Assembly: GCA_963768855.1 (NCBI GenBank)
Contig: CAVYJM010000006.1
Span: forward strand, 576,001-640,000
From: an uncultured Thermoplasmata archaeon
Lineage (GTDB): Archaea > Thermoplasmatota > Thermoplasmata > RBG-16-68-12
DNA: 64,000 nucleotides
Direction of reading: 5' to 3'
The position numbers and the translations under genes were made by a program. This document shows, in pieces, positions 1-64,000 of the stretch; the stretch's first letter is position 1, and every line of letters begins with the position of its first letter. The notes below the pieces were generated by a model, which saw nothing but the letters and a program-made list of their open reading frames with translations, made no database searches and was not told the origin of the DNA.

Positions 1-75
1 ACCGCATCGATCCGGACATGGCGCGGTACTGAGGGCCGCGGAAGCCATAAGGGCCTTGGCCGCCATCCGGGTGCC

Positions 76-393
76 ATGGCCCTCGATCCCGGGACCGTGC
101 ACCGCTTCACGATGCTCGAACGGGCGGTGAAGAGCCTCGTGAAGCAGGGCCGCTTCGAGGACTCGCTCAAGCTCCTCGAGGAGATGTTCTCCATCGCCCC
201 GGAGGACGCAGGACTGTCGAAGCTCAAGGCGCGGCTCGCCGCGGAGCTGATCAAGAAGGCGGCCCAGGCGCAGAAGATCTCGGCCGCCACGAGCATCGTC
301 CAGCTCGTGGACCGGACGGTGCCCGTAGCGCATCTGGGGACCACCGAGAAGGATCTCCTCGCCCGCGCGAAGGTCGACCTCTACTCCCTGTGA
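76..393 (+). CDS. hypothetical all-helical protein (single TPR-like motif)
   Basis: 105-aa ORF with GC3-rich codons; 'GRFEDSLKLLEEMFSIAPED' resembles a TPR helix pair. Confidence 0.7.
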   Translation: MALDPGTVHRFTMLERAVKSLVKQGRFEDSLKLLEEMFSIAPEDAGLSKLKARLAAELIKKAAQAQKISAATSIVQLVDRTVPVAHLGTTEKDLLARAKVDLYSL

Positions 394-427
394 ACGCGCA
401 GCCTTATTTCTCCAGGGTGTCGTAGCG

Positions 428-1000
428 GTGGGCATGCCCCACGAGCCGTCTCCCGCGGACTACGCACGGGACCTTGCGCTCCAGCGCAAGGAGAAGGACT
501 ACTACTTCCAGACGGACCCCGACTCCCCCATCCCGCCCACGGTCCGCGGGGAGTTCAGGGGACTCGAGTACTTCCCGCCCGACCTCAAGTACCGCCTTCC
601 TGTGCGTCTCACGAAGCTCCCGAATCCGGAGGCCGTGACCTTGGCCACGTCGAAGGGCATCCCCCGGCCCATGGTCCGCTACGGGTACTTCGACTTCGAG
701 ATCGACGGCCTGAAGCAGCGCCTTTATGCGTACCAGGCCGCACCGCAACCGGGACACCACCACGAGGACGCGTCCCTGTTCGTGCCGTTCCGGGACGCGA
801 CCTCGGGGAAGGAATCGTACGGGGCCGCCCGGTACTTGGACCTCGAGGAGAACCCGACGGGCGCGTACGTCCTCGACTTCAACCTCGCCTACAACCCGTA
901 CTGCGCGTACAGCGACAACTACGTCTGCCCGTTCCCACCGAAGGAGAACTGGCTGACCGTGCCGATCCGTGCGGGAGAGAAGACCTTCCCGCTCCACTGA
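428..1000 (+). CDS. DUF1684 family protein
   Basis: Motifs FRDATSGKESYGAARYLD and LDFNLAYNPYCAY..CPFPPKEN are characteristic of DUF1684. Confidence 0.9.
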   Translation: MGMPHEPSPADYARDLALQRKEKDYYFQTDPDSPIPPTVRGEFRGLEYFPPDLKYRLPVRLTKLPNPEAVTLATSKGIPRPMVRYGYFDFEIDGLKQRLYAYQAAPQPGHHHEDASLFVPFRDATSGKESYGAARYLDLEENPTGAYVLDFNLAYNPYCAYSDNYVCPFPPKENWLTVPIRAGEKTFPLH

Positions 1001-1107
1001 ACGCTCCCAGGCGGACGCCATCCGGGCTCGCCACACCGGCGGGTGAGATCAACCTCAAACAAGGTCGACTTCCCCGCGGATCGCGCGCGAGCGGCCTGCG
1101 GCCTCGT

Positions 1108-1341
1108 TCACGCGAACGGGGCTTCCAGGAGCGTGACGGTCTGGAGGACACCCGGCGCTTGCCGGATACGCGTCGTGATCAGGCGCGCGAGCGTCGCGGT
1201 GTCCGTGGCCTGCAGGGTGAGGATGTAATCATACTCGCCGAAGAGGAAGTTGATCTCCTCGAGGCTTGCGATGCTCTGGAAGGCGTCGAGCACCTCGCGT
1301 TCCGCGCCGGTCTTCACCCGTACCAGGACGTAAGCCCGCAT
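1108..1341 (-). CDS. Lrp/AsnC ligand-binding (RAM) domain protein, stand-alone
   Basis: 77 aa, 'AYVLVRV..G.E.EV...L......FGEYDYIL....IRQAPGV..TVTL'; no HTH. Confidence 0.85.
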   Translation of the reverse strand: MRAYVLVRVKTGAEREVLDAFQSIASLEEINFLFGEYDYILTLQATDTATLARLITTRIRQAPGVLQTVTLLEAPFA

Positions 1342-1404
1342 CCCTAGCCGAGATGCCCATGGACTCGGCGGCTACAAAGACGTGTCGGCGGGCCCGCTGG
1401 GGAC

Positions 1405-2349
1405 CTAGAAGTCGTCTGTCGGATACTGGACGAACCGTCCGGACGTGCCGCCGAAGAGCCGCGGCAGGTCGCGGGTCCTCACCTCGCGGGTGAGGGGCAT
1501 GGCCATCGTGGTGTCCGAGATCCGATCGAGCCGATAGCCGAGGCTCCGGAACCTCGCCGCATCCCGGCGACACGTGATCCAGTTCGCCGTGGCAACGCCG
1601 TTCTGGGTCTTCGATTCCATGAGGCCGACCATGGCGCGGAAGTCGCGTCCCGCCGGCGCGATGACCTCTTCCATGAGTGCGCTCCTCTCCGGTCGCGTGC
1701 GGAGATACCCCACGATGCGTCCGTCGCGGACGGCAGCCCGGTACCGGCCGCGGAACCAGGAGAACGTTGAGAAGGCAGCGGGCACTTCATGAGGCGATCG
1801 CTCCGTCCAGCCGAGCAGGCCGCGGGTGATTTCCTCGTAAAGCTCCTGGAACGCCGGGAGGTCTTCCTTCCCCGTTTTGCGCAACCGGAGCGGGGCCGAC
1901 GGGCGACGCCTCTTGAGGACGACGCGGGTGCCGACGTAGAACGGCGCGAGGTCCACGTATCCGAGCTTGCGGTACACGCCGTATCCGCGAGTGTTCGAGC
2001 TCGTCGTGAGGGTGGAAATCCGCAACCCGTCCGCGCGGAACATGTCATGAACGTGCTGCATGAGGCGGCGCGCGTACCCACGCCCCCAGACGGAGGGAAG
2101 GGAGCACACGCCCTGCAGCCCGCCGACCGGCTCGACGCCCGTCGTCAGCCGGACCGGGAACCGCATCGGCACGACCTGCGCCAGGACCCGGCCTCGCTCG
2201 ACCGCGTACACCGGAAGACCGAAGGGATACCGCGGGTCCCGGCGGTAGATTCGGCGCATCTCGGACTCGTTCAGCGGCCGGCCGAAGGCGGCCGCGCCGA
2301 GCCGGTACGCATCGACCGGATCGATTTCGTCGTAGGTCCGAATCTGCAT
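1405..2349 (-). CDS. GNAT family N-acetyltransferase (Eis-like, tandem GNAT folds)
   Basis: 'VCSLPSVWGRGYARRLM' acetyl-CoA motif and 'GYGVYRKLGY'; start moved to ATG 2349 to avoid overlap with the upstream gene. Confidence 0.8.
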   Translation of the reverse strand: MQIRTYDEIDPVDAYRLGAAAFGRPLNESEMRRIYRRDPRYPFGLPVYAVERGRVLAQVVPMRFPVRLTTGVEPVGGLQGVCSLPSVWGRGYARRLMQHVHDMFRADGLRISTLTTSSNTRGYGVYRKLGYVDLAPFYVGTRVVLKRRRPSAPLRLRKTGKEDLPAFQELYEEITRGLLGWTERSPHEVPAAFSTFSWFRGRYRAAVRDGRIVGYLRTRPERSALMEEVIAPAGRDFRAMVGLMESKTQNGVATANWITCRRDAARFRSLGYRLDRISDTTMAMPLTREVRTRDLPRLFGGTSGRFVQYPTDDF

Positions 2350-2362
2350 GGGTCGCGGGCCT

Positions 2363-3715
2363 CTACGCACCGAGGGCCGCCACGGTCTCGCGGAAGACCT
2401 CCGTGTGGCGGTCCACCTGGGCCCGGGTCGTCGCGGGGCACATGAGGGCCATGTTGTGGAACGGCGTGAGCAGGATGCGCCGGTTCAGGGCCATCAGGTG
2501 GACGAACTTGTCCAAGAGGCCATCCTTCGCGCCGATTGCCTCGGCGCCGTTGCGCGGGGGCGTCTTCCGGAAGCGGTATTCCGCCCGCGCGCCGAGCTGG
2601 ACGACGTGCCACGGAAGGTTCGCATCCCCGATGACCTGCTGCACCCCCGCGCTCCAGCGGGTGGCGAGTGGGATCATGCGATCGTACGAGGCCTTCGTGA
2701 TGACCTTCTCCAGGGTCGCGCGCATCGCGGCGAGGGCGAACGCGTTGCCCGTGAGCGTTCCACCGAGGCCGTTGACCCCGGTCGTGTCGGCGACCATGTT
2801 GGCAATCGTCTTGTCGTAGATCTCCTGGCTCGCGCCGAACGCCGCGGCCGGGATGCCCCCTGCCACGGGCTTGCCGAGGGTCACCATGTCGGGCTCGAGC
2901 TTGTGGGCCGCGGTGTACCCTCCGGGCCCGGCGCACCAGGTGTGCGTCTCGTCGATGATCCACACGGTGCCCGTGCGCCGCGTGATCTGCCGCATGTCCT
3001 CGAGGTACCCGTCGTCCGGGAGGACGATGCCGCAGTTCGTGAGCGCGGGCTCCATGAGCACTGCGGCCACGTCCCGCGGAGCGAGCGCCGCCTCGAGAGT
3101 CGGCAGGTCGTTGAACTCGATGACGCGCGTCGTGGCCTCCGGGTCCACCGGTGGGGGCATGGCGCCCTCGCGAGGTACCACACGTCCGTCCACGAGCCGG
3201 ACGAGCGCCTCGTCCACGGTCCCGTGGTAACAGCCGTTGAAAACGAGGACCTTGCGGCGGCCCGTGGCCTCCCGGGCCATGCGAAGCGCGAACCGGTTCG
3301 CGTCCGTCGCGGTCATCGCGATCTGCCAGTACGGCACGCCGAACCGCCGGGCGAGCTCCTCTCCGACCCAGAACGAGTCCTCCGTGGGGAGCATCGTGGT
3401 GATGCCTTTCCGCATCTGGCGGGCGGCGGCGGCCACCGTGGCCGGAGGCGAATGTCCGAACATCGCGCCCGTGTCCCCTAGGCAGAAGTCGATGTACCGG
3501 TGGCCCTCGACGTCCGTGATCGTCGCCCCCTTCGCCTCCCTCCCGAAGATCGGGAAGGGGCCTGGCCACTCGATCATCCAGTTCATCGGCACGCCCCCGA
3601 TCATGGACTTGCGCGCGCGCTCGAAGAGCCGTTTCGATTTCGGGTGCCCTCGGACGAACCGCTTCTCCTCCTCGGCGAGGACGGTCTGGACCTTCGTTCG
3701 GTCGATAGTGGCCAT
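2363..3715 (-). CDS. class III PLP-dependent aminotransferase (GSA-aminomutase-like)
   Basis: 'FNGCYHG', 'IIDETHT', 'TLGKPVAGG' (PLP lysine), 'GGTLTGN'. Confidence 0.9.
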   Translation of the reverse strand: MATIDRTKVQTVLAEEEKRFVRGHPKSKRLFERARKSMIGGVPMNWMIEWPGPFPIFGREAKGATITDVEGHRYIDFCLGDTGAMFGHSPPATVAAAARQMRKGITTMLPTEDSFWVGEELARRFGVPYWQIAMTATDANRFALRMAREATGRRKVLVFNGCYHGTVDEALVRLVDGRVVPREGAMPPPVDPEATTRVIEFNDLPTLEAALAPRDVAAVLMEPALTNCGIVLPDDGYLEDMRQITRRTGTVWIIDETHTWCAGPGGYTAAHKLEPDMVTLGKPVAGGIPAAAFGASQEIYDKTIANMVADTTGVNGLGGTLTGNAFALAAMRATLEKVITKASYDRMIPLATRWSAGVQQVIGDANLPWHVVQLGARAEYRFRKTPPRNGAEAIGAKDGLLDKFVHLMALNRRILLTPFHNMALMCPATTRAQVDRHTEVFRETVAALGA

Positions 3716-3780
3716 GGAGTCTCCCCCGCGATGCCCGTACCGGATGGTGGGCCGGGGTCATAGTTTCTATGAATGGACCG

Positions 3781-3863
3781 CGCGGGGAGGGGGATTTGAA
3801 CCCCCGGGCGCAGAGCGCACTGGATTAGCAATCCAGCGCCCTACCAGGCTAGGCGATCCCCGC
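3781..3863 (-). tRNA. tRNA-Ser(GCT), no encoded CCA
   Basis: Reverse complement folds: acceptor GCGGGGA/TCCCCGC, anticodon arm CTGGA-TTGCTAA-TCCAG, long variable arm, GGTTCAAATCC T-arm; TTTATA box on the minus strand at ~3887-3892. Confidence 0.95.
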
Positions 3864-4005
3864 AGGCGCGCGCCCATCGGGATGCCGCTATAAACGTTTT
3901 CGGCCCGGGCCGCCGCGCTCGCCTTCTTCAGGGGATATGCGGGCACCTGATCGCGGGTCCTGGGCGGACTCGGGTCGGCCGATGGGCGGGAAAAGGGAAA
4001 AGCAA

Positions 4006-6234
4006 ATGTGGCCCGTCGTGTTGGGTGAACGCTCCCATCGCGCACCGCACCAAGGCGATGCTGTGATTCTGGTCTCCAATCGGCTTCCCGTCACCGTCAC
4101 CCGACGACAGGGCAGGCTCCAGTTCGAACCCTCTCCCGGTGGCCTGGCGGTCGGGCTCGAGGCATTCTACCGGGATCACGATGCGCGGTGGGTCGGCTGG
4201 CCCGGGGACATCCCGGAGTCCTCGCGTCGATCCGTGGACCGCAAGCTCCGCACGGAATACGGATGCTACCCGGTCTTCCTGCCGCGGGAGTTGGCGCGCG
4301 GGTACTACGCGGAGTTCTCGAACCGCACCCTGTGGCCCCTCTTCCACTCGTTCCCGACGTACGCCCGTTACGACGCGGAGAGCTGGGACGCTTACCGCGA
4401 AGTGAACCGCCGCATCGCCGACCGCGTCGCGGCCCTGGCGAAGCCCGACGAGGTGATCTGGGTCCACGACTACCACCTGATGCTCGTCCCCCGTTACCTT
4501 CGGGAGAAGAAGCCCGACGCGAAAATCGGGTTCTTCCTCCACATCCCCTTCCCTCCGTACAGCGACCTGCGGCAGCTCCCCTGGTGCCGCGAACTCGTGG
4601 ACGCGCTCCTGGGCGCGGACCTCATCGGCTTCCACACGTTCGACGACGCGCAGGCCTTCCTGAGCAGCGTGCGGCGGCTCCTCGGGCTCGACAACGAGAT
4701 CGGCCAGCTCCTCGTCGGCAAGCGGGCCGTGCAGGTCGACGTCTTCCCCATGGGGGTCGACTTCCGGCGGATCACCGCCACGCTCCGCGAGCCGCACCTG
4801 CAGGACCGTGTGGCCCGGTACCGCGAGGGGGTCGGGGCCTCGAAGCTCGTGTTCTCCCTCTCCCGGCTCGACTACACGAAGGGGATCCCGCAGGCACTGG
4901 AGGGCGTCTCGAGCCTCCTCGAGTCCCACCCGGGGTGGCGCGGCCGGTTCGTGTACCTCCTCGTCGTCGTGCCGTCGAGGGAGATTGTCGATCGGTATGC
5001 CGAGGAGAAGCGCGAGATCGACCGCCTCTGCGGAGAGATCAACAGCCGCTTCGGCACGTTCGACTGGACGCCGATCCGGTACATGTACCGGTATCTGGAG
5101 TACGAGGACCTGATCGCGCTCTACCGCGCGGCGGACGTCGCCCTGATCACGCCCCTGCGGGACGGCATGAACCTCGTCGCGAAGGAGTACCTCGCCTCGA
5201 AGGAGGATCTCCACGGCGCCCTCGTCCTGAGCGAGATGGCGGGAGCCTCCCGGGAGCTCCACGAGGCCCTCATCGTGAACCCGAACAGCCGAACCGAGGT
5301 GGCCGACGCCCTCCGAAGCGCCCTCGAGATGCCGGAGGGCGAGCAGGTCCGACGCAACCGGCTCATGCGGTCGCGGCTCGAGCAGTACGATGTGCGCCGG
5401 TGGGCGGACCATTTCCTCGAGCGGCTCGAGGAGTCCGTCTCGCTCTCCCGCTCCCTCGCCGTCCGCATCCTCACGAAGGCAGACCGCGAGACGATCGTCG
5501 CGGCATACGCCCGCGGGCACAAGCGCCTCCTGCTCCTGGACTATGACGGCACCCTCGCGCCCTTCACTCCGGACCCCGCCCAGGCCGTCCCCTCCGCCCG
5601 TGCGATGGGCCTGCTCAAGCAGCTCACCGCCTCCCCGTCGAACCGCGTCGTCGTCATCAGCGGGCGGCGGAAGGAGGATCTGTCCGTCTGGTTCGACGGG
5701 CTCTTCATGACGCTCGTTTCGGAGAACGGCGCCTGGGTGCGGCCCGCGGAGAAGGGCGAGTGGCAGGCCACGGTCGCCCTCGACACCCGCTGGAAGGACC
5801 GCATCCGCCCGATCCTCGAGCGCTTCGAGAAGCGCATCCCCGGATCATCGATCGAGGAGAAGGAGACCTCGCTCGTCTGGCACTACCGCCGCGTCGACCT
5901 GAACACGGGATCCATCGCGGCCCGGGAGCTCATCGACACGCTCACGAACCTGACGGCGAACCTCGAGCTGGTCGTCTTCATCGGGAACCAGTCCGTGGAG
6001 GTGCGGAGCAGCCGTGTGAGCAAGGGGGCCTTCTACCAGAGCCACCTTGCAGGCGGCTCGTGGGACTTCATCTTCGCGATGGGGGATGACTGGACCGACG
6101 AGACCCTGTTCAGCCGCCTTCCCGCCGACAGCTACTCCGTCCGCATCGGGCTGTCCGCATCCACCGCGCGATTCAACGTCGAGTCGACGGAGGACGCGCT
6201 CGCTCTCCTAGAGCGGCTCGGCGCCGTCGACTGA
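4006..6234 (+). CDS. bifunctional trehalose-6-phosphate synthase/phosphatase
   Basis: GT20 motifs (SNRLP, WVHDYHL, GFFLHIPFP, RLDYTKG, DGMNLVAKEY) fused to a HAD domain (DYDGTL, GDDWTDE); start uncertain (3982/4006/4021). Confidence 0.93.
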   Translation: MWPVVLGERSHRAPHQGDAVILVSNRLPVTVTRRQGRLQFEPSPGGLAVGLEAFYRDHDARWVGWPGDIPESSRRSVDRKLRTEYGCYPVFLPRELARGYYAEFSNRTLWPLFHSFPTYARYDAESWDAYREVNRRIADRVAALAKPDEVIWVHDYHLMLVPRYLREKKPDAKIGFFLHIPFPPYSDLRQLPWCRELVDALLGADLIGFHTFDDAQAFLSSVRRLLGLDNEIGQLLVGKRAVQVDVFPMGVDFRRITATLREPHLQDRVARYREGVGASKLVFSLSRLDYTKGIPQALEGVSSLLESHPGWRGRFVYLLVVVPSREIVDRYAEEKREIDRLCGEINSRFGTFDWTPIRYMYRYLEYEDLIALYRAADVALITPLRDGMNLVAKEYLASKEDLHGALVLSEMAGASRELHEALIVNPNSRTEVADALRSALEMPEGEQVRRNRLMRSRLEQYDVRRWADHFLERLEESVSLSRSLAVRILTKADRETIVAAYARGHKRLLLLDYDGTLAPFTPDPAQAVPSARAMGLLKQLTASPSNRVVVISGRRKEDLSVWFDGLFMTLVSENGAWVRPAEKGEWQATVALDTRWKDRIRPILERFEKRIPGSSIEEKETSLVWHYRRVDLNTGSIAARELIDTLTNLTANLELVVFIGNQSVEVRSSRVSKGAFYQSHLAGGSWDFIFAMGDDWTDETLFSRLPADSYSVRIGLSASTARFNVESTEDALALLERLGAVD

Positions 6235-6582
6235 ACACCGGGAACCGAAGGGACTCCCCTGTGCGCGACAGAGGATTCGCGACCCTTCGGTCGAAAGACT
6301 CATATATCACTCGTCTCTATCTGATGGAGGCTCGATAAGGCGACGTGAGGTCAGCAACGACTGAAGGCCGCCCGAGCTCGTGAGGCCGCCTTCGGCGAAG
6401 GCCCCGATCCGTGACGGGCCTGTTCTGATGCGGCCGACATCGTGGAGGTTTGAGAACCCCGCGCGATGCGTTCGCGCGTGCCCTCTCATTCCCGACGCTC
6501 GCAATCGAAAGGCAGAGGTGCATATCTGCTATCTCGCCAAATTCCTTGATTGATAGCTCAATACAGTCGTCGTGCGAGATCA

Positions 6583-8049
<1,467 letters not shown>

Positions 8050-8111
8050 AAGCTATCTCAAGGAGGCCTTGGCAAGGTAGAAGTGGGCCTCGGCCCTCGA
8101 TTGCGAGCGTC

Positions 8112-8130
8112 TAATCCACCCCTTTCTTTT
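8112..8130 (+). terminator. candidate T-rich terminator of the 16S transcript
   Basis: CCCCTTTCTTTT just after the 3' arm of the processing stem; next gene is convergent. Confidence 0.45.
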
Positions 8131-8214
8131 GGGTCATTGGGAGCGACCGCTCCGTCCGCAACTCATCTGGACGGAGCAATCCCGTTTGGCGCCCGTCTCC
8201 CGAGAGTCCGCCTC

Positions 8215-9018
8215 TCAGGACATCCCCTGGACGAGCGAGTACCGGTTGTCGCTCGGGTCGAGGAACTCCGCCTCGATCCCGCCCCAGGCTGCCTTCTCCG
8301 CCCGCTGGGAGAAGCGGACGCCCCGGGCCAGGAGCGCGTCTTGGAGCCGGTGGATGTCGCGGGTCGAGAAGATCACGGACGTGCTCTCGCCGATGTGGGA
8401 CAGGTCGTCCGCGTAGTCCTTCGGGTCGTCGTACATCTCTTTGTTCGGGGTGAAGGGCATGAGGGACGTGCCGCGGGGACTCAGGCTGTAGAAGCGCATC
8501 CCCTCGTCACCGCGTCCCCCTTTCATGCCCAGGGACTTCGTGAAGAACTCGCCCGTGCGGGCGGCGTCGCGACTCGCGACCGTCACCCACTGCAGGGAGA
8601 GCAGGCCCGCCCTCCGGACCTTGGGCTTGGGGGGTTCAAGCACGAAGATCGAATTCCCGTCCGGGTCGTAGACCGTGGCGATCTGGGCTCTCCCCGCCGG
8701 TCCGGGACCTTCCACCTTCACCTTCTTCCGCCGGAAGGCCTCGATCGTCGACTCGAGGTTCGTGGTCAGGAACCCGATCCCGGTCACGATGCCGATCGAC
8801 TTCTCGGCCTCGTCGTAGGCGTCGTCCCACATCTCGCGGGTCGGCTTCCAGAGGTTCAGGCTCGCGTCGGCCCCGCCCTTCGTGGCGCCGACCTCCAGGT
8901 ACTGCCATTTCGGGATCGAGCTGCGGACCTTGAGCCCGAGCTTCCTCGTGTAGAACTCCTTCGCCTTCTTCTGGTTTCGGACGAACACGCCGACATTGCT
9001 GAGTGAATCGATCTTCAC
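8215..9018 (-). CDS. VOC (glyoxalase/bleomycin-resistance) family protein, two domains
   Basis: Two repeats of 'V.V.....A.EF.T..LG....' ending in 'DPDGN' and 'DPSDN'. Confidence 0.85.
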   Translation of the reverse strand: MKIDSLSNVGVFVRNQKKAKEFYTRKLGLKVRSSIPKWQYLEVGATKGGADASLNLWKPTREMWDDAYDEAEKSIGIVTGIGFLTTNLESTIEAFRRKKVKVEGPGPAGRAQIATVYDPDGNSIFVLEPPKPKVRRAGLLSLQWVTVASRDAARTGEFFTKSLGMKGGRGDEGMRFYSLSPRGTSLMPFTPNKEMYDDPKDYADDLSHIGESTSVIFSTRDIHRLQDALLARGVRFSQRAEKAAWGGIEAEFLDPSDNRYSLVQGMS

Positions 9019-9133
9019 GATGGAGAGTCTTCCCCCTCGCGCGGCGACCAGAGGAGACCCAGGCGGATAAACTTCGCGACCCCGGATCCCCGCAAAGGCC
9101 TAAGACCCCGCTGGGCGTTCGAGCCGCGTCCCG

Positions 9134-11755
9134 ATGGTCTCTCCGGCTCCGTCCGCAGTCGCCTGGCATGCCCGTTCGGCTCCGGATGCGGTGACCTCGC
9201 TCCAGGGAGACGCGTCCGCGGGTCTCTCCGAGTCGGACGCCGGCTCGCGCCTCGACCGGTACGGCCCGAATCGGCTCCGCCCGGTCGAGCACGAATCCTT
9301 CTGGGCGGAGTATCTCGAGGAGCTGACGGAGCCGATGATCCTGCTCCTCCTGGTGACGGGCGTCCTCTACTCGATCCTCGGCACCCTGGCCGACGCGGTC
9401 ACGATCTTCGCGATCATCTTCACCCTCGTGGCCCTCGAGGTCGTCAACGAGCAGCGTGCGGGCAAGGCCATCGACGCGCTCCGCGAGCTCGCCGAGCCGA
9501 CCGCGGCGGTGGTCCGGGACGGCCGACGACAGGAAGTGCCCGCGGAGCGCCTGGTCCCCGGGGACCTCCTCGTGCTCGAGGCCGGACGCCGGGTGCCTGC
9601 GGACGCGCGGCTCGTCGAGTCGAACCGCCTCGGGGCGTCCGAGGCCTCCCTCACCGGGGAATCCGTCCCCGTGGACAAGGACGCGGGAATCGTGCTGCCC
9701 GCCGATGCGCCGCTCGCCGAACGCCGCAACCTCGTGTTCGCGGGAACCACCGTCGTCCGCGGGCGGGGCACCGCGGTAATCGTCGCGACGGGGATGGGCA
9801 CGGAGCTCGGCCGGATCGCGAAGCTCGCTCAGGAGGTCGAGGAGCCCAAGACCCCGCTCCAGGTCGCGATGGCGGACCTCACGAAGTACCTCGTCTTCGT
9901 TGCCGTGGGCTTCAGCGTCCTGGTCCCCGTCCTGGGCTGGCTCCTCGCCGGCGAGGACCCGAGGACGATGGTCCTCACCGGCCTCTCCCTCGCGTTCGTC
10001 ACGATCCCCGAGGAGTTGCCCATCCTCATCACGATGGTCCTCGCCCTCGGCGCCTTCCGCCTCTCCCGCCGCCACGCGATCGCGAAACGCCTGCGCGCGG
10101 TCGAGACCCTCGGCGGCGTCACGGTCATCGCGACGGACAAGACCGGGACGCTCACGGAAAACCGCATGGAAGTCAGCCGGTTCTTCCCCGAGCAGGCGAA
10201 GCGCTTGCTCCTCGAGGCGGGCGTGCTCTGCAACGATGCCGTCCTCGACGGCAGCGCGGGCCTGGGGGACCCGCTCGAGGTCGCCCTGATCCGCGCCGCG
10301 GCCTCCGACGGGTTGGATGCGGCGGTCTTTCGCAAGGCCCACCCGATCCATGATGAGTACTCGTTCGACAACGAGCGCAAGCGGATGTCCGTGGTCGTGT
10401 CCGAGGACCGCGGCCTCCGGGTCGTCGTGAAGGGAGCCCCCGAATCGCTCCTCGCGGCGTGCTCCCGTCGCTGGACCGCGGACGGGGCCCGGCCGCTGAC
10501 CGATGCGGACCGCCTCCTCATCCTGACGTCGGCCGCATCCCTTGCGGGATCGGGGCAACGGGTGCTCGGTTTCGGAGAGAAACGCGTCCCGGTCGGTCCG
10601 ATTGCGGAGGCCCAGGTGGAGTCCGACCTCACGTTCCTGGGGCTCATCGGGCTCGCCGATCCGCCGCGGCCCGAAGCGCGCTCCTCCATCGAGGCGTGCC
10701 GTGCGGCCGGCGTGCGTCCGATCATGGTCACGGGGGACCACCCGCTCACCGCCCAGGCAATCGCCGCCCAGATCGGGCTCGCGGGGGACCGCGTCGTCAC
10801 CGGCTCCGAGCTGGACGGCCTGTCGGACCCGCAGCTGCAGGAGACCGTTCGCGAGGTCTCGATCTACGCGCGCACGACGCCGGAGCACAAATTGCGGATC
10901 GTGAAGGCCCTTCATGCGGGCGGCGAGCGCGTCGCGGTCACCGGGGATGGGATCAACGACGCGCCCGCCCTGGCGGCCGCGGACATCGGGGTGGCGATGG
11001 GGGAGACCGGGACCGACGTCGCCCGGGAGGCCGCCGACCTCGTGCTCGCCGACGACAACTTCGCGACGATCGTCCAGGCGGTCCGGGAGGGCCGCATCCT
11101 CTTCGCGAACCTGCGGAAGGCGGTCCGCTACTACCTCGCCTGCAAGGTCGCGGTCGTCGCGATCACGCTCCTCCCCGTCCTCCTGCGCGTCCCGATCCCC
11201 TTCGCCCCCATCCAGCTCATCGTGCTCGAGCTGTTCATGGACCTCGCGGCCTCCGCGACCTTCGTGGCCGAGCCGCCGGAACGGGATCTCATGCACCATC
11301 CGCCGCGCGACCCGCACGTCCGGTTCATGGATCGGTCGATGGTCCTCAGCATCTTCGCCTCTGCCACCGGACTCTTCCTCGCCGTCTCGCTCGCCTACCT
11401 CCTGACGTACTACGCTGGCGCGCCCCTGGGCGTGGCCCAGACGACTGCGTTCGTCACGTGGCTCATGGGCCACGTGTTCCTCGCCCTGAACCTGCGGTCC
11501 GAGCGGGAGCCGCTGCTCCGGATCGGCGTGTTCTCGAACCGCCTCATGGTCCTATGGGGCGCGGCCGCGATCCTGTTCGCGGTCTTCGCGTCCCTGACCC
11601 CGGGGGTCCAAGAGGTGTTGCGGACCACCGCCCTGGGCCCGGTCCAGTGGGCCCTCGCGTTGGCCCTCGCACTCCTTGGGACTTTCTGGATCGAGGTCCG
11701 CAAGTGGCTCGTGGCGCCCCACGCCGGTATCGCCGCGGAAGTGCGGGCGACCTAA
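9134..11755 (+). CDS. P2-type cation-transporting P-type ATPase
   Basis: LTGES, DKTGTLT, KGAPE, DPPR, VTGDH, GDGINDAPAL; TM4 motif PEEL. Confidence 0.95.
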   Translation: MVSPAPSAVAWHARSAPDAVTSLQGDASAGLSESDAGSRLDRYGPNRLRPVEHESFWAEYLEELTEPMILLLLVTGVLYSILGTLADAVTIFAIIFTLVALEVVNEQRAGKAIDALRELAEPTAAVVRDGRRQEVPAERLVPGDLLVLEAGRRVPADARLVESNRLGASEASLTGESVPVDKDAGIVLPADAPLAERRNLVFAGTTVVRGRGTAVIVATGMGTELGRIAKLAQEVEEPKTPLQVAMADLTKYLVFVAVGFSVLVPVLGWLLAGEDPRTMVLTGLSLAFVTIPEELPILITMVLALGAFRLSRRHAIAKRLRAVETLGGVTVIATDKTGTLTENRMEVSRFFPEQAKRLLLEAGVLCNDAVLDGSAGLGDPLEVALIRAAASDGLDAAVFRKAHPIHDEYSFDNERKRMSVVVSEDRGLRVVVKGAPESLLAACSRRWTADGARPLTDADRLLILTSAASLAGSGQRVLGFGEKRVPVGPIAEAQVESDLTFLGLIGLADPPRPEARSSIEACRAAGVRPIMVTGDHPLTAQAIAAQIGLAGDRVVTGSELDGLSDPQLQETVREVSIYARTTPEHKLRIVKALHAGGERVAVTGDGINDAPALAAADIGVAMGETGTDVAREAADLVLADDNFATIVQAVREGRILFANLRKAVRYYLACKVAVVAITLLPVLLRVPIPFAPIQLIVLELFMDLAASATFVAEPPERDLMHHPPRDPHVRFMDRSMVLSIFASATGLFLAVSLAYLLTYYAGAPLGVAQTTAFVTWLMGHVFLALNLRSEREPLLRIGVFSNRLMVLWGAAAILFAVFASLTPGVQEVLRTTALGPVQWALALALALLGTFWIEVRKWLVAPHAGIAAEVRAT

Positions 11756-11833
11756 CGCTCAGCCTTTTAGTCCTCGTCCGGCTACGCCAGAGGAACCCGC
11801 TATCTCCCAGCCGCATCCCTCCGAGGCCTGAGT

Positions 11834-13171
11834 ATGTTCCTGCAAGACTGGTGGTATACCACGATGATGGGCACGCCGCTGGCGCTCGAGCCCCCGCTCA
11901 AGGGTGACGTGAAGACGGATGTGCTCATCGTCGGCGCGGGCGCCGCGGGTCTCGCGGCTGCACTCCAGCTCATGGATAAAGGCCTCGATGTCACGGTCAT
12001 CGACAAGAACATCTGCGGCGGGAGCTCGACCGGGAAGAGCGCAGGGTTCCTGACGCCGGACAGCGAACTCGAGCTCTCCCAGATCCTCCGCCGGTACGGC
12101 CGCCAGGGGGCGAAGGACCTGTGGGAGTGCGCTCAGTGGGGATGCGACCGGATCGCCTCGGTCATCCAGGAGCACGGGATCGACGCGGACCTCCAGCGCC
12201 AGGACTGCCTCTTCCTTGGGGAGGGCCGCGGCGGACCCAAGGAGATCCGCGACGAGCTCGCGGCTCGGCGGTCCATGGGCTATGAGGTCCAGGGGTATTC
12301 GGCGTCGGAGCTGCCTTCGGTCGTGGGCGCCTCCGGGTTCACCGGGGCCGTGCGCTACAAGAACACGACCGGTGTGAACGCCCTCCGGTACGCGCAGGGC
12401 GTGAAGAAGATCCTCGTGGACCACGGCGTCCACGTGTACGAGTCCACGGAGGCGATCGGGCTCAAGGATCACCGGGTCGCGACCCACCTGGGAAGCGTGA
12501 CCGCGGACAACATCCTCTTCTGCGCGGACAAGCTGAACCGCAACCTGACGGAGCACTTCTGGAACTACTACTACGCGCAGACGTTCCTGTCGATCAGCGA
12601 GCCGCTCCAGCCCCACGAGGTGAAGGCGATGTTCCCCGTGGAACCGTTCATGTGCTGGGACTCCCACTTCATCTACGCGTACTGGCGGTTGACGGGGGAC
12701 AACCGCATCCTCCTCGGCGGCGGTAGCCTCTGGGCTACGTACGCGCGGAACGACACGTGGGCGGACCGCATCATCGACCGCGTCATCCGCCGCTTCCGGA
12801 GCCACTGGCCTTCGGTTTCCCACGTGCACTTCCGTCAGTTCTGGATGGGCCGCATCGACATGACGCGGGACCTCATGCCGACCGTCCTCCGCGAGCCGAA
12901 GACGCCCTGGGTTCACTACGTGCTCGGCTGTGTCGGCCTCCCGTGGGCGACGTTCTGCGGCGACTTCGTCGCGCGCCACGTCCTGAGCGAGGAGCAGCAG
13001 GACGACCAGCGCTTCTACCGCTACTTCAGCATCGACCGTGGCTTCGCGATCCCGCTCTGGGCGGAGAAGATCCTCGGGAAACGCATCTCGTACGTTGCGA
13101 ACCAGGCGTACGCGAAGTATCGGCAGGTGGACCAAGACAAGCCCACAGAAGAACGAACGGGCGAGTTCTGA
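11834..13171 (+). CDS. FAD-dependent oxidoreductase (DAO/PuuB-like)
   Basis: 'DVLIVGAGAAGLAAA' Rossmann motif, 'GGSSTGKSAG', 'YWRLTGDNRILLGG'. Confidence 0.85.
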   Translation: MFLQDWWYTTMMGTPLALEPPLKGDVKTDVLIVGAGAAGLAAALQLMDKGLDVTVIDKNICGGSSTGKSAGFLTPDSELELSQILRRYGRQGAKDLWECAQWGCDRIASVIQEHGIDADLQRQDCLFLGEGRGGPKEIRDELAARRSMGYEVQGYSASELPSVVGASGFTGAVRYKNTTGVNALRYAQGVKKILVDHGVHVYESTEAIGLKDHRVATHLGSVTADNILFCADKLNRNLTEHFWNYYYAQTFLSISEPLQPHEVKAMFPVEPFMCWDSHFIYAYWRLTGDNRILLGGGSLWATYARNDTWADRIIDRVIRRFRSHWPSVSHVHFRQFWMGRIDMTRDLMPTVLREPKTPWVHYVLGCVGLPWATFCGDFVARHVLSEEQQDDQRFYRYFSIDRGFAIPLWAEKILGKRISYVANQAYAKYRQVDQDKPTEERTGEF

Positions 13172-13187
13172 TTTCGGGCCAGGGTCG

Positions 13188-13200
13188 GAAGCTATTTAAG
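13188..13200 (+). promoter_or_regulatory. BRE/TATA-like promoter of eL41
   Basis: GGAAGC-TATTTAAG about 30 nt upstream of ATG 13231. Confidence 0.55.
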
Positions 13201-13230
13201 AGGCCCTTGGTTACGGCGGCGCGTCATCCC

Positions 13231-13338
13231 ATGAAACGCAGCTCGCGCGCATGGAAGAAGCGCGGCAAGATGCGCTGGAAGTGGCGCAAGAAGCGAATGC
13301 GCCGCCGCAAGCGCGAGCAGAAGATGCGTCAGCGCTGA
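13231..13338 (+). CDS. rpl41e: ribosomal protein eL41 (L41e/eS32), 35 aa
   Basis: MKRSSRAWKKRGKMRWKWRKKRMRRRKREQKMRQR contains the 'MRWKWRKKRMRR' core; too short to be listed on its own in the ORF track. Confidence 0.9.
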   Translation: MKRSSRAWKKRGKMRWKWRKKRMRRRKREQKMRQR

Positions 13339-13457
13339 GGCGTTTCCTGGGCCTTCTCGGCCATCGGGTCCTTCCTGTCCAGCGGAGCGGTTGGCGTCTC
13401 TTGTACGCAAAGATAGATGTAGGGCGGGAAACTTCCGCGGCCCTGCATCGAACCCAT

Positions 13458-13634
13458 GGGGACGTAGTTTAGCCTGGTAGAATTACGGGCTCCAGTCATG
13501 GGCGTGATTGCGAACGGGTTTGCTGATCCGGTGATGACTGACTGGAGCGCGGACCCATGATTCGCAGAACGGGCGTGGGTCGCTCCCCGCCCGGGAGAAA
13601 CCCGTCGATCAGGGTTCAAATCCCTGCGTCCCCA
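13458..13634 (+). tRNA. tRNA-Trp(CCA) with a 104-nt intron at position 37/38
   Basis: Exon 1 13458-13495 (GGGGACG...ACGGG-CT-CCA-G), exon 2 13600-13634 (A-CCCGT...GGTTCAAATCC...CGTCCCC-A); intron GGAG pairs with CTCC to form the BHB central helix. Confidence 0.95.
13496..13599 (+). ncRNA. intron-encoded box C/D guide sRNA
   Basis: Box C-like GTGATTG, guide ACGGGTTT + D' CTGA, C' GTGATGA, guide TGACTGGAGC + variant D CGGA; terminal stem TCATGGG/CCCATGA. Confidence 0.85.
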
Positions 13635-13883
13635 CTTTTCCCACGTGCGGTCCCGCTGGCCTCGAGCCAGATCGCTGGAGGATCTGCGTCAAGTCCTCGA
13701 ACGCGCCGGCGGATGCCTGCGTTCCGGGTTTGGCGCAAGGACGGGCGTTGCCACCACTCCAATCGTTGAATCGCCGCCCGGCCCGCTCAGGAAGCCGTAC
13801 GGTTGCCGATGGAGTGCGGCACCTGAGGCCGCCGGGAAATTCACCCTCGTTCCAAGGTGAGCCAGGGTCCGGGAGGACGGCGA

Positions 13884-14945
13884 CTACCTTGCCGGTGCGA
13901 CTGCCTGGAGCTGCTCGGCGACTCCCTTGGCCACGCGGATTGCAGCCTCGTAGTCGCCCGCCTCGATTGCGTCGCGCGCGGACTTGACCGTCTTCCGAAT
14001 GTCGTTCACCTTCCAGCCGGCATCGCGGGCACGCTTCCACGCCTCGATCGCCCGCGACAGTCGCTCCGTGGCCTCCGCCTTGGTCGCGCCGGGTTTGGTC
14101 TCCTTCTCCTCGGAAACCTCCTCTTGGACGGGGACCACGATGGGCGCCGCGGCCGGTTCGGGCTCCGGCGTGGCCTCGGGCACCGGTGGGGGCGTTACGG
14201 GCTCCGGGTTTGCCGGAGGCGGGGTCCGCGGGACGGGAGCCTCTTCTTCCTTGGGCACGTCCTCCGCGATCTGGAGGGCCGTGGAGAGGTATTTCTCGAC
14301 CTCTCGGAGGCTCTTCTCCTTCGTCGCGAGCGCCTCGTGCTCGGCGAGCAAGCGGTTCACTTCCGCCTTGAACGAGTCCTTGAGGGCGGCCAGGGATTCA
14401 TGTTGCTGGGCGAGCTCGCTCTGCCGCGCGTGCATCGCCTCACCGATGGTCTGGAGCTCCTTGCCGCGAGAATCGAACGCCTCGAGCCAGTCCGTCTGCA
14501 ACCGGATGAGCTCCTGCTGACGCTCGAGGAGGTTGTGAAGCTTCGACTCGGATTCCGTCATCTGTCCCGCGAGCGCGTGCTCGAGCCGCTCGACCCGCTC
14601 CTCCTCGGTGCGGACCGTCCTCTCGCGCTCATCGAGCGCGTTCAGCTGACCCCGCAGCTGTTCGGTATCCTTCGCCAGGCTTTCCCGACCGTCGGTGATC
14701 GCAGCGAGGTCTCTCTCGAGCGATGCGCGAACGTCTTGGAGGCTCTCCTTCTCCCGCTGAACAGCCTCCTGGTCTCCCGCGAGCTTGGCCGCTCGACCCT
14801 CCAGCTCCGCGCGCTGCACGTCGAGCTGCACTTTGATGCCATCGAGTTCTTTGGCGCGGGCTTCCAGGGCGGATTGTCTCTCCTTGAGCTTCGAGGCGGA
14901 GGCTTTCACGGCGTCGATGAGGGGAGGGGGTGTGTCGCTCGACAT
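13884..14945 (-). CDS. long coiled-coil protein with Pro-rich linker and C-terminal helical domain (paralog 1)
   Basis: ~240 aa of heptad-like E/K/R/L/A sequence, PEP-rich linker, tail 'IRKTVKSARDAIEAGDYEAA'; similar to 24297..25457. Confidence 0.85.
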   Translation of the reverse strand: MSSDTPPPLIDAVKASASKLKERQSALEARAKELDGIKVQLDVQRAELEGRAAKLAGDQEAVQREKESLQDVRASLERDLAAITDGRESLAKDTEQLRGQLNALDERERTVRTEEERVERLEHALAGQMTESESKLHNLLERQQELIRLQTDWLEAFDSRGKELQTIGEAMHARQSELAQQHESLAALKDSFKAEVNRLLAEHEALATKEKSLREVEKYLSTALQIAEDVPKEEEAPVPRTPPPANPEPVTPPPVPEATPEPEPAAAPIVVPVQEEVSEEKETKPGATKAEATERLSRAIEAWKRARDAGWKVNDIRKTVKSARDAIEAGDYEAAIRVAKGVAEQLQAVAPAR

Positions 14946-15183
14946 CGCAGGTCACTGTCGCTGGGTCGCGGCTTCCACACGTTGGAGCACGGCTATTTAA
15001 CGGGTCGGCCCAGGGAATCGGGAGCGAGAAGAACCGGGGTCGAGTCCCGCCGGCGGAACCCGCGTCCGTACGCCGTTTCCTGGCTCCGTCTTCCCTGACC
15101 GTGGCCGTGGGAGAGGAGCGTCCGGCGGGGGACGTGTGTGGCCTCGCGCCTGGCGACCGTCCTTCCTGCGAATCCGGCGGGGC

Positions 15184-16494
15184 CTATCGCCTCTGCCGGG
15201 CGCGCCTCGAGGTTAGGATCCACGAGGACCCCAGCCCAAGCCCGACGATTGCGAGGCTCGCGACGAGCAGCGTGCCGATGAACGGGAGCAGGGCGACGGA
15301 GACCGCCAGGGAGACCCAGGGCAGCACGCGCCGGGGACCTTTCTCCTTGAGCAAGCGGATGCCCGCGGCGGACCCGATGATGTACGCAAGGATCGCCGCG
15401 CCGCTGGTCATGAGGAACGCGGACTGGATGTCCACGTCCAGCACGTAGAAGGCGGTCAGGCTCAGGAGGACGAGCGTGATCAGGAAGAGCAGGGAGCCAC
15501 GGGGCGCCCCCGTTTCAGGGTGCAAGCGGGCGAGCGCGCTGGGGAAGACCCCGTCGCGCGCCGCCGCGAAGACGACTCGTGCCATCCCCGCCGTGTACGC
15601 GTTGACCGTGCCGAACGTGACGAACACCGCAAGGAGCGCCACGACCGTCCCACCATACGTCCCGAAGGCGTTCGCCATCATCTCCGCGAACGGCGTCACG
15701 CCGCCGCCGAACGTGTAGGCGCCCGTCCCGACGGTCACGAGCGCCACGGCGAGGTACAGGGTGCTGATGAGGGCCACGCTGATCACGACGCTCCGGTCGA
15801 AGTCCCGTTTCGGGTCCTTGAACTCCTCCGCGACATTCGACGTGTTCTCGTACCCGAGATAGGACCAGACGATCAGCGCGGCGGCGACCCCGATGGAGCT
15901 GGGCCCGCTCGGGAGGAAGGGCTCGAAGTTGGAGGGCGTGATCCTCGGCGCGGAGACCGCTACGGTCAGGACGAGGGCCCCGATGATCGCGGCGACCGTG
16001 ACGATCTGGATCCGCGCGCTGAACCGGATGCCGAGATAGTTGACCAGGAAGCCCGAGACGAGAAGGGCTCCCGCCACCAGGAAGATGTCCAGACGGGAGA
16101 GGGATGGGAAGGCGAACGCGACGTACGACGCCGCCGCGACGGTCGCCGCCGGCGCCCCCAAGACGTCCCAGGCCACGAAGAGCCAGGCAACCGCCGTGCT
16201 CACCCTCAGCCCGTACCCCTCGCGCGCGAAGGCGTAGATCCCGCCCGACTCCGGTTTCCGGGCGGACAGCTTCGCGAACGTGTACGCGAACGGATAGCTC
16301 GCGAGCGAGAGGAGGATCCAAGCGATGAGGGATGCGGGACCCGCGGCGCGGGCGGCGAGGCCGGGGATGATCAGGATCCCGGCACCCAGGACCGAGCTGA
16401 CGTAGATGGCCACGGCATGGGGGAGCGTGATCACCCGCCGGAGAGCCGGGCGGCTGCCCGCATCTTCGAGGGCGCTCACAGTCTGCGTCCCCAC
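15184..16494 (-). CDS. APC family amino acid permease
   Basis: 'SSVLGAGILIIPG', 'GGIYAFAREGYG', 'WSYLGYENTSNVAEEFKDPKRD'; ~12 hydrophobic segments. Confidence 0.9.
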   Translation of the reverse strand: MGTQTVSALEDAGSRPALRRVITLPHAVAIYVSSVLGAGILIIPGLAARAAGPASLIAWILLSLASYPFAYTFAKLSARKPESGGIYAFAREGYGLRVSTAVAWLFVAWDVLGAPAATVAAASYVAFAFPSLSRLDIFLVAGALLVSGFLVNYLGIRFSARIQIVTVAAIIGALVLTVAVSAPRITPSNFEPFLPSGPSSIGVAAALIVWSYLGYENTSNVAEEFKDPKRDFDRSVVISVALISTLYLAVALVTVGTGAYTFGGGVTPFAEMMANAFGTYGGTVVALLAVFVTFGTVNAYTAGMARVVFAAARDGVFPSALARLHPETGAPRGSLLFLITLVLLSLTAFYVLDVDIQSAFLMTSGAAILAYIIGSAAGIRLLKEKGPRRVLPWVSLAVSVALLPFIGTLLVASLAIVGLGLGSSWILTSRRARQRR

Positions 16495-16604
16495 CGCGTG
16501 ACTTCCTCCTTTGAGGGCCGCTTCTGCCCCACCGGGCGCTACGCGTTCGACCGCATAAGGCGATTGCCTTCAGACGACGGCCGGGGTGTTCGCACGGGAT
16601 TCCG

Positions 16605-18230
16605 TCAGAAGCCCATCGCGCACCCGTCTGCCCGCGGATCGCTGCCGCCGCAGAGCACTCCGGTGTGCGGGTCGCGCAGGATGATCTGGCCTCGACCGAA
16701 GACCGCGCGGTCCTGTCCGCTCACCCGCTCGACTCGGTGGCCTCGTGACTCGAGCTGTGCGACCGCGGAGGCGGGAATGCCCTCTTCCAGGAGCACCGTC
16801 CCCCCTGGCTCTCCTTCGTCGAGGCAAAGGCGCGGCCGGTCGAGCGCCGCCTGCGGGTCGAGCCCTTCGATCAGGGCCAGGAGGACCTGCACATGCCCCT
16901 GCGGCTGCATGAAGCCGCCCATGACGCCGAAGCAGGCGTACAGGGAGCCATCCGCATCCCGCGTCGCCATGGCGGGGATGATCGTGTGATACGGCCGCTT
17001 CCCCGGGGCGAGGCCGTTCGGATGCTTCGGGTCCAGAGAGAAGTTGGCCCCGCGGTTCTGGAGCGGGAAGCCCGTGCCCTCCGGCACGATGCCCGTCCCG
17101 AAGCCCATGTAGTTGCTGTTGATGAAGGAGCACGCGTTCCCTTGCCCGTCCACGACGCTGAAGTACACCGTGTCGTGCCCCGCGTCCAGCTTGCCGGGCC
17201 CGGCCTGGAGATTCGCCTTCTTCGGATCGATGAGGCGGGCGCGCATCCTTGCGTAGTCCTTCGCAAGGAGCGCGCGGGTCGGGACCTCCGCGTGGACGGG
17301 ATCCGCGATGTACCGGTGGGCATCCGCGAACGCGAGCCGGAGGGATTCGATCAGGAGATGAAGGCGCTCGACGCCGAGCGCGTCGTCCGGGAGCGTGAGC
17401 TCGGAGAGCAGGTTCAGGGCCAGGAGCGCGACGAGTCCCTGCCCGTTCGGCGGGCATTCCCATAGGCGGATTCCGCGGTAGGTCGTGTGGATCGGCTCGT
17501 CCCAGGTCGAGTGGTGGGCGGCGAGGTCCCCCGTCGTCATCACGCCACCGGACGCCTGCACGGCCGCCGCGATCTTCTTCGCGATCTCTCCCTCGTAGAA
17601 CGCCTCCTTGCCCTGCGCCGCGATCGCGCGGAAGGTGTGCGCGAGCCCGGGGTTCCGGAAGACCTCCCCGGCTTTCGGAGCCCGACCGTCGAGCAGGAGT
17701 TGCCTCCCGCCCAACGCCGAGGCGAGCTGCCGCTTCGCGCCGCCAGCCCAGTAGTACGCGGTGAGGGGAGCGACGGGGAATCCCGCCTCGGCCGCGCGGA
17801 TGGCGGGGGCGAGGATGCGCTCCATCGGGAGCGAGCCGTGCCGCTCGATCAGGTCGCACCAGCCCGCGCATGCGCCGGGGACCGTGACATTGTGCGCATG
17901 CAGCGGCGGGAGGTTCGGGACCAGGCCCTGCTCCCGCAGCAGGTCGATCGTCAGCCGCTGGGGTGCGCGCCCCGATCCGTTGAGGGCCGTGATCTTCCCC
18001 GAGCCCGCCTCGTAGAACAGCGCGAAACAGTCGCCGCCAAGGCCCGTCGAGGTCGGCTCCGTGAGCGCGAGCATGGCCGCGGTCGCGACGGCGGCGTCCG
18101 CGGCGTTTCCTCCCTCCCGCAGGGTCGCGACGCCCGCCTCCGTGGCGAGGGGCTGGCTCGAGGCCACCATGCCGTTCGTGGCGAAGACCGGCGACCGTCG
18201 TGAATCGAACGAGAGGGGGGGTTCGGACAT
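16605..18230 (-). CDS. ggt: gamma-glutamyltransferase family protein
   Basis: 'GGNAADAAVA', 'GLGGDCFAL', nucleophile 'HDTVYFSVVD', 'KRPYHTIIP', 'GGSDPRADG'; start set at MSEPPLSF. Confidence 0.93.
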   Translation of the reverse strand: MSEPPLSFDSRRSPVFATNGMVASSQPLATEAGVATLREGGNAADAAVATAAMLALTEPTSTGLGGDCFALFYEAGSGKITALNGSGRAPQRLTIDLLREQGLVPNLPPLHAHNVTVPGACAGWCDLIERHGSLPMERILAPAIRAAEAGFPVAPLTAYYWAGGAKRQLASALGGRQLLLDGRAPKAGEVFRNPGLAHTFRAIAAQGKEAFYEGEIAKKIAAAVQASGGVMTTGDLAAHHSTWDEPIHTTYRGIRLWECPPNGQGLVALLALNLLSELTLPDDALGVERLHLLIESLRLAFADAHRYIADPVHAEVPTRALLAKDYARMRARLIDPKKANLQAGPGKLDAGHDTVYFSVVDGQGNACSFINSNYMGFGTGIVPEGTGFPLQNRGANFSLDPKHPNGLAPGKRPYHTIIPAMATRDADGSLYACFGVMGGFMQPQGHVQVLLALIEGLDPQAALDRPRLCLDEGEPGGTVLLEEGIPASAVAQLESRGHRVERVSGQDRAVFGRGQIILRDPHTGVLCGGSDPRADGCAMGF

Positions 18231-18372
18231 GCCTCGACCGCGGGGATGGAATCCGCCTCCCCCTATATGCGGCCTTCCTGATTCTGCGGCCGGGTATGTT
18301 CGATGGGGCCGATTCGTCAACCCATACGTACGGCGGGTTTATATCACGGCCTTTTCCCTTCATCTCGGTGCC

Positions 18373-19095
18373 ATGGCCATGATGAAGTGCCCGGTCTGCG
18401 CCGTCTCCGTGAAGGCGGAGAACCTCGAGCGGCACCTGAGGAACCAGCACCCGCACGAGAAGGTCGACCTCTCCCAGGCTCTGAGCAAAGAGGACCAGCT
18501 GGTCTTCGAGGGGCAAAAGTCGGCCGCGCGACCCGGCATGACCCGTGGCGGGCGACGCCTGCTCGTCGTCGTCGGCCTCGTCGTCGCGGTGCTCGTCGCC
18601 CTCGCGATCCTCTATCCGATCCTCCTTCCGCCGGCCCCATTGAACACTGCGTTCACGGCGACGTCGACGGACAACACGACCGTGAGCACGACCGCGTGGC
18701 GCGGCAATCCCATCCTCGTCGAGTTCATGGACCTCGACTGCCCGTACTGCGCGGATGAATCTCCGGTCCTGGTGTCTCTCTACACGAGCACGGCCGACAA
18801 TTTCACCCAGCGCGGCGTGAAGTTCGTCAGCGTCGACATGAATTTCGAGGGCGCCGCCGATACGGCGGACCGGATCAACAGCATGAGGAGCTCGCCCTCG
18901 TCCGCGTTCTACGGCAGCAGCTGGCCGTACGTCCTGGATGTCGGCGGCACGATCGCGAAGAACTACGGTGCGACCCAGACGCCCACGATCTTCATCCTGA
19001 CCAAGGACGGCACGGTCTACAACAAGTATGTCGGCACGGCGCAGGCGTCCGCCGCCAACCTCGCGGCCGGCCTGACCGCGGCCCTCGGAGGGTGA
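18373..19095 (+). CDS. membrane-anchored thioredoxin-like (TlpA/DsbA-like) protein with N-terminal C2H2 zinc finger
   Basis: CPVC-x11-H-x4-H, one TM helix, then 'EFMDLDCPYC' and cis-Pro 'TPT'; TTTATA at ~18338. Confidence 0.8.
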   Translation: MAMMKCPVCAVSVKAENLERHLRNQHPHEKVDLSQALSKEDQLVFEGQKSAARPGMTRGGRRLLVVVGLVVAVLVALAILYPILLPPAPLNTAFTATSTDNTTVSTTAWRGNPILVEFMDLDCPYCADESPVLVSLYTSTADNFTQRGVKFVSVDMNFEGAADTADRINSMRSSPSSAFYGSSWPYVLDVGGTIAKNYGATQTPTIFILTKDGTVYNKYVGTAQASAANLAAGLTAALGG

Positions 19096-19096
19096 C

Positions 19097-19549
19097 GTGG
19101 CCCGCGAGCGGCTGTCCCGCGGGGACCGGCTCGTCCTCGTGGCGATCCTCGCGTCCGCCGGGGCGGTGGTCGCCGCCTACCTGACATACGAGTGGTACGT
19201 CTCGTTCTCCTCGCCGTTCTGCGACCTCACCAGCTACTTCAGCTGCAGCGCAGTCGGGAAGAGTGCGTTCGCGGCCATCGGGGGCGTGCCCACGGCCGTG
19301 ATCGGCCTCGCGGGCTTCCTGATCCTGCTCGGACTGTCCATCCTCGCGTTCCGAGGCGTGGAGCGGATCGGTCCCTGGTCCACGGACGCCTGGATCCTGC
19401 TCATCGCGGTCGTCGGGTCGCTCGTCGGGCTCGGGCTCACGTTCATCGAAATCTTCGTCATCGAGGCCGTCTGCGTCCTGTGCACGGCCGGGTTCGCCCT
19501 CGACCTCGGCATCCTCGCCACGGCTTGGAGCCTGCGGCGCGGGACGTAG
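19097..19549 (+). CDS. vitamin K epoxide reductase (VKOR) family protein
   Basis: Loop cysteines 'CDLTSYFSCSAV', active-site 'CVLC', four TM helices; GTG start right after the upstream stop. Confidence 0.92.
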   Translation: MARERLSRGDRLVLVAILASAGAVVAAYLTYEWYVSFSSPFCDLTSYFSCSAVGKSAFAAIGGVPTAVIGLAGFLILLGLSILAFRGVERIGPWSTDAWILLIAVVGSLVGLGLTFIEIFVIEAVCVLCTAGFALDLGILATAWSLRRGT

Positions 19550-19640
19550 TCCGGGATGTTCGAAGGACTGGGCGTCCTGTCGGTCACTCGAAGGATTTAT
19601 GGCGGGGGAGGGACTCCCTCCGTCCGGGGAGGAACGTCCG

Positions 19641-20117
19641 ATGAATCGACGCCGGATCTTCCAGATCGTTGCGATTGCGGGCGCGCTTGCCGCCTATCTC
19701 ACGATCATCATCGGCGGAGACGTCCGCTCATCGGAGGCGGGTCTCGCTTGCGGGGCGAGCTGGCCTCTGTGCAGCGGCGGACTGATCCCGGATCTCAGCA
19801 ACCCCAACGTGGCCATCGAGTTCGCCCACCGGGTGATTGCGTTCGTGACTTCGCTGGTCATCCTGATCACCCTCATCCTGGCCCTCCTGTGGTACCGCAC
19901 GGACCGGCGCGTCCTCCTGCTCGCGATCGCCAGCATGGTCCTCCTGGTTTCCCAGGTCCTCCTGGGGATGGTGACCGTGCAGAGCGACCTGAACGGGGCT
20001 GTCGTCACGGCCCACCTGGCCCTGGGGACCGCCACATTCGCCACGGCTCTCGTCCTCGCCGTGGTGTCCCTCATGCCGTCCTCGCTCAAGCCGGCGATTG
20101 AGGGCGCGCCGAGCTAG
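19641..20117 (+). CDS. ctaA: heme A synthase, single-module (half-size) CtaA/COX15
   Basis: 'GGDVRSSEAGLACGASWPLC', 'EFAHR', 'TAHL'; 158 aa, 4 TM. Confidence 0.85.
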   Translation: MNRRRIFQIVAIAGALAAYLTIIIGGDVRSSEAGLACGASWPLCSGGLIPDLSNPNVAIEFAHRVIAFVTSLVILITLILALLWYRTDRRVLLLAIASMVLLVSQVLLGMVTVQSDLNGAVVTAHLALGTATFATALVLAVVSLMPSSLKPAIEGAPS

Positions 20118-20120
20118 GCC

Positions 20121-20897
20121 TCACTCGACCAGAAAGTGGATCAGCAGCATCAGGGTGAACGCAATCCCTGCCCAGAGTGCCCACCTTCCGTCGGCGGCCG
20201 CTCGCACGCGCGGGAGGAGCCCGAGGAGCAGGAACAGGAGCGCGAACCCCGCCTCGAGGCCTGCGCCGAATACGACGAGCGCCTGTTCCGCCGCGACGCT
20301 TGCTGCGGAAAACGCGGCCGGGCCGAGCAGGACGACCGGCACGTACGCCGCGGGGAGGGTGGCCAGGCCGGCGAGCAGGCCCGGCACCGCTTTCGGCGGG
20401 CGCCAGGCGGCGAGGATGGCGGGGACGAGGATGAGCGAGCCCTCCGCGAAGCGATGGAGCACGGTCCCTCCCACGGCGGCAGCGGTGAGGGGGAAGCCCG
20501 TCGCGCTCACTCCCGCATATCCCTCTCCGAGGACGAGGCCGTCCGCGAAGCTGTGCAGGGCGACGAACGCGACGGCCGCCCAGACGACTGCCGAGGGGCG
20601 GAGGTCCCCGTCCGCTGACCTCTTGCCGAGGACCAGCCAGCCCAGGCTGATGCCCGCGAGGAGCCCTCCGACCGCGACCCCTGCGCTCACCTCGGGGCTC
20701 GCCTCGAACCGGAGGAACGCGTTGCCCTCGAGGAGGGCGGCCCCCGCGTGCGCAAGCCCGAGGAACGCCACGACGCCGACCAGCAGGCCCCAGAGGGCCA
20801 TCTCGTGCCGCTTCAGCGTCTCGGGGAAGGCGTAGAGGACGACGGCGAGGAGCGGCAGGAGGCCGAATCCGAGCGAGACGATCGCGAGATCGATCAC
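20121..20897 (-). CDS. ZIP-like divalent metal transporter
   Basis: Paired TM motifs 'HSFADG' and 'HRFAEG' like ZIP TM4/TM5; 8 hydrophobic segments. Confidence 0.65.
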   Translation of the reverse strand: MIDLAIVSLGFGLLPLLAVVLYAFPETLKRHEMALWGLLVGVVAFLGLAHAGAALLEGNAFLRFEASPEVSAGVAVGGLLAGISLGWLVLGKRSADGDLRPSAVVWAAVAFVALHSFADGLVLGEGYAGVSATGFPLTAAAVGGTVLHRFAEGSLILVPAILAAWRPPKAVPGLLAGLATLPAAYVPVVLLGPAAFSAASVAAEQALVVFGAGLEAGFALLFLLLGLLPRVRAAADGRWALWAGIAFTLMLLIHFLVE

Positions 20898-20904
20898 GCC
20901 CGGC

Positions 20905-21831
20905 TCACTTCTTCAGGCGTGCAGCGCGGGTGGCCCGGACTTGATAGACACCGGCAAGAAGGAGGACGCCTCCCATGACGACGACCATGATGCCGGGGAT
21001 GAGTCCGATCGGGAATCCCGCGGGCCCGGCACTCGGCGTGCCAAGGACGACGATCATGCCCCACATCGTGCTCAGGTGGATTCCGCACCGGTAGGCGAAC
21101 GTCCCGGCCCTCGTCGCCGTGAAGTTGTAGACGAGGGGGTTCGGGTTCCCGAGTCCGCCGAACTGGGCGGACTCGGTCTCGCCCGAATTGACCGTGGAGC
21201 TGTTGTCGAAATCGATGAGCCAGGTGTGGAAGGTTCCGTCCGCGGAGTACAGGGTGAGCGTGATGTTCGCCCCTTTCTCGATGATGAGCGTGGGGCCGGG
21301 CTTCGTGATGTTCGTCGCGTTGAAGCCCCAGCCGCGGGCCGCGTCGCCGTAGAGCGTGTAGTGGGTCGGCGCGGAGATCGTGATGAGGCCCGTCATCCCG
21401 GAGGGATGGATTTGGCACCGGTACACGTACGTCCCGATCCGCAAGGCCGTGAAGTTCCATAGGATGGAGTTGCCCGGCGAGAACTGGGGCGAACTCGGCT
21501 CGTTGCCGTTCGGGATCGTGCTGTTGTCGTAGTCAATGAACCAGGTGTGCGGCAGGCTGTCTGCCGCGATGAGCGTGAGCTGGACCGTGTCCCCGTACGC
21601 GACGGTCAGGTGCGGACCCGGGTTCGTCGTGTTGTTCGTGTCGAATCCCCACCCGCTGAGTGCGTTCCCGTAGAGCGTGAAGTTGTCGACGATCCCCGTC
21701 GAGATCACAGGGGGAACGATGGCTGCGCTCGCCTCGCTCGAGGGCGTGAGCACGAGGAGGCCGACGCCGATGAGGGCTCCCGCGAGGAGGAGCGCCTCAA
21801 GACGTGACCGTGAGGGTGGCGACCATCGCAT
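20905..21831 (-). CDS. secreted, membrane-anchored protein with two cupredoxin (type-1 copper) domains
   Basis: Signal peptide; two repeats 'PGP.L....G..V.L.L......HTW.ID' ending 'YRCQIHPSGM' and 'YRCGIHLSTM'; C-terminal TM and basic tail. Confidence 0.85.
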   Translation of the reverse strand: MRWSPPSRSRLEALLLAGALIGVGLLVLTPSSEASAAIVPPVISTGIVDNFTLYGNALSGWGFDTNNTTNPGPHLTVAYGDTVQLTLIAADSLPHTWFIDYDNSTIPNGNEPSSPQFSPGNSILWNFTALRIGTYVYRCQIHPSGMTGLITISAPTHYTLYGDAARGWGFNATNITKPGPTLIIEKGANITLTLYSADGTFHTWLIDFDNSSTVNSGETESAQFGGLGNPNPLVYNFTATRAGTFAYRCGIHLSTMWGMIVVLGTPSAGPAGFPIGLIPGIMVVVMGGVLLLAGVYQVRATRAARLKK

Positions 21832-22468
21832 AATGACTGACTCCGCAGAACTGGGTGCAGACGATGTCGTACGTCCCGGGGAGGACGGGCTTGAACCATC
21901 CGGTGTTGTCGTGGCCGGGGATGGCGTCCAGGTGCACCCCAAGAGCCGGGATGAAGAGGGAATGGTCCACATCGACCGACTTGATGACGAGCTTCACGGT
22001 CAGGTTCGATGTGAGCGTGAGCGCCCCGATGCTGTGGACGCTCGTCCCGTTCGTGGAGTTCGTCCAGAACTCCCAGAACCACTGGTGCCCGATGGCCGTC
22101 ACCTGGACGTCCCACGTCTGAGGGACCGTGTCCGTGAACGTCAGGGTCTCGAACGCGAGGATGCCGAGCACAAGGAGGATGATTGCGGGCACAATCGTCC
22201 ATGCCGCCTCGAGGCCGTGGTGGGAGGTCGGGAGGTTCGCCTTGGGAAGAGTCTGCCCCTTTCGGACTCGGAACTTCAGGATCGTGATAACCATCACGAC
22301 ACCGACGAAGACTCCGATGGCGACGGCGAGGATCGCGACGATCCAGAAGAGGCTCGAGATCTGGGCGTCGCTCGTTGAGCCGCTCGCGGCCGAGGCGCTC
22401 GCAGCTGACGTCAGCAAGGCTGCGAGGAAGAGAGTCGTGACGAGGATCAGCCGGCGCGCGCTGCGCAT
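21797..22468 (-). CDS. coxB: heme-copper oxidase subunit II (CuA)
   Basis: 'AIGHQWFW', 'DVDHSLFIP', CuA motif 'CTQFCGVSHYAM'; signal peptide plus 2 TM. Confidence 0.93.
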   Translation of the reverse strand: MRSARRLILVTTLFLAALLTSAASASAASGSTSDAQISSLFWIVAILAVAIGVFVGVVMVITILKFRVRKGQTLPKANLPTSHHGLEAAWTIVPAIILLVLGILAFETLTFTDTVPQTWDVQVTAIGHQWFWEFWTNSTNGTSVHSIGALTLTSNLTVKLVIKSVDVDHSLFIPALGVHLDAIPGHDNTGWFKPVLPGTYDIVCTQFCGVSHYAMVATLTVTS

Positions 22469-22675
22469 CGGCGCGCCGTACACCGCGGTGCTCTAAAGCG
22501 TTTGCGGTTTGCCGAAACATTCGGCGAACCGAACTCGTCTGCTACATGGAGGAAACCTACGAACTCCGTCGTACCTCGCCGAGGCCCGCATGGGGATGTG
22601 GAAACCTTTTTCAACGACGCTGAGGTTCCGGTTTCGGTCGGCCTAACTTGGTCGGCGCGATTTCGAGGTCCAGCG

Positions 22676-24331
22676 ATGGCGGGTGAGGTGGTCGTCCGGC
22701 ACGGCGTGGAGGAGGAGGTCCACCACGAGCGCGTCGGCGTGCTCAAGTGGGTCTACACCACGAACCACCACAACATCGGGATCATGTACATCATCAGTTC
22801 GATCATCTTCTTCTTCATGGGAGGGCTCCTCGCGGAGCTCATCCGGACGGAACTCGCCTACCCGGGCCCCACGATCGTGGACGCGGCCACCTACGACCAG
22901 TTGTTCACGATGCACGGGACCACGATGGTCTTCCTTGTGGCCATCCCGATCCTGGCGGGGTTCGGGAACCTCATGCTCCCGCCGCTCATCGGCGCGAAGG
23001 ACATGGCCTTCCCCCGCGTGAATGCGCTCAGCTTCTGGCTCATCCCCGTTGCGGGGGTGATCATGTGGCTCGGCGTGGCCAATGTCGGCTGGTCCGGTTA
23101 CACGCCCCTTTCCGCGTTCGACAACGGCGTGGGCGTCGACATGTGGATCGTAGGCCTGCAGCTCCTCGGCATCTCCTCGACCGCGGGCGCGATCAACTTT
23201 CTCGTGACCGCGTTGAGGCACCGCGCACCCGGCGTGACCCTGAAGAACCTCTCCCTGTTCGCCTGGTCCATCGTCGCGACCGCGGCGATCACCCTCGTCG
23301 CGACCCCGGTCCTCGCCGCGGGCCTCTTCGTCCTTCTCCTCGATCGCCACGGCGTCACCCACTTCCTGACCCAGCTCAGCGGCGGCGATCCCGTCATGTG
23401 GCAGAACCTCTTCTGGTTCTACTCCCACCCGGCCGTGTACATCATGATCCTCCCGGCGATGGGGATCGTGTCGGAGATCATCCCGCGGTTCTCCCACCGT
23501 CCCATCTTCGGGTACAAGGCGATCGCCCTGTCCACCGTGGCGATCGCGTTCCTCTCCTTCGGCGTGTGGGTCCACCACATGTTCACCTCGGGCATCGACC
23601 TGAGCGCGCGCCTGCCCTTCATGATCATCACCCTGGTCATCGCGGTGCCGAGCGGGATCAAGGTGTTCAACTGGATCATGACGATGTGGGGCGGAGCGAT
23701 CGAGCTCAAGACGCCCATGCTCTTCGCGATCGGCTTCGTCGGGATGTTCGTCATCGGCGGCATCACGGGCGTCTTCCAGGCGCCCATCCCGGTCGACTAC
23801 GAGCTCCACGACACGTACTGGGTCGTCGGCCACATCCACTACGTGCTGTTCGGCGGGACGATCATGGGCGTGCTCGCCGGAGTCTACTACTGGTATCCGC
23901 GGATGTCCGGCCGCATGTACAGCGAACGGCTCGGCCTCTGGCACTTCGCCTTCACGATGGTCGGCCTCAACCTCGTGTTCTTCTCCCAGCTCTTCCTCGG
24001 GCTCGAGGGCATGCCGCGGAGGGTGTACGACTACCCGGCCCAGTATTGGACGCTCAACTGGCTCGCGACGATCGGGGCGTACATCCTCGGGGCCGGTCAG
24101 CTCATCTTCGCCGGGAACATGATGTGGAGCTTCTTCCGCGGGCCACGGTCCAGCCCGGATCCATGGGGCGGGGTTCCCATGACCGGGATGGAATTCGGAG
24201 CCCCCGCGCCCCTGATGCCGGAGTGGTGGGAGAAGCAACAGGCGGCGACGACCACGGCCGTCTCGATGACCGCGGCGGCCGCCGACGGCGCGGTCCTCAC
24301 TGCGTCAGCGGAGCCGCCTCGAGGTCCTTGA
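22676..24331 (+). CDS. coxA: heme-copper oxidase subunit I, A2 type
   Basis: 'FTMHG', 'DMAFPRVN', 'WFYSHPAVY', 'VWVHHMF', 'PSGIKVF', 'VVGHIHYV', 'GMPRR'; start set at MAGEVVV. Confidence 0.96.
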   Translation: MAGEVVVRHGVEEEVHHERVGVLKWVYTTNHHNIGIMYIISSIIFFFMGGLLAELIRTELAYPGPTIVDAATYDQLFTMHGTTMVFLVAIPILAGFGNLMLPPLIGAKDMAFPRVNALSFWLIPVAGVIMWLGVANVGWSGYTPLSAFDNGVGVDMWIVGLQLLGISSTAGAINFLVTALRHRAPGVTLKNLSLFAWSIVATAAITLVATPVLAAGLFVLLLDRHGVTHFLTQLSGGDPVMWQNLFWFYSHPAVYIMILPAMGIVSEIIPRFSHRPIFGYKAIALSTVAIAFLSFGVWVHHMFTSGIDLSARLPFMIITLVIAVPSGIKVFNWIMTMWGGAIELKTPMLFAIGFVGMFVIGGITGVFQAPIPVDYELHDTYWVVGHIHYVLFGGTIMGVLAGVYYWYPRMSGRMYSERLGLWHFAFTMVGLNLVFFSQLFLGLEGMPRRVYDYPAQYWTLNWLATIGAYILGAGQLIFAGNMMWSFFRGPRSSPDPWGGVPMTGMEFGAPAPLMPEWWEKQQAATTTAVSMTAAAADGAVLTASAEPPRGP

Positions 24332-25457
24332 GGATCACTTCGGCGAGCTTCGCCGCGGTGTCGTAGTCCCCGGCCTCGAACGCGGCCCGGGCCTGCTTGA
24401 GCGTCTTGCGGATCTCGCTCACGTTGCGGCCCGAGTCGCGGGCCTTCTTCGCGGTCTCGAGCGCCTTCGTCATGCGGTCGAGCGCCTCGGTCCGCGAGAT
24501 CTTGGGCTTGGCGTCCGCAACAGGGAGATCCTCCATGAGGTCGTCCTTCACGGCTTCCGCCTTCGGGGCGGGTTCGGGCGCGGGGGGGACGGGAGGAGCG
24601 GCAGGCGGCGCGGTCGGCGGCGGGGGAGGCGGGACATGGGCCGGCGGTTCGACGGCGACGTCGATGCCGCTCGCCTCGAGGGCCGCCGCAAGGTACTTCT
24701 CCGCCTCGATGAGGCTCTTCTCCTTCTGGGCGAGCTTCTCGCGCTCCGCGGCGAGCCCCGTGAGCTCCCCCTTCAGGCTGTTCTGGAGCTCCACGAAGGA
24801 GTCGTGCTGAGCGACGGACTCCTTCTGGCGGGTGTGCATGTCCTCGGCGATCTTGAGCATCTCCTTCTCCCGGGCCTCGAGGGCGGAGAGCCGGTCGTTC
24901 TGGCTGCGGATGAGGTCCTCCTCGCGCTTCGCAAGGGTCCGCTCGCGCTCGGCGAGTCCCTTCTCCATGTTCGAGAACCGGTCGATCATGTCCGCAAGGC
25001 TGCGCTCCCGCTGCGCCATGAGCTCCTCGCGCTCGACGAGCGCCTGGAGCTTCGATTCGGAATCCTTAATCTGGCCCTGAAGCTCGACCTCGAGGCGCCG
25101 GATGCGCTCCTCGGTCTCCTTAATCGTCTTCTCCCGCTCGTTCAGCGAGCGGGCCCAGTCCTGGACGCGCTTCTCCTCGGCCGCGACCTTGTCGCGGTCC
25201 GCCCTCGTGGCGGCGATGTCCTTGTCGATCGACGCGCGGGACTCCGTCACGTCCTCCTTATCCTTGGCGAACGCGGCGCGTTCGGACTGGAGCTTCGCCG
25301 ACTGCTTCGCGAGGGTCTCCTTCTCCTCGTCGAGCTGGGCCTTCAGCGCATCGAGCTCCTTGGCGCGGGCCTCAAGGGCCGACTTGTTTTCCTTGAACTT
25401 CGACGCGGACGCCTTCACGGCGTCCAAGATGAGAGGGGACGGCTTCTCGGTCGGCAT
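24297..25457 (-). CDS. long coiled-coil protein (paralog 2)
   Basis: Same architecture as 13884..14945 with shared 'DAVKASASK.KE..SALEARAKELD', 'KEKSL.E.EKYL..AL' and 'EAGDY'. Confidence 0.85.
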   Translation of the reverse strand: MPTEKPSPLILDAVKASASKFKENKSALEARAKELDALKAQLDEEKETLAKQSAKLQSERAAFAKDKEDVTESRASIDKDIAATRADRDKVAAEEKRVQDWARSLNEREKTIKETEERIRRLEVELQGQIKDSESKLQALVEREELMAQRERSLADMIDRFSNMEKGLAERERTLAKREEDLIRSQNDRLSALEAREKEMLKIAEDMHTRQKESVAQHDSFVELQNSLKGELTGLAAEREKLAQKEKSLIEAEKYLAAALEASGIDVAVEPPAHVPPPPPPTAPPAAPPVPPAPEPAPKAEAVKDDLMEDLPVADAKPKISRTEALDRMTKALETAKKARDSGRNVSEIRKTLKQARAAFEAGDYDTAAKLAEVILKDLEAAPLTQ

Positions 25458-25755
25458 GTCAGCTCACCACCGCAGGATGGCGATCAGGTTCCGGAGTGCA
25501 GTGTGTCGGTATATAAGGGGTGCCTCGAAGAAATCAATCGCGAGAACGTAGGTGTCCCTCCGGGGGTCCGAGCCTTTCGGAAGCCCGCAATCAGGTCTCC
25601 CTCCAACGCCCTCCGCGGGCGTTCTTGGAGGCTCCGCGGGGGTCGCGCCCGTCCCCTCATTGTCAAAGCCTGTCAGACAAACGAAAGACAGAAATAGCGT
25701 CATCGTCGTACACGCGTCAGCACGCCTCCGGTGGAGGCGACCAAGGGATGGGAAT

Positions 25756-25980
25756 ATGCCTGCACTCCGGGAAATCTCGTTCGATGACGCTCGGAAGATT
25801 GCGGCCGACCACGGCCTGCAACCGAGCAAAGTGAAGGGAACGAACACGCTTCGGTTCTCCAAGACCCCGAGCGACAAGCTCCAGGTCATCACGTGGGACG
25901 AGTTTCAGCAGACGGCGACGACCCGCGGCCTCGCGGTCTACGAGTCGGCCGGCTGGATGAAGCTCATGAAGAAGCCGTAG
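25756..25980 (+). CDS. small hypothetical protein, 74 aa
   Basis: MPALREISFDDARKIAADHGLQPSKVKG...MKLMKKP; GC3-rich codons only from ATG 25756. Confidence 0.75.
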   Translation: MPALREISFDDARKIAADHGLQPSKVKGTNTLRFSKTPSDKLQVITWDEFQQTATTRGLAVYESAGWMKLMKKP

Positions 25981-26012
25981 ACCGCCGCGTCCGCCATCGT
26001 TCAGGGAAGCCC

Positions 26013-26654
26013 ATGGTCGACGTCGCGTTCGCAGCGACCGCCATGGCCTCCATCTTCGCCATTGTCGACCCCCTTGGGGTCATCCCCTTCTTCTCCGTCC
26101 TCACGGAGGACATGACCACCGCCCAGAAGCGCGACGTGATTTCGAAGAGTTGCCTCGTCGCCACGGCGACGCTCGGCGTGTTCGCCGTCTTCGGCCAATG
26201 GATCTTTGACGCCTTCGGGTTCACCGTGCCCGCCTTCGAGATCGCGGGCGGCATCCTGCTGTTCGGGGTCGCGTTCGAGATGCTCCACGGCGAGCGCCCG
26301 CGGACGAAGATGACGGAGTCCGAGCGGACGGAGACGCTCGAGCGCGAGGACGTCGGCGTCATCCCCCTCGGGATCCCCCTCCTCGCAGGACCCGGGGCCA
26401 TCACGACGGTGATGATCTACATGACCCACCCGGTCGCCGACCCGGTCGACAAGATGTTCATCTTCGCCGGCATCCTGGTGGCCGTCCTGACCACGTTCTT
26501 CCTCATGCACTACGCGGACCGCATCTTCAAGCGGGTCGGCCGCACCGGGACGAAGGTGATCGGCCGCATCATGGGCCTCCTGCTGGCCGCGATTGCGGTC
26601 CAGTTCATCATCAACGGCGTCCTCGGGACCGCGCGGCTGAACGGGCTGCTCTGA
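26013..26654 (+). CDS. MarC family integral membrane protein
   Basis: 'IVDPLGVIPFF', 'PAFEIAGGILLF', 'PLGIPLLAGPGAIT', 'RIMGLLLAAIAVQ'. Confidence 0.92.
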   Translation: MVDVAFAATAMASIFAIVDPLGVIPFFSVLTEDMTTAQKRDVISKSCLVATATLGVFAVFGQWIFDAFGFTVPAFEIAGGILLFGVAFEMLHGERPRTKMTESERTETLEREDVGVIPLGIPLLAGPGAITTVMIYMTHPVADPVDKMFIFAGILVAVLTTFFLMHYADRIFKRVGRTGTKVIGRIMGLLLAAIAVQFIINGVLGTARLNGLL

Positions 26655-26700
26655 CGGCTCGGGCCAACACCTTTTATCCGCCGCCCCGCATCCCCGGCCC

Positions 26701-28041
26701 ATGAGCCTGGAGGAGTCCGTCCTCGCCCGGATCCGTCCGACGCCCGAGGAGGAGGCCAAGCTCGAGGCGATGGTCCGGGACCTCATGGCGGCCGTCCAGG
26801 CGGCCCTCGCGGCGAAGGGGTGGGAGGCGAAGCCGTTCCTGTCCGGGTCCGTGGCAAAAGGGACCCATCTCACGGGCGCCGACGTCGACCTGTTCGTCGC
26901 CTTCCCGCCGGACCTGCCGCGTGAGGATCTCGAGAAGCGCGGGCTCGCCCTCGGCGAGCTCCTCGAGCGCGGCGCCCACATGTACGCGGAGCATCCCTAC
27001 ACGCGGGGATTCTACCGCGGCTTCACGGTCGAGATCGTCCCCTGCTACCGGATCACGGACGCGAGCCAGCGCATGAGCGCGGTCGACCGGACCCCGCTCC
27101 ACGTGGACTACGTCCTCGGCCACCTCGACGGGCAGCAGGCGGACGAGATCCGCCTCCTGAAGGCGTGGTCCGAGGGCACCGGGGTCTACGGGGCGGAGGC
27201 GAAGATCCGAGGGTTCAGCGGATACCTGTGCGAGCTCCTCGTCCTGAAGTACGGCTCCTTCCGCGGGGTGCTCGAGGCGAGCCTCGGATGGCGCCGCGGG
27301 GGCGTGATCGAGCTCGATCGACCCGCCGGCCGCACGTTCGACGAGCCCCTCGTCCTGGTCGATCCCGTCGACCCGAACCGCAACGTTGCGAGCGCGGTCT
27401 CCCTGGAGCAGATGGCCTCCTTCGTCCACGCCGCGCGGGAGTACCTGCGGGAACCGGGAGAGCTCTTCTTCTTCCCGAAGCCCCTGAAGTCGCTCTCCAT
27501 CTCGCGCCTCCGCGCGATCGCGAAGCGCCGCGGCGGCCATCTCCTCGCGATCGCGATCCGCGCGCCGGACGTGACGGAGGACGTCCTCTATCCCCAGTTG
27601 CGGAAGGCCCATCGGGCGTTCCAGGAGCTGTTCGAGCGCGAAGGGTTCGCGGTGCACGACTCCCGCTTCGACCTCGCGGGGAGCGAGGCCTTGTTCCTGT
27701 TCGAGTTCGCCATCGCGGCCCTTCCGCGCGTCCAGCGCCATGAGGGCCCGCCGGTGTGGGTGAAGAACGCGAAGGAGTTCCTCGAGAAGTGGCGCGACGA
27801 CCCGCGGCGGCTCGCCGGTCCGTTCATCGTCCAGGAACGCTGGACCGTGGACGTCGCGAGGCCGTTCGTGGATCCCGCCTCCCTGGTCAAGGCCTCCTGG
27901 CGCTCCCTGAGCCTGGGCAAGGACCTCGAGAAGATGGCCCGACGCCCGCCCCGGGTCCTCTCGGGGACCGCCTCGTTGCGCGCGAGCTATGCGGAGGCCT
28001 GGACGAGGCTGTTCGACAAGCGCTTCCCCTGGCAGCGCTGA
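26701..28041 (+). CDS. cca: archaeal class I CCA tRNA nucleotidyltransferase
   Basis: 'GSVAKGT.L.GADVDLF', 'YAEHPY', 'SAVDRTPLH', 'GFSGYLCELL', 'DPVDPNRNVA'. Confidence 0.95.
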   Translation: MSLEESVLARIRPTPEEEAKLEAMVRDLMAAVQAALAAKGWEAKPFLSGSVAKGTHLTGADVDLFVAFPPDLPREDLEKRGLALGELLERGAHMYAEHPYTRGFYRGFTVEIVPCYRITDASQRMSAVDRTPLHVDYVLGHLDGQQADEIRLLKAWSEGTGVYGAEAKIRGFSGYLCELLVLKYGSFRGVLEASLGWRRGGVIELDRPAGRTFDEPLVLVDPVDPNRNVASAVSLEQMASFVHAAREYLREPGELFFFPKPLKSLSISRLRAIAKRRGGHLLAIAIRAPDVTEDVLYPQLRKAHRAFQELFEREGFAVHDSRFDLAGSEALFLFEFAIAALPRVQRHEGPPVWVKNAKEFLEKWRDDPRRLAGPFIVQERWTVDVARPFVDPASLVKASWRSLSLGKDLEKMARRPPRVLSGTASLRASYAEAWTRLFDKRFPWQR

Positions 28042-28042
28042 C

Positions 28043-28786
28043 TCACGCCGTGACGATGTCGAGGGACGCCGTCGTGGACAGGCCGGCCGAGTCGGTCGCC
28101 GTGATCGTGACGTGGAACGGGCTGCCCGTATTGGAGAAAGCGACCGCGTAGGTGTCCGGCATGTACACGGTGAGCGTGCTACCCACGCAGGCGTCCGGCT
28201 CGTTGGCGACGGGGATGGCTGTCAGGTTCTCACTGCCGCGCCTGACCTGGACGTCCCTCACCACGGCGTTGTCCGTCGCGCGGAAGATCAGGTAGACCGT
28301 CTGATTTCCTGAGCCCGGGACGGTCACGGTCGCCCCCGGCGTGCCGGCGTAGCAGTACATCGAGGCAGGGGCGGGGACCGTCAGATTCCCGCCCGGGTCG
28401 AACGTCCCCACCTGGAACGAGCCGATCTCCGGGTACGTGTGGTCCCCGAAGGGCGCGTTCAGCAGGATGATGGAGAACGCGAGGAAGCTGAAGAAGTACA
28501 CCATCGCGTGGCTCGCCCAGTCTCGGCGCTTGAATCCGTGGATGGGCAGTCCCAGCATCGGGAGCACGAAGTACAGCGCGGCGAACACGAGGAGCCCGAG
28601 CAGGAACCCGACCGGGGCCAGGTCGAACGCGTAGAACAAGTAGGCGAGGATTGCCCCGACGACGGCCCACGCGATGACCACGAGGGAAATCTTGGCGTTC
28701 TCGATCTCCTTCCGCATGTAGCCGACTTCGTCGAACTCCGGGGGCTCCCAGACGGGGACCTCCTCCTTGCGCTTCCGACGGGCCAC
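28043..28786 (-). CDS. hypothetical membrane protein
   Basis: N-terminal 'PPEFDEVGYMRKEI', 3 TM, T/S/G-rich beta-sandwich-like C-terminus. Confidence 0.75.
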   Translation of the reverse strand: MARRKRKEEVPVWEPPEFDEVGYMRKEIENAKISLVVIAWAVVGAILAYLFYAFDLAPVGFLLGLLVFAALYFVLPMLGLPIHGFKRRDWASHAMVYFFSFLAFSIILLNAPFGDHTYPEIGSFQVGTFDPGGNLTVPAPASMYCYAGTPGATVTVPGSGNQTVYLIFRATDNAVVRDVQVRRGSENLTAIPVANEPDACVGSTLTVYMPDTYAVAFSNTGSPFHVTITATDSAGLSTTASLDIVTA

Positions 28787-28828
28787 GAGCGGTCCGATAC
28801 AGGGGTCCGCTATATAGGTTGCTCCGAA

Positions 28829-29521
28829 CTACGTTCCAGGAGGCGCGCGCGGCATCTGCGAACGGAGCCGGGCGATCTCGATCTGGAACTGCCGGATCGA
28901 GATGAACATCGCGCCGAGGAGCAACCCGCCCACGAAACCCCCGGGCACACCGGTCAGGATCCGCATCAGGTTCGTCGACTCATAATGCGTCACGTCCGAG
29001 AAGAGCTGGTAGAACCCGTCGATCGCGACGGGCAGCAGCCCGACGACCACGATCAGCGCGCCGGCGCGGTCCGCGCTGAACCGGGCGAGGCGCTTCTGCA
29101 CCCAACGGGGCATCGCATTGAGCATGACCCGGCTCGCGGAGGTCGACGGCTCCGCGAACGCCGCGGCGACCAGCCCGAAGTTCGCGAAGATGTACATGGA
29201 GGTCATCCGCGCGCACATCGGCATCTGGTTCCCATTGATGTACAGAGAGCGATACCAGAGCTCGTGGCACTGGATGTCGCCGAACGTGTAGACGGCCCTC
29301 GGGTAGAACCACATCGTCTGCCAGATGGGCTCGTAGTTGAGCTGGTTCGCGCCGCCGAGGTGGTATGCGACGAGGGGGTACTGGCTGTACGGCCAGGCGA
29401 AGGTCCCGGGCGCGAGGATGGCAGGCGCGATGAAGAACGACGCGCACCAGATTAGGTTGAGGAGCAGCAGACCGAAGAGCGGCTTGCTCCACACGAGGCG
29501 CTGCCACGCCCAGGACGCCAC
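28829..29521 (-). CDS. DUF2085 family membrane protein
   Basis: 'CHELWYRSL..NGNQMPMCARMT' matches the CHQ..RS..Q.P.CAR pattern; GTG start preceded by GGTGAG. Confidence 0.75.
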   Translation of the reverse strand: MASWAWQRLVWSKPLFGLLLLNLIWCASFFIAPAILAPGTFAWPYSQYPLVAYHLGGANQLNYEPIWQTMWFYPRAVYTFGDIQCHELWYRSLYINGNQMPMCARMTSMYIFANFGLVAAAFAEPSTSASRVMLNAMPRWVQKRLARFSADRAGALIVVVGLLPVAIDGFYQLFSDVTHYESTNLMRILTGVPGGFVGGLLLGAMFISIRQFQIEIARLRSQMPRAPPGT

Positions 29522-29623
29522 GGGCTGCTCACCGTGCCTTGCGAAGATAAACGTTTGCCGGGAGCCGCCCCTCGGTTCGTCCTGCACCCGACGGTCGGTG
29601 GATGGGACGGTCTCCCGTGCATG

Positions 29624-29770
29624 TCACTTCGCGAACTTGGCGGGATTCCGATCGAACGTGGCCTTGCAGTTGGCGTTGCAGAAGTAGTACGTCTTCCCCT
29701 GGTACGCCGACGTGCCCGCGGCCCGCTTCTCGTCGACCATCATGCCGCACACCGGATCCTTGGCTGCCAT
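29624..29770 (-). CDS. stand-alone YHS/TRASH domain metallochaperone, 48 aa
   Basis: MAAKDPVCGMMVDEK...TYYFCNANCKATFDRNPAKFAK; perfect GGAGGTGA Shine-Dalgarno; absent from the ORF track. Confidence 0.9.
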   Translation of the reverse strand: MAAKDPVCGMMVDEKRAAGTSAYQGKTYYFCNANCKATFDRNPAKFAK

Positions 29771-29813
29771 CTTTCACCTCCTGGCCATCCGACCTCATAG
29801 GGATTGTGCATTC

Positions 29814-31916
29814 TCAGACCTGCGGCCGGAAGCGCCGCAGGGCCATCGAGTTCGCGACCACGCTGACCGATGAGAAGCCCATGGCCGCCCCCGCGTAGAT
29901 CGGGTCGAGCAGGATCCCGAACGCGATGTACAGGAGGCCTGCCGCGAGCGGGATGAGCGCGGTGTTGTAGCCGAACGCCCAGAAGAGGTTCTGGCGGATC
30001 TTGCTCACCGTCTTCCGGCTGAGCTGGATGGAGGCCACGACATCCCGCAGGTCGTCCTTGATCAGGACGATGCCGCCCGCCTCCATCGCCACGTCCGTCC
30101 CGCTCCCGAGCGCGATGCCGACGTCGCTCTGCGCCAGCGCGGGGGCGTCGTTGATCCCGTCTCCGACCATGGCCACGATCCGCCCCTTCGCTTGGAGCTC
30201 CTTGATCTTCGCCGCCTTCTGTCCCGGAAGGACCTCAGCGATGACCTGGTCGATTCCCGCCTGGCGGCCGATCGCCTCGCCCGTCGCCCGGTTGTCGCCG
30301 GTCAGCAGAACGACCTCGATCCCCATCGTTTTCAACGCTCGGACCGCGTCCGCAGAATGTTCCTTCAACGTGTCGGCGAGGGCCACGATGCCCGCGAGTT
30401 TCCCGTCCACGGCGAGGAGCACGGCGGTCTTCCCGCCGGACTGAAGCTTCTCGAGCGTCGCGGAAGCGGACTCGGTGGGGACCGATGCCTCGGCCATGAG
30501 GGTCCGGTTTCCAAGCAGGATCGTCCGACCATCCAGGACGGCTCGGAGTCCCCGCCCGGGCAGTTCCTCCGTACGTTCGCATTCGCTCACGGCGAGCTTG
30601 CGCTCCGAGGCCGCTCGTACCACGGCCTGGGCCAGCGGATGCTGGGAGCCCGTCTCCGCCGACGCGGCCAGCCGCAGGACCTCCGCTTCAGTCAAGCCGC
30701 CCAGGGGGACCACGTCCGTCACGGAGGGGGTCCCCTTCGTGAGCGTCCCCGTCTTGTCGAACACCACGGTCGTGAGCTTGTGGGCCTTCTCGAGGTACTC
30801 GCCTCCCTTGATCAGGAGGCCGTTCTCCGCGCCCTTCCCCGTGCCCACCATGATCGCTGCGGGAGTTGCCAGGCCGAGGGCGCAGGGGCACGCGATGATG
30901 ATCACCGCGATGAAGATGGTAAGGGCGAAGGGGACTGGTTTCCCGAAGGCCAGGAGCCAGGCGAGGGCCGAGACGGTCGCGATCGTGATGACCGCAGGCA
31001 CGAAGACGGCGGCCACCCGATCCGCGAGCCGCTGGATCGGAGCACGCGAGACCTGCGCGTCCTCGACGAGCTTGATGATCTGGTTGAGGGTCGTGTCCGC
31101 GCCCACCTTGGCGGCTCGGGCCCGCAGCGCGCCCGACTTGTTGATCGTGGCGCCGATGATCGTGTCGCCGGCCTTCTTCTCGACCGGGATGGACTCGCCC
31201 GTGATCATCGACTCGTCCAGCGCGGAGAAGCCGTCCAGGATCACCCCGTCCACGGGCACCCGTTCTCCGGGGCGCACACGGAAGACGTCGTCCACCTGGA
31301 CGAGTTCAACGGCGATTTCCTCCTCCTTCCCGTCGCGGAGGACGTGGGCCGTCCTCGGGGCGAGGTCCATGAGCTTCCGGATCGCGTCGCCCGCGCGCCC
31401 CTTCGCGATCTCCTCGAAGTACTTACCCAACAGGATGAGCCCGATGATGGCGGCGGCGGTGTCGTAGTACGTGGCGGGGTTCGCGACGGGGACGCCCACA
31501 TACGGGAGGAACGTCACGAGCGTGCTGTAGATCCAGGCCGCAGAGGTACCCATCGCGATGAGCACGTCCATGTTCGCGCTCCGATTGCGGAGCGCGTCCC
31601 ATGTGCCCCGGTAGAAGCGCCACCCTGCGATGAACTGGACAGGTGTGGCCAGGGCGAAGAACACCAGGTTCGCGGGTTCTGCCAGACCGACAAGCCACCA
31701 TCCGAGCCCCATCCCGAAGGCGAGGACCGCCATGGGGAGGCCGATGCTCAGGCTGAAGGCCGAGAGCCGCTTGAGTCGCCGGATCTCCTTGTCCGGCGCG
31801 GTGAACGTCTCGAGGCAGGTCTCCGAGCAGAAGTAGTACGTCCGGCCGCGGACGACCGCCGTCAACGTAGACGTGCGCTCGTCCACATACATGCCGCAGA
31901 CCGGATCCGTCGCCAT
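29814..31916 (-). CDS. copA: Cu+-exporting P1B-type ATPase with N-terminal YHS domain
   Basis: 'DPVCGM..YYFCSETC', TGES, CPC, DKTGT, GDGINDAP, 'YNT', 'MGFSS'. Confidence 0.93.
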   Translation of the reverse strand: MATDPVCGMYVDERTSTLTAVVRGRTYYFCSETCLETFTAPDKEIRRLKRLSAFSLSIGLPMAVLAFGMGLGWWLVGLAEPANLVFFALATPVQFIAGWRFYRGTWDALRNRSANMDVLIAMGTSAAWIYSTLVTFLPYVGVPVANPATYYDTAAAIIGLILLGKYFEEIAKGRAGDAIRKLMDLAPRTAHVLRDGKEEEIAVELVQVDDVFRVRPGERVPVDGVILDGFSALDESMITGESIPVEKKAGDTIIGATINKSGALRARAAKVGADTTLNQIIKLVEDAQVSRAPIQRLADRVAAVFVPAVITIATVSALAWLLAFGKPVPFALTIFIAVIIIACPCALGLATPAAIMVGTGKGAENGLLIKGGEYLEKAHKLTTVVFDKTGTLTKGTPSVTDVVPLGGLTEAEVLRLAASAETGSQHPLAQAVVRAASERKLAVSECERTEELPGRGLRAVLDGRTILLGNRTLMAEASVPTESASATLEKLQSGGKTAVLLAVDGKLAGIVALADTLKEHSADAVRALKTMGIEVVLLTGDNRATGEAIGRQAGIDQVIAEVLPGQKAAKIKELQAKGRIVAMVGDGINDAPALAQSDVGIALGSGTDVAMEAGGIVLIKDDLRDVVASIQLSRKTVSKIRQNLFWAFGYNTALIPLAAGLLYIAFGILLDPIYAGAAMGFSSVSVVANSMALRRFRPQV

Positions 31917-31981
31917 CGTTCACCTGCTCGGGGTCCCGTGCGGACCAGGGCATCCATGCGGTCCCTTCGTCATCCCCATTG

Positions 31982-32001
31982 CGCTTAACATTTGTAAAGC
32001 G
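31982..32001. promoter_or_regulatory. inverted repeat upstream of copA
   Basis: CGCTTAACA-TT-TGTAAAGCG, 9-bp arms with one mismatch. Confidence 0.5.
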
Positions 32002-32124
32002 TGGTCTAAAGGCCTTTGCTCATCCCCAGTCGACGCGCTCCCTGGGCTGAATCATGGCGACGCACATTCGCTCACCCCTCCCGCCTGCAGGACCTTGTAG
32101 TCCTCCGCCCATGCAAACCCATTC

Positions 32125-32568
32125 ATGGCCTACGATGCCCTGAAGGAGTTCGAGGGTGAGGAGTACAGCGGCATGCCCGTGGGCGGTGAGCATGCCTGGC
32201 ACTACACGGACGCGCGGTGGCGGGAGCGAAAGGTGGCCCCGGATGCGTGGGAGTTCACGCTGACCTCCGTCAAGCGGCGCGACCGTCCTGCGCCGCCCGG
32301 ATCCGGTGCAGCCGTGTTCACGGAGTACCACTGGTACCTGCTCGCCCATCAGTGGGCCCGCAAGATCGACGCGGACAGCTACACGACGTTCATGTCGGGG
32401 ATGAAGTACAAGGTGGCCCACCGACGTCCGCACTGGCGCGCCTGGAGCTCCGAGTATCCGGGCCAGGAGACCGAGACGGAGCGGGTCGCCGGAATCCTCG
32501 AATCGACGCTCGATCGGCTCCGGTCTTCGCGGGAGCGTCCGGCGCCCGTGTCCTTGGTCCTGCCCTGA
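32125..32568 (+). CDS. hypothetical protein (aromatic-rich, beta-rich)
   Basis: 147 aa, GC3-rich codons; 'GSG....TEYHWYLLAHQ' looks like a conserved block. Confidence 0.75.
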   Translation: MAYDALKEFEGEEYSGMPVGGEHAWHYTDARWRERKVAPDAWEFTLTSVKRRDRPAPPGSGAAVFTEYHWYLLAHQWARKIDADSYTTFMSGMKYKVAHRRPHWRAWSSEYPGQETETERVAGILESTLDRLRSSRERPAPVSLVLP

Positions 32569-32579
32569 GCCCGCTCGGC

Positions 32580-33323
32580 TCAACGGTACATGTCGGAGGG
32601 GATCGTCGTCTCCTTGGGTGTCACGGGGATTGCCTGCTGCTTCAGCCGCTGCAGGTACTCCTCCAGTTGTTGCGCCTGCTGCTGGAGCGGCTTCAGGTCG
32701 ATCGTCACGTCCTCCAGGAGCTCGTCGAGCGCGTGGACCAGGGCGACCGCGGCGTGGGCGTCCGGGAGGTCGGGACGCGCCTCCGCCAGGAGCGCGATCA
32801 CGTTCGAGTTGCGCCAACGCCCCTCGTTCAGCAGGACCCCCGCCACGCCGGCGATCATCCCGGTCTCCAGCTGGTCGATCTTGTGCTTCTCGAGTTCCTG
32901 CCTCGCGCCGTCCGTGCTCCCGACGCCCCAGACCGCGGGTCCCTCCGTCGGTCCGTCGCCCTCCATCGGCAGCCCCTCGAGGGAGATGATCCGGCGGCAC
33001 CCCTGTTTCTGGGCCCAGTCCAGGAGCGCGTAGGCCACCGCGCGATGGATGCGGGTCGGCAGCGGCATCTCGCAGACGAAAATGGCGAGCTTGTGCTCCG
33101 CGCTCGCGTACACGCGCGCGGGGAACTTCGGCTTCTTCGCGTAGATCATCGAGACGGACGGGAAGTCCTCCGACTCGAGGGCGCACACCTGGTCGACGGG
33201 GAGCATCTGGATCATGTAGGTGGCCGTGATCGTGCTGACGAGTCCGACGCTCGGGAACGCGGCGACGACCGTCCCGCCTTTCAGGTCGACCTGCTTGAGC
33301 GTGCGGACTTCAACCGTGGGCAT
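32580..33323 (-). CDS. PAC2 family proteasome assembly chaperone
   Basis: 'AFPSVGLVSTI', 'FPARVY', 'IAGVAGVLL', 'PDAHAA'. Confidence 0.88.
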   Translation of the reverse strand: MPTVEVRTLKQVDLKGGTVVAAFPSVGLVSTITATYMIQMLPVDQVCALESEDFPSVSMIYAKKPKFPARVYASAEHKLAIFVCEMPLPTRIHRAVAYALLDWAQKQGCRRIISLEGLPMEGDGPTEGPAVWGVGSTDGARQELEKHKIDQLETGMIAGVAGVLLNEGRWRNSNVIALLAEARPDLPDAHAAVALVHALDELLEDVTIDLKPLQQQAQQLEEYLQRLKQQAIPVTPKETTIPSDMYR

Positions 33324-33378
33324 GGAGAACCCAAGCGAGGCATGCGACGGCGCTCGTAAGTAGTTTGGGCCTTCCGAG

Positions 33379-33726
33379 TCACAGGGCCTCGACGGCCTTG
33401 ACCGCCTCGTCGATTTCCTGCGACAACCGGGTGCGGGCCGCGGGATCGTGCCAGAGGTACGTGAGGTCGGGGCGCGTCTTGCGGCAGATGTCCAGCATCT
33501 CCTCGACCGTGGTCGCGCGAAGGACCTCGAGGACGACGGGGCGGAACGCCCGCAGCTCCGTCCCGTGGTGTCGCACGATGTCGGGGTAGAGCCAGAACTC
33601 CCCCTTCATCCAACGTTCCACGTACCCCCGGGACAGGGGCCGCACGCGCTTTGCGACCTGCCGCGTGAATGCGTCCTTCGCAAGCTCGAGGAGGAGCCGG
33701 TGCTCGGACTCCTGGGAGACCGCCAC
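33379..33726 (-). CDS. hypothetical protein
   Basis: 115-aa ORF with typical codon bias filling the gap; no recognised motif. Confidence 0.65.
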   Translation of the reverse strand: MAVSQESEHRLLLELAKDAFTRQVAKRVRPLSRGYVERWMKGEFWLYPDIVRHHGTELRAFRPVVLEVLRATTVEEMLDICRKTRPDLTYLWHDPAARTRLSQEIDEAVKAVEAL

Positions 33727-33987
33727 GGAAGGCGCCGATGGAGGCGGTTGGGCATAGACTTTGGTCTTTCCTGCCCGCGCCCGGACGGCCGTCGCTCCCC
33801 CGGGTCGATACTCTGCTTGCGGGGTGTGTCATCTAGGCACAGTAAGTGTTATCAATACCCATGTGCCAAATCGCATCGTGCCGGGTAGGTCCGCCAGAAT
33901 CCGGGTGAAATCGAAGAGCGCGCCTGCGATGGAGCGTGGCCGCCCGGACGGCGCTCGCATGCGGGACGCGCGGCGCGGGGGATCACC

Positions 33988-35856
33988 GTGTACGCTGAGA
34001 ACGAACGGATCGTGTCGGCCAAGGCAGGGGAAACCCTTCTCCTCCTCGGCAATGAGGCGATCGCCCGTGCGGCCGTCGAGGCCGGCGTGGACCTCGCGAC
34101 CACGTATCCGGGGACGCCGTCCTCGGAGATCGGCCTGGTCCTCGACGACGTTGCGAAAGAGGCCGGCCTAAAGTTCCAGTACGCGATCAACGAGAAGGTC
34201 GCGATGGAGGTCGCGGCGTCCGCGGCGGTCGGGGGCCTGAAGTCTCTCGTCTTCATGAAACACGTCGGGATGAACGTCGCCGCGGACGCCCTGATGACTC
34301 TCGCATACAGCGGCGTGCGGGGCGCGATGGTCGTCGTGACGGCGGACGACCCCGGATGCCACTCGAGCCAGAACGAGCAGGACAACCGGATCTTCGCGAA
34401 GTTCGCGAACCTGCCGCTCCTCGAGCCCGCGACGGCCCAGGAATGCCTCGACCTGACCAAGTTCGCCTTCGAGTTCTCCGCCTTCCTCGAGCTCCCGGTG
34501 ATCGTCCGCACGACGACCCGCGTGAGCCACGCCCGCGGTCCCGTGACGGTCGGCGACCGGCTCGCCCCGCGGCGAACGGCCCACTTCGACCGCGAGCCGA
34601 ACCGGTTCGTCATGCTGCCCGCGAACGCGCGGGAGGGTCACAAGCGGGTCCTCCAGAAGATGCGCCTTGCGGAGGGCATCTCCGAGTCGACCCCGTTCAA
34701 CCGCATCGAGGACCTCGGCCGGAAGGGGGACATCGGGATCGTGGCCTCGGGCCCCGCCTACCTGTACCTCATGGAGTTCGCGGACGACCTGATGGGCAAG
34801 GTCCTCAAGCTCGGCCTCACGAACCCGCTGCCGAAGTCGAAGATCACCCAGTTCCTGCGCAGCGTGAAGCGCGTCGTGGTCCTCGAGGAGCTCGAGCCCT
34901 TCCTGGAAGACCAGCTCCGCGCCCTGGCGAACGAGTTCGACATCCACGTCGACGTCTACGGCAAGGCGCAGGGCCTCCTGCCCCGGACCGGAGAGCTCGA
35001 CCCGGATCTGGTCGCCGAGGCGCTCGCGCGGCTGGAGATGCTCGACCCGAAGACGGTCCAGCGGCTGCGGGACGTCAAGCTCGCCAAGATCCCCGTCCGG
35101 CCGCCCGTCCTGTGCCCGGGCTGCGGCCACCGCGGCGTTGCCTTCGCGGCGCGGCAGGCATCCCGCCGCCAGGACGTCCTGTTCCCCGTGGACATCGGCT
35201 GCTACAGCCTCGTCGAGTACCCGCCCACCGCGACGGGGGACATCCTGCTCTGCATGGGCTCCTCGATCGGCACGGCCGCCGGCCTGGCTGCGACCACGGA
35301 CAAGAAGATCCTCGCGTTCATCGGCGACTCCACGTTCTACCATGCGGGCATCCCCGCGCTGATCCACTCCGTCCACCAGGATCTCACGATGACCGTGTGC
35401 ATCATGGACAACGGCACGACGGCCATGACGGGCCACCAGCCCCATCCGGGCGTCGCGCAACCCGGCCATCCCGCGGTGGACATGGAGGGCCTCGTCCGCG
35501 CATGCGGCGTCAAGAGCGTCGAGACGTACGACGCGTACGACGTGAAAGCCCTGACGAAGGCGTTCCGCCGGGCGCTGGACCGAGACGGCGTCAACGTGAT
35601 CATCGCGCGCCATGAGTGCCGCCTCCTCGAGCTCCGGGACCAGAAGGCGAAGGGGCAGGCCCCCGTCCTCTACGAGGTCCTCCCCGAGAAGTGCACGAAG
35701 TGCGGATTCTGCATCGACGCCTTCGCCTGCCCAGCCCTCGTCAAGCTCGAGGACGAGAGCGTGGCGATCGACCCGGCCCTGTGCAACGGCTGCGCCGTCT
35801 GCGCGGACATCTGCCCGCCCAAGGCGATCGTCCTGGTCAAGGAGGCGAGGGCATGA
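33988..35856 (+). CDS. iorA: indolepyruvate:ferredoxin oxidoreductase alpha subunit
   Basis: 'LGNEAIAR', 'YPGTPSSE', 'NEKVAME', 'KHVGMN', 'CPGCGHR', 'DIGCY', 'GDSTFYH', 'DNGTTAMTG', two C-terminal 4Fe-4S motifs. Confidence 0.95.
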   Translation: MYAENERIVSAKAGETLLLLGNEAIARAAVEAGVDLATTYPGTPSSEIGLVLDDVAKEAGLKFQYAINEKVAMEVAASAAVGGLKSLVFMKHVGMNVAADALMTLAYSGVRGAMVVVTADDPGCHSSQNEQDNRIFAKFANLPLLEPATAQECLDLTKFAFEFSAFLELPVIVRTTTRVSHARGPVTVGDRLAPRRTAHFDREPNRFVMLPANAREGHKRVLQKMRLAEGISESTPFNRIEDLGRKGDIGIVASGPAYLYLMEFADDLMGKVLKLGLTNPLPKSKITQFLRSVKRVVVLEELEPFLEDQLRALANEFDIHVDVYGKAQGLLPRTGELDPDLVAEALARLEMLDPKTVQRLRDVKLAKIPVRPPVLCPGCGHRGVAFAARQASRRQDVLFPVDIGCYSLVEYPPTATGDILLCMGSSIGTAAGLAATTDKKILAFIGDSTFYHAGIPALIHSVHQDLTMTVCIMDNGTTAMTGHQPHPGVAQPGHPAVDMEGLVRACGVKSVETYDAYDVKALTKAFRRALDRDGVNVIIARHECRLLELRDQKAKGQAPVLYEVLPEKCTKCGFCIDAFACPALVKLEDESVAIDPALCNGCAVCADICPPKAIVLVKEARA

Positions 35857-36467
35857 AGGGCACGAGCATCGTCATCGGCGGCGTGGGCGGCCAGGGCGTC
35901 ATCCTGACAGCCCGCATCCTGTCCGAGGCCGCGCTCACCCACGGGCTCAAAGTCCAGATGTCCGAGGTCCACGGGATGAGCCAGCGCTACGGCTCGGTCG
36001 TCTCGACGGTCCGCATGGGGAACGTGCAGACCTCCATGGTCAAGAAGGGCGAGGCCGACGCGATCGTGGGCTTCGAGCCGCTCGAGAGCGTGCGGATGCT
36101 CCCGTACGCCGCTCGCAAGACGGTCGTCATCACCGCGCTCACGCCGATCCGGCCTCTCCTCGTCGTCCTCGGCAAGGAATCCTATCCCTCCCTGGAGGAG
36201 CTGCACCGCCAGCTCCGGGAGCGCGCGGGCCGCGTGCTCGCGGTGGACGCGGACCGCATCGCCCGGTCCGTCGGCGACCCCGTCGTCGCGAACAGCGTCC
36301 TCTTGGGCGCCCTGCTCGGCACGAAGGTCGTGCCGGTCCCGCTCGAGCGCATCCGGAGGACCCTCGCCGAGCACGTCCCGGGGAAGCTCCTTGCGGCGAA
36401 CCTAGAAGCCTTGGACATCGGTTATGGGATCGCGGTCCAGGACCAGTACTCGATCCAATTCGCCTAG
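35853..36467 (+). CDS. iorB: indolepyruvate:ferredoxin oxidoreductase beta subunit
   Basis: 'GVGGQGVI', 'EVHGMSQRYGSV'; ATGA overlap with iorA. Confidence 0.93.
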   Translation: MKGTSIVIGGVGGQGVILTARILSEAALTHGLKVQMSEVHGMSQRYGSVVSTVRMGNVQTSMVKKGEADAIVGFEPLESVRMLPYAARKTVVITALTPIRPLLVVLGKESYPSLEELHRQLRERAGRVLAVDADRIARSVGDPVVANSVLLGALLGTKVVPVPLERIRRTLAEHVPGKLLAANLEALDIGYGIAVQDQYSIQFA

Positions 36468-36475
36468 GTGACATC

Positions 36476-37450
36476 ATGTCGGAGAACTCACGCGGAATTT
36501 CGGGAAAGGCCGTGGCGCCGGGGATCCTCCTCGTGTTCCTGACGGTCCTTTTCAGCGGCGTCTCGAACTTCGTGAACGCGCAGGCCCTCGGACAGAACCC
36601 CGCCTGGAATTCGGACCTGTTCGTAACCCTGCGGAACGTGACCGTGGCGCTCCTGCTCGTGCCTCTGGTCTTCCTGGCCGGCCGGACCGCCCATGCTCGG
36701 CTCAGCCGGGTCGACTGGCTCAAGCTCGGGACGATCGGCCTCGTCGGCGGGGCGATCCCCTTTGTGCTGTTCTTCCGCGGACTCCAGATGGCCGGATCCA
36801 GCGGCGCGGCAACCGCCACGTTCGGGTACCGCGCCCTGTTCCTCGTCGCGGCGGTCCTCGGCGTCGTCTTCCTGAAGGAGCGTGTCTCCCCGCGCCTCGC
36901 GCTGACGGCAGTCCTCCTCCTGGCGGGGAACGCCCTTCTCCTCTCCCTGACCGCGCCGATCTGGACGGACGGGACGGCCTACGTCCTCCTGGCCACGGTC
37001 CTCTGGGCGGGCGAGTACACCCTCTCAAAGCACACCCTCCGGAACGTGTCGTCCGGGACGGTGGCCCTGGGCCGGATGGGCTTCGGCGGGGCCTTCCTCC
37101 TGGTCTACGTCGCACTCACGGGCCAGCTCTCCGGATTCGCCGCGATCAGCGGGCCGCAGTGGGGGTGGATCGCCCTCAGCGTGATCCTGCTCCTCGGGTT
37201 CGTGACGACCTGGTACGCAGGACTCAAGACGGTCGACGTGAGCCTGGCGACCGCCATGCTCGTCCTCGCCTTCCCGATCACCTGGGCCCTGGGATTCCTC
37301 GCGTCGAAGAGCACGTTCGGGCTGCCCCAGCTCGCGGGCGTCGTGGCGATTACGATCGGCGTCGCACTGGCCGTCGGCCTGGCCTCCCTCCGGGAGACCT
37401 GGAAGGCGGTCCTCGCATGGATCCGGACGAGGGCGCTCCGCGCGGAGTGA
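36476..37450 (+). CDS. DMT/EamA family transporter
   Basis: Two EamA repeats, ~10 TM ('GAIPFVLFFRGL', 'VVFLKER', 'TWYAGLK'). Confidence 0.88.
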   Translation: MSENSRGISGKAVAPGILLVFLTVLFSGVSNFVNAQALGQNPAWNSDLFVTLRNVTVALLLVPLVFLAGRTAHARLSRVDWLKLGTIGLVGGAIPFVLFFRGLQMAGSSGAATATFGYRALFLVAAVLGVVFLKERVSPRLALTAVLLLAGNALLLSLTAPIWTDGTAYVLLATVLWAGEYTLSKHTLRNVSSGTVALGRMGFGGAFLLVYVALTGQLSGFAAISGPQWGWIALSVILLLGFVTTWYAGLKTVDVSLATAMLVLAFPITWALGFLASKSTFGLPQLAGVVAITIGVALAVGLASLRETWKAVLAWIRTRALRAE

Positions 37451-37453
37451 TCG

Positions 37454-38188
37454 ATGCAGGGCGTCCAACTGGCGGCGCGGTTCAGCATCGCGACGAACCG
37501 CCTGAAGTACTGCGGGCCCGCGGACGCGGAGCCCGCCCTCTTCCGGACGATCGTGGAAGGCAAGGACCTCGCCGCCTCGAGGAACGCCCTCCTGCACTTC
37601 GAGGCCCTCGAGCCCTACCTCACGGCCATCGCGGCGAAGCACGGCCTGGACCCGCTCGATCACGACGTCGTCGAGGCGTACTGGATCGGCAACAAGCTCC
37701 TCGACGACTTCACCCGGGACGACTTCCGGGGCGTCCTGGACACCCTCACCCGGCGCGGCCTGCCGCGGACCATGGCGGATGCTTTCGCCGCGCACTTGCC
37801 CGAGCGTCCCCTGCCCCACCACGTCTTCCACGTGAGCTACGTCGGCGTCGGGAACGTCACGGGCCACGTCAAGACGACCCTGCCGAACATGGAGGCGTGC
37901 CGACCCGCTTGGGCCCGCGTCCTCCGGATTTCGAAGGTCGGACTTGAGGTCGAGAAGCCCCCGCTCGAGTACGTCCGGGGCCGGCTGCGGCTCGGGGCTC
38001 CCGTCCGGGAGACGGTCGCGTACGATCCGAAGGTGCTCCGCGGGATTGCCGCGGGGGACCATGTGGCCCTCCATTGGAACTGGCCCGCGGTCATCCTGAC
38101 GGACGGCCAGCTCACGAACCTCAAGGAATACACGGAACGCTCCCTCTCCGCCGCGAGCGACGCCCTCGCCGACCTGCGCGCCCCGTGA
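37454..38188 (+). CDS. DUF6390-like protein with C-terminal HypC-like segment
   Basis: 'N.L.YCGP', '[11 protein letters not shown]', 'PHHVFHV', 'GDHVALHW'; DUF name is from recall and needs an HMM check. Confidence 0.75.
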
Positions 38189-38194
38189 CCGCGT

Positions 38195-38842
38195 TCAGCC
38201 CTCGACGACCGTGATCGTCCCACGCATGTATCCCGGCGTCTCCATCGAGGACGCGTCGCAGGGGGCCAGGCAGTGCCACGTGAACGAACCCGTGACGTTG
38301 AAGTAGGCCCGGAAAGTGACGATCATGGGGTCCGCCAGGCTGTTCGCGCGGGGGACCGGCACGTTCAGGGCATAGCCGCCCTGGTCCAGCGTGAAGGTGT
38401 GCGACACCTGGTCCGCGGGCACCGCGGCCATGTCCATCCCCTGGGCCTCGGAGGCCGCCCGCATCGTCTCCATGCCGCCGAGGGTCCCCACGACCCGCGC
38501 CGACTCGCTGGCCACGGGGTTCGAGACGTTGTCGTAGTTCGTGATCGTGACGAGGACGAGCGTGTGCGCGGGCACCGTGAAGTTCGCGGGCAGGTAGCGG
38601 TCGAGCCCCGTCGCGAAGTCGAACCCGATCGTCAGGAAAAGGTAGCCGGTCCCGGGCCCCGACGGTCCGGGACCCGGGCCCCCGGGTCAGGTAGCCGACG
38701 AGCCCGCCGCCGATGAGGCCGAGGACGAGCGACGACGACCGACGGCCAGGACTATCGTGCCTCGCGTCGGCGGCCGGGTCCCCCGCATCGTCCCGGGATG
38801 TGCGTTGCCGTCGATGCGGTCCTCGTACCCGTGGTTGGACAT
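38195..38842 (-). pseudogene. membrane-anchored cupredoxin-like protein, frameshifted
   Basis: ATG 38842 after GGAGG-like SD; TM helix; 'PANFTVPAHTLV.VTITNYD', 'HTFT', 'WHCLAPC....M....M.G.ITV'; at least 2 frame changes in 38640-38760. Confidence 0.7.
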
Positions 38843-38999
38843 GCCGCTCCTTCCTCCCTACCGACGGGGAGGCGTGGGACACTGTATCTTGCCCTTGCGC
38901 AAGTACTGTACTTGGCGGGCGGTGTCGGGCGCACCGCGGCGACGCGAATCGCCCGACCCTGGTTGCGATTCGCCGGTCCAGGCCGCCGCGGTCCCCGCC

Positions 39000-40105
39000 T
39001 CACTTCGTCTTCCACGACAGGGCGCGCGCGGGGATCACGAAGAAGATGACCGCGATGACCGCGGTCACCGCTAGGTCGACGAGTGCTGCCCCATCGTTGC
39101 CCAGGACCATCGTGGACCGCAGGCCTTCGTTGAGGTAGGTCAGCGGCAGGAAGTTCGCGACGGTCTTCAGGTACGAGGGGAACAGGTCGATCGGGAAGAA
39201 GGAGCCGGAGAGGAACATCATCGGGAAGCCGATCGCGTTCGCGATCGCCGCCGAGGTCTCCTGGTCCCGGATGAAGATCCCGAGGAGCATGCCGAGCGAG
39301 GTGAACTCGACGGTCCCCGCGACGATCAGGAGGACCGCCACGGGCGTGATCGTGCCGTCCATGTGGAAGACGAAGACGCCCGCGACCAGGATGAGGACCA
39401 CGGAGACGAACATGAGCAGGGTGTAGAACAGGATCTTGGCCGCGAGCCATTCCGCCTTCGAGAGCTTCGTGGTCGCGAGGAATTTGAAGTACTTCCGGGT
39501 CCGGTACTCCGCGCAGATGCCCGTCATCCCGAACAGCGGTGTGGTGAGGACGGTGAAACCGATGATCCCCGGCAGGAAGAGGTCGATGTACTTCTCGCCT
39601 CGTTCGGAGACGGTGCCCGTCGTCAGATGGACGACGGGCTGGGTCGTTCGTCACGGCAAAGTTGAACCCGGTGATGGCTCCCGCCGACGGCGGACGCGGC
39701 GATGCCGAACGGGGACTGCGTCGGGTCGCCGTACAGGGTGACCGTTACCGTCGCGTTCGGGTCCCCGGCCTGGGCCCGGGAGACGTTGTCCCCGAACCCC
39801 TCCGGAATCAGGAGAGCAGTGTTGATCGAGTTCTCACGGATGTAGGTCGTGATGTTCACGTTACTCGGGATCGGGTTGTAGATGAGGATTGTCGTGTTGT
39901 TGAGGGCTTGGACGAACTGCCAGCTCGCCGTGGTTCCGTCCAGGTTCTGCACGTAGATCGGCAGGGTGGAGGTTCCACTGCCGCTGAAGATGGCGCCGAA
40001 GAGCAGGATGATGATGACCGGGAATGCCAGGGCAAAGAACGTCCCCGTGCGAGACCGCAGGTACTGCATGCCGAAGGCCTTCGCGTCGGCCAGGATACGG
40101 CTCAT
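39000..40105 (-). pseudogene. ABC-2 type transporter permease, two +1 frameshifts
   Basis: Removing one base at ~39681 and one at ~39643 joins the two ORFs through 'GAITGFNFAVT...GEKYIDLFLPGIIGF'. Confidence 0.8.
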
Positions 40106-41037
40106 TAGGCGAGCTCACCTTCCTTCATACGTGCGCCGATGAGCCTCAGGAACACATCCTCGAGGGTGGGCCTTCGGGTGTAGATTTCCTTCAAGGGCAT
40201 TTCGATTGACGCGACCTTGGCGAGCGTCCACCGCACGAGGGACGGGTCGTCCACGTGGACCAGGACGTTCCCGTTCTCCTGCTGCGCAACGATGCCGCGC
40301 GCCCGTAGCGCCTCGTAGCCCGCTTGGCCTGCGCCCGCTAGGACGATCGTGGTCCCGTGGCCGTAGCGGGTGATCAGCTCCTCGGGCGAACCGCGCGCGA
40401 CGATCCGGCCCTTGTTCATGATCGCGACGTCGTCGGCCAGCTGCTCGGCCTCGTCGAGGTAGTGCGTCGTCAGGAGGACCGTCTTCCCGGCCGATTGGAG
40501 GGAACGGATGAGCCCCCAGAGTTCTCGCCGGGCGCCGGGATCGAGCCCGGTCGTCGGCTCATCGAGGAAAACGAGGTCCGGGTTCCCGACGAGGGCCATC
40601 GCGATCCCGAGGCGTCGCTTCTCCCCGCCGGAAAGGTTGATTCCTTGGGTGTCCGCCCGGGAGGTGAGCCCGACGGTCTCGATGATCTTCGCAATCTCCT
40701 CCTCGCCCATCTTCTGATCGAAGAGGGAGGACCAGTACTCGACGGCCTCGGTGGGCTTGAGGCGGTCGAACGGCTCGAAATCCTGGGGGAGGACGCCGAC
40801 GCGCTCGCGGATGCGCCGGTATTCCCTCGTCACGTCGACGCCGAACACCTTGGCGGATCCCGCGGTGGGATCCCGGAGTCCCTCCAGAATCTCGACGGTC
40901 GTCGTCTTCCCGGCGCCGTTCGGACCCAGGAGGGAGAAGATCTGCCCGGGCCGGACCTCGAAGTCGATGCCGTCCACGGCCTTGATGTCCGGGTACTCCT
41001 TGCGGAGCCCCCGCACCTCGATGGCGAGATCCACCAT
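40105..41037 (-). CDS. ABC-2 type transporter ATP-binding protein
   Basis: GPNGAGKTT, LSGGEKRR, LDEPTTGLDP, TTHY. Confidence 0.95.
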   Translation of the reverse strand: MVDLAIEVRGLRKEYPDIKAVDGIDFEVRPGQIFSLLGPNGAGKTTTVEILEGLRDPTAGSAKVFGVDVTREYRRIRERVGVLPQDFEPFDRLKPTEAVEYWSSLFDQKMGEEEIAKIIETVGLTSRADTQGINLSGGEKRRLGIAMALVGNPDLVFLDEPTTGLDPGARRELWGLIRSLQSAGKTVLLTTHYLDEAEQLADDVAIMNKGRIVARGSPEELITRYGHGTTIVLAGAGQAGYEALRARGIVAQQENGNVLVHVDDPSLVRWTLAKVASIEMPLKEIYTRRPTLEDVFLRLIGARMKEGELA

Positions 41038-41100
41038 TCCTCGGCCCCCGGCGAGGAACGGGGACTGGCCTTATGGAGTTTGTCGCGCACGGGTGCCCGC

Positions 41101-41475
41101 CTACGGATCCTCGAGGACCAGGGTGGCCCGCCGGACGACGAACCCCCGTCCGCCTCGGAGCTCCAGGGCGGCCCCGCAATCCGGGCAGAGAGCGCGGGGC
41201 AGCTCGTGGCCGTGGCCCGTGGGGAGCTCGAAGGGTTTCGCGGCCTTGCAGGACGGGCACACGGCCGTGGCGGGTACCAGGGAGACCCGGAGGACCGCGC
41301 CGTCGAGGAGGGTGTTCGCCGCCTCCAGATCGAAGGCGGCCTGCAGCTCCTGCGGGTTCAGGCCCTCCAGCTGGCCGAGATCGATGTCGATCGCCTTGCA
41401 GCCGCTCGCGCCCCGCTGGTCCATCTCCGCCAGGACCACGCGGACGACCTGCTGGGCGATGACGGTTTCATGCAT
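41101..41475 (-). CDS. hypA: hydrogenase nickel-insertion protein HypA
   Basis: N-terminal MHE, CPSC and CPDC zinc pairs, 'GRG' tail. Confidence 0.92.
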   Translation of the reverse strand: MHETVIAQQVVRVVLAEMDQRGASGCKAIDIDLGQLEGLNPQELQAAFDLEAANTLLDGAVLRVSLVPATAVCPSCKAAKPFELPTGHGHELPRALCPDCGAALELRGGRGFVVRRATLVLEDP

Positions 41476-41689
41476 CGCCGGCGGCCTCGACCTCGTCCCA
41501 CGCCTCGAGGATCTCCTCCGCCTCCTTGCGCTCGACGGTCATCATCGCGACGCCGCCTTGCACGAGGAGATACTCGCCGACGCGCGTCTTCACGTGGCTC
41601 GCGTCGACCTCGCGCGTCCAGCCGCGGGAGGTGACGACGGCCTTCTTGCCGCGCATCTCGAGGACCTTGGCCGGAACGGTGAGACACAT
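41468..41689 (-). CDS. hypC: HypC/HybG/HupF family protein, conserved His replaced by Gln
   Basis: MCLTVPAKV N-terminus; 'VGEYLLVQGG' where HypC normally has 'VG..VLVHVG'. Confidence 0.88.
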   Translation of the reverse strand: MCLTVPAKVLEMRGKKAVVTSRGWTREVDASHVKTRVGEYLLVQGGVAMMTVERKEAEEILEAWDEVEAAGDA

Positions 41690-41806
41690 TTCGGTGACCC
41701 CGATTCGGAGACCCTTTTCGGCTCCGTCCCAAATATACCATCTATATGTACAAAACGTTAGCGACGTTCAAGTCGAACGGACCCCGTCGAATTGGTCGGC
41801 GGGACT

Positions 41807-42373
41807 GTGATCGAAATCCGCTTCCATGGTAGGGGAGGCCAAGGCGCCGTCATCGCGTCGGAGCTCCTTGCGCAGGCCGCCTTCCTCGAAGGTAAGCATC
41901 CCCAGAGTTTCCCGTTCTTTGGAGTGGAGCGCCGCGGGGCCCCCGTGACCGCCTTCACCCGCATCGACGACGCACCGATCCAGATCCGCACCAGCATCAC
42001 CGAACCGGACATCGTCGTCGTCCTCGACGCCGGTCTGATGCGCACGATCAACGTCACCGCGGGACTCAAGTCCGACGGGCTGATCCTCGTCAACACCGAG
42101 AAGGCCCCGGAGAAGCTCGAGGTCGCGTTCAAGGGTCGCCTCTCCACGATCGACGCGACCCGGATCGCCCTGGACCACGGCCTCGGCTCGAAGGCCATGC
42201 CCATTGTGAACACGGCGGTCCTCGGAGCCCTCGCCCGCGTCAGCGGGATTGTGTCCCTGGACTCCGTGCGGAAGGCCGTCGAGCGCTTCGTCCCCGCAAA
42301 GCAGCAGGCGAACGTCCTCGCGGTGGACGATGCCTATCAGCAGGTCCTCTCCCTGACGGCGGTGGCCCCATGA
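41807..42373 (+). CDS. porG: 2-oxoacid (pyruvate/ketoisovalerate):ferredoxin oxidoreductase gamma subunit
   Basis: '[11 protein letters not shown]', '[10 protein letters not shown]'. Confidence 0.92.
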
Positions 42374-42645
42374 CGAAGTACGAGGTGGAGGAAGACCTCC
42401 CGGAGGCGCCCATCGCGACGACCCCGAGCGACGTGATCCACACCGCATCCTGGCGGACGTTCCGGCCCGTCATCGACCTAACTCTCTGCACGAAGTGCAA
42501 CGTCTGTTGGAAGTTCTGCCCGGACAACGCGATCGCGTTCGACGGCGTCGGCTACCCGGTCATCCGCCTGGACTACTGCAAGGGCTGCGCGATCTGCGCC
42601 GAGGAGTGCCGGCCCAAGGCGATCGTGATGGTCAAGGAGGAGTGA
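42370..42645 (+). CDS. porD: 2-oxoacid:ferredoxin oxidoreductase delta subunit (2x 4Fe-4S)
   Basis: 'WRTFRPVID..CTKCNVCWKFCP', 'CKGCAICAEEC'. Confidence 0.92.
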   Translation: MTKYEVEEDLPEAPIATTPSDVIHTASWRTFRPVIDLTLCTKCNVCWKFCPDNAIAFDGVGYPVIRLDYCKGCAICAEECRPKAIVMVKEE

Positions 42646-42647
42646 CC

Positions 42648-43823
42648 ATGACGGAGCTCGTCATCAGCGGGAACTACGCGCAGTCCTACGCCGCGAAGCT
42701 CGCGCGGGTCCATGTCGTCTCGGCCTACCCGATCACCCCTCAGACCTCGATCGTCGAGAAGCTTGCGGAGTTCGTGGCCTCCGGCCAGCTCGACGCGGAG
42801 TACATCAAGGTCGAGTCGGAGCACTCCGCGCTCCAGGCGTGCATCTCCGCGTCCGCCCTCGGCGCCCGCACGTACACGGCCACATCGAGCCAGGGTCTCC
42901 TGCTCATGCACGAGCTCCTGCACTGGGCGGCCGGTGCCCGGACGCCCGTCGTGATGGGCGTCGTGAACCGCGCCGTCGCGCCGCCCTGGTCCATCTGGAC
43001 GGACCACACGGACACCGTGGCGCAGCGGGACACGGGCTGGATCCAGTTCTACGGAGAGAGCAACCAAGAGGTCCTCGACACGACCCTGATGGCCTTCCGC
43101 CTCGCGGAGCACCCCGAGGTCCGCCTCCCTGCCATGGTCACGGAGGATGCGTTCTACCTCTCCCACACCGTCGAGCCCGTGGACATCCCCTCCCAGGAGG
43201 AGGTGGACCGGTTCCTGCCGCCGCGCGAACTCAGTTCCACGATCCGGGTCGGCACAGGCATGCGGCTCGGTTCCTTCACCGGACCCGACCTGTACATGGA
43301 GTTCCGCCACAAGATCGCGCGGGCGATGGGCCGCGCGCGGGACGTGTTCCTCGAGATCGAGGACGACTACGCGCGGATCACCGGGAGGAACCACGGCGGC
43401 CTCTTGCCCACCTACAGGACCGACGACGCGGACACCGTGCTGATCACGATGGGCACCGCGACGACGACCGCGAGGGGCGTCGTGGACGCGATGCGCGCGG
43501 ACGGCCACAAGGTCGGCCTCGCCAAGCTCCGCACGTTCCGTCCGTTCCCCGTCGAGGAGCTCCGGGACCTGGGGGCCGGCGTCGACCGGATCGGCGTGCT
43601 AGACCGTTCCTTCACGTTCGGGGCCGCGGGTGCGGCGTTCACTGAGGTCGCGGGCACCCTGTACTCGCTCCCGCAGCGGCCGATCCTGCGCGACTTCGTC
43701 GCGGGCCTCGGCGGTCGCGACATCACCGCCGCAACAGTCCAGGAGGCGTTCCTCGATCTCCTGACCCGGGACGGGCCGGAATCTGAATGGGTCGAGCTCA
43801 AGACCCGCCAGGGGGCGGCCTGA
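42648..43823 (+). CDS. porA: 2-oxoacid:ferredoxin oxidoreductase alpha subunit
   Basis: 'AYPITPQT', 'VESEHSA', 'TATSSQGL', 'FRPFP'. Confidence 0.93.
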   Translation: MTELVISGNYAQSYAAKLARVHVVSAYPITPQTSIVEKLAEFVASGQLDAEYIKVESEHSALQACISASALGARTYTATSSQGLLLMHELLHWAAGARTPVVMGVVNRAVAPPWSIWTDHTDTVAQRDTGWIQFYGESNQEVLDTTLMAFRLAEHPEVRLPAMVTEDAFYLSHTVEPVDIPSQEEVDRFLPPRELSSTIRVGTGMRLGSFTGPDLYMEFRHKIARAMGRARDVFLEIEDDYARITGRNHGGLLPTYRTDDADTVLITMGTATTTARGVVDAMRADGHKVGLAKLRTFRPFPVEELRDLGAGVDRIGVLDRSFTFGAAGAAFTEVAGTLYSLPQRPILRDFVAGLGGRDITAATVQEAFLDLLTRDGPESEWVELKTRQGAA

Positions 43824-43824
43824 C

Positions 43825-44715
43825 ATGGCCCGCCTGACGATCCCGGCCGAGGAGCTCATGCGGTCGGGCCACAGCGCATGCCCCGGCTGCGGCGCGACCC
43901 TCGTCATGCGCTACATGCTCAAGGGCCTCGGGAAGCAGACGATCGTGACCGTGCCGGCGTGCTGCTGGACCGTCATCGCGACGCCGTTCCCGACGACCGC
44001 GCTGGACGTGCCCATGCTCGACTGTGCGTTCGAGGCCACGGGCGCATCGATCTCCGGCCTGCGGGCGGCGGCGGACAAGCTGGGTCTGAAGGACGTGACG
44101 ATCGTCGGCTTCGCCGGGGACGGCGGCACGGCGGACATCGGGCTCCAGGCGCTGAGCGGCATGCTCGAGCGCCGGACGGACGGCATCTACGTCATGTACG
44201 ACAACGAGGCGTACATGAACACGGGCGTCCAGCGGAGCGGCGCGACGCCGGAGGGTGCCTGGACGACCACCACGCCCGTCGACGAGCTGTCCCACGGCAA
44301 GCTCGAGCCGAAGAAGGACATCATGGCGATCGTCGCGGCGCACCGGCCTGCCTACGCGGCGACGGTCAACGTCGCGTTCCCCGAGGATTTCGTCAAGAAG
44401 GTGCAGAAGGCGAAGGCGATCCACGGCTCTCGATTCATCCACGCGCTCGCACCCTGCCCTCCCGGGTGGCGGTATTCCTCCGAGAAGACGATCGAGGTGG
44501 GCCGCCTCGCGACGGACACGAACATCTTCCCCCTCTATGAAATCGAGAACGGGGTCTACCGCATCACGCGCAAGCTCGGCGTCGCGAAGCCCGTCCAGGA
44601 GTACCTCCGGACACAGGGGCGGTTCGCCCACCTGGGCGAGACGGAGGTCGCTCAGATCCAGGCCGAGGTCAACGCAGCCTGGAAGCGGCTGGTCGCGCTC
44701 GAAGGCCTCGCGTGA
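43825..44715 (+). CDS. porB: 2-oxoacid:ferredoxin oxidoreductase beta subunit (TPP-binding)
   Basis: 'ACPGCG', 'GDGGTADIG', 'DNEAYMNTGVQRS', 'APCP'. Confidence 0.93.
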   Translation: MARLTIPAEELMRSGHSACPGCGATLVMRYMLKGLGKQTIVTVPACCWTVIATPFPTTALDVPMLDCAFEATGASISGLRAAADKLGLKDVTIVGFAGDGGTADIGLQALSGMLERRTDGIYVMYDNEAYMNTGVQRSGATPEGAWTTTTPVDELSHGKLEPKKDIMAIVAAHRPAYAATVNVAFPEDFVKKVQKAKAIHGSRFIHALAPCPPGWRYSSEKTIEVGRLATDTNIFPLYEIENGVYRITRKLGVAKPVQEYLRTQGRFAHLGETEVAQIQAEVNAAWKRLVALEGLA

Positions 44716-44834
44716 TCGGCTTGCAGGGAACGGTGGGATGAGCCCGCGGGCAGGTCGTTCCGCAAGTACCCACGTTCTCAGGTACGGTCAATCGCACCGA
44801 AACCTTAAACAGGGGTCGGGCCAACTCCGCCTCC

Positions 44835-45413
44835 ATGTCTTCTCCACCCCCTGGTGGCCCGCAGACCCCTCCGCCATCGTACCCGCCGCAGTATCCGCAG
44901 CAATACCCGCCGCAGCAGCCTTACTATGCGCAGCCCGCGGCCCCACCGCCGAAGAAGTCGAACACGGCGCTGATCGTCGTCCTGGTCGTCGTCGTGGTGA
45001 TCGTGGTCGTTGCCGTGATGGCCTGGTGGGTCTTCACCTCCCTCATGGCTCCGGTGAACAACGCCCAGAACGTCACGGTCACGGGGGTCAGCTGGACGGT
45101 CGACTATCCCGGCTCCGTCAGCTACTTCGGCACGTCCCCGCTGACGACCTGCAGCACCTGCCCGATCCACGCCACGATCTACAGCCCGTTCAACTACGTC
45201 CTGTCGCTGACGAACTCGGACTCGTCGTCGCACAACGTGACGGACATCACCCTCTCCGGGTTCCAGTTCACGATCGTGAGCACGACCCCGACGATCACCT
45301 CGGGGTCCCCCTTGGTGTTCACCGCAGGTCAGACCCGGTCCATCACGCTGAGCATCCAGGTGACGCCGCTGACCGGCAACGGAGTGATGACGGGAACGAT
45401 CACGACGACCTGA
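44835..45413 (+). CDS. single-pass membrane protein with P/Q/Y-rich cytoplasmic tail and T/S-rich extracellular beta domain
   Basis: 'PPSYPPQYPQQYPPQQPYY', KK then TM helix, several N-x-T/S sequons, 'CSTC'. Confidence 0.8.
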   Translation: MSSPPPGGPQTPPPSYPPQYPQQYPPQQPYYAQPAAPPPKKSNTALIVVLVVVVVIVVVAVMAWWVFTSLMAPVNNAQNVTVTGVSWTVDYPGSVSYFGTSPLTTCSTCPIHATIYSPFNYVLSLTNSDSSSHNVTDITLSGFQFTIVSTTPTITSGSPLVFTAGQTRSITLSIQVTPLTGNGVMTGTITTT

Positions 45414-45444
45414 TCCCATCGCGCGTCCGGCCCGTCGCCGCGGC

Positions 45445-45606
45445 TCACGCCTGGCCGACGAGCTCGAAGCCTCCGAAGGCCACGGCCGGCACGTAGGCAC
45501 AGCTCGGCGAGCCGTAGAACGCGTCGCGGGCTTCCAACTCGAGGTCGCCGAACTCGGCTCCGGCGGCCTCGAGTGCGCGGAGGACGGCGGAGAATGTGTC
45601 GGCCAT
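45445..45606 (-). CDS. small hypothetical protein, 53 aa
   Basis: MADTFSAVLRALEAAGAEFGDLELEARDAFYGSPSCAYVPAVAFGGFELVGQA; GC3-rich codons; follows hycI on the same strand. Confidence 0.55.
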   Translation of the reverse strand: MADTFSAVLRALEAAGAEFGDLELEARDAFYGSPSCAYVPAVAFGGFELVGQA

Positions 45607-45655
45607 GGTACGGCTCCCGCGCGGCGCAGGCCGGACGTCACTGAAGCGGTTTGCC

Positions 45656-46210
45656 TCACAGGGCGTGGGATTCGCGGTCCGCCTTCTTCGCGGGCTTCCG
45701 GGCCCTCGTCCGAGGCTCGCCCAGGACGTGGAAGACGCTCACGAGGAGGTGGGCCAATCCGGCCTGCTCCGGTCCCGCGGGGGTGAAGCCCTGCGCATCG
45801 AGGTCCGGTTGGATCCCCACGAGGCTCACCCGGGCTCCCGTGTCCTTCTCGAGGAACTCCATGACCACAGAGAGCGGGAGGGCGTGCGTCGAGAGGAGGG
45901 TCGCCCGGATCTCGTTCGGCTCGACGAGGGCCACGGCCCCCGGCCGGGCGCCCATGTCGGCGGCGTCCAGCAAGAGGACCGCGTCGGGCTTGAACCGCCG
46001 GATTGGGCCCGTCACGCTCTCCGGGACGGTCCCGGCGAGGAACACGCGGACGTTCGGCAGGTGGAGCCCCTCGACCTCCTTCGCGGCGAGCATGCCGAGG
46101 CGGTCGTGGACGTTCAGCTCATCCCCGACGCCGACGACCGCGATGCGCTTCGCTTCCCCCAACCGCCGGCGGAGCCGCAATTCGAAGTCGTGCTGGGCGA
46201 TGTACGTCAC
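45656..46210 (-). CDS. hycI: hydrogenase maturation endopeptidase, HycI type
   Basis: 'VVGVGDEL..HDRLG', 'GTVPES', 'LDAADMG', 'STHALPL', 'GIQP'; GTGA overlap with the upstream gene. Confidence 0.9.
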   Translation of the reverse strand: MTYIAQHDFELRLRRRLGEAKRIAVVGVGDELNVHDRLGMLAAKEVEGLHLPNVRVFLAGTVPESVTGPIRRFKPDAVLLLDAADMGARPGAVALVEPNEIRATLLSTHALPLSVVMEFLEKDTGARVSLVGIQPDLDAQGFTPAGPEQAGLAHLLVSVFHVLGEPRTRARKPAKKADRESHAL

Positions 46211-46572
46211 TTCACCACGACGGTCTTGTCCGGTCCAGAGCCGCTGAACGCGTTCGTCAGGTAGATGGCTTTCGGGTCCGTGGGGCAGTACTCCTCGCAC
46301 AGCCCGCAGCGGATGCAGAGGAAGAGCTCGACCTCGGGCTTCTTCTTGCGGATGATCTTCTTGCCCTTGACCTCGACCTCGCGCTCGTTCGCGACCATCG
46401 TGATGCACTGCGTCGGGCACACGACCGCGCACTTCGAGCAGCCGATGCACTTCTCGTCGAGGATCGCGATCTTCCCGCGGAACGCCGGCGGGATGACGAC
46501 CTTCTCCTTCGGGTACCGCGTCGTGCTGGGCTTGTGCGTCAGGTTGTCGAACATCTCCCGCAAGACGCTCAT
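46207..46572 (-). CDS. group 4 hydrogenase 2x[4Fe-4S] subunit (NuoI/MbhN-like)
   Basis: 'T.RYP', 'CIGCSKCAVVCP', 'CIRCGLCEEYCP'. Confidence 0.92.
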   Translation of the reverse strand: MSVLREMFDNLTHKPSTTRYPKEKVVIPPAFRGKIAILDEKCIGCSKCAVVCPTQCITMVANEREVEVKGKKIIRKKKPEVELFLCIRCGLCEEYCPTDPKAIYLTNAFSGSGPDKTVVVK

Positions 46573-47543
46573 CCGCTCACCCACCAGTAGTAGTTCATGA
46601 CCAGGACGAGCGCGACCTGGATGATCGCGGCGCTCGCGAGGTACTTCCACCCGATGTCGTTGAGCTGGTCGATCCGGATGCGCCCGGTCGCGACCTTGAT
46701 CGAGGACAGGACGAGGAGGATGGCCAGAGTCTTCGCGAAGAACACGAGGAACCCGACGATCCATCCGAACCAGTTCGGGGTGATCGCCCACGGGATCAGG
46801 GGGCCGCCCAGGAAGAGGGCCGCCACGAGGGCGCTGCCCACGACCAGGCTCACGTCCATCGTGAGCTTCATCAGGGCGAGGCGCCGGCCCGTGAGCTCCG
46901 TCGTCGGGCCTGCCACGATCTCCGTCTCCGCCTCGGGGATGTCGAAGGGGGTGCGCTCGAGCTTGGCCTGGAGGCCAATCAGCGCGACGATGAACCCGAT
47001 CGGCTGGAGGATCGCGAACCAGTAGTGCCCCTGCTCCCAGGTGACGATATCCGAGATGGACCAGCTACCCGCCATGAGCGCGGGGGCGAGGAGCGCGAGG
47101 AAGAACGGCACCTCGTAGATGAACATCTGCGTCACGGCGCGGACGCCGCCGATCGTCGAGTAGACGTTCCGGCTGAGCCAGCCCAGGAGGAACAGGACGA
47201 TTGTCGGGAGGGTCAGGAGGTACAGCACGAGGACCAGGTCGCCCTGGAACGCGAGGGGGCTGTTCCCTACGATGGGCACGTACAGGAACGCGGTCATCAC
47301 GGCCGCCAGGGCGAGGATCGGGGCGAAGTCGAAGGCCTTGCGGTCGACGCCATCCGGGTCGATGACCTCCTTCCCGAGCATCTTGATGAAGTCCGCGAAG
47401 GGCTGCAGGAGGGGCGGGCCGACTCGGTTCTGCATCCTCGCGGCGATCTTCCGGTCGAGGAACTGGAAGAAGAACGCGTATGTCAGGAGGAACAGGAACC
47501 CGGGGAACACGAGGAGGTAGACGACCTCGAGGATCGGGTCCAT
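46569..47543 (-). CDS. group 4 hydrogenase membrane subunit (NuoH/MbhM-like)
   Basis: 'RKIAARMQNRVGPP.LQPFAD..K', 'RTPFDIPEAETEIVAG', 'RIRIDQ'. Confidence 0.93.
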   Translation of the reverse strand: MDPILEVVYLLVFPGFLFLLTYAFFFQFLDRKIAARMQNRVGPPLLQPFADFIKMLGKEVIDPDGVDRKAFDFAPILALAAVMTAFLYVPIVGNSPLAFQGDLVLVLYLLTLPTIVLFLLGWLSRNVYSTIGGVRAVTQMFIYEVPFFLALLAPALMAGSWSISDIVTWEQGHYWFAILQPIGFIVALIGLQAKLERTPFDIPEAETEIVAGPTTELTGRRLALMKLTMDVSLVVGSALVAALFLGGPLIPWAITPNWFGWIVGFLVFFAKTLAILLVLSSIKVATGRIRIDQLNDIGWKYLASAAIIQVALVLVMNYYWWVSG

Positions 47544-48724
47544 CAGCGTCGCCCCCGTGCGCGGTAGAAGGCGCGTCCGTGCTCGCTCAGCTCATCCCAG
47601 GTCATCTCGCCCACCTTCCGCCCGCGCTCGTTGACCACCGTGATCCGGGAGGTGCACGAGAGGCAGGGGTCGATCGCCGCGACGACCACGGGGATGTCCG
47701 CGAGGTTCTGGTTCACCAGGCTCACCGCCACGGAGGTCCAGTTCGCCAGGCTCGGGGTACGGATGTCGAGGCGCTCGACCTTGTCCGTGTTGTTCGTGCG
47801 GATGAAGTGGACGAGCTCACCGCGGGGCGCCTCATAGCGCGAAAGGATCTCCGCCTTCGGCGCGGCCCGGGGCGGGGGCGTCCGGATGGGTCCCGCCGGG
47901 AGGTTCTCGAGGCAGTACCGCACGATCTGGAGGCTCTGCTGGAGCTCGCCGATCCGGACCAGCGTCCGGCCGTAGACGTCTCCGTGGGTGTCCGAGACGA
48001 CCTTCCACGGCACCTCCGCGTAGGCGATGTACGGGTCGTCGTGGCGGACGTCGAACTGGATGTCGCTCGCCCTCGCCGTCGGCCCGACCGTCCCGAACTT
48101 CAGGGCCTGCTCCTTCGTGAGCTTGCCGACGCCCTTGAACCGCATGAGGACGGTCTGCTCGTTGTTCACCATCTGGCCGTAGCCGGTGATGCGCCGCTCC
48201 AGCTTGGGCAGGCGATCGAGCGCCGCCTTAATCTGGTCCGGGGTGACGTCCCGGCGGACGCCGCCGACCTCGTTGATCCCGTGGTTCACCCGGTTCCCAG
48301 TCAGCTCTTCGAGCATGTCCAGGACGGACTCGCGGTCCCGCCAGCTCCACATGAAGAGGGTGTTGAACCCGACCTCGTGGCCCGCGACGCCGAGCCAGAG
48401 CAGGTGGGAGTGCATCCGCTCGAGCTCCGCGACGATTGTGCGGATGTACTGCGCCCGCGGCGGGATCTGGAGCTTCATCGCTTCCTCGATCCCCTTCACG
48501 AAGACCGTGGCGTGGGAGTGAGAGCAGATCCCGCAGACGCGTTCCAGGAGGGGCACGACGCGGACGAAGTCCCGCGCCTCGGCGGCCTTCTCGATGCCGC
48601 GGTGGTTGTAGGAGATGTCCAGCTCGAGGCGGACGATCTTCTCGCCGTCCGCGACGACCTTGAAGTTCACGGGCTCCTTGAGGGCCGGGTGCTGCGGCCC
48701 GACGGGCACGATGACCTCGGCCAT
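47543..48724 (-). CDS. group 4 [NiFe]-hydrogenase large subunit
   Basis: L1 'ERVCGICSHSH' and L2 'DPCLSCTSR' both intact, followed by a ~33-aa extension; 'EAPRGE'. Confidence 0.93.
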   Translation of the reverse strand: MAEVIVPVGPQHPALKEPVNFKVVADGEKIVRLELDISYNHRGIEKAAEARDFVRVVPLLERVCGICSHSHATVFVKGIEEAMKLQIPPRAQYIRTIVAELERMHSHLLWLGVAGHEVGFNTLFMWSWRDRESVLDMLEELTGNRVNHGINEVGGVRRDVTPDQIKAALDRLPKLERRITGYGQMVNNEQTVLMRFKGVGKLTKEQALKFGTVGPTARASDIQFDVRHDDPYIAYAEVPWKVVSDTHGDVYGRTLVRIGELQQSLQIVRYCLENLPAGPIRTPPPRAAPKAEILSRYEAPRGELVHFIRTNNTDKVERLDIRTPSLANWTSVAVSLVNQNLADIPVVVAAIDPCLSCTSRITVVNERGRKVGEMTWDELSEHGRAFYRARGRR

Positions 48725-49207
48725 CTACCTCGCCTCCTCGTGGACTCCGCCGTAGAACCGGTTCGGGTCCATCTTCCAGTCCTTCCGCAGCGGGAACTCG
48801 TTGGCGGGCCAGTCCTCGTTCAGGATGATCCGCTTCAGGGCGGGGTGGCCCCGGAAGGTGATCCCCAGGAGGTCGTGGATCTGGCGCTCGTAGATCCCGG
48901 CCGGCGGCAGGAGGTCCGACGTGGTCGGCGCCTCGGGCCGGTCCCGCGGCAGCTCGATGGCCAGGGCCACGATCATCCGGTGGGGTCCGCTCAGGTGGTA
49001 GATGAGCTCGAACGTCTTCCCGTTGTCCGCGGCCGCGATCTGGACGAGGTGGTCGCACCCGAGGATGGACTGGGTCCGCAGGATCGCCTCCCGCACCTTC
49101 TCGACCGTCGTCGTGACCTTGGTCCGGTTCCACCGAACCTGCTCGACGGTCCCCAGGTCGCTGAGGGCCTCCTTCACGGTCTCCACCTTCAGGGAGGTCT
49201 CCGTCAT
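48725..49207 (-). CDS. group 4 hydrogenase NuoC/MbhK-like subunit
   Basis: 'A.IYERQIHDLLGI.F.GHP.LKR....EDWP...PLRKD'. Confidence 0.9.
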   Translation of the reverse strand: MTETSLKVETVKEALSDLGTVEQVRWNRTKVTTTVEKVREAILRTQSILGCDHLVQIAAADNGKTFELIYHLSGPHRMIVALAIELPRDRPEAPTTSDLLPPAGIYERQIHDLLGITFRGHPALKRIILNEDWPANEFPLRKDWKMDPNRFYGGVHEEAR

Positions 49208-49722
49208 GCCGTCACCTCCGCGGGCTTCGCTGCGCTGGGCGGGATCTCCACCGTCTTCTTCTGGCGCCAGGCCTTGCCGCCGTGGTCGAGGTCCCCCTTC
49301 AGGAGGCCCAGGCACGCGACGACGCCGTCGATGATCTCGTCGGGTCGCGGCGGGCAGCCCGCGATGAACACGTCGACCGGGATGACGTTCTCGACGCCGT
49401 CCACGACGTGGTACAGGCCGCGGAAGACGCCGCCGGAGGCGCCGCAGGCCCCCATCGCGATCACGTACTTCGGCTCGGGCATCTGCTCCCAGATCCGCCG
49501 GAGCCGGGACGCCTGCTTCTTCGTCACGGGGCCCGTGACGATCAGGACGTCCGCGTGGCGGGGCGAGCCCTGGGCCACGATGCCGAAGCGCTCGACGTCG
49601 AAGCGCGGCGTCAGGGTCGCGATGACCTCGATGTCGCACCCGTTGCAAGCGCCGCTGTTGAACACCGTGATCCACGGAGACTTTACTCGGGCCCAGTTTG
49701 CGAGACGCTGACTCAGGGTCAT
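49204..49722 (-). CDS. group 4 hydrogenase small subunit (NuoB/MbhJ-like)
   Basis: 'GACNGCDIE', 'SPRHAD...VTG', 'GACGASGG', 'GCPPRP'. Confidence 0.93.
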   Translation of the reverse strand: MTLSQRLANWARVKSPWITVFNSGACNGCDIEVIATLTPRFDVERFGIVAQGSPRHADVLIVTGPVTKKQASRLRRIWEQMPEPKYVIAMGACGASGGVFRGLYHVVDGVENVIPVDVFIAGCPPRPDEIIDGVVACLGLLKGDLDHGGKAWRQKKTVEIPPSAAKPAEVTA

Positions 49723-50048
49723 TGTTCCCACCTCAGGATCATGATGGCGACCGCGACGACGCCCAGGTAGCCCACGGCCGCCCACGGCAGGATGTCGTGC
49801 GGCATGGTGGCGAGCACGAGGGCCGCCACGTGGACGAGCGTGAAGAACAGGGCGACGTAGAAGAACTGGTAGCCCGGCTGGAACGCCTGCGCGACGGCGG
49901 GCTCCCCGCCGACGTACGGCATGCGCTTGTCCCCGCCGCCCGCCGGCGTCGGCGCGATCGTGCGGGACCAGAAATACATCAGGTACCCGATCGCGATGGC
50001 AATGCCGAAGATGACGAACGGGGAGGTCAGGATGTCCGCGGTGGTCAT
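49719..50048 (-). CDS. NuoA-like 3-TM subunit
   Basis: 'K.MPYVGGE', 'FFYVALFFTLVHV'; ATGA overlap with the small subunit. Confidence 0.8.
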   Translation of the reverse strand: MTTADILTSPFVIFGIAIAIGYLMYFWSRTIAPTPAGGGDKRMPYVGGEPAVAQAFQPGYQFFYVALFFTLVHVAALVLATMPHDILPWAAVGYLGVVAVAIMILRWEQ

Positions 50049-51581
50049 TCAGTGCACCCCCCAGAAGGCGGTCAGGCCTTGTGCGGCTTTGCTAATCCAA
50101 TCGAAGAGGGTCTGCGGGAAGAGGCCCAGGTAGACCGTCACGATCGCGAGGATCGCGATGCCCGCGGACGTGCTCAGGGGCAGCTTCGCCTCGCCGCCGT
50201 CCGCGGCCGCGACGGGCGCCACGTGGGCCGCGTCGTGGCCCTGGAACAGGAGCGTGGACAGGATCGGCACGTAGTAGCCGAGGGAGAGCGCGCTGTTCGC
50301 CGCGAGGATGAGGGCGAGGAGCACGCCGCCGAGGACGTCCGTGGCCATGCCCGCCTGGAAGACGAGCAGCTTGCCCAGGAAGCCCGCGGTCGCCGGGACG
50401 CCGACGAGGCCCAGGATGAAGATCGTGAACGCCACGCCGACGACGGGATGGCGGGCGCCGAGGCCCCGCATCTTCGCCGTCTCGGGGGATCCGGCCGCGG
50501 CGGTGAACAGGTCCGCCGCGAGGAAGGCACCGCCCTTCATCACGCTGTACGCGACCGCATAGAAGAGCCCGGCCTCGAACCCGAGGAGGAGGCTGTACTG
50601 GATCCCGATCCCGAATCCCAGGAGGATGTATCCCATCTGAGCGACGCTCGAGTAGGCGAGCACGCGACGGAGGTCCTTCTGGTTCAGGGCGAGGAGGTTG
50701 CCCACGGTCATCGTCAGGACGGCGAGGACGCAGACCGCGACCCCGAGGAAGGTCTGTGACACCGCGGTCGGCGGCAACACGGACAGGGAGACGAGCAGGG
50801 CGACGAGGGCGCCCGCCTTCGTGGCGCCCGCCATGATGGCGGTCACGCCGCCCGGGGCGTGCGTGTAGGCGTCCGGCAGCCAGGTGTGCAGCGGGACGAT
50901 CGCGAGCTTGACGCCGTAGCCGAGGAGGATGAGGACCGCTGCGAGGCCGAGCAGGAACGGGTCCGCGTTCACGAGGGCGAGCCGCAGGCCGGAGATCGTC
51001 AGGGTGCCGCTGCCCGCGACGCGGCTGCTCGCGAGGTACAGGAGGGACACGCCCAGGAGGGCGGTCACCGTGCCCGTCACGCCCTGCACGAGGTACTTCA
51101 GCGCGGCGCTCAGGGAGCGCGGCTCCTCGCGGTACCGGTACGCCACGAGGGCGTAGGACGGGATCGCGCTGAGCTCGACCATCACGAAGACCGTGAACAG
51201 GTCGTCCGCGAACCCGACCGCCGTCGCGCCGGCAAGGGCGAACAGGAAGAGCGGGTAGTAGAGGTGGACCGGCCCGTCCGGGGCGATGCGGCCCTGGGAG
51301 GCGAACGCCGCCAGGGAGCCGAGCCCCGTGGCCAGGAGACCGACGATCAGCCCGAGGTACGACGGGGCGAGGATCGGGGCGAAGACGGAGCCGCCCGAGG
51401 ACGGAAAGCCGAGGTCCACCGCGTACAGGAGGAGGCCGAAGGCGGCCGCCAGCCAGGCGGCGGCCATCGCACCGGTCCAGCGGCGGAACCGCGGGCCGAC
51501 GAGCTTCGCGAAGAGGTACGCCTCGACGCCGCCGATCGCGATGAAGAGCGGCACGAAGAAGGCGAGGTCGGCGGCGTTCAC
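50049..51581 (-). CDS. antiporter-like subunit (NuoN/MrpD-like)
   Basis: GTG start overlapping the inferred upstream TGA; 'VELSAIPSY', 'KLAIVPLHTWLPDAY', 'RVLAYSSVAQMGY', 'GFLGK'. Confidence 0.8.
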   Translation of the reverse strand: MNAADLAFFVPLFIAIGGVEAYLFAKLVGPRFRRWTGAMAAAWLAAAFGLLLYAVDLGFPSSGGSVFAPILAPSYLGLIVGLLATGLGSLAAFASQGRIAPDGPVHLYYPLFLFALAGATAVGFADDLFTVFVMVELSAIPSYALVAYRYREEPRSLSAALKYLVQGVTGTVTALLGVSLLYLASSRVAGSGTLTISGLRLALVNADPFLLGLAAVLILLGYGVKLAIVPLHTWLPDAYTHAPGGVTAIMAGATKAGALVALLVSLSVLPPTAVSQTFLGVAVCVLAVLTMTVGNLLALNQKDLRRVLAYSSVAQMGYILLGFGIGIQYSLLLGFEAGLFYAVAYSVMKGGAFLAADLFTAAAGSPETAKMRGLGARHPVVGVAFTIFILGLVGVPATAGFLGKLLVFQAGMATDVLGGVLLALILAANSALSLGYYVPILSTLLFQGHDAAHVAPVAAADGGEAKLPLSTSAGIAILAIVTVYLGLFPQTLFDWISKAAQGLTAFWGVH

Positions 51582-54500
51582 GCGCCCACCCCCAGGAGGA
51601 CCGCGGCGAGGACCACGACGAGCGCGCCTCCGAAGGCGACCATGTTCCAGTTCACGTCGCGGTTCTCCAAGCCCCATCGCCCGCTTGCCGAGGGCGAACA
51701 GGCCGAGGGCCGCGTCCGTCGCGCCTTCATAGACGAGGCGGAAGCCGGACTGCATCGCGGCGCTGAATCGCACGAAGCCCCGGCCGCCCGCGGCGTACGC
51801 GACGTCGACGTCCTTGAGGCGGGTGTCGTGCGGTGCGAGGACCGTACGGCCGATCGTGAAGAAGAAGGCGGCCGCGAGTCCGAGGACGAGGAGGCTCGTG
51901 CCCAGCTGGAGGGGCGCCCAGGCGTTCCAGACGCTCGGGACGGCCGCGGGCAGGATGTTGTAGAGCATCTGCGGGTACACGCCGATCGCGATGCACAGGG
52001 CCGCGGTGCCGAGCATGGCGGCCTGCATCGGCAGGGGCGGGTCGGAGGCCTCCGTCACGCCGCCCGCGGGCGCGGGCCGCAGGAACGTGAACCAGCCGAG
52101 TTTCAGGAAGGAGAGGAACGTCCCGAAGGACGCGATCTCGAGGAGGATCCACAGGTAGACGTTGACGTCCTCCGCCGCGAAGATGACCATGCCTTTCGAG
52201 ATGTAGCCGTTGAAGAGGGGCACGCCCGAAATGGAGAAGGCCGCGATCCAGAACGCGATCGCCGTGATGGGCATCTTCTTCTGGAGCCCGCCGAGGCGGT
52301 TCATCGTGTTCTCGCCCGTCTTCCAGATGACCACGCCGATCGTCATGAACAGGAGGGCCTTGTACAGGATGTGGTTGAAGACGTGGGCCATGCCGCCGTC
52401 CAGGCCGAGGACGCCCCACTCGTCCGCCATGCCGAGCCAGCCCGCGAGGCCGACCCCGGCGATCATGTAGCCGACCTGGGAGACGATGTGGTACGACAGG
52501 AGGCGGCGCATGTTGTTCTGGAACACCGCGAACGACACGCCGTACACGGCCATGACCGCGCCCATGATCGCGATCGCCTCGAAGGCGGGCTGCGGGTCCA
52601 GCTGGCCGATGAACATCCGTGCGAAGACGTAGACCGCGGTCTTCGTCGTGTAGACGCTCAGGAAGACGCTCGCGACGAAGTGCGCCCGCGGATAGGCGTC
52701 GGGAAGCCAGGAGTGGAGCGGGATGAAGGCCGCGTTCAGGCCGATGCCGAGGCAGATGAGGAGGGAGGGCCAGAACCCGGAGACCACGCCGACGGGCAGG
52801 AAGTTCTGTCCGGCGGGCATCTGCATGAACAGGAGCGCGATGCCGCCGCCCAGGAGGGCGCCGCCCGCGACATGGTACAGGAGGTACCGGAAGCCCGCTT
52901 TGATGCCGTCCTCGCCGCCCTGCATGATGAGCAACGTCGACGTGATGGCCATGAGCTCCCAGAAGAACAGGAGCGTGACCCAGTCCCCTGCGAACACGGC
53001 CCCGAGGGAGGTGCCCGCGTACAGGAGGGCGAACAGGTGCATCCACGGCTTGCCGAAGCCCGCGGCATAGAGGACCGCGAGGAACGTGATGATGCCGAAG
53101 ATGAGCCCGGTCAGGTAGGACAGGCTGTCGACCGTCATCAGGGTGAGCTGGTAGCCCATGAAGGGCAGCTGCCACTGGGCTCCCATGGGCAGGAAGATGA
53201 CGTCAAGGAGGGCCACGCCCGCCAGGATGATGAGGCCAATTTGGCGGGCACGGCCCTTGAGCAGGAGGACGAGGGGCCCGCCGATCAGGAAGATCAGGAA
53301 GGGCGGCACGGCGGTCCCCGTGATGATCGAGCCCATCGCGGGCGGGATCCAGGTGGCGACGCCGGTGGCCCCCTGGACAACGCTCGTCCCGATCGCGCGG
53401 GCGATCTCGAAGAAGCCGTAGGGCATCGAGGTCCAGAGGCCCAGGAGGACGGCGCCCGCGGCGGTGATGATGAGGGGGACGGCCAGGGTGGGCCGCGCCT
53501 CGCCGAGCTCGCCCTCGTAGGGGCGGAAGAACGCGCGGATGATGATCGGGAGCCAGTAGCCGAGGTTCAGGACGCTCGAGAGGACGAGGATGAGGGGGAT
53601 CCACCAGAAGCCCGCGTTCCAGGCGCCGACGGAGATGAACCACTTCGCGACGAAGCCCGCCATGGGAGGCAGGGCGACCATGCTCAGGGCGGCGAGGGTG
53701 AAGGCCACGAACTCCCGCGGCATCTTCTTGCCGATCCCGTCGAGCTGGGAGATCTTCGTCTTCCCCGTCTCCACGGCGACCGCGCCCGCGACGAAGAACA
53801 TGGTCAGCTTCCCGAAGGCGTGGGCCGCGATCGCGAAGGTCGTGCCGACGACGAGGGCGAACATGCCGTCCGCCGTGGAGCCGCCGACGGCCAATGGGAC
53901 GAGGAGGGCGGCGCCCAGGGTGATATAATTGAGCTGGCTGATCGTCGAGTACGCGAGCCGCATCTTGAAGTCATCCTGGACGAGCGCCAGCAGGGAGCCG
54001 CCGATTACCGTGACCGAGGCGGCGATGATCACGAGCCACTGTAGATTCAGGCCGACCATGAGGGTGGGCCCGAACAGGAAGAAGATGAGCCGCAGGATGC
54101 CGAAGACGCCCGCCTTGACGACCGCCACGGCGTGCAGGAGGCCGCTCACCGGCGTGGGCGCGATCATCGCGCTCGGCAGCCAGCCGTGCATGGGCATGAT
54201 CGCGGCCTTGACGCCGAAGCCGGCGAACAGCAGGACGAACCCGAGGCGGGCGAGGTCCGGGGCGATCGCCCCGATGGCCACGTTGCCGCCTGCGATGAAC
54301 GAGAGGGAGACGGAGCCGCCGAGGCCCTGGAGGAGCATCATGCCCGCGAGGATCGCGACGCCGCCGCTCAGGGTGTAGATGAGGTACTTGCGGCCCGCCG
54401 CGAACGCCTCCTCGCTCTCCTTGTGGACGACGAGGGGATACGTGGCGACGGTCAGGATCTCATAGAACAGGAAAAGGCTGAACAGGTTCGAAGACAGGGC

Positions 54501-54884
54501 GACGCCCATGGTCGCGCCGATGACGATGGCGAAGCACGCGTAGTAGCGCGTCTGGGCGTGCTCTTTGAGCCCGCGCATGTAGCCGATGCTGTAGACCGTG
54601 GTCAGGATCCAGAGGAACGAGGCGAGGACGGCGAAGAGCAGTCCGAGTCCGTCCGCGGTGAGCTGGAGGCTCAGGCCGAGGAACATGACCACTTCCGGTG
54701 TGGACGTCGGCGTGCCCGCGAAGACTGCGGGGAGCGCGAAGGCCGCGAACAGGAACGTCAGGAGGGCGGCCACGAGGGACGCCGCCTCGCGGAGATTCGG
54801 CCGGTTCCGGAACACGAGGACGAGGTACGCCCCGAGGAAGGGCGTGAGGACCGTGAGGAGGAGGACCCACTGGTTCAGATCCAT
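51578..54884 (-). CDS. fused double antiporter-like subunit (two MrpD/NuoL-M modules, ~1100 aa); apparent +1 indel near 51672-51675
   Basis: Module 1 'PMHGWLPSAM', 'AYSTISQL'; module 2 'PLHSWLPDAY', 'LLSYHIVSQVG'; deleting one G restores the ending 'GLENRDVNWNMVAFGGALVVVLAAVLLGVGA*' at 51578. Confidence 0.75.
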
Positions 54885-55207
54885 CAGAGGTCACCTCCGC
54901 GGATCTTCTGCGTGATCGAAGCGATGTCCAGGGTGCCCCAGGTGCGCTTCGCGAGGATCACCAAGGCGAGGGCGACCCCCGCCACGACCGCCTCGATGAT
55001 GATCAGGGTGAAGACGACGGCCTGGGACGTGCCCACGTCCCCGTTCAGGTAGCCGGCCGTCACGAAGACGAGGCTGACCCCCTTGCCGAGGATCTCGAGG
55101 CCGATGATCATCTTGACGAGGTGCGTGCGGGAGATGAGGCAGACGAGGCCGATCGCGAACAGGGCGCCCGCGACGGTCAGCAGGACGAGGGCCTCAGGCC
55201 CGATCAT
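54884..55207 (-). CDS. NuoK/MrpC-like subunit
   Basis: 'LVKMIIGLEILGKG', 'SQAVVFTLIIIEAVVAGVALAL'. Confidence 0.88.
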   Translation of the reverse strand: MIGPEALVLLTVAGALFAIGLVCLISRTHLVKMIIGLEILGKGVSLVFVTAGYLNGDVGTSQAVVFTLIIIEAVVAGVALALVILAKRTWGTLDIASITQKIRGGDL

Positions 55208-55446
55208 GGGCTCGCCTCCCGGGTGCGGCGGGAGCCGAGCAGGAGCAGGATCGCGACGACGCCGCCGAGCAGGATCACGCTCTGGAGGAGGACCTCGAAG
55301 GTCCGGTCCTGCCACATCGCGACGCCCACGCCCGTGACGGTCGGGCCCGCGGCGGGCCACAGGATCGCGCCGGGGAGGACCGCGTAGACGAGGAGACCGA
55401 GGAAGGCCAGGCCGATGACGATCCCGGCGACGAGCTTGCCGTTCAT
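55204..55446 (-). CDS. MrpB-related small membrane subunit
   Basis: 80 aa, 'MWQDRTFEVLLQSVIL' like the MnhB 'R.FDTL.E' motif. Confidence 0.75.
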   Translation of the reverse strand: MNGKLVAGIVIGLAFLGLLVYAVLPGAILWPAAGPTVTGVGVAMWQDRTFEVLLQSVILLGGVVAILLLLGSRRTREASP

Positions 55447-55706
55447 GCGGGCACCTCCCGCTCCTCGCCGCCGGCGAGGATGAGCGCCACGAGGAACAGC
55501 ACGGCCACGAGGCCTGCGCCGACGGTCAGCTCGAGCGCGCCCGCGAAGGGCGACGCGAGGAGGAAGAACAGGGCCGCCAGGAACGCGCTCGCGAGCGCGT
55601 ACGCCACGACGGACCGCACGAGGTTCTTCAGCCCCACCGCGACGATCGCCATGCCGACTGCCGCCGCCCCGAGGACGGCCATCAGAACTAGCTCCAGCTC
55701 CGCCAT
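55443..55706 (-). CDS. DUF4040/MbhD-like small membrane subunit
   Basis: 87 aa, 3 TM, 'LLASPFAGALELTVGAGL'; minus-strand TTTATA box at ~55754-55759. Confidence 0.8.
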   Translation of the reverse strand: MAELELVLMAVLGAAAVGMAIVAVGLKNLVRSVVAYALASAFLAALFFLLASPFAGALELTVGAGLVAVLFLVALILAGGEEREVPA

Positions 55707-56266
55707 GACGGCTCACGCTTCCCCGGGCATGTCCCCGGCTGGGACCCCCGGACTATAAACGCTTCCGACAAGTGAAATTGACTCGAATCGCGGCCTCATC
55801 GAGCTTGCGACTCCCCGTCACGTGGAAAAGGTCTGGCGAAGTACTGCATGGGTCGTGCGTTCGTGATTGTACCCGCATATACACCGCTGGAGTTGGGAAC
55901 GACGGAGTCGTCCGGTGCCCGGGCTCCTCTCTCCGATCAGGGAAAAAGGAGGGGATGGCGATCGCCCAAAACTTGGAGGGGAAGCGATGGAAGGCCGTTG
56001 AAGGCGACCGTCATCATCCCGAGCGTCGAACCGGCTGCGCGGTCTGTTGGTACGAGTTGCGAAACCGGCATGTCGCTCCCCTAGGCCCGTTTGGGCCCGA
56101 ACTGACACACGCCGCCGTCGCTATTGGAGGGTTCCGAGCATAAAGTATATTCGCGACCCTTCGAACGCGCTCATGGAATCCTTCCCGGCCGCGGGCCTCC
56201 TGAGGATTCGGTATGGAACGTGTCGAGAAACGGAATATAGGACGGCTAGCCTCGCCAAAAGATATA

Positions 56267-56278
56267 TTTACATGTAAA
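56267..56278. promoter_or_regulatory. perfect 12-bp palindrome abutting the TATA box of the PhoU/AbrB gene
   Basis: CCAAAA-GATATA-TTTACATGTAAA. Confidence 0.55.
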
Positions 56279-56322
56279 GGCTAGTTACGAACCGAAGGCA
56301 CGATCGGACGGGGGAAGTCCGT

Positions 56323-57378
56323 ATGGAGAGCCGGAAAATCCAGAAAGTAGGCGCAGCCACATTGACCATCTCCCTCCCCAAGGAGTGGGTCACCCAGCGG
56401 AACCTGAAGAAGGGGGACCAGGTCTTCATCGTCGAGGAGGGCGACTCCCTCCGCATCCTTCCCGGGCCCGCCATGGAGGAGCGGAAGCGGAAGTGGGAGA
56501 CCTACGTGATCGACGCGGATCTGTGCGACGAGCCCGGCCTGCTCGAGCGGATCATCGTCGGGAACTACGTGCTCGGCCGGCAGAAGATCATCGTCCGCTC
56601 GGCGACGCGGCTGCGGAGCGAGCACATCGAGGAGGTCCGGAAGACCTCGAAGAAGCTCATGGGCCTCGGGATCATCGAGGAGACCTCCAGCAAGATCACC
56701 CTCCAGTGCGCCCTCGACCCGGCCAACTACCCGCTGGACGCGCTCGTGAAGCGCCTGTACAACCTCGGCGCGACGATGCTCGAGGAGGCGATCGAGGCCC
56801 TCGTGACGGGCGACCGCCGCCTCGCGGAGGACGCGATCAAGCGCGAGGACGACGCGGACATGATGTACTGGCTCATCCTGCGCCTCGTCCTGAGCGCCCA
56901 GGTCGACGAGGCGCTCGTCGAGCTGCTCGGGATGCGCTCGCGCCTCGAGATCGCCGGGTACCGCGTGATCGCGCGGGACCTGGAGACCGTCGCGGACTAC
57001 TGCGAGACGATCGCGCGGTCCGTGATCCAGCTCCTCGACATGAAGACGGAGATCAGCCCGTCCTTCGCGAAGCAGATCAAGGAGCTCGCCGACGCGGTCA
57101 CGGAGATCTACAGCAAGGCGATCGGAGGCCTGCTTTCGCGGGACATCAAGCAGGCGAACGACGCAATCCGCATGCAGGAAGCCATCGTCAAGCGGGAGCA
57201 CGACCTCGTGCGGATGATGCTCAAGGACTACGACGACACGAAGGTGATCATCCCGCTCCGCACGATCCTGGGCGGGATCGTCGAGATGTCCGAGTACGGG
57301 AACTCGATCGCGGTCATCGCGTTCAACCGCTACCTCGAGAAGCCGACGAACCTGAGCCGCCCCGCGCCGCCGGCGTGA
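56323..57378 (+). CDS. AbrB/SpoVT-domain plus PhoU-domain transcriptional regulator
   Basis: 'RKIQKVG..TLTISLPKEW' N-terminus; PhoU repeats ('EDDADMMYW', 'RDLETVADY', 'MSEYGNSIA'). Confidence 0.9.
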   Translation: MESRKIQKVGAATLTISLPKEWVTQRNLKKGDQVFIVEEGDSLRILPGPAMEERKRKWETYVIDADLCDEPGLLERIIVGNYVLGRQKIIVRSATRLRSEHIEEVRKTSKKLMGLGIIEETSSKITLQCALDPANYPLDALVKRLYNLGATMLEEAIEALVTGDRRLAEDAIKREDDADMMYWLILRLVLSAQVDEALVELLGMRSRLEIAGYRVIARDLETVADYCETIARSVIQLLDMKTEISPSFAKQIKELADAVTEIYSKAIGGLLSRDIKQANDAIRMQEAIVKREHDLVRMMLKDYDDTKVIIPLRTILGGIVEMSEYGNSIAVIAFNRYLEKPTNLSRPAPPA

Positions 57379-57422
57379 GCCGCCCCGCCGCGGGCGGCGT
57401 TGCCCTCCTGTGCGGGAGGCCG

Positions 57423-57460
57423 CGCTTTATATCCTCGCTTTATATCCCCGCTTATATATG
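57423..57460. repeat. three tandem ~13-bp AT-rich direct repeats
   Basis: CGCTTTATATCCT / CGCTTTATATCCC / CGCTTATATATG. Confidence 0.8.
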
Positions 57461-57517
57461 CTCCGGAGAGTATTTTTATAACCTGAGCGGCATGGCGCGG
57501 CCCAAGGTGAACACAAC

Positions 57518-57880
57518 ATGGCAGCTCCACCCCAAGGACCTGGCCCGATGATGCCGCCCCAACCCTACCCGGGGATGTACTACCAGCCGATGTCCCCCGA
57601 GAACATACTCTCGCGGCGCAACGTGTGGTTCGTGAACGTGCTCGGACTCGGCATGATCTGGCTCGCGTTCATCCTGCGGCTCGTGAGCGATGACGTGAAC
57701 CTGCTGAAGTTCGACATCTTCCTGGTCATCTCGGGTGCGGTCCTCGTGGGCCTGACCAACGTGGCCGCCGCGCTCGGCTCCAAGAAGACCACGGACATGC
57801 AGAACCTCGGCCTGTTCATCTGGTCCGGGTTCGTGCTGGCCTTCGCGGCTTCGCTCCTGGCGGCGCTCCGACTCTTCTGA
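57518..57880 (+). CDS. hypothetical 3-TM protein with P/Q/M/Y-rich N-terminus
   Basis: 120 aa; 'MAAPPQGPGPMMPPQPYPGMYYQP' then three hydrophobic helices. Confidence 0.75.
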   Translation: MAAPPQGPGPMMPPQPYPGMYYQPMSPENILSRRNVWFVNVLGLGMIWLAFILRLVSDDVNLLKFDIFLVISGAVLVGLTNVAAALGSKKTTDMQNLGLFIWSGFVLAFAASLLAALRLF

Positions 57881-57919
57881 GCCCGCCCCTTCCCCCTTTT
57901 CGGGTGCGTCCCTTTTCCC

Positions 57920-58789
57920 TCAGCCCATGAGCTCGCGCAGCGCACTCGCGAACTCGGGCGCGACGCTGACCTTCGTGTGCGGTGAGACGATCGTGTCCGT
58001 GGCCACGACCTCGTCGCAGACCTTCAGGTTCTCCTCCGCCCGGCCGACGAACAGGCCGTGGACGCAGGTCGCCAGGACGCGGGTCGCGCCCTGGGCCTTG
58101 AGCTCCTTCGCCGCGGTCGCGATCGTGCCGCCCGTCGAGATGACGTCGTCCACGATCGCCACGGACTTGCCCTTCACGTTCAGTTCCTTCGGCTTCACGC
58201 GGACCGTGTACGAGTCCAGGCGCTCCTTGTCCAGGAAGTCGTACGGCGTCCCGGCGATCGCGGCGGCCTCCTTCGCGAGGCGGACCGCGTTGTCGTCCGG
58301 GGCGAGGAGGAGGTCCACGCCGACGGCCTTCAGGTAGCGTCCGAGGGCGGGGACCCCGCTCACCTCCCGGGCGCGGATCGGGAACATCGCGAGGATGTCC
58401 GGGTTGTGGATCGTCATCGTCAGCATCTCGTCGGCATCGAGGGCGATGTGCTTCATCATCGTCTTCGCGCTGACCGCCTCGCCGTCCGCGAAGCGCTTGT
58501 CCTGCCGCCCGTAGCCGAAGTACGGGATCACGGCCGTGAGGCGGCTCGCGCCCGCGTCGCGGATCGCGTCCGCGAGGAGGAGGTACTCGACGATCATGGG
58601 ATCCGGGTGCGTGGTCTGCACGAGCACGACGTGCTCCCCCGCGACGGACCCGAGGAGGCGGACGTACCGCTCCCCGTCCGGGAAGCCGCCCGGGTGCTTC
58701 TCGAAGCTCGCGTCGACGAAGGGCGCTCCGAGTTGCCGCGCGAGGGCGCGGGCGAGGGGCAGGGACGCCGAGCCGCCGACGACCTTCAC
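57920..58789 (-). CDS. prs: ribose-phosphate pyrophosphokinase
   Basis: 'FPDGERYVR', 'PYFGYGRQD', 'APDDNA', 'IVDDVISTGGT'; GTG start. Confidence 0.95.
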   Translation of the reverse strand: MKVVGGSASLPLARALARQLGAPFVDASFEKHPGGFPDGERYVRLLGSVAGEHVVLVQTTHPDPMIVEYLLLADAIRDAGASRLTAVIPYFGYGRQDKRFADGEAVSAKTMMKHIALDADEMLTMTIHNPDILAMFPIRAREVSGVPALGRYLKAVGVDLLLAPDDNAVRLAKEAAAIAGTPYDFLDKERLDSYTVRVKPKELNVKGKSVAIVDDVISTGGTIATAAKELKAQGATRVLATCVHGLFVGRAEENLKVCDEVVATDTIVSPHTKVSVAPEFASALRELMG

Positions 58790-58907
58790 GCTGGCACCGC
58801 GCGACGGATTCGCCACGGCGTATTTGAAGTGTCGGACGCGTGACGCGGCCGATAATGGCCTCCGAGCGTTCTTATACGCACGGGACGGGTCGGCGAAGGA
58901 GAGGGCC

Positions 58908-60119
58908 ATGGGCCTCGAGGCGTGGGCCGCGAAGATGGCGACGCACCGCCGAGCCCTGGGGCTCGTGGGGCTGCTCGTCGCCTTCACCGGCGTGAGCATG
59001 GTCCTGAATCCGACCCACGCGACGGACCTGACGTGGATCGGCGTCGTACTCCTGGTCGTCGGGGCGGTCCTGTTCGCGATCCTCCTCTGGCCCCAGGCCG
59101 CGGCTCAGGCGCCAGTCGAGACGCCGTCCCTCGGGGCGCGCCTCATCCGCCGCCTTGCGTGGGACGGGCGCCTGATCCGGCTCTTCCCCGCGCTCGGCGT
59201 CGCGCTCGTCGTCCTCGACCTGGGATACAACCTCGTCCTGTCCGCCTCGCCCGCTCTCCTGACGGAGGACATCATCGTGCTGCTGTCCGCCGCAGCGCTC
59301 CTCGGGTACGGCTTCGTGCCATCGCGGTACGCGCGGGAGCGGGACTTCGTGCTCCTGTTCTTCCTGTTCCTCGACCTCATCCTGGTCGTCCCGCTCCTGG
59401 TCGCCCGGGTTGTGACCCACAGCGCGGACGCCTCCGTGGATGCGTATTCGTGGACCGCCCTCGCGCCGGAGGTCGGCGCGATTCTCTCCGGCCTGGGCGT
59501 CGCGAACTCCGTGCACGCGGTCTCCGGCTACACGGCGCCCGGGCTGACCTTCAGCCCGGTGCAGATCGGCGCTTCCGTGACCCTCGTGATCACGACGTCC
59601 TGCTCCGGGATCTACTCGTTCGGCATCTTCGCGGCCGCCTACGTCTCCTTCCTGACGACGGAGTACGCGCACCCATCGCGGCGCCTGTGGCTCCTCCTCG
59701 GCCTGGGCTTCGCCGCATCGTACGTCGCGAACCTGTTGCGCATGGTCATCATCGTTCTCGTCGGCTACTACATGGACACGGCCGCCTCGGACCTGCAGAA
59801 CCTGCTCCTCGCGCATTCCTACGCGGGCTGGATCATCTTCCTCGCGTGGCTCGCCCTGTTCTGGGGACTCTTGTTCAGGTTCCTGCCGATGGAGAAGGAG
59901 GAGCCCGAGGCCCGGTCTGCGGAGGTCGCCTCGCCTCCGGCGAGGGCTCGAGGCGCGATGTGCGCGATCTGCGCCAAATCGCTGAGCCCTGCGATCCCCG
60001 CGACGCGGTGCGCCTGCGGCACGTACTATCATCGGGCGTGTGGGGCCACGGCGGGAGAGTGCCCGGTCTGTCATCGAAAAACGAGCGCGGTGTCCGGTGG
60101 GATTCCGAGCGGGGACTAG
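58908..60119 (+). CDS. archaeosortase/exosortase family protein with C-terminal C4HC3 zinc finger
   Basis: Triad-like 'TSCSGIYS', 'ANLLRMV', 'HSYAGW'; tail C-x2-C-x12-C-x-C-x4-H-x2-C-x6-C-x2-C. Confidence 0.85.
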   Translation: MGLEAWAAKMATHRRALGLVGLLVAFTGVSMVLNPTHATDLTWIGVVLLVVGAVLFAILLWPQAAAQAPVETPSLGARLIRRLAWDGRLIRLFPALGVALVVLDLGYNLVLSASPALLTEDIIVLLSAAALLGYGFVPSRYARERDFVLLFFLFLDLILVVPLLVARVVTHSADASVDAYSWTALAPEVGAILSGLGVANSVHAVSGYTAPGLTFSPVQIGASVTLVITTSCSGIYSFGIFAAAYVSFLTTEYAHPSRRLWLLLGLGFAASYVANLLRMVIIVLVGYYMDTAASDLQNLLLAHSYAGWIIFLAWLALFWGLLFRFLPMEKEEPEARSAEVASPPARARGAMCAICAKSLSPAIPATRCACGTYYHRACGATAGECPVCHRKTSAVSGGIPSGD

Positions 60120-60122
60120 GCC

Positions 60123-60536
60123 TCAGATCCCGAGGATCTCGGACAGCTCGCGGCTGAGGCGCTGGACCTCGATCCGCACGAGGCCGAGGTTCGCGAAGCC
60201 CTCGAGGACGACGATCACGGAGAGCTGGCCCTCCGCGACGTTCGAGACGAAGACGGTCGAGTCGGGGCCGACCATGACGACCTCGTTCGGGCCGGCGAGG
60301 GCGAGGTTCTGGTAGACGCGCTGGGACGACTGGATCGCCATCGTCGCCATCGCGGTGACCGTGAGGACGTTCGCGCGCGTCGTGAAGGACGAGGACACGG
60401 GGAGGCCGCTCTTGTCCGCGATTGCGACGCCGCGGACGCCGTCGACGCGGGACTGGAACGCGCTGAGGAGGGCCTGGAGCTTCTCGGCGGGTCCGTCCGC
60501 CGTGATCTCGATCTCGGCCGTCTTCATGGGTGTCAT
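60123..60536 (-). CDS. Roadblock/LC7 (MglB-like) domain protein
   Basis: 'GVRGVAIADKSGLPV', 'AMATMAI', 'NLGLVRIEVQR'. Confidence 0.85.
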   Translation of the reverse strand: MTPMKTAEIEITADGPAEKLQALLSAFQSRVDGVRGVAIADKSGLPVSSSFTTRANVLTVTAMATMAIQSSQRVYQNLALAGPNEVVMVGPDSTVFVSNVAEGQLSVIVVLEGFANLGLVRIEVQRLSRELSEILGI

Positions 60537-60746
60537 GGCATCCCCGTCGGGGTTCTCATCCGCTTCTCGTGAGTCCTCCTTGCACGTCCCGGCGTAATAA
60601 AGGGGTACTCAAGAAAACCCGACAAGGTCAGGAATCGGGTCGCGCGCCCGTAGACCTCGCGCCCACGGGTAGCGATTGAACCGCTGAGACCCGTTTCCTT
60701 CTCCGGGATTGGAACCTTTAAGGGGCTGGGGGGGTTCGGGGCCGCA

Positions 60747-62249
60747 GTGTTTCGGGCCCGGACCGCGCAGAACGTCGCAATTAACGTCGCCCTGCAATGG
60801 CTGAACCGCCTCCTCGGGATCGTCACGAAGATCGTGCTGGTCCGGCTTCTCTTCCCTGACGATTTCGGAGTCTTCGCCCTCGCTAGCGGGCTCATCGGGT
60901 TCGTCGGCACGTTCGGCAACTTCGGCTTGGACTATGCGATCATCCAGAAGAACGACACGGCGACTAAAGAAGACTACGACGTCGGCATGAGCCTCCGGAT
61001 CATCATCGCGGTGGGCCTATTCGTCATATCGTTAGTCGTCGCAGGACCGTGGGCGTCGCTCTTTGGAAGTCCCGTCGTCGGGCCGACGACGCAAGTCCTC
61101 GCCCTCATGTATATCTTCGGCATTTGGTCCTTTGTACCGGGTACTCGCCTCGTCACAGAACTGCGCTACCGCGCAATTGCGATCCCAAGCCTCGCCGCAC
61201 AGGTCGCCAACACCGTCGTATCTATCCTGCTTGCCTTTGCCGGGTACGGCGTGTGGGCGCTTGTGTGGGGCTCGGTGGTGTCGGTTGCCATATCGACCGG
61301 GACGTACTGGGTCCTTCATCCTTGGCGGTTCCGTTTCTCGCTGAAGCGGAGCGTAGCGACGCCGCTCCTGAAGTATGCGCAACACCTGACCAGCGCCGCG
61401 GTGCTCGCGTTCCTCATTACGAACATCGACAACTTCGCCGTCGGGAAGTTACTGGGTACCTATCAGCTCGGGTTCTACGCCGTTGCCTACGGGTACGGCT
61501 ATCTTCCGGTGTCGATGTTCTCCGGTCCCGCGGGCCAAGCTTTCTTCCCATCCCTGACGAAGATCCAAGGGGAGCTCGCCTCTCTGAAGCGAGGATACCT
61601 CGAAGGATTCGGATACGCTATGGCGATTATCGCCCCCGCAGCGATTGGGATGGCCGTGCTGTCGCCGGAGATTGTGAATATACTTTTCGGTCCTCTCTGG
61701 GCGCCGGCGACGCTCCCGCTCCTCGTGCTCTCGTTCTACGGATTGTTTCGGGCGATCATCGACTTCGGCTCTCCGCTGTTCGGGGCGATAGGGAAACCGA
61801 GGATCATCGCGGAGCTCAATCTTTACATCCTCATCCTGTCCCTCATACCCCTGGTTCCTCTCACCCTGTACGCGGGAATCGTCGGAACCTCGTTAGCCAT
61901 GACGATACCCGTGGTAATCGTAGCGGTGCTCTCTATCTGGAAGTCCGCCAAGGTGGTTGGTGGGAAGATGAGCGAGTTCTACGCGCGCCTGCGAGGTCCG
62001 ATAATGGCAACGGAGGCAATGGGTGTGGGGGTCTTTGCTCTCCGGTTTGCGCTTCTAGAGATTCTCCCGTCACGTGTACCCTTCCCACTCTCTCCCCACG
62101 GAGTCAGCGAGGTGACTATTGTGCTAGCCGTAGGTGTTTCTGCGGGGATGTTGCTATACTTCGGAGTCCTTCGGCTCGTTGACCGCGAAACATACGATGG
62201 GTTTACGCGAACCATTGCGATGGTGGTCCGCCGAGGCGCTCGCCGATAG
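60747..62249 (+). CDS. polysaccharide/oligosaccharide flippase (Wzx/PST family)
   Basis: 'LVRLLFPDDFG', 'FGLDYAIIQK', 'NIDNFAVGKLLG..QLGFYAVAY'; ~12-14 TM. Confidence 0.9.
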   Translation: MFRARTAQNVAINVALQWLNRLLGIVTKIVLVRLLFPDDFGVFALASGLIGFVGTFGNFGLDYAIIQKNDTATKEDYDVGMSLRIIIAVGLFVISLVVAGPWASLFGSPVVGPTTQVLALMYIFGIWSFVPGTRLVTELRYRAIAIPSLAAQVANTVVSILLAFAGYGVWALVWGSVVSVAISTGTYWVLHPWRFRFSLKRSVATPLLKYAQHLTSAAVLAFLITNIDNFAVGKLLGTYQLGFYAVAYGYGYLPVSMFSGPAGQAFFPSLTKIQGELASLKRGYLEGFGYAMAIIAPAAIGMAVLSPEIVNILFGPLWAPATLPLLVLSFYGLFRAIIDFGSPLFGAIGKPRIIAELNLYILILSLIPLVPLTLYAGIVGTSLAMTIPVVIVAVLSIWKSAKVVGGKMSEFYARLRGPIMATEAMGVGVFALRFALLEILPSRVPFPLSPHGVSEVTIVLAVGVSAGMLLYFGVLRLVDRETYDGFTRTIAMVVRRGARR

Positions 62250-62287
62250 GGCTGCCGGGCAGCTCACTGGCATTTCGGGTGCCGATT

Positions 62288-63160
62288 CTACGCGATACCA
62301 TCCTCGTGGCGAGGTCCTACGTGTGTGTTGCTGGGAGAGTCGCGAGATTGGCTGCCTTCCGCGCCACTATCACAAACCCGGCAGGAATTTCTGTCCCAAC
62401 CTATACGTCTTCGACCTTCTTAGTTGATCAGGAGCCGTAAGCAGGAGGATTGCAGACAGAAGGGAGAGTCTCAGAGGCGGTTGTGCCGTCCCCGTCCTGG
62501 GGAGGCCGCGGTACCAGAGGCTGTACAAGACGGCACTCAACCCTCCTCGTGTGGTAGAACGAGTCTTCGACTACCATCCCTTGCTCCTCCAATCTGCGCT
62601 CGAGGTCTTCGGGTCGGTAGTGCCTCAGGTGACCCACTGCTTGGTCGAATGATTCCCCGAAGAACTTGGGACACCTTCCCCGTGGGCACGGAAATCACAA
62701 GACGGCCACCCGCACGAAGTGCTCGTGAAACTGCTTCGAGTGCACGTCCCTCATCATGGATGTGTTCCAAGACATCGATCGCGAGGACTTGGTCTACAGA
62801 CTGTCACTGAAGGAACCATGTCGAGGCGTCTGCAGCCGGGATTTCGAATCTGCTCTCATGCGGTATGCCTCTCAGTCGCCACCTCGGGTAGAAGGCCTCA
62901 TCAACCGTGTAGATGGCCGCGACGCAAGACGAGCCGGTGTCCCCGACAAAGGCGATCATCATGTTGCCGTCTCGTGCGCCAATTTCGACAGTATACCCGC
63001 CGGGAGTGGATAGCCGCCTCACCGCTTGGAGTCGAAGGTGGGAGTGCAAGTCCTGCAACCCAAAGAGGTGGACTAAAGTACACGCCAGCGAGACCTTCCC
63101 GTGAAGTTGGGCTTTGAGGACATCCGCCATCCATGATCCATAGGCACTCGGCACTACCAC
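62288..63160 (-). pseudogene. class I SAM-dependent methyltransferase, several frameshifts
   Basis: Pieces in different frames: 'TVEIGARDG', 'VDQVLAIDVLEHIHDE..AL....RAL..GGRLVISVP', 'GHLRHY..EDL', 'GFVIVARK'; ends approximate. Confidence 0.7.
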
Positions 63161-63172
63161 ACTCCGCTGAAC

Positions 63173-64000
63173 TCAATTGGAGACGGGCTCAATCAGGTCG
63201 GCTCTCGGGGGCCTTTTGTGGAGCGGGTAAGTGAGGCCGTCAAATTGACCTTTCAGTGTTGACCAAAGCACTCTTCGATTCTTCCTGGCCGCAAACGCTA
63301 GGAGAGTCCTTAGCTGGGTGCTCCCGAAGTCATACGTATACCACGCGAGAAAATGAGGAGGACTGAGATGCTTGCGGGCTAACAGAATCCTACTGCGGGC
63401 TGAGTGATAGGCTCTAAACGGGGTTTGGATGGCTCGGTTGTCCGAGACTTTGTGATCGGCAACGGCGCTCGGAACGTACACTGACCCGATGCCTCGCTCC
63501 TTTCCCCGAAGACACCAGTCAATGTCGTCTTGATACATGAAGAATGACTCGTCGAGACCGCCGATCTGATCAATCACCTCACGTCGGACCAACATAGCTG
63601 CACCGTTCGGAGCCCCAATCCTCAGCTCTTGGTTGAACTGACCAAGATCCTTGACTTCGTATCCAATATAAAAACGATCGAGAAAGAAGCCGAAGTCATT
63701 CCCGATTGTCTGGATGATTTGGTCTTCGCGGTTGTCCGCTATGTAGACTTTGCCTCCAAAGAAGCCCGCCTCGGGGTGCGAGCGTGCGGCAGCCGTTAAC
63801 TGCAGCAGGAAGTCCGGTCGGAGGCAGGCGTCAGCGTCGAGTTTGAGCACGAAGTCGAACCTCCTCTTGGCCTCCTCTAAACCCCTGTTGAAAGCCGCCG
63901 GAAACCCTTGGTCGGTTGTGAGCTCAACGAGATTTGTCGGCACTGAGTTCCGTCGATATTCCGCGATTACGGCTCGAGCACGCTCTCGACACTCCGGAGT
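63173..64000 (-). CDS. GT2 family glycosyltransferase, 5' end outside the window
   Basis: 'GFPAAFNRG', 'KLDAD', 'GAAMLVRR', 'LDESFFMYQDDIDWCLR'; frame open to the window edge. Confidence 0.9.
   Translation of the reverse strand, partial: TPECRERARAVIAEYRRNSVPTNLVELTTDQGFPAAFNRGLEEAKRRFDFVLKLDADACLRPDFLLQLTAAARSHPEAGFFGGKVYIADNREDQIIQTIGNDFGFFLDRFYIGYEVKDLGQFNQELRIGAPNGAAMLVRREVIDQIGGLDESFFMYQDDIDWCLRGKERGIGSVYVPSAVADHKVSDNRAIQTPFRAYHSARSRILLARKHLSPPHFLAWYTYDFGSTQLRTLLAFAARKNRRVLWSTLKGQFDGLTYPLHKRPPRADLIEPVSN

Follow-up and report, generated by a model that had tools for sequence, protein, structure and literature searches.

In canonical systems maturing [NiFe]-hydrogenases, a Cys and a His residue of HypC hold the Fe(CN)2CO unit, the conserved His being His51 of the E. 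coli protein. Members of the HypC/HybG/HupF family (PF01455; for example, 2z1c, 3vyr, 2ot2) show an OB fold to which a C-terminal helix is appended. In the HypC-HypD scaffold (3vyr-3vyu), Cys2 of HypC meets a Cys/His motif (CGxHxH) of its larger, obligate partner HypD (PF01924), which is built of alpha/beta domains and carries a C-terminal [4Fe-4S] Cys motif. EamA/DMT permeases (PF00892; e.g. YddG) are ten-helix, two-repeat proteins, among them the metallophore exporter CntI, and none is known to take part in hydrogenase maturation. HypD, HypE and HypF are regarded as indispensable for the construction of the metal centre. Recent work holds that every [NiFe]-hydrogenase receives its NiFe(CN)2CO cofactor from six Hyp proteins (PMC12130793). 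A 2024 article in Cell on the hydrogenases of archaea covers maturases of the [FeFe] type only.

Investigating a 64-kb stretch of an archaeal genome of the Thermoplasmata (the window; Table 1), we found a gene pair of a permease and a DUF6390 protein in the neighbourhood of hypC and hypA. The eamA gene starts 8 nt past the stop codon of iorB, iorAB thus preceding the pair; it finishes with its stop codon at 37450, and duf6390 begins with an ATG at 37454 on the same strand, leaving a gap of 3 nt, in agreement with the coupling noted in the initial annotation. The overlapping hypA and stand-alone hypC genes are encoded on the opposite strand. Their distance of 3.3 kb from duf6390 is due solely to the insertion of a cupredoxin-like gene and of an ABC-2 transporter; in the closest relatives, hypA directly follows the DUF6390 gene. 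The large subunit of the window, the candidate client enzyme, is encoded in a complex-I-like operon, the end of which is formed by the HycI-family endopeptidase match, and it shows RVCGIC and DPCLSCTSR motifs as well as a 33-aa C-terminal tail. A genome-wide motif scan revealed two large subunits in the source genome, both with intact Cys motifs and tails. A second EamA paralogue of this genome is situated between hypA2 and a protease gene, with no DUF6390 adjoining.

The source genome (93.6% complete) contains HypA, HypC and the specific endopeptidase of the canonical HypABCDEF system. The earlier remark that hypB, hypD, hypE and hypF are missing from the window can be extended to the whole of this genome for hypD, hypE and hypF, the HypD (PF01924), HypE and HypF models having found nothing over their cut-offs, and for hypB as far as the model TIGR00073 detects it. 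We consider it probable that eamA-duf6390, together with the nearby hypC and hypA, represents an accessory module for [NiFe]-hydrogenase maturation, in which a HypC-partnered scaffold replaces the HypD side. No such module was found in the literature on hydrogenase maturation in DPANN/CPR or on the absence of hypDEF.

Table 1 Features of the locus (positions within the 64-kb window)
Feature	Position	Strand	Evidence or remark
EamA/DMT permease, 324 aa	36476..37450	+	Pfam EamA PF00892, two repeats, E 8e-25
DUF6390 protein, 244 aa	37454-38188	+	PF19927 profile match
DUF6390 N-terminal helical domain, residues 1-145	37454..37888	+	YCGP, EAYWxGN, PHHxFH
DUF6390 C-terminal HypC-type OB fold and helix, residues 147-240	37892..38173	+	
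DUF6390 C20 (in YCGP)	codon 37511-37513	+	
DUF6390 H123 (in PHHxFH)	codon 37820-37822	+	
DUF6390 C149	codon 37898-37900	+	HypC Cys2 equivalent
DUF6390 H207	codon 38072-38074	+	HypC His equivalent
HypA nickel metallochaperone, 124 aa	41101..41475	-	PF01155 E 4e-20
Stand-alone HypC, 73 aa	41468..41689	-	PF01455 E 1e-17; TIGR00074 above cut-off
Hydrogenase maturation endopeptidase (HycI family)	45803..46057	-	PF01750 E 1.3e-12; contig 621803-622057
[NiFe]-hydrogenase large subunit, 393 aa (client enzyme candidate)	47543..48724	-	PF00374 match

A two-domain protein with a HypC-type OB fold

DUF6390 is a previously unstudied Pfam family of about 800 sequence clusters, and a literature search returned no paper mentioning it. 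The protein of the window is a normal full-length member, PF19927 covering it end to end (profile positions 4-241 of 244, E 9e-41; 140 bits against a gathering cut-off of 25). It had been described as DUF6390-like with an internal HypC domain; the HypC half is real, but the protein is plain DUF6390, and the HypC-like part is the C-terminal half of the whole family rather than a special fusion at this locus.

Residues 147-240 are confirmed as an OB fold of the HypC type that ends in a helix, a likeness beyond chance. In the AlphaFold model of the protein (pLDDT 97.4), this part adopts the fold that the initial annotation had read from its last ~95 aa, and the best structural match among 48,161 chains is 2z1c_A (Z 7.8, rmsd 2.1 A, 71/71 residues, model residues 147-234). 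Comparison of a 94-member family profile with the PDB sequences gave the HypC of T. kodakarensis (2z1c, 3vyr) as the two best matches (E 0.004-0.005) and placed H207 on the HypC His; hhalign against the HypC alignment of the lineage (probability 91.9, E 7e-7) sets C149 on Cys2 and H207 on the His position, so that both residues are kept, as had been noticed. BLASTP of residues 140-244 against the HypC of the window found nothing (E 32), nor does the Pfam HypC model match these residues, a scan at E up to 10 finding DUF6390 alone; the relation is therefore remote and, among sequence searches, visible only to profile-based comparisons. Foldseek with the full model against the PDB likewise gave nothing at E <= 0.001, with uS17 OB folds and 2z1c at E 0.04-0.3.

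The motifs YCGP (with C20) and PHHxFH (with the invariant H123), pointed out earlier in the N-terminal domain, turned out to be conserved family-wide. Each of the residues C20, H123, C149 and H207 occurs in 92-94 of 94 diverse members (H207 in 94/94), and every EamA or HTH fusion checked keeps all four. Modelled alone, the N-terminal domain is predicted to be all-helical (pLDDT 95.3) and has one conserved Cys. No solved fold matched it (best VIA Z 4.6, best Foldseek E 2.8), the top VIA rows being weak and of an acyl-carrier-like four-helix type, and an Atlas search returned, apart from DUF6390 itself, only a Nanobdellota cluster of 159 aa (TM 0.49). DUF6390 is a cytoplasmic two-domain protein, composed of a novel helical domain followed by the HypC-type OB fold.

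With HypC/HybG/HupF, DUF6390 has in common the OB fold and helix, the equivalent positions of the Cys and His that carry Fe(CN)2CO, and the location in hyp/hydrogenase clusters. It differs in that its Cys is internal (residue 149) instead of a free N-terminal Cys2, in the additional 145-residue helical domain preceding the fold, in escaping the Pfam HypC model, and in its occurrence where HypD is missing. The likeness to HypD is confined to the proposed meeting of HypC Cys2 with a Cys/His motif of a larger partner, for which YCGP and PHHxFH would stand in place of CGxHxH; no similarity in sequence or fold to the alpha/beta HypD was found. With just two conserved Cys, neither a [4Fe-4S] nor a nucleotide-binding motif, and no HypD likeness, DUF6390 cannot copy the redox or ATPase chemistry of HypD.

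Gene neighbourhood, fusions and metal supply as a possible alternative

A context survey of 78 loci from Thermoplasmata, DPANN, CPR, Chloroflexota and Thermoproteota, with neighbour identities supported by Pfam checks, revealed EamA in 68, HypC in 62, the [NiFe] large subunit in 52, HypA in about 50 and the protease in 27 of them. The EamA gene lies directly upstream on the same strand in 68/80 loci of relatives, HypC is found within about 1 kb in 55/80, and the large subunit within 7 kb in 52/78, in several phyla. Neighbouring large subunits show canonical RICGxC and DPCxSCxxH motifs and tails of 7-13 aa. The family is thus tightly tied to hyp and [NiFe]-hydrogenase genes, which is in line with the association first suspected from this single locus, and the linked EamA subfamily differs from other DMT permeases by its tie to DUF6390 and the maturation genes.

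In four bacterial protein clusters, EamA is fused N-terminally to DUF6390, one such fusion being encoded inside a CPR hydrogenase cluster; a search for longer fused forms found EamA fusions only. A minority of DUF6390 domains is joined to DNA-binding domains of the PadR, XRE, GntR and ArsR type with the Cys/His site intact, resembling one-component regulators, and these fusions adjoin ABC importers of the Nik/Opp type (SBP_bac_5) or the Fbp/Thi type (SBP_bac_1/11, fused permease, TOBE ATPase). The protein of the window, by contrast, lacks a DNA-binding domain and has a permease as its partner.

Such fusions fit a sensor better than a scaffold and lend weight to an explanation by metal supply or sensing, according to which nickel or iron, probably in chelated form, is transported by EamA, and DUF6390 acts in the cytoplasm as a metal sensor or metallochaperone, either gating the permease or passing metal to HypA/HypC, with no role in the synthesis of Fe(CN)2CO. 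The four kinds of fused DNA-binding domain next to importers, the second EamA paralogue standing free of DUF6390 between hypA2 and a protease, and an Nramp gene adjoining the EamA-DUF6390 fusion all point in this direction. However, conservation in the DUF6390-linked EamA subfamily falls on Asn, Glu, Lys, Arg, Trp and Tyr, while a Ni or Fe site would call for conserved His, Cys or Met, of which there is none; moreover, metal supply accounts neither for the exclusion of HypD, HypE and HypF nor for the fact that the kept residues correspond to the ligands of the Fe unit in HypC. We regard this explanation as unlikely, albeit the most serious of the alternatives.

Distribution of HypD, HypE and HypF among DUF6390 carriers

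HypD, HypE and HypF are missing all together in 52/54 genomes with DUF6390, namely the source genome and 51/53 others, most genomes sampled here and below being MAGs and related genomes not being independent samples. The remaining two possess hypDEF, one intact (G247), the other with an interrupted hypD (G210); the DUF6390 and hypDEF systems can therefore coexist, which counts against a replacement. In a class sample of 201 genomes, DUF6390 was found in 14 and HypD in 129 (E < 1e-90), with an overlap of 0. Two whole families gave HypD in 0/7 and 0/23 genomes, many of them 93-100% complete; within these families, DUF6390 is present in 13/13 genomes with the HycI protease and in 1/17 without it, that one copy being partial. 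The same split was observed in CPR bacteria, where 34 of 151 sampled genomes contain a large subunit and, of these, 13 contain DUF6390, 11 HypD and 0 both.

The HypB model TIGR00073 remained without match in 51/54 carriers, but a HypB of the MinD type is also available to archaea. A radical-SAM route of the HydG type was considered as a general source of CN/CO and rejected, HydG-like proteins occurring in 1/54 carriers.

HypC paralogues with extra domains are known, and DUF6390 might be a further, lineage-specific one, acting as a large-subunit chaperone like HupF or HoxL, with the lack of HypDEF an artefact of MAG incompleteness or gene divergence. The majority of MAGs among the genomes and the two carriers with hypDEF would fit. 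This is very improbable given that one and the same model detects HypD in 129/201 members of the class and in none of the genomes of two families, that the split recurs in CPR bacteria and that three genes are jointly absent from nearly all carriers. That DUF6390 merely regulates an EamA exporter of some metabolite, near to hyp genes by chance, as its position behind iorAB and 3.3 kb from hypA-hypC on the opposite strand might suggest, is hardly credible and already contradicted by the context survey, with HypC and the large subunit near in most loci of several phyla, and by the way DUF6390 tracks the hydrogenase protease within the HypD-less families.

HypC as the putative partner and a proposed route of maturation

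The stand-alone HypC of the window keeps Cys2, and alignment confirms the Gln (Gln44) reported in place of the conserved His; the second HypC of the genome has Asn at this position. Gln replaces His in about 44/62 DUF6390-linked HypCs, whereas the His is kept in 5/5 HypCs from those genomes of this class that possess HypD: His-less HypC tracks DUF6390. The idea that DUF6390 complements a degenerate HypC gains support from these counts and also from a complex prediction, in which DUF6390 and HypC scored 0.65 against 0.00 for the best of 3 controls; this mark was reached by 58/80 solved complexes and 2/110 mismatched pairs. Three runs agreed in at least 90% of contacts, with a partner pLDDT of at least 83. 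The predicted interface joins residues 1-6 and 42-47 of HypC with residues 17-23, 126-127, 145-146 and 149 of DUF6390, which, according to the prediction, brings Cys2 of the stand-alone HypC onto the conserved patch of Cys and His residues, and C20, H123, C149 and H207 may come close to each other there. The initial interpretation as a scaffold is supported, the binding of metal or cofactor and the substrate of EamA being putative.

Under our preferred reading, DUF6390 would be a HypC-partnered metal or cofactor scaffold and take the place that HypD has in the HypCD complex. C20, H123, C149 and H207 would together make up a site for a metal or cofactor where the two domains meet, and onto this site HypC, usually without a His of its own, would dock its Cys2, both proteins together corresponding in function to the HypC-HypD scaffold. 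DUF6390-HypC would hold the iron unit until HypC hands it to the large subunit, followed by nickel insertion through HypA and trimming of the tail by the protease; EamA, at the same place in the membrane, would supply or remove a small molecule for the scaffold step. Against this speaks that the genes of the module offer no CN/CO synthesis and that, unlike in the HypC-HypD system, there is no HypE/HypF to deliver cyanide. It is conceivable, though we put it forward only tentatively, that carriers of hypC-eamA-duf6390 mature standard [NiFe]-hydrogenases without HypD, HypE and HypF, be it by a new Fe(CN)2CO chemistry on DUF6390-HypC, an EamA-imported precursor or different iron ligands.

Canonical large subunits, HypA, HypC and the protease, yet no HypD, HypE or HypF, are found in whole lineages, among them Thermoplasmata of soils and wetlands, DPANN archaea, CPR bacteria and Chloroflexota; these contain the two-gene module instead. 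The present analysis offers a testable function for the Pfam family DUF6390. If the module replaces the HypCDEF core, it would represent a new way of making an organometallic cofactor that is unique in biology, provide a far smaller gene set for heterologous hydrogenase production and correct the metabolic predictions for many uncultured groups.

Hydrogenases, Hyp proteins and DUF6390

The source genome, a MAG of a Thermoplasmata archaeon (2.87 Mb, GC 67%, completeness 93.6%, contamination 7.7%), encodes two hydrogenase large subunits, in both of which the Cys motifs are intact and a C-terminal tail is present, along with two HypC, two HypA and two proteases. Neither HypD nor a GTPase-type HypB was found in this genome, and nothing above the cut-offs for HypF and HypE; the initial annotation had recorded hypB, hypD, hypE and hypF as missing from the window, a pattern that extends to the whole genome for hypD, hypE and hypF and, for hypB, to the GTPase type. 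With neither Cys motif, a third match to PF00374 (a 364-aa frame) probably represents a NuoD-like subunit rather than a hydrogenase.

Only two of the 53 other genomes with DUF6390 contain hypDEF. The set is intact in one (G247), and in the other (G210, the genome of locus L024) an intact hypF adjoins a hypD with three TGA codons and split frames, hypE being partial; either the canonical set is decaying here or, since G210 may be a long-read assembly, the interruptions are sequencing errors. Across 201 genomes of the class, HypD occurs in 129, DUF6390 in 14 and both in 0. DUF6390 is limited to two families of this sample, where HypD is present in 0/7 and 0/23 genomes; within these families, DUF6390 is present in every one of the 13 genomes that have the HycI protease, and among the 17 that lack HycI it is absent from 16 and only partial in the remaining one (G131). 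In a CPR phylum sample (151 genomes), 34 genomes encode a large subunit, 13 of them with DUF6390, 11 with HypD, 10 with neither and 0 with both. The chance of such zero overlap is about 0.001 by our hypergeometric calculation, which ignores relatedness; kin not being independent, the repetition of the exclusion in two domains of life outweighs this figure. The ten genomes with neither may be incomplete, contain NuoD-like false matches or represent a further arrangement. No mention of DUF6390 or of a HypDEF-less [NiFe] maturation set was found in the literature searched.

The HypC-type domain of DUF6390

The protein had been described as DUF6390-like with an internal HypC domain. The first part needs correction: in a profile search it matches PF19927 along the entire model (E 9e-41) and is, by sequence, a plain DUF6390. 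The family is large, with 794 clusters at an identity of 50%, and its members are almost all about 240 aa long. Across 94 aligned, diverse members H123 and H207 do not vary, and C20, C149, Y55, E74, W77, N80 and W208 are conserved in at least 90%.

The second part, likeness of the C-terminal residues to HypC, is real, as four results concur. The two best matches of the family profile among PDB sequences are T. kodakarensis HypC (E 0.004-0.005), H207 falling on the HypC His. In an hhalign alignment with HypC of the same lineage (probability 91.9, E 7e-7), C149 lines up with Cys2 and H207 with the His column, so both residues are retained as had been proposed. In the AlphaFold model (pLDDT 97.4, pTM 0.94), eight helices extend to residue 130; a short helix at 143-149 and seven strands at 152-215 come next, with a long helix at the C-terminus. 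In an exhaustive structural comparison, HypC 2z1c ranks top among 48,161 chains (Z 7.8, rmsd 2.1 Å, all 71 residues on model residues 147-234), with E. coli HypC at Z 6.2 and generic OB folds at about Z 7. A Z of 7.8 is middling by itself, but carries weight because the whole chain including the helix is covered and two independent sequence-profile results agree. The N-terminal domain, modelled on its own (pLDDT 95.3), has no match among solved folds in structural comparisons. A cluster of 159-aa Nanobdellota proteins in the ESM Atlas, in a third of which the HypC Pfam domain occurs, matches it in part (TM 0.49) and is possibly a truncated variant of DUF6390.

Gene context

Features of the window (G000:C6:576001-640000; G000, source genome; C6 and C12, its contigs; L103 and L104, loci of its second hydrogenase cluster) and related loci; unprefixed positions refer to the window
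Feature	Position	Remarks
iorA, iorB		upstream of EamA permease gene; iorB stop 8 nt before EamA ATG
EamA permease	36476-37450	stop codon 3 nt ahead of DUF6390 ATG
DUF6390 gene (244 aa)	37454-38188	next after EamA gene
cupredoxin-like gene		opposite strand to eamA-duf6390; between duf6390 and ABC-2 transporter
ABC-2 exporter permease, two ORFs	39623-40105, 39000-39527	opposite strand
ABC-2 exporter ATPase	40105-41037	opposite strand
hypA	41101-41475	opposite strand
hypC	41468-41689	opposite strand
porGDAB		after hypC in gene order
large subunit	47543-48724	
second hydrogenase cluster	C6:288001-304000 (L103), C6:301001-309000 (L104)	hypC2, mvhD-like gene, small subunit, 488-aa large subunit, hypA2, EamA paralogue, protease
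large subunit, second cluster	C6:300117-301583	
second EamA paralogue (323 aa)	L104:1610-2581	
third PF00374 match	C12:67164-67370	
hypF, hypD and partial hypE (G210)	G210:C1:338882-343129	

The cupredoxin-like gene, which has no Pfam match, and the ABC-2 exporter form a block at 38195-41037 between duf6390 and hypA; the two-ORF permease may reflect a frameshift or a split gene. This block is absent from the closest relatives (L014-L019), where hypA directly follows duf6390, so the 2.9-kb spacer is a local insertion.

Among 80 loci from relatives, an EamA gene immediately precedes duf6390 on the same strand in 68, and a HypC-family gene is within about 1 kb in 55. When the range is widened to 7 kb, HypC is present in 62 of 78 loci. 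Of the 78, 52 have a [NiFe] large subunit, about 50 have HypA and 27 have the maturation protease, while 36-46 loci have group 3b-type beta/gamma subunits; Pfam checks accompanied these counts. The typical order in DPANN is small subunit, large subunit, protease, eamA, duf6390, then convergent hypC and hypA; in Thermoplasmata and CPR it is protease, hypA, hypC, eamA, duf6390. Canonical RICGxC and DPCxSCxxH motifs are present in the large subunits encoded nearby, which end in a tail of 7-13 residues. EamA-DUF6390 fusions form four protein clusters, one in a CPR hydrogenase cluster; since the DUF6390 part comes after the last EamA helix, it should, given the usual DMT topology, be cytoplasmic. 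The second hydrogenase cluster of the source genome, located outside the window, has no second DUF6390, and its EamA paralogue ties the permease to hydrogenase maturation genes even without an adjacent DUF6390.

The predicted DUF6390-HypC complex and its possible role

Among 62 DUF6390-linked HypCs, the residue in the His column is Gln in about 44 and His in about 12; within the class, all five HypCs from HypD-positive genomes retain His, and in DUF6390 itself H207 is never missing. Complex prediction for DUF6390 and the window HypC scored 0.65 (best of three controls 0.00), a mark reached by 58/80 solved complexes and 2/110 mismatched pairs, and three runs share at least 90% of contacts (partner pLDDT at least 83). 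Binding is thus supported by modelling rather than shown. The predicted interface comprises HypC residues 1-6 and 42-47, with Cys2 and Gln44, and DUF6390 residues 17-23 (C20 included), 126-127, 145-146 and 149, which would bring C20, C149 and the PHHxFH helix together in a single patch. The pair resembles no solved complex, because the contacted DUF6390 domain is without known fold.

In the preferred interpretation, DUF6390 together with HypC would stand in for the HypC-HypD scaffold. Chemistry is the weak point of this reading: DUF6390 has no iron-sulfur or nucleotide motif, HypE and HypF are missing, and a HydG-like source of CN/CO is present in just 1 of 54 carriers. In the main rival reading, free-standing DUF6390 might only sense or hand over a metal. 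Fusions of the domain, its site residues all conserved, to DNA-binding domains of the PadR, XRE, GntR and ArsR types also occur, and at least two of them adjoin ABC importers of Nik/Opp and Fbp/Thi types: a PadR fusion (among L094-L096 and further contigs) precedes a 394-aa gene and a Nik/Opp-type importer, and a GntR fusion precedes an Fbp/Thi-type importer, with a group-1 small subunit about 8 kb away. Fusions of this kind indicate that the domain can sense some metal or ligand; this rival reading leaves the mutual exclusion of DUF6390 and HypDEF unexplained. On the stand-in reading, EamA, fixed next to DUF6390-HypC, would bring in or take away a small molecule. The conserved residues of EamA, namely Asn, Glu, Lys and Arg but not His, Cys or Met, argue against bare Ni or Fe ions as this substrate. 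The iron unit would be held by a Cys/His site formed jointly by DUF6390 and HypC, and HypC would then bring it to the large subunit.
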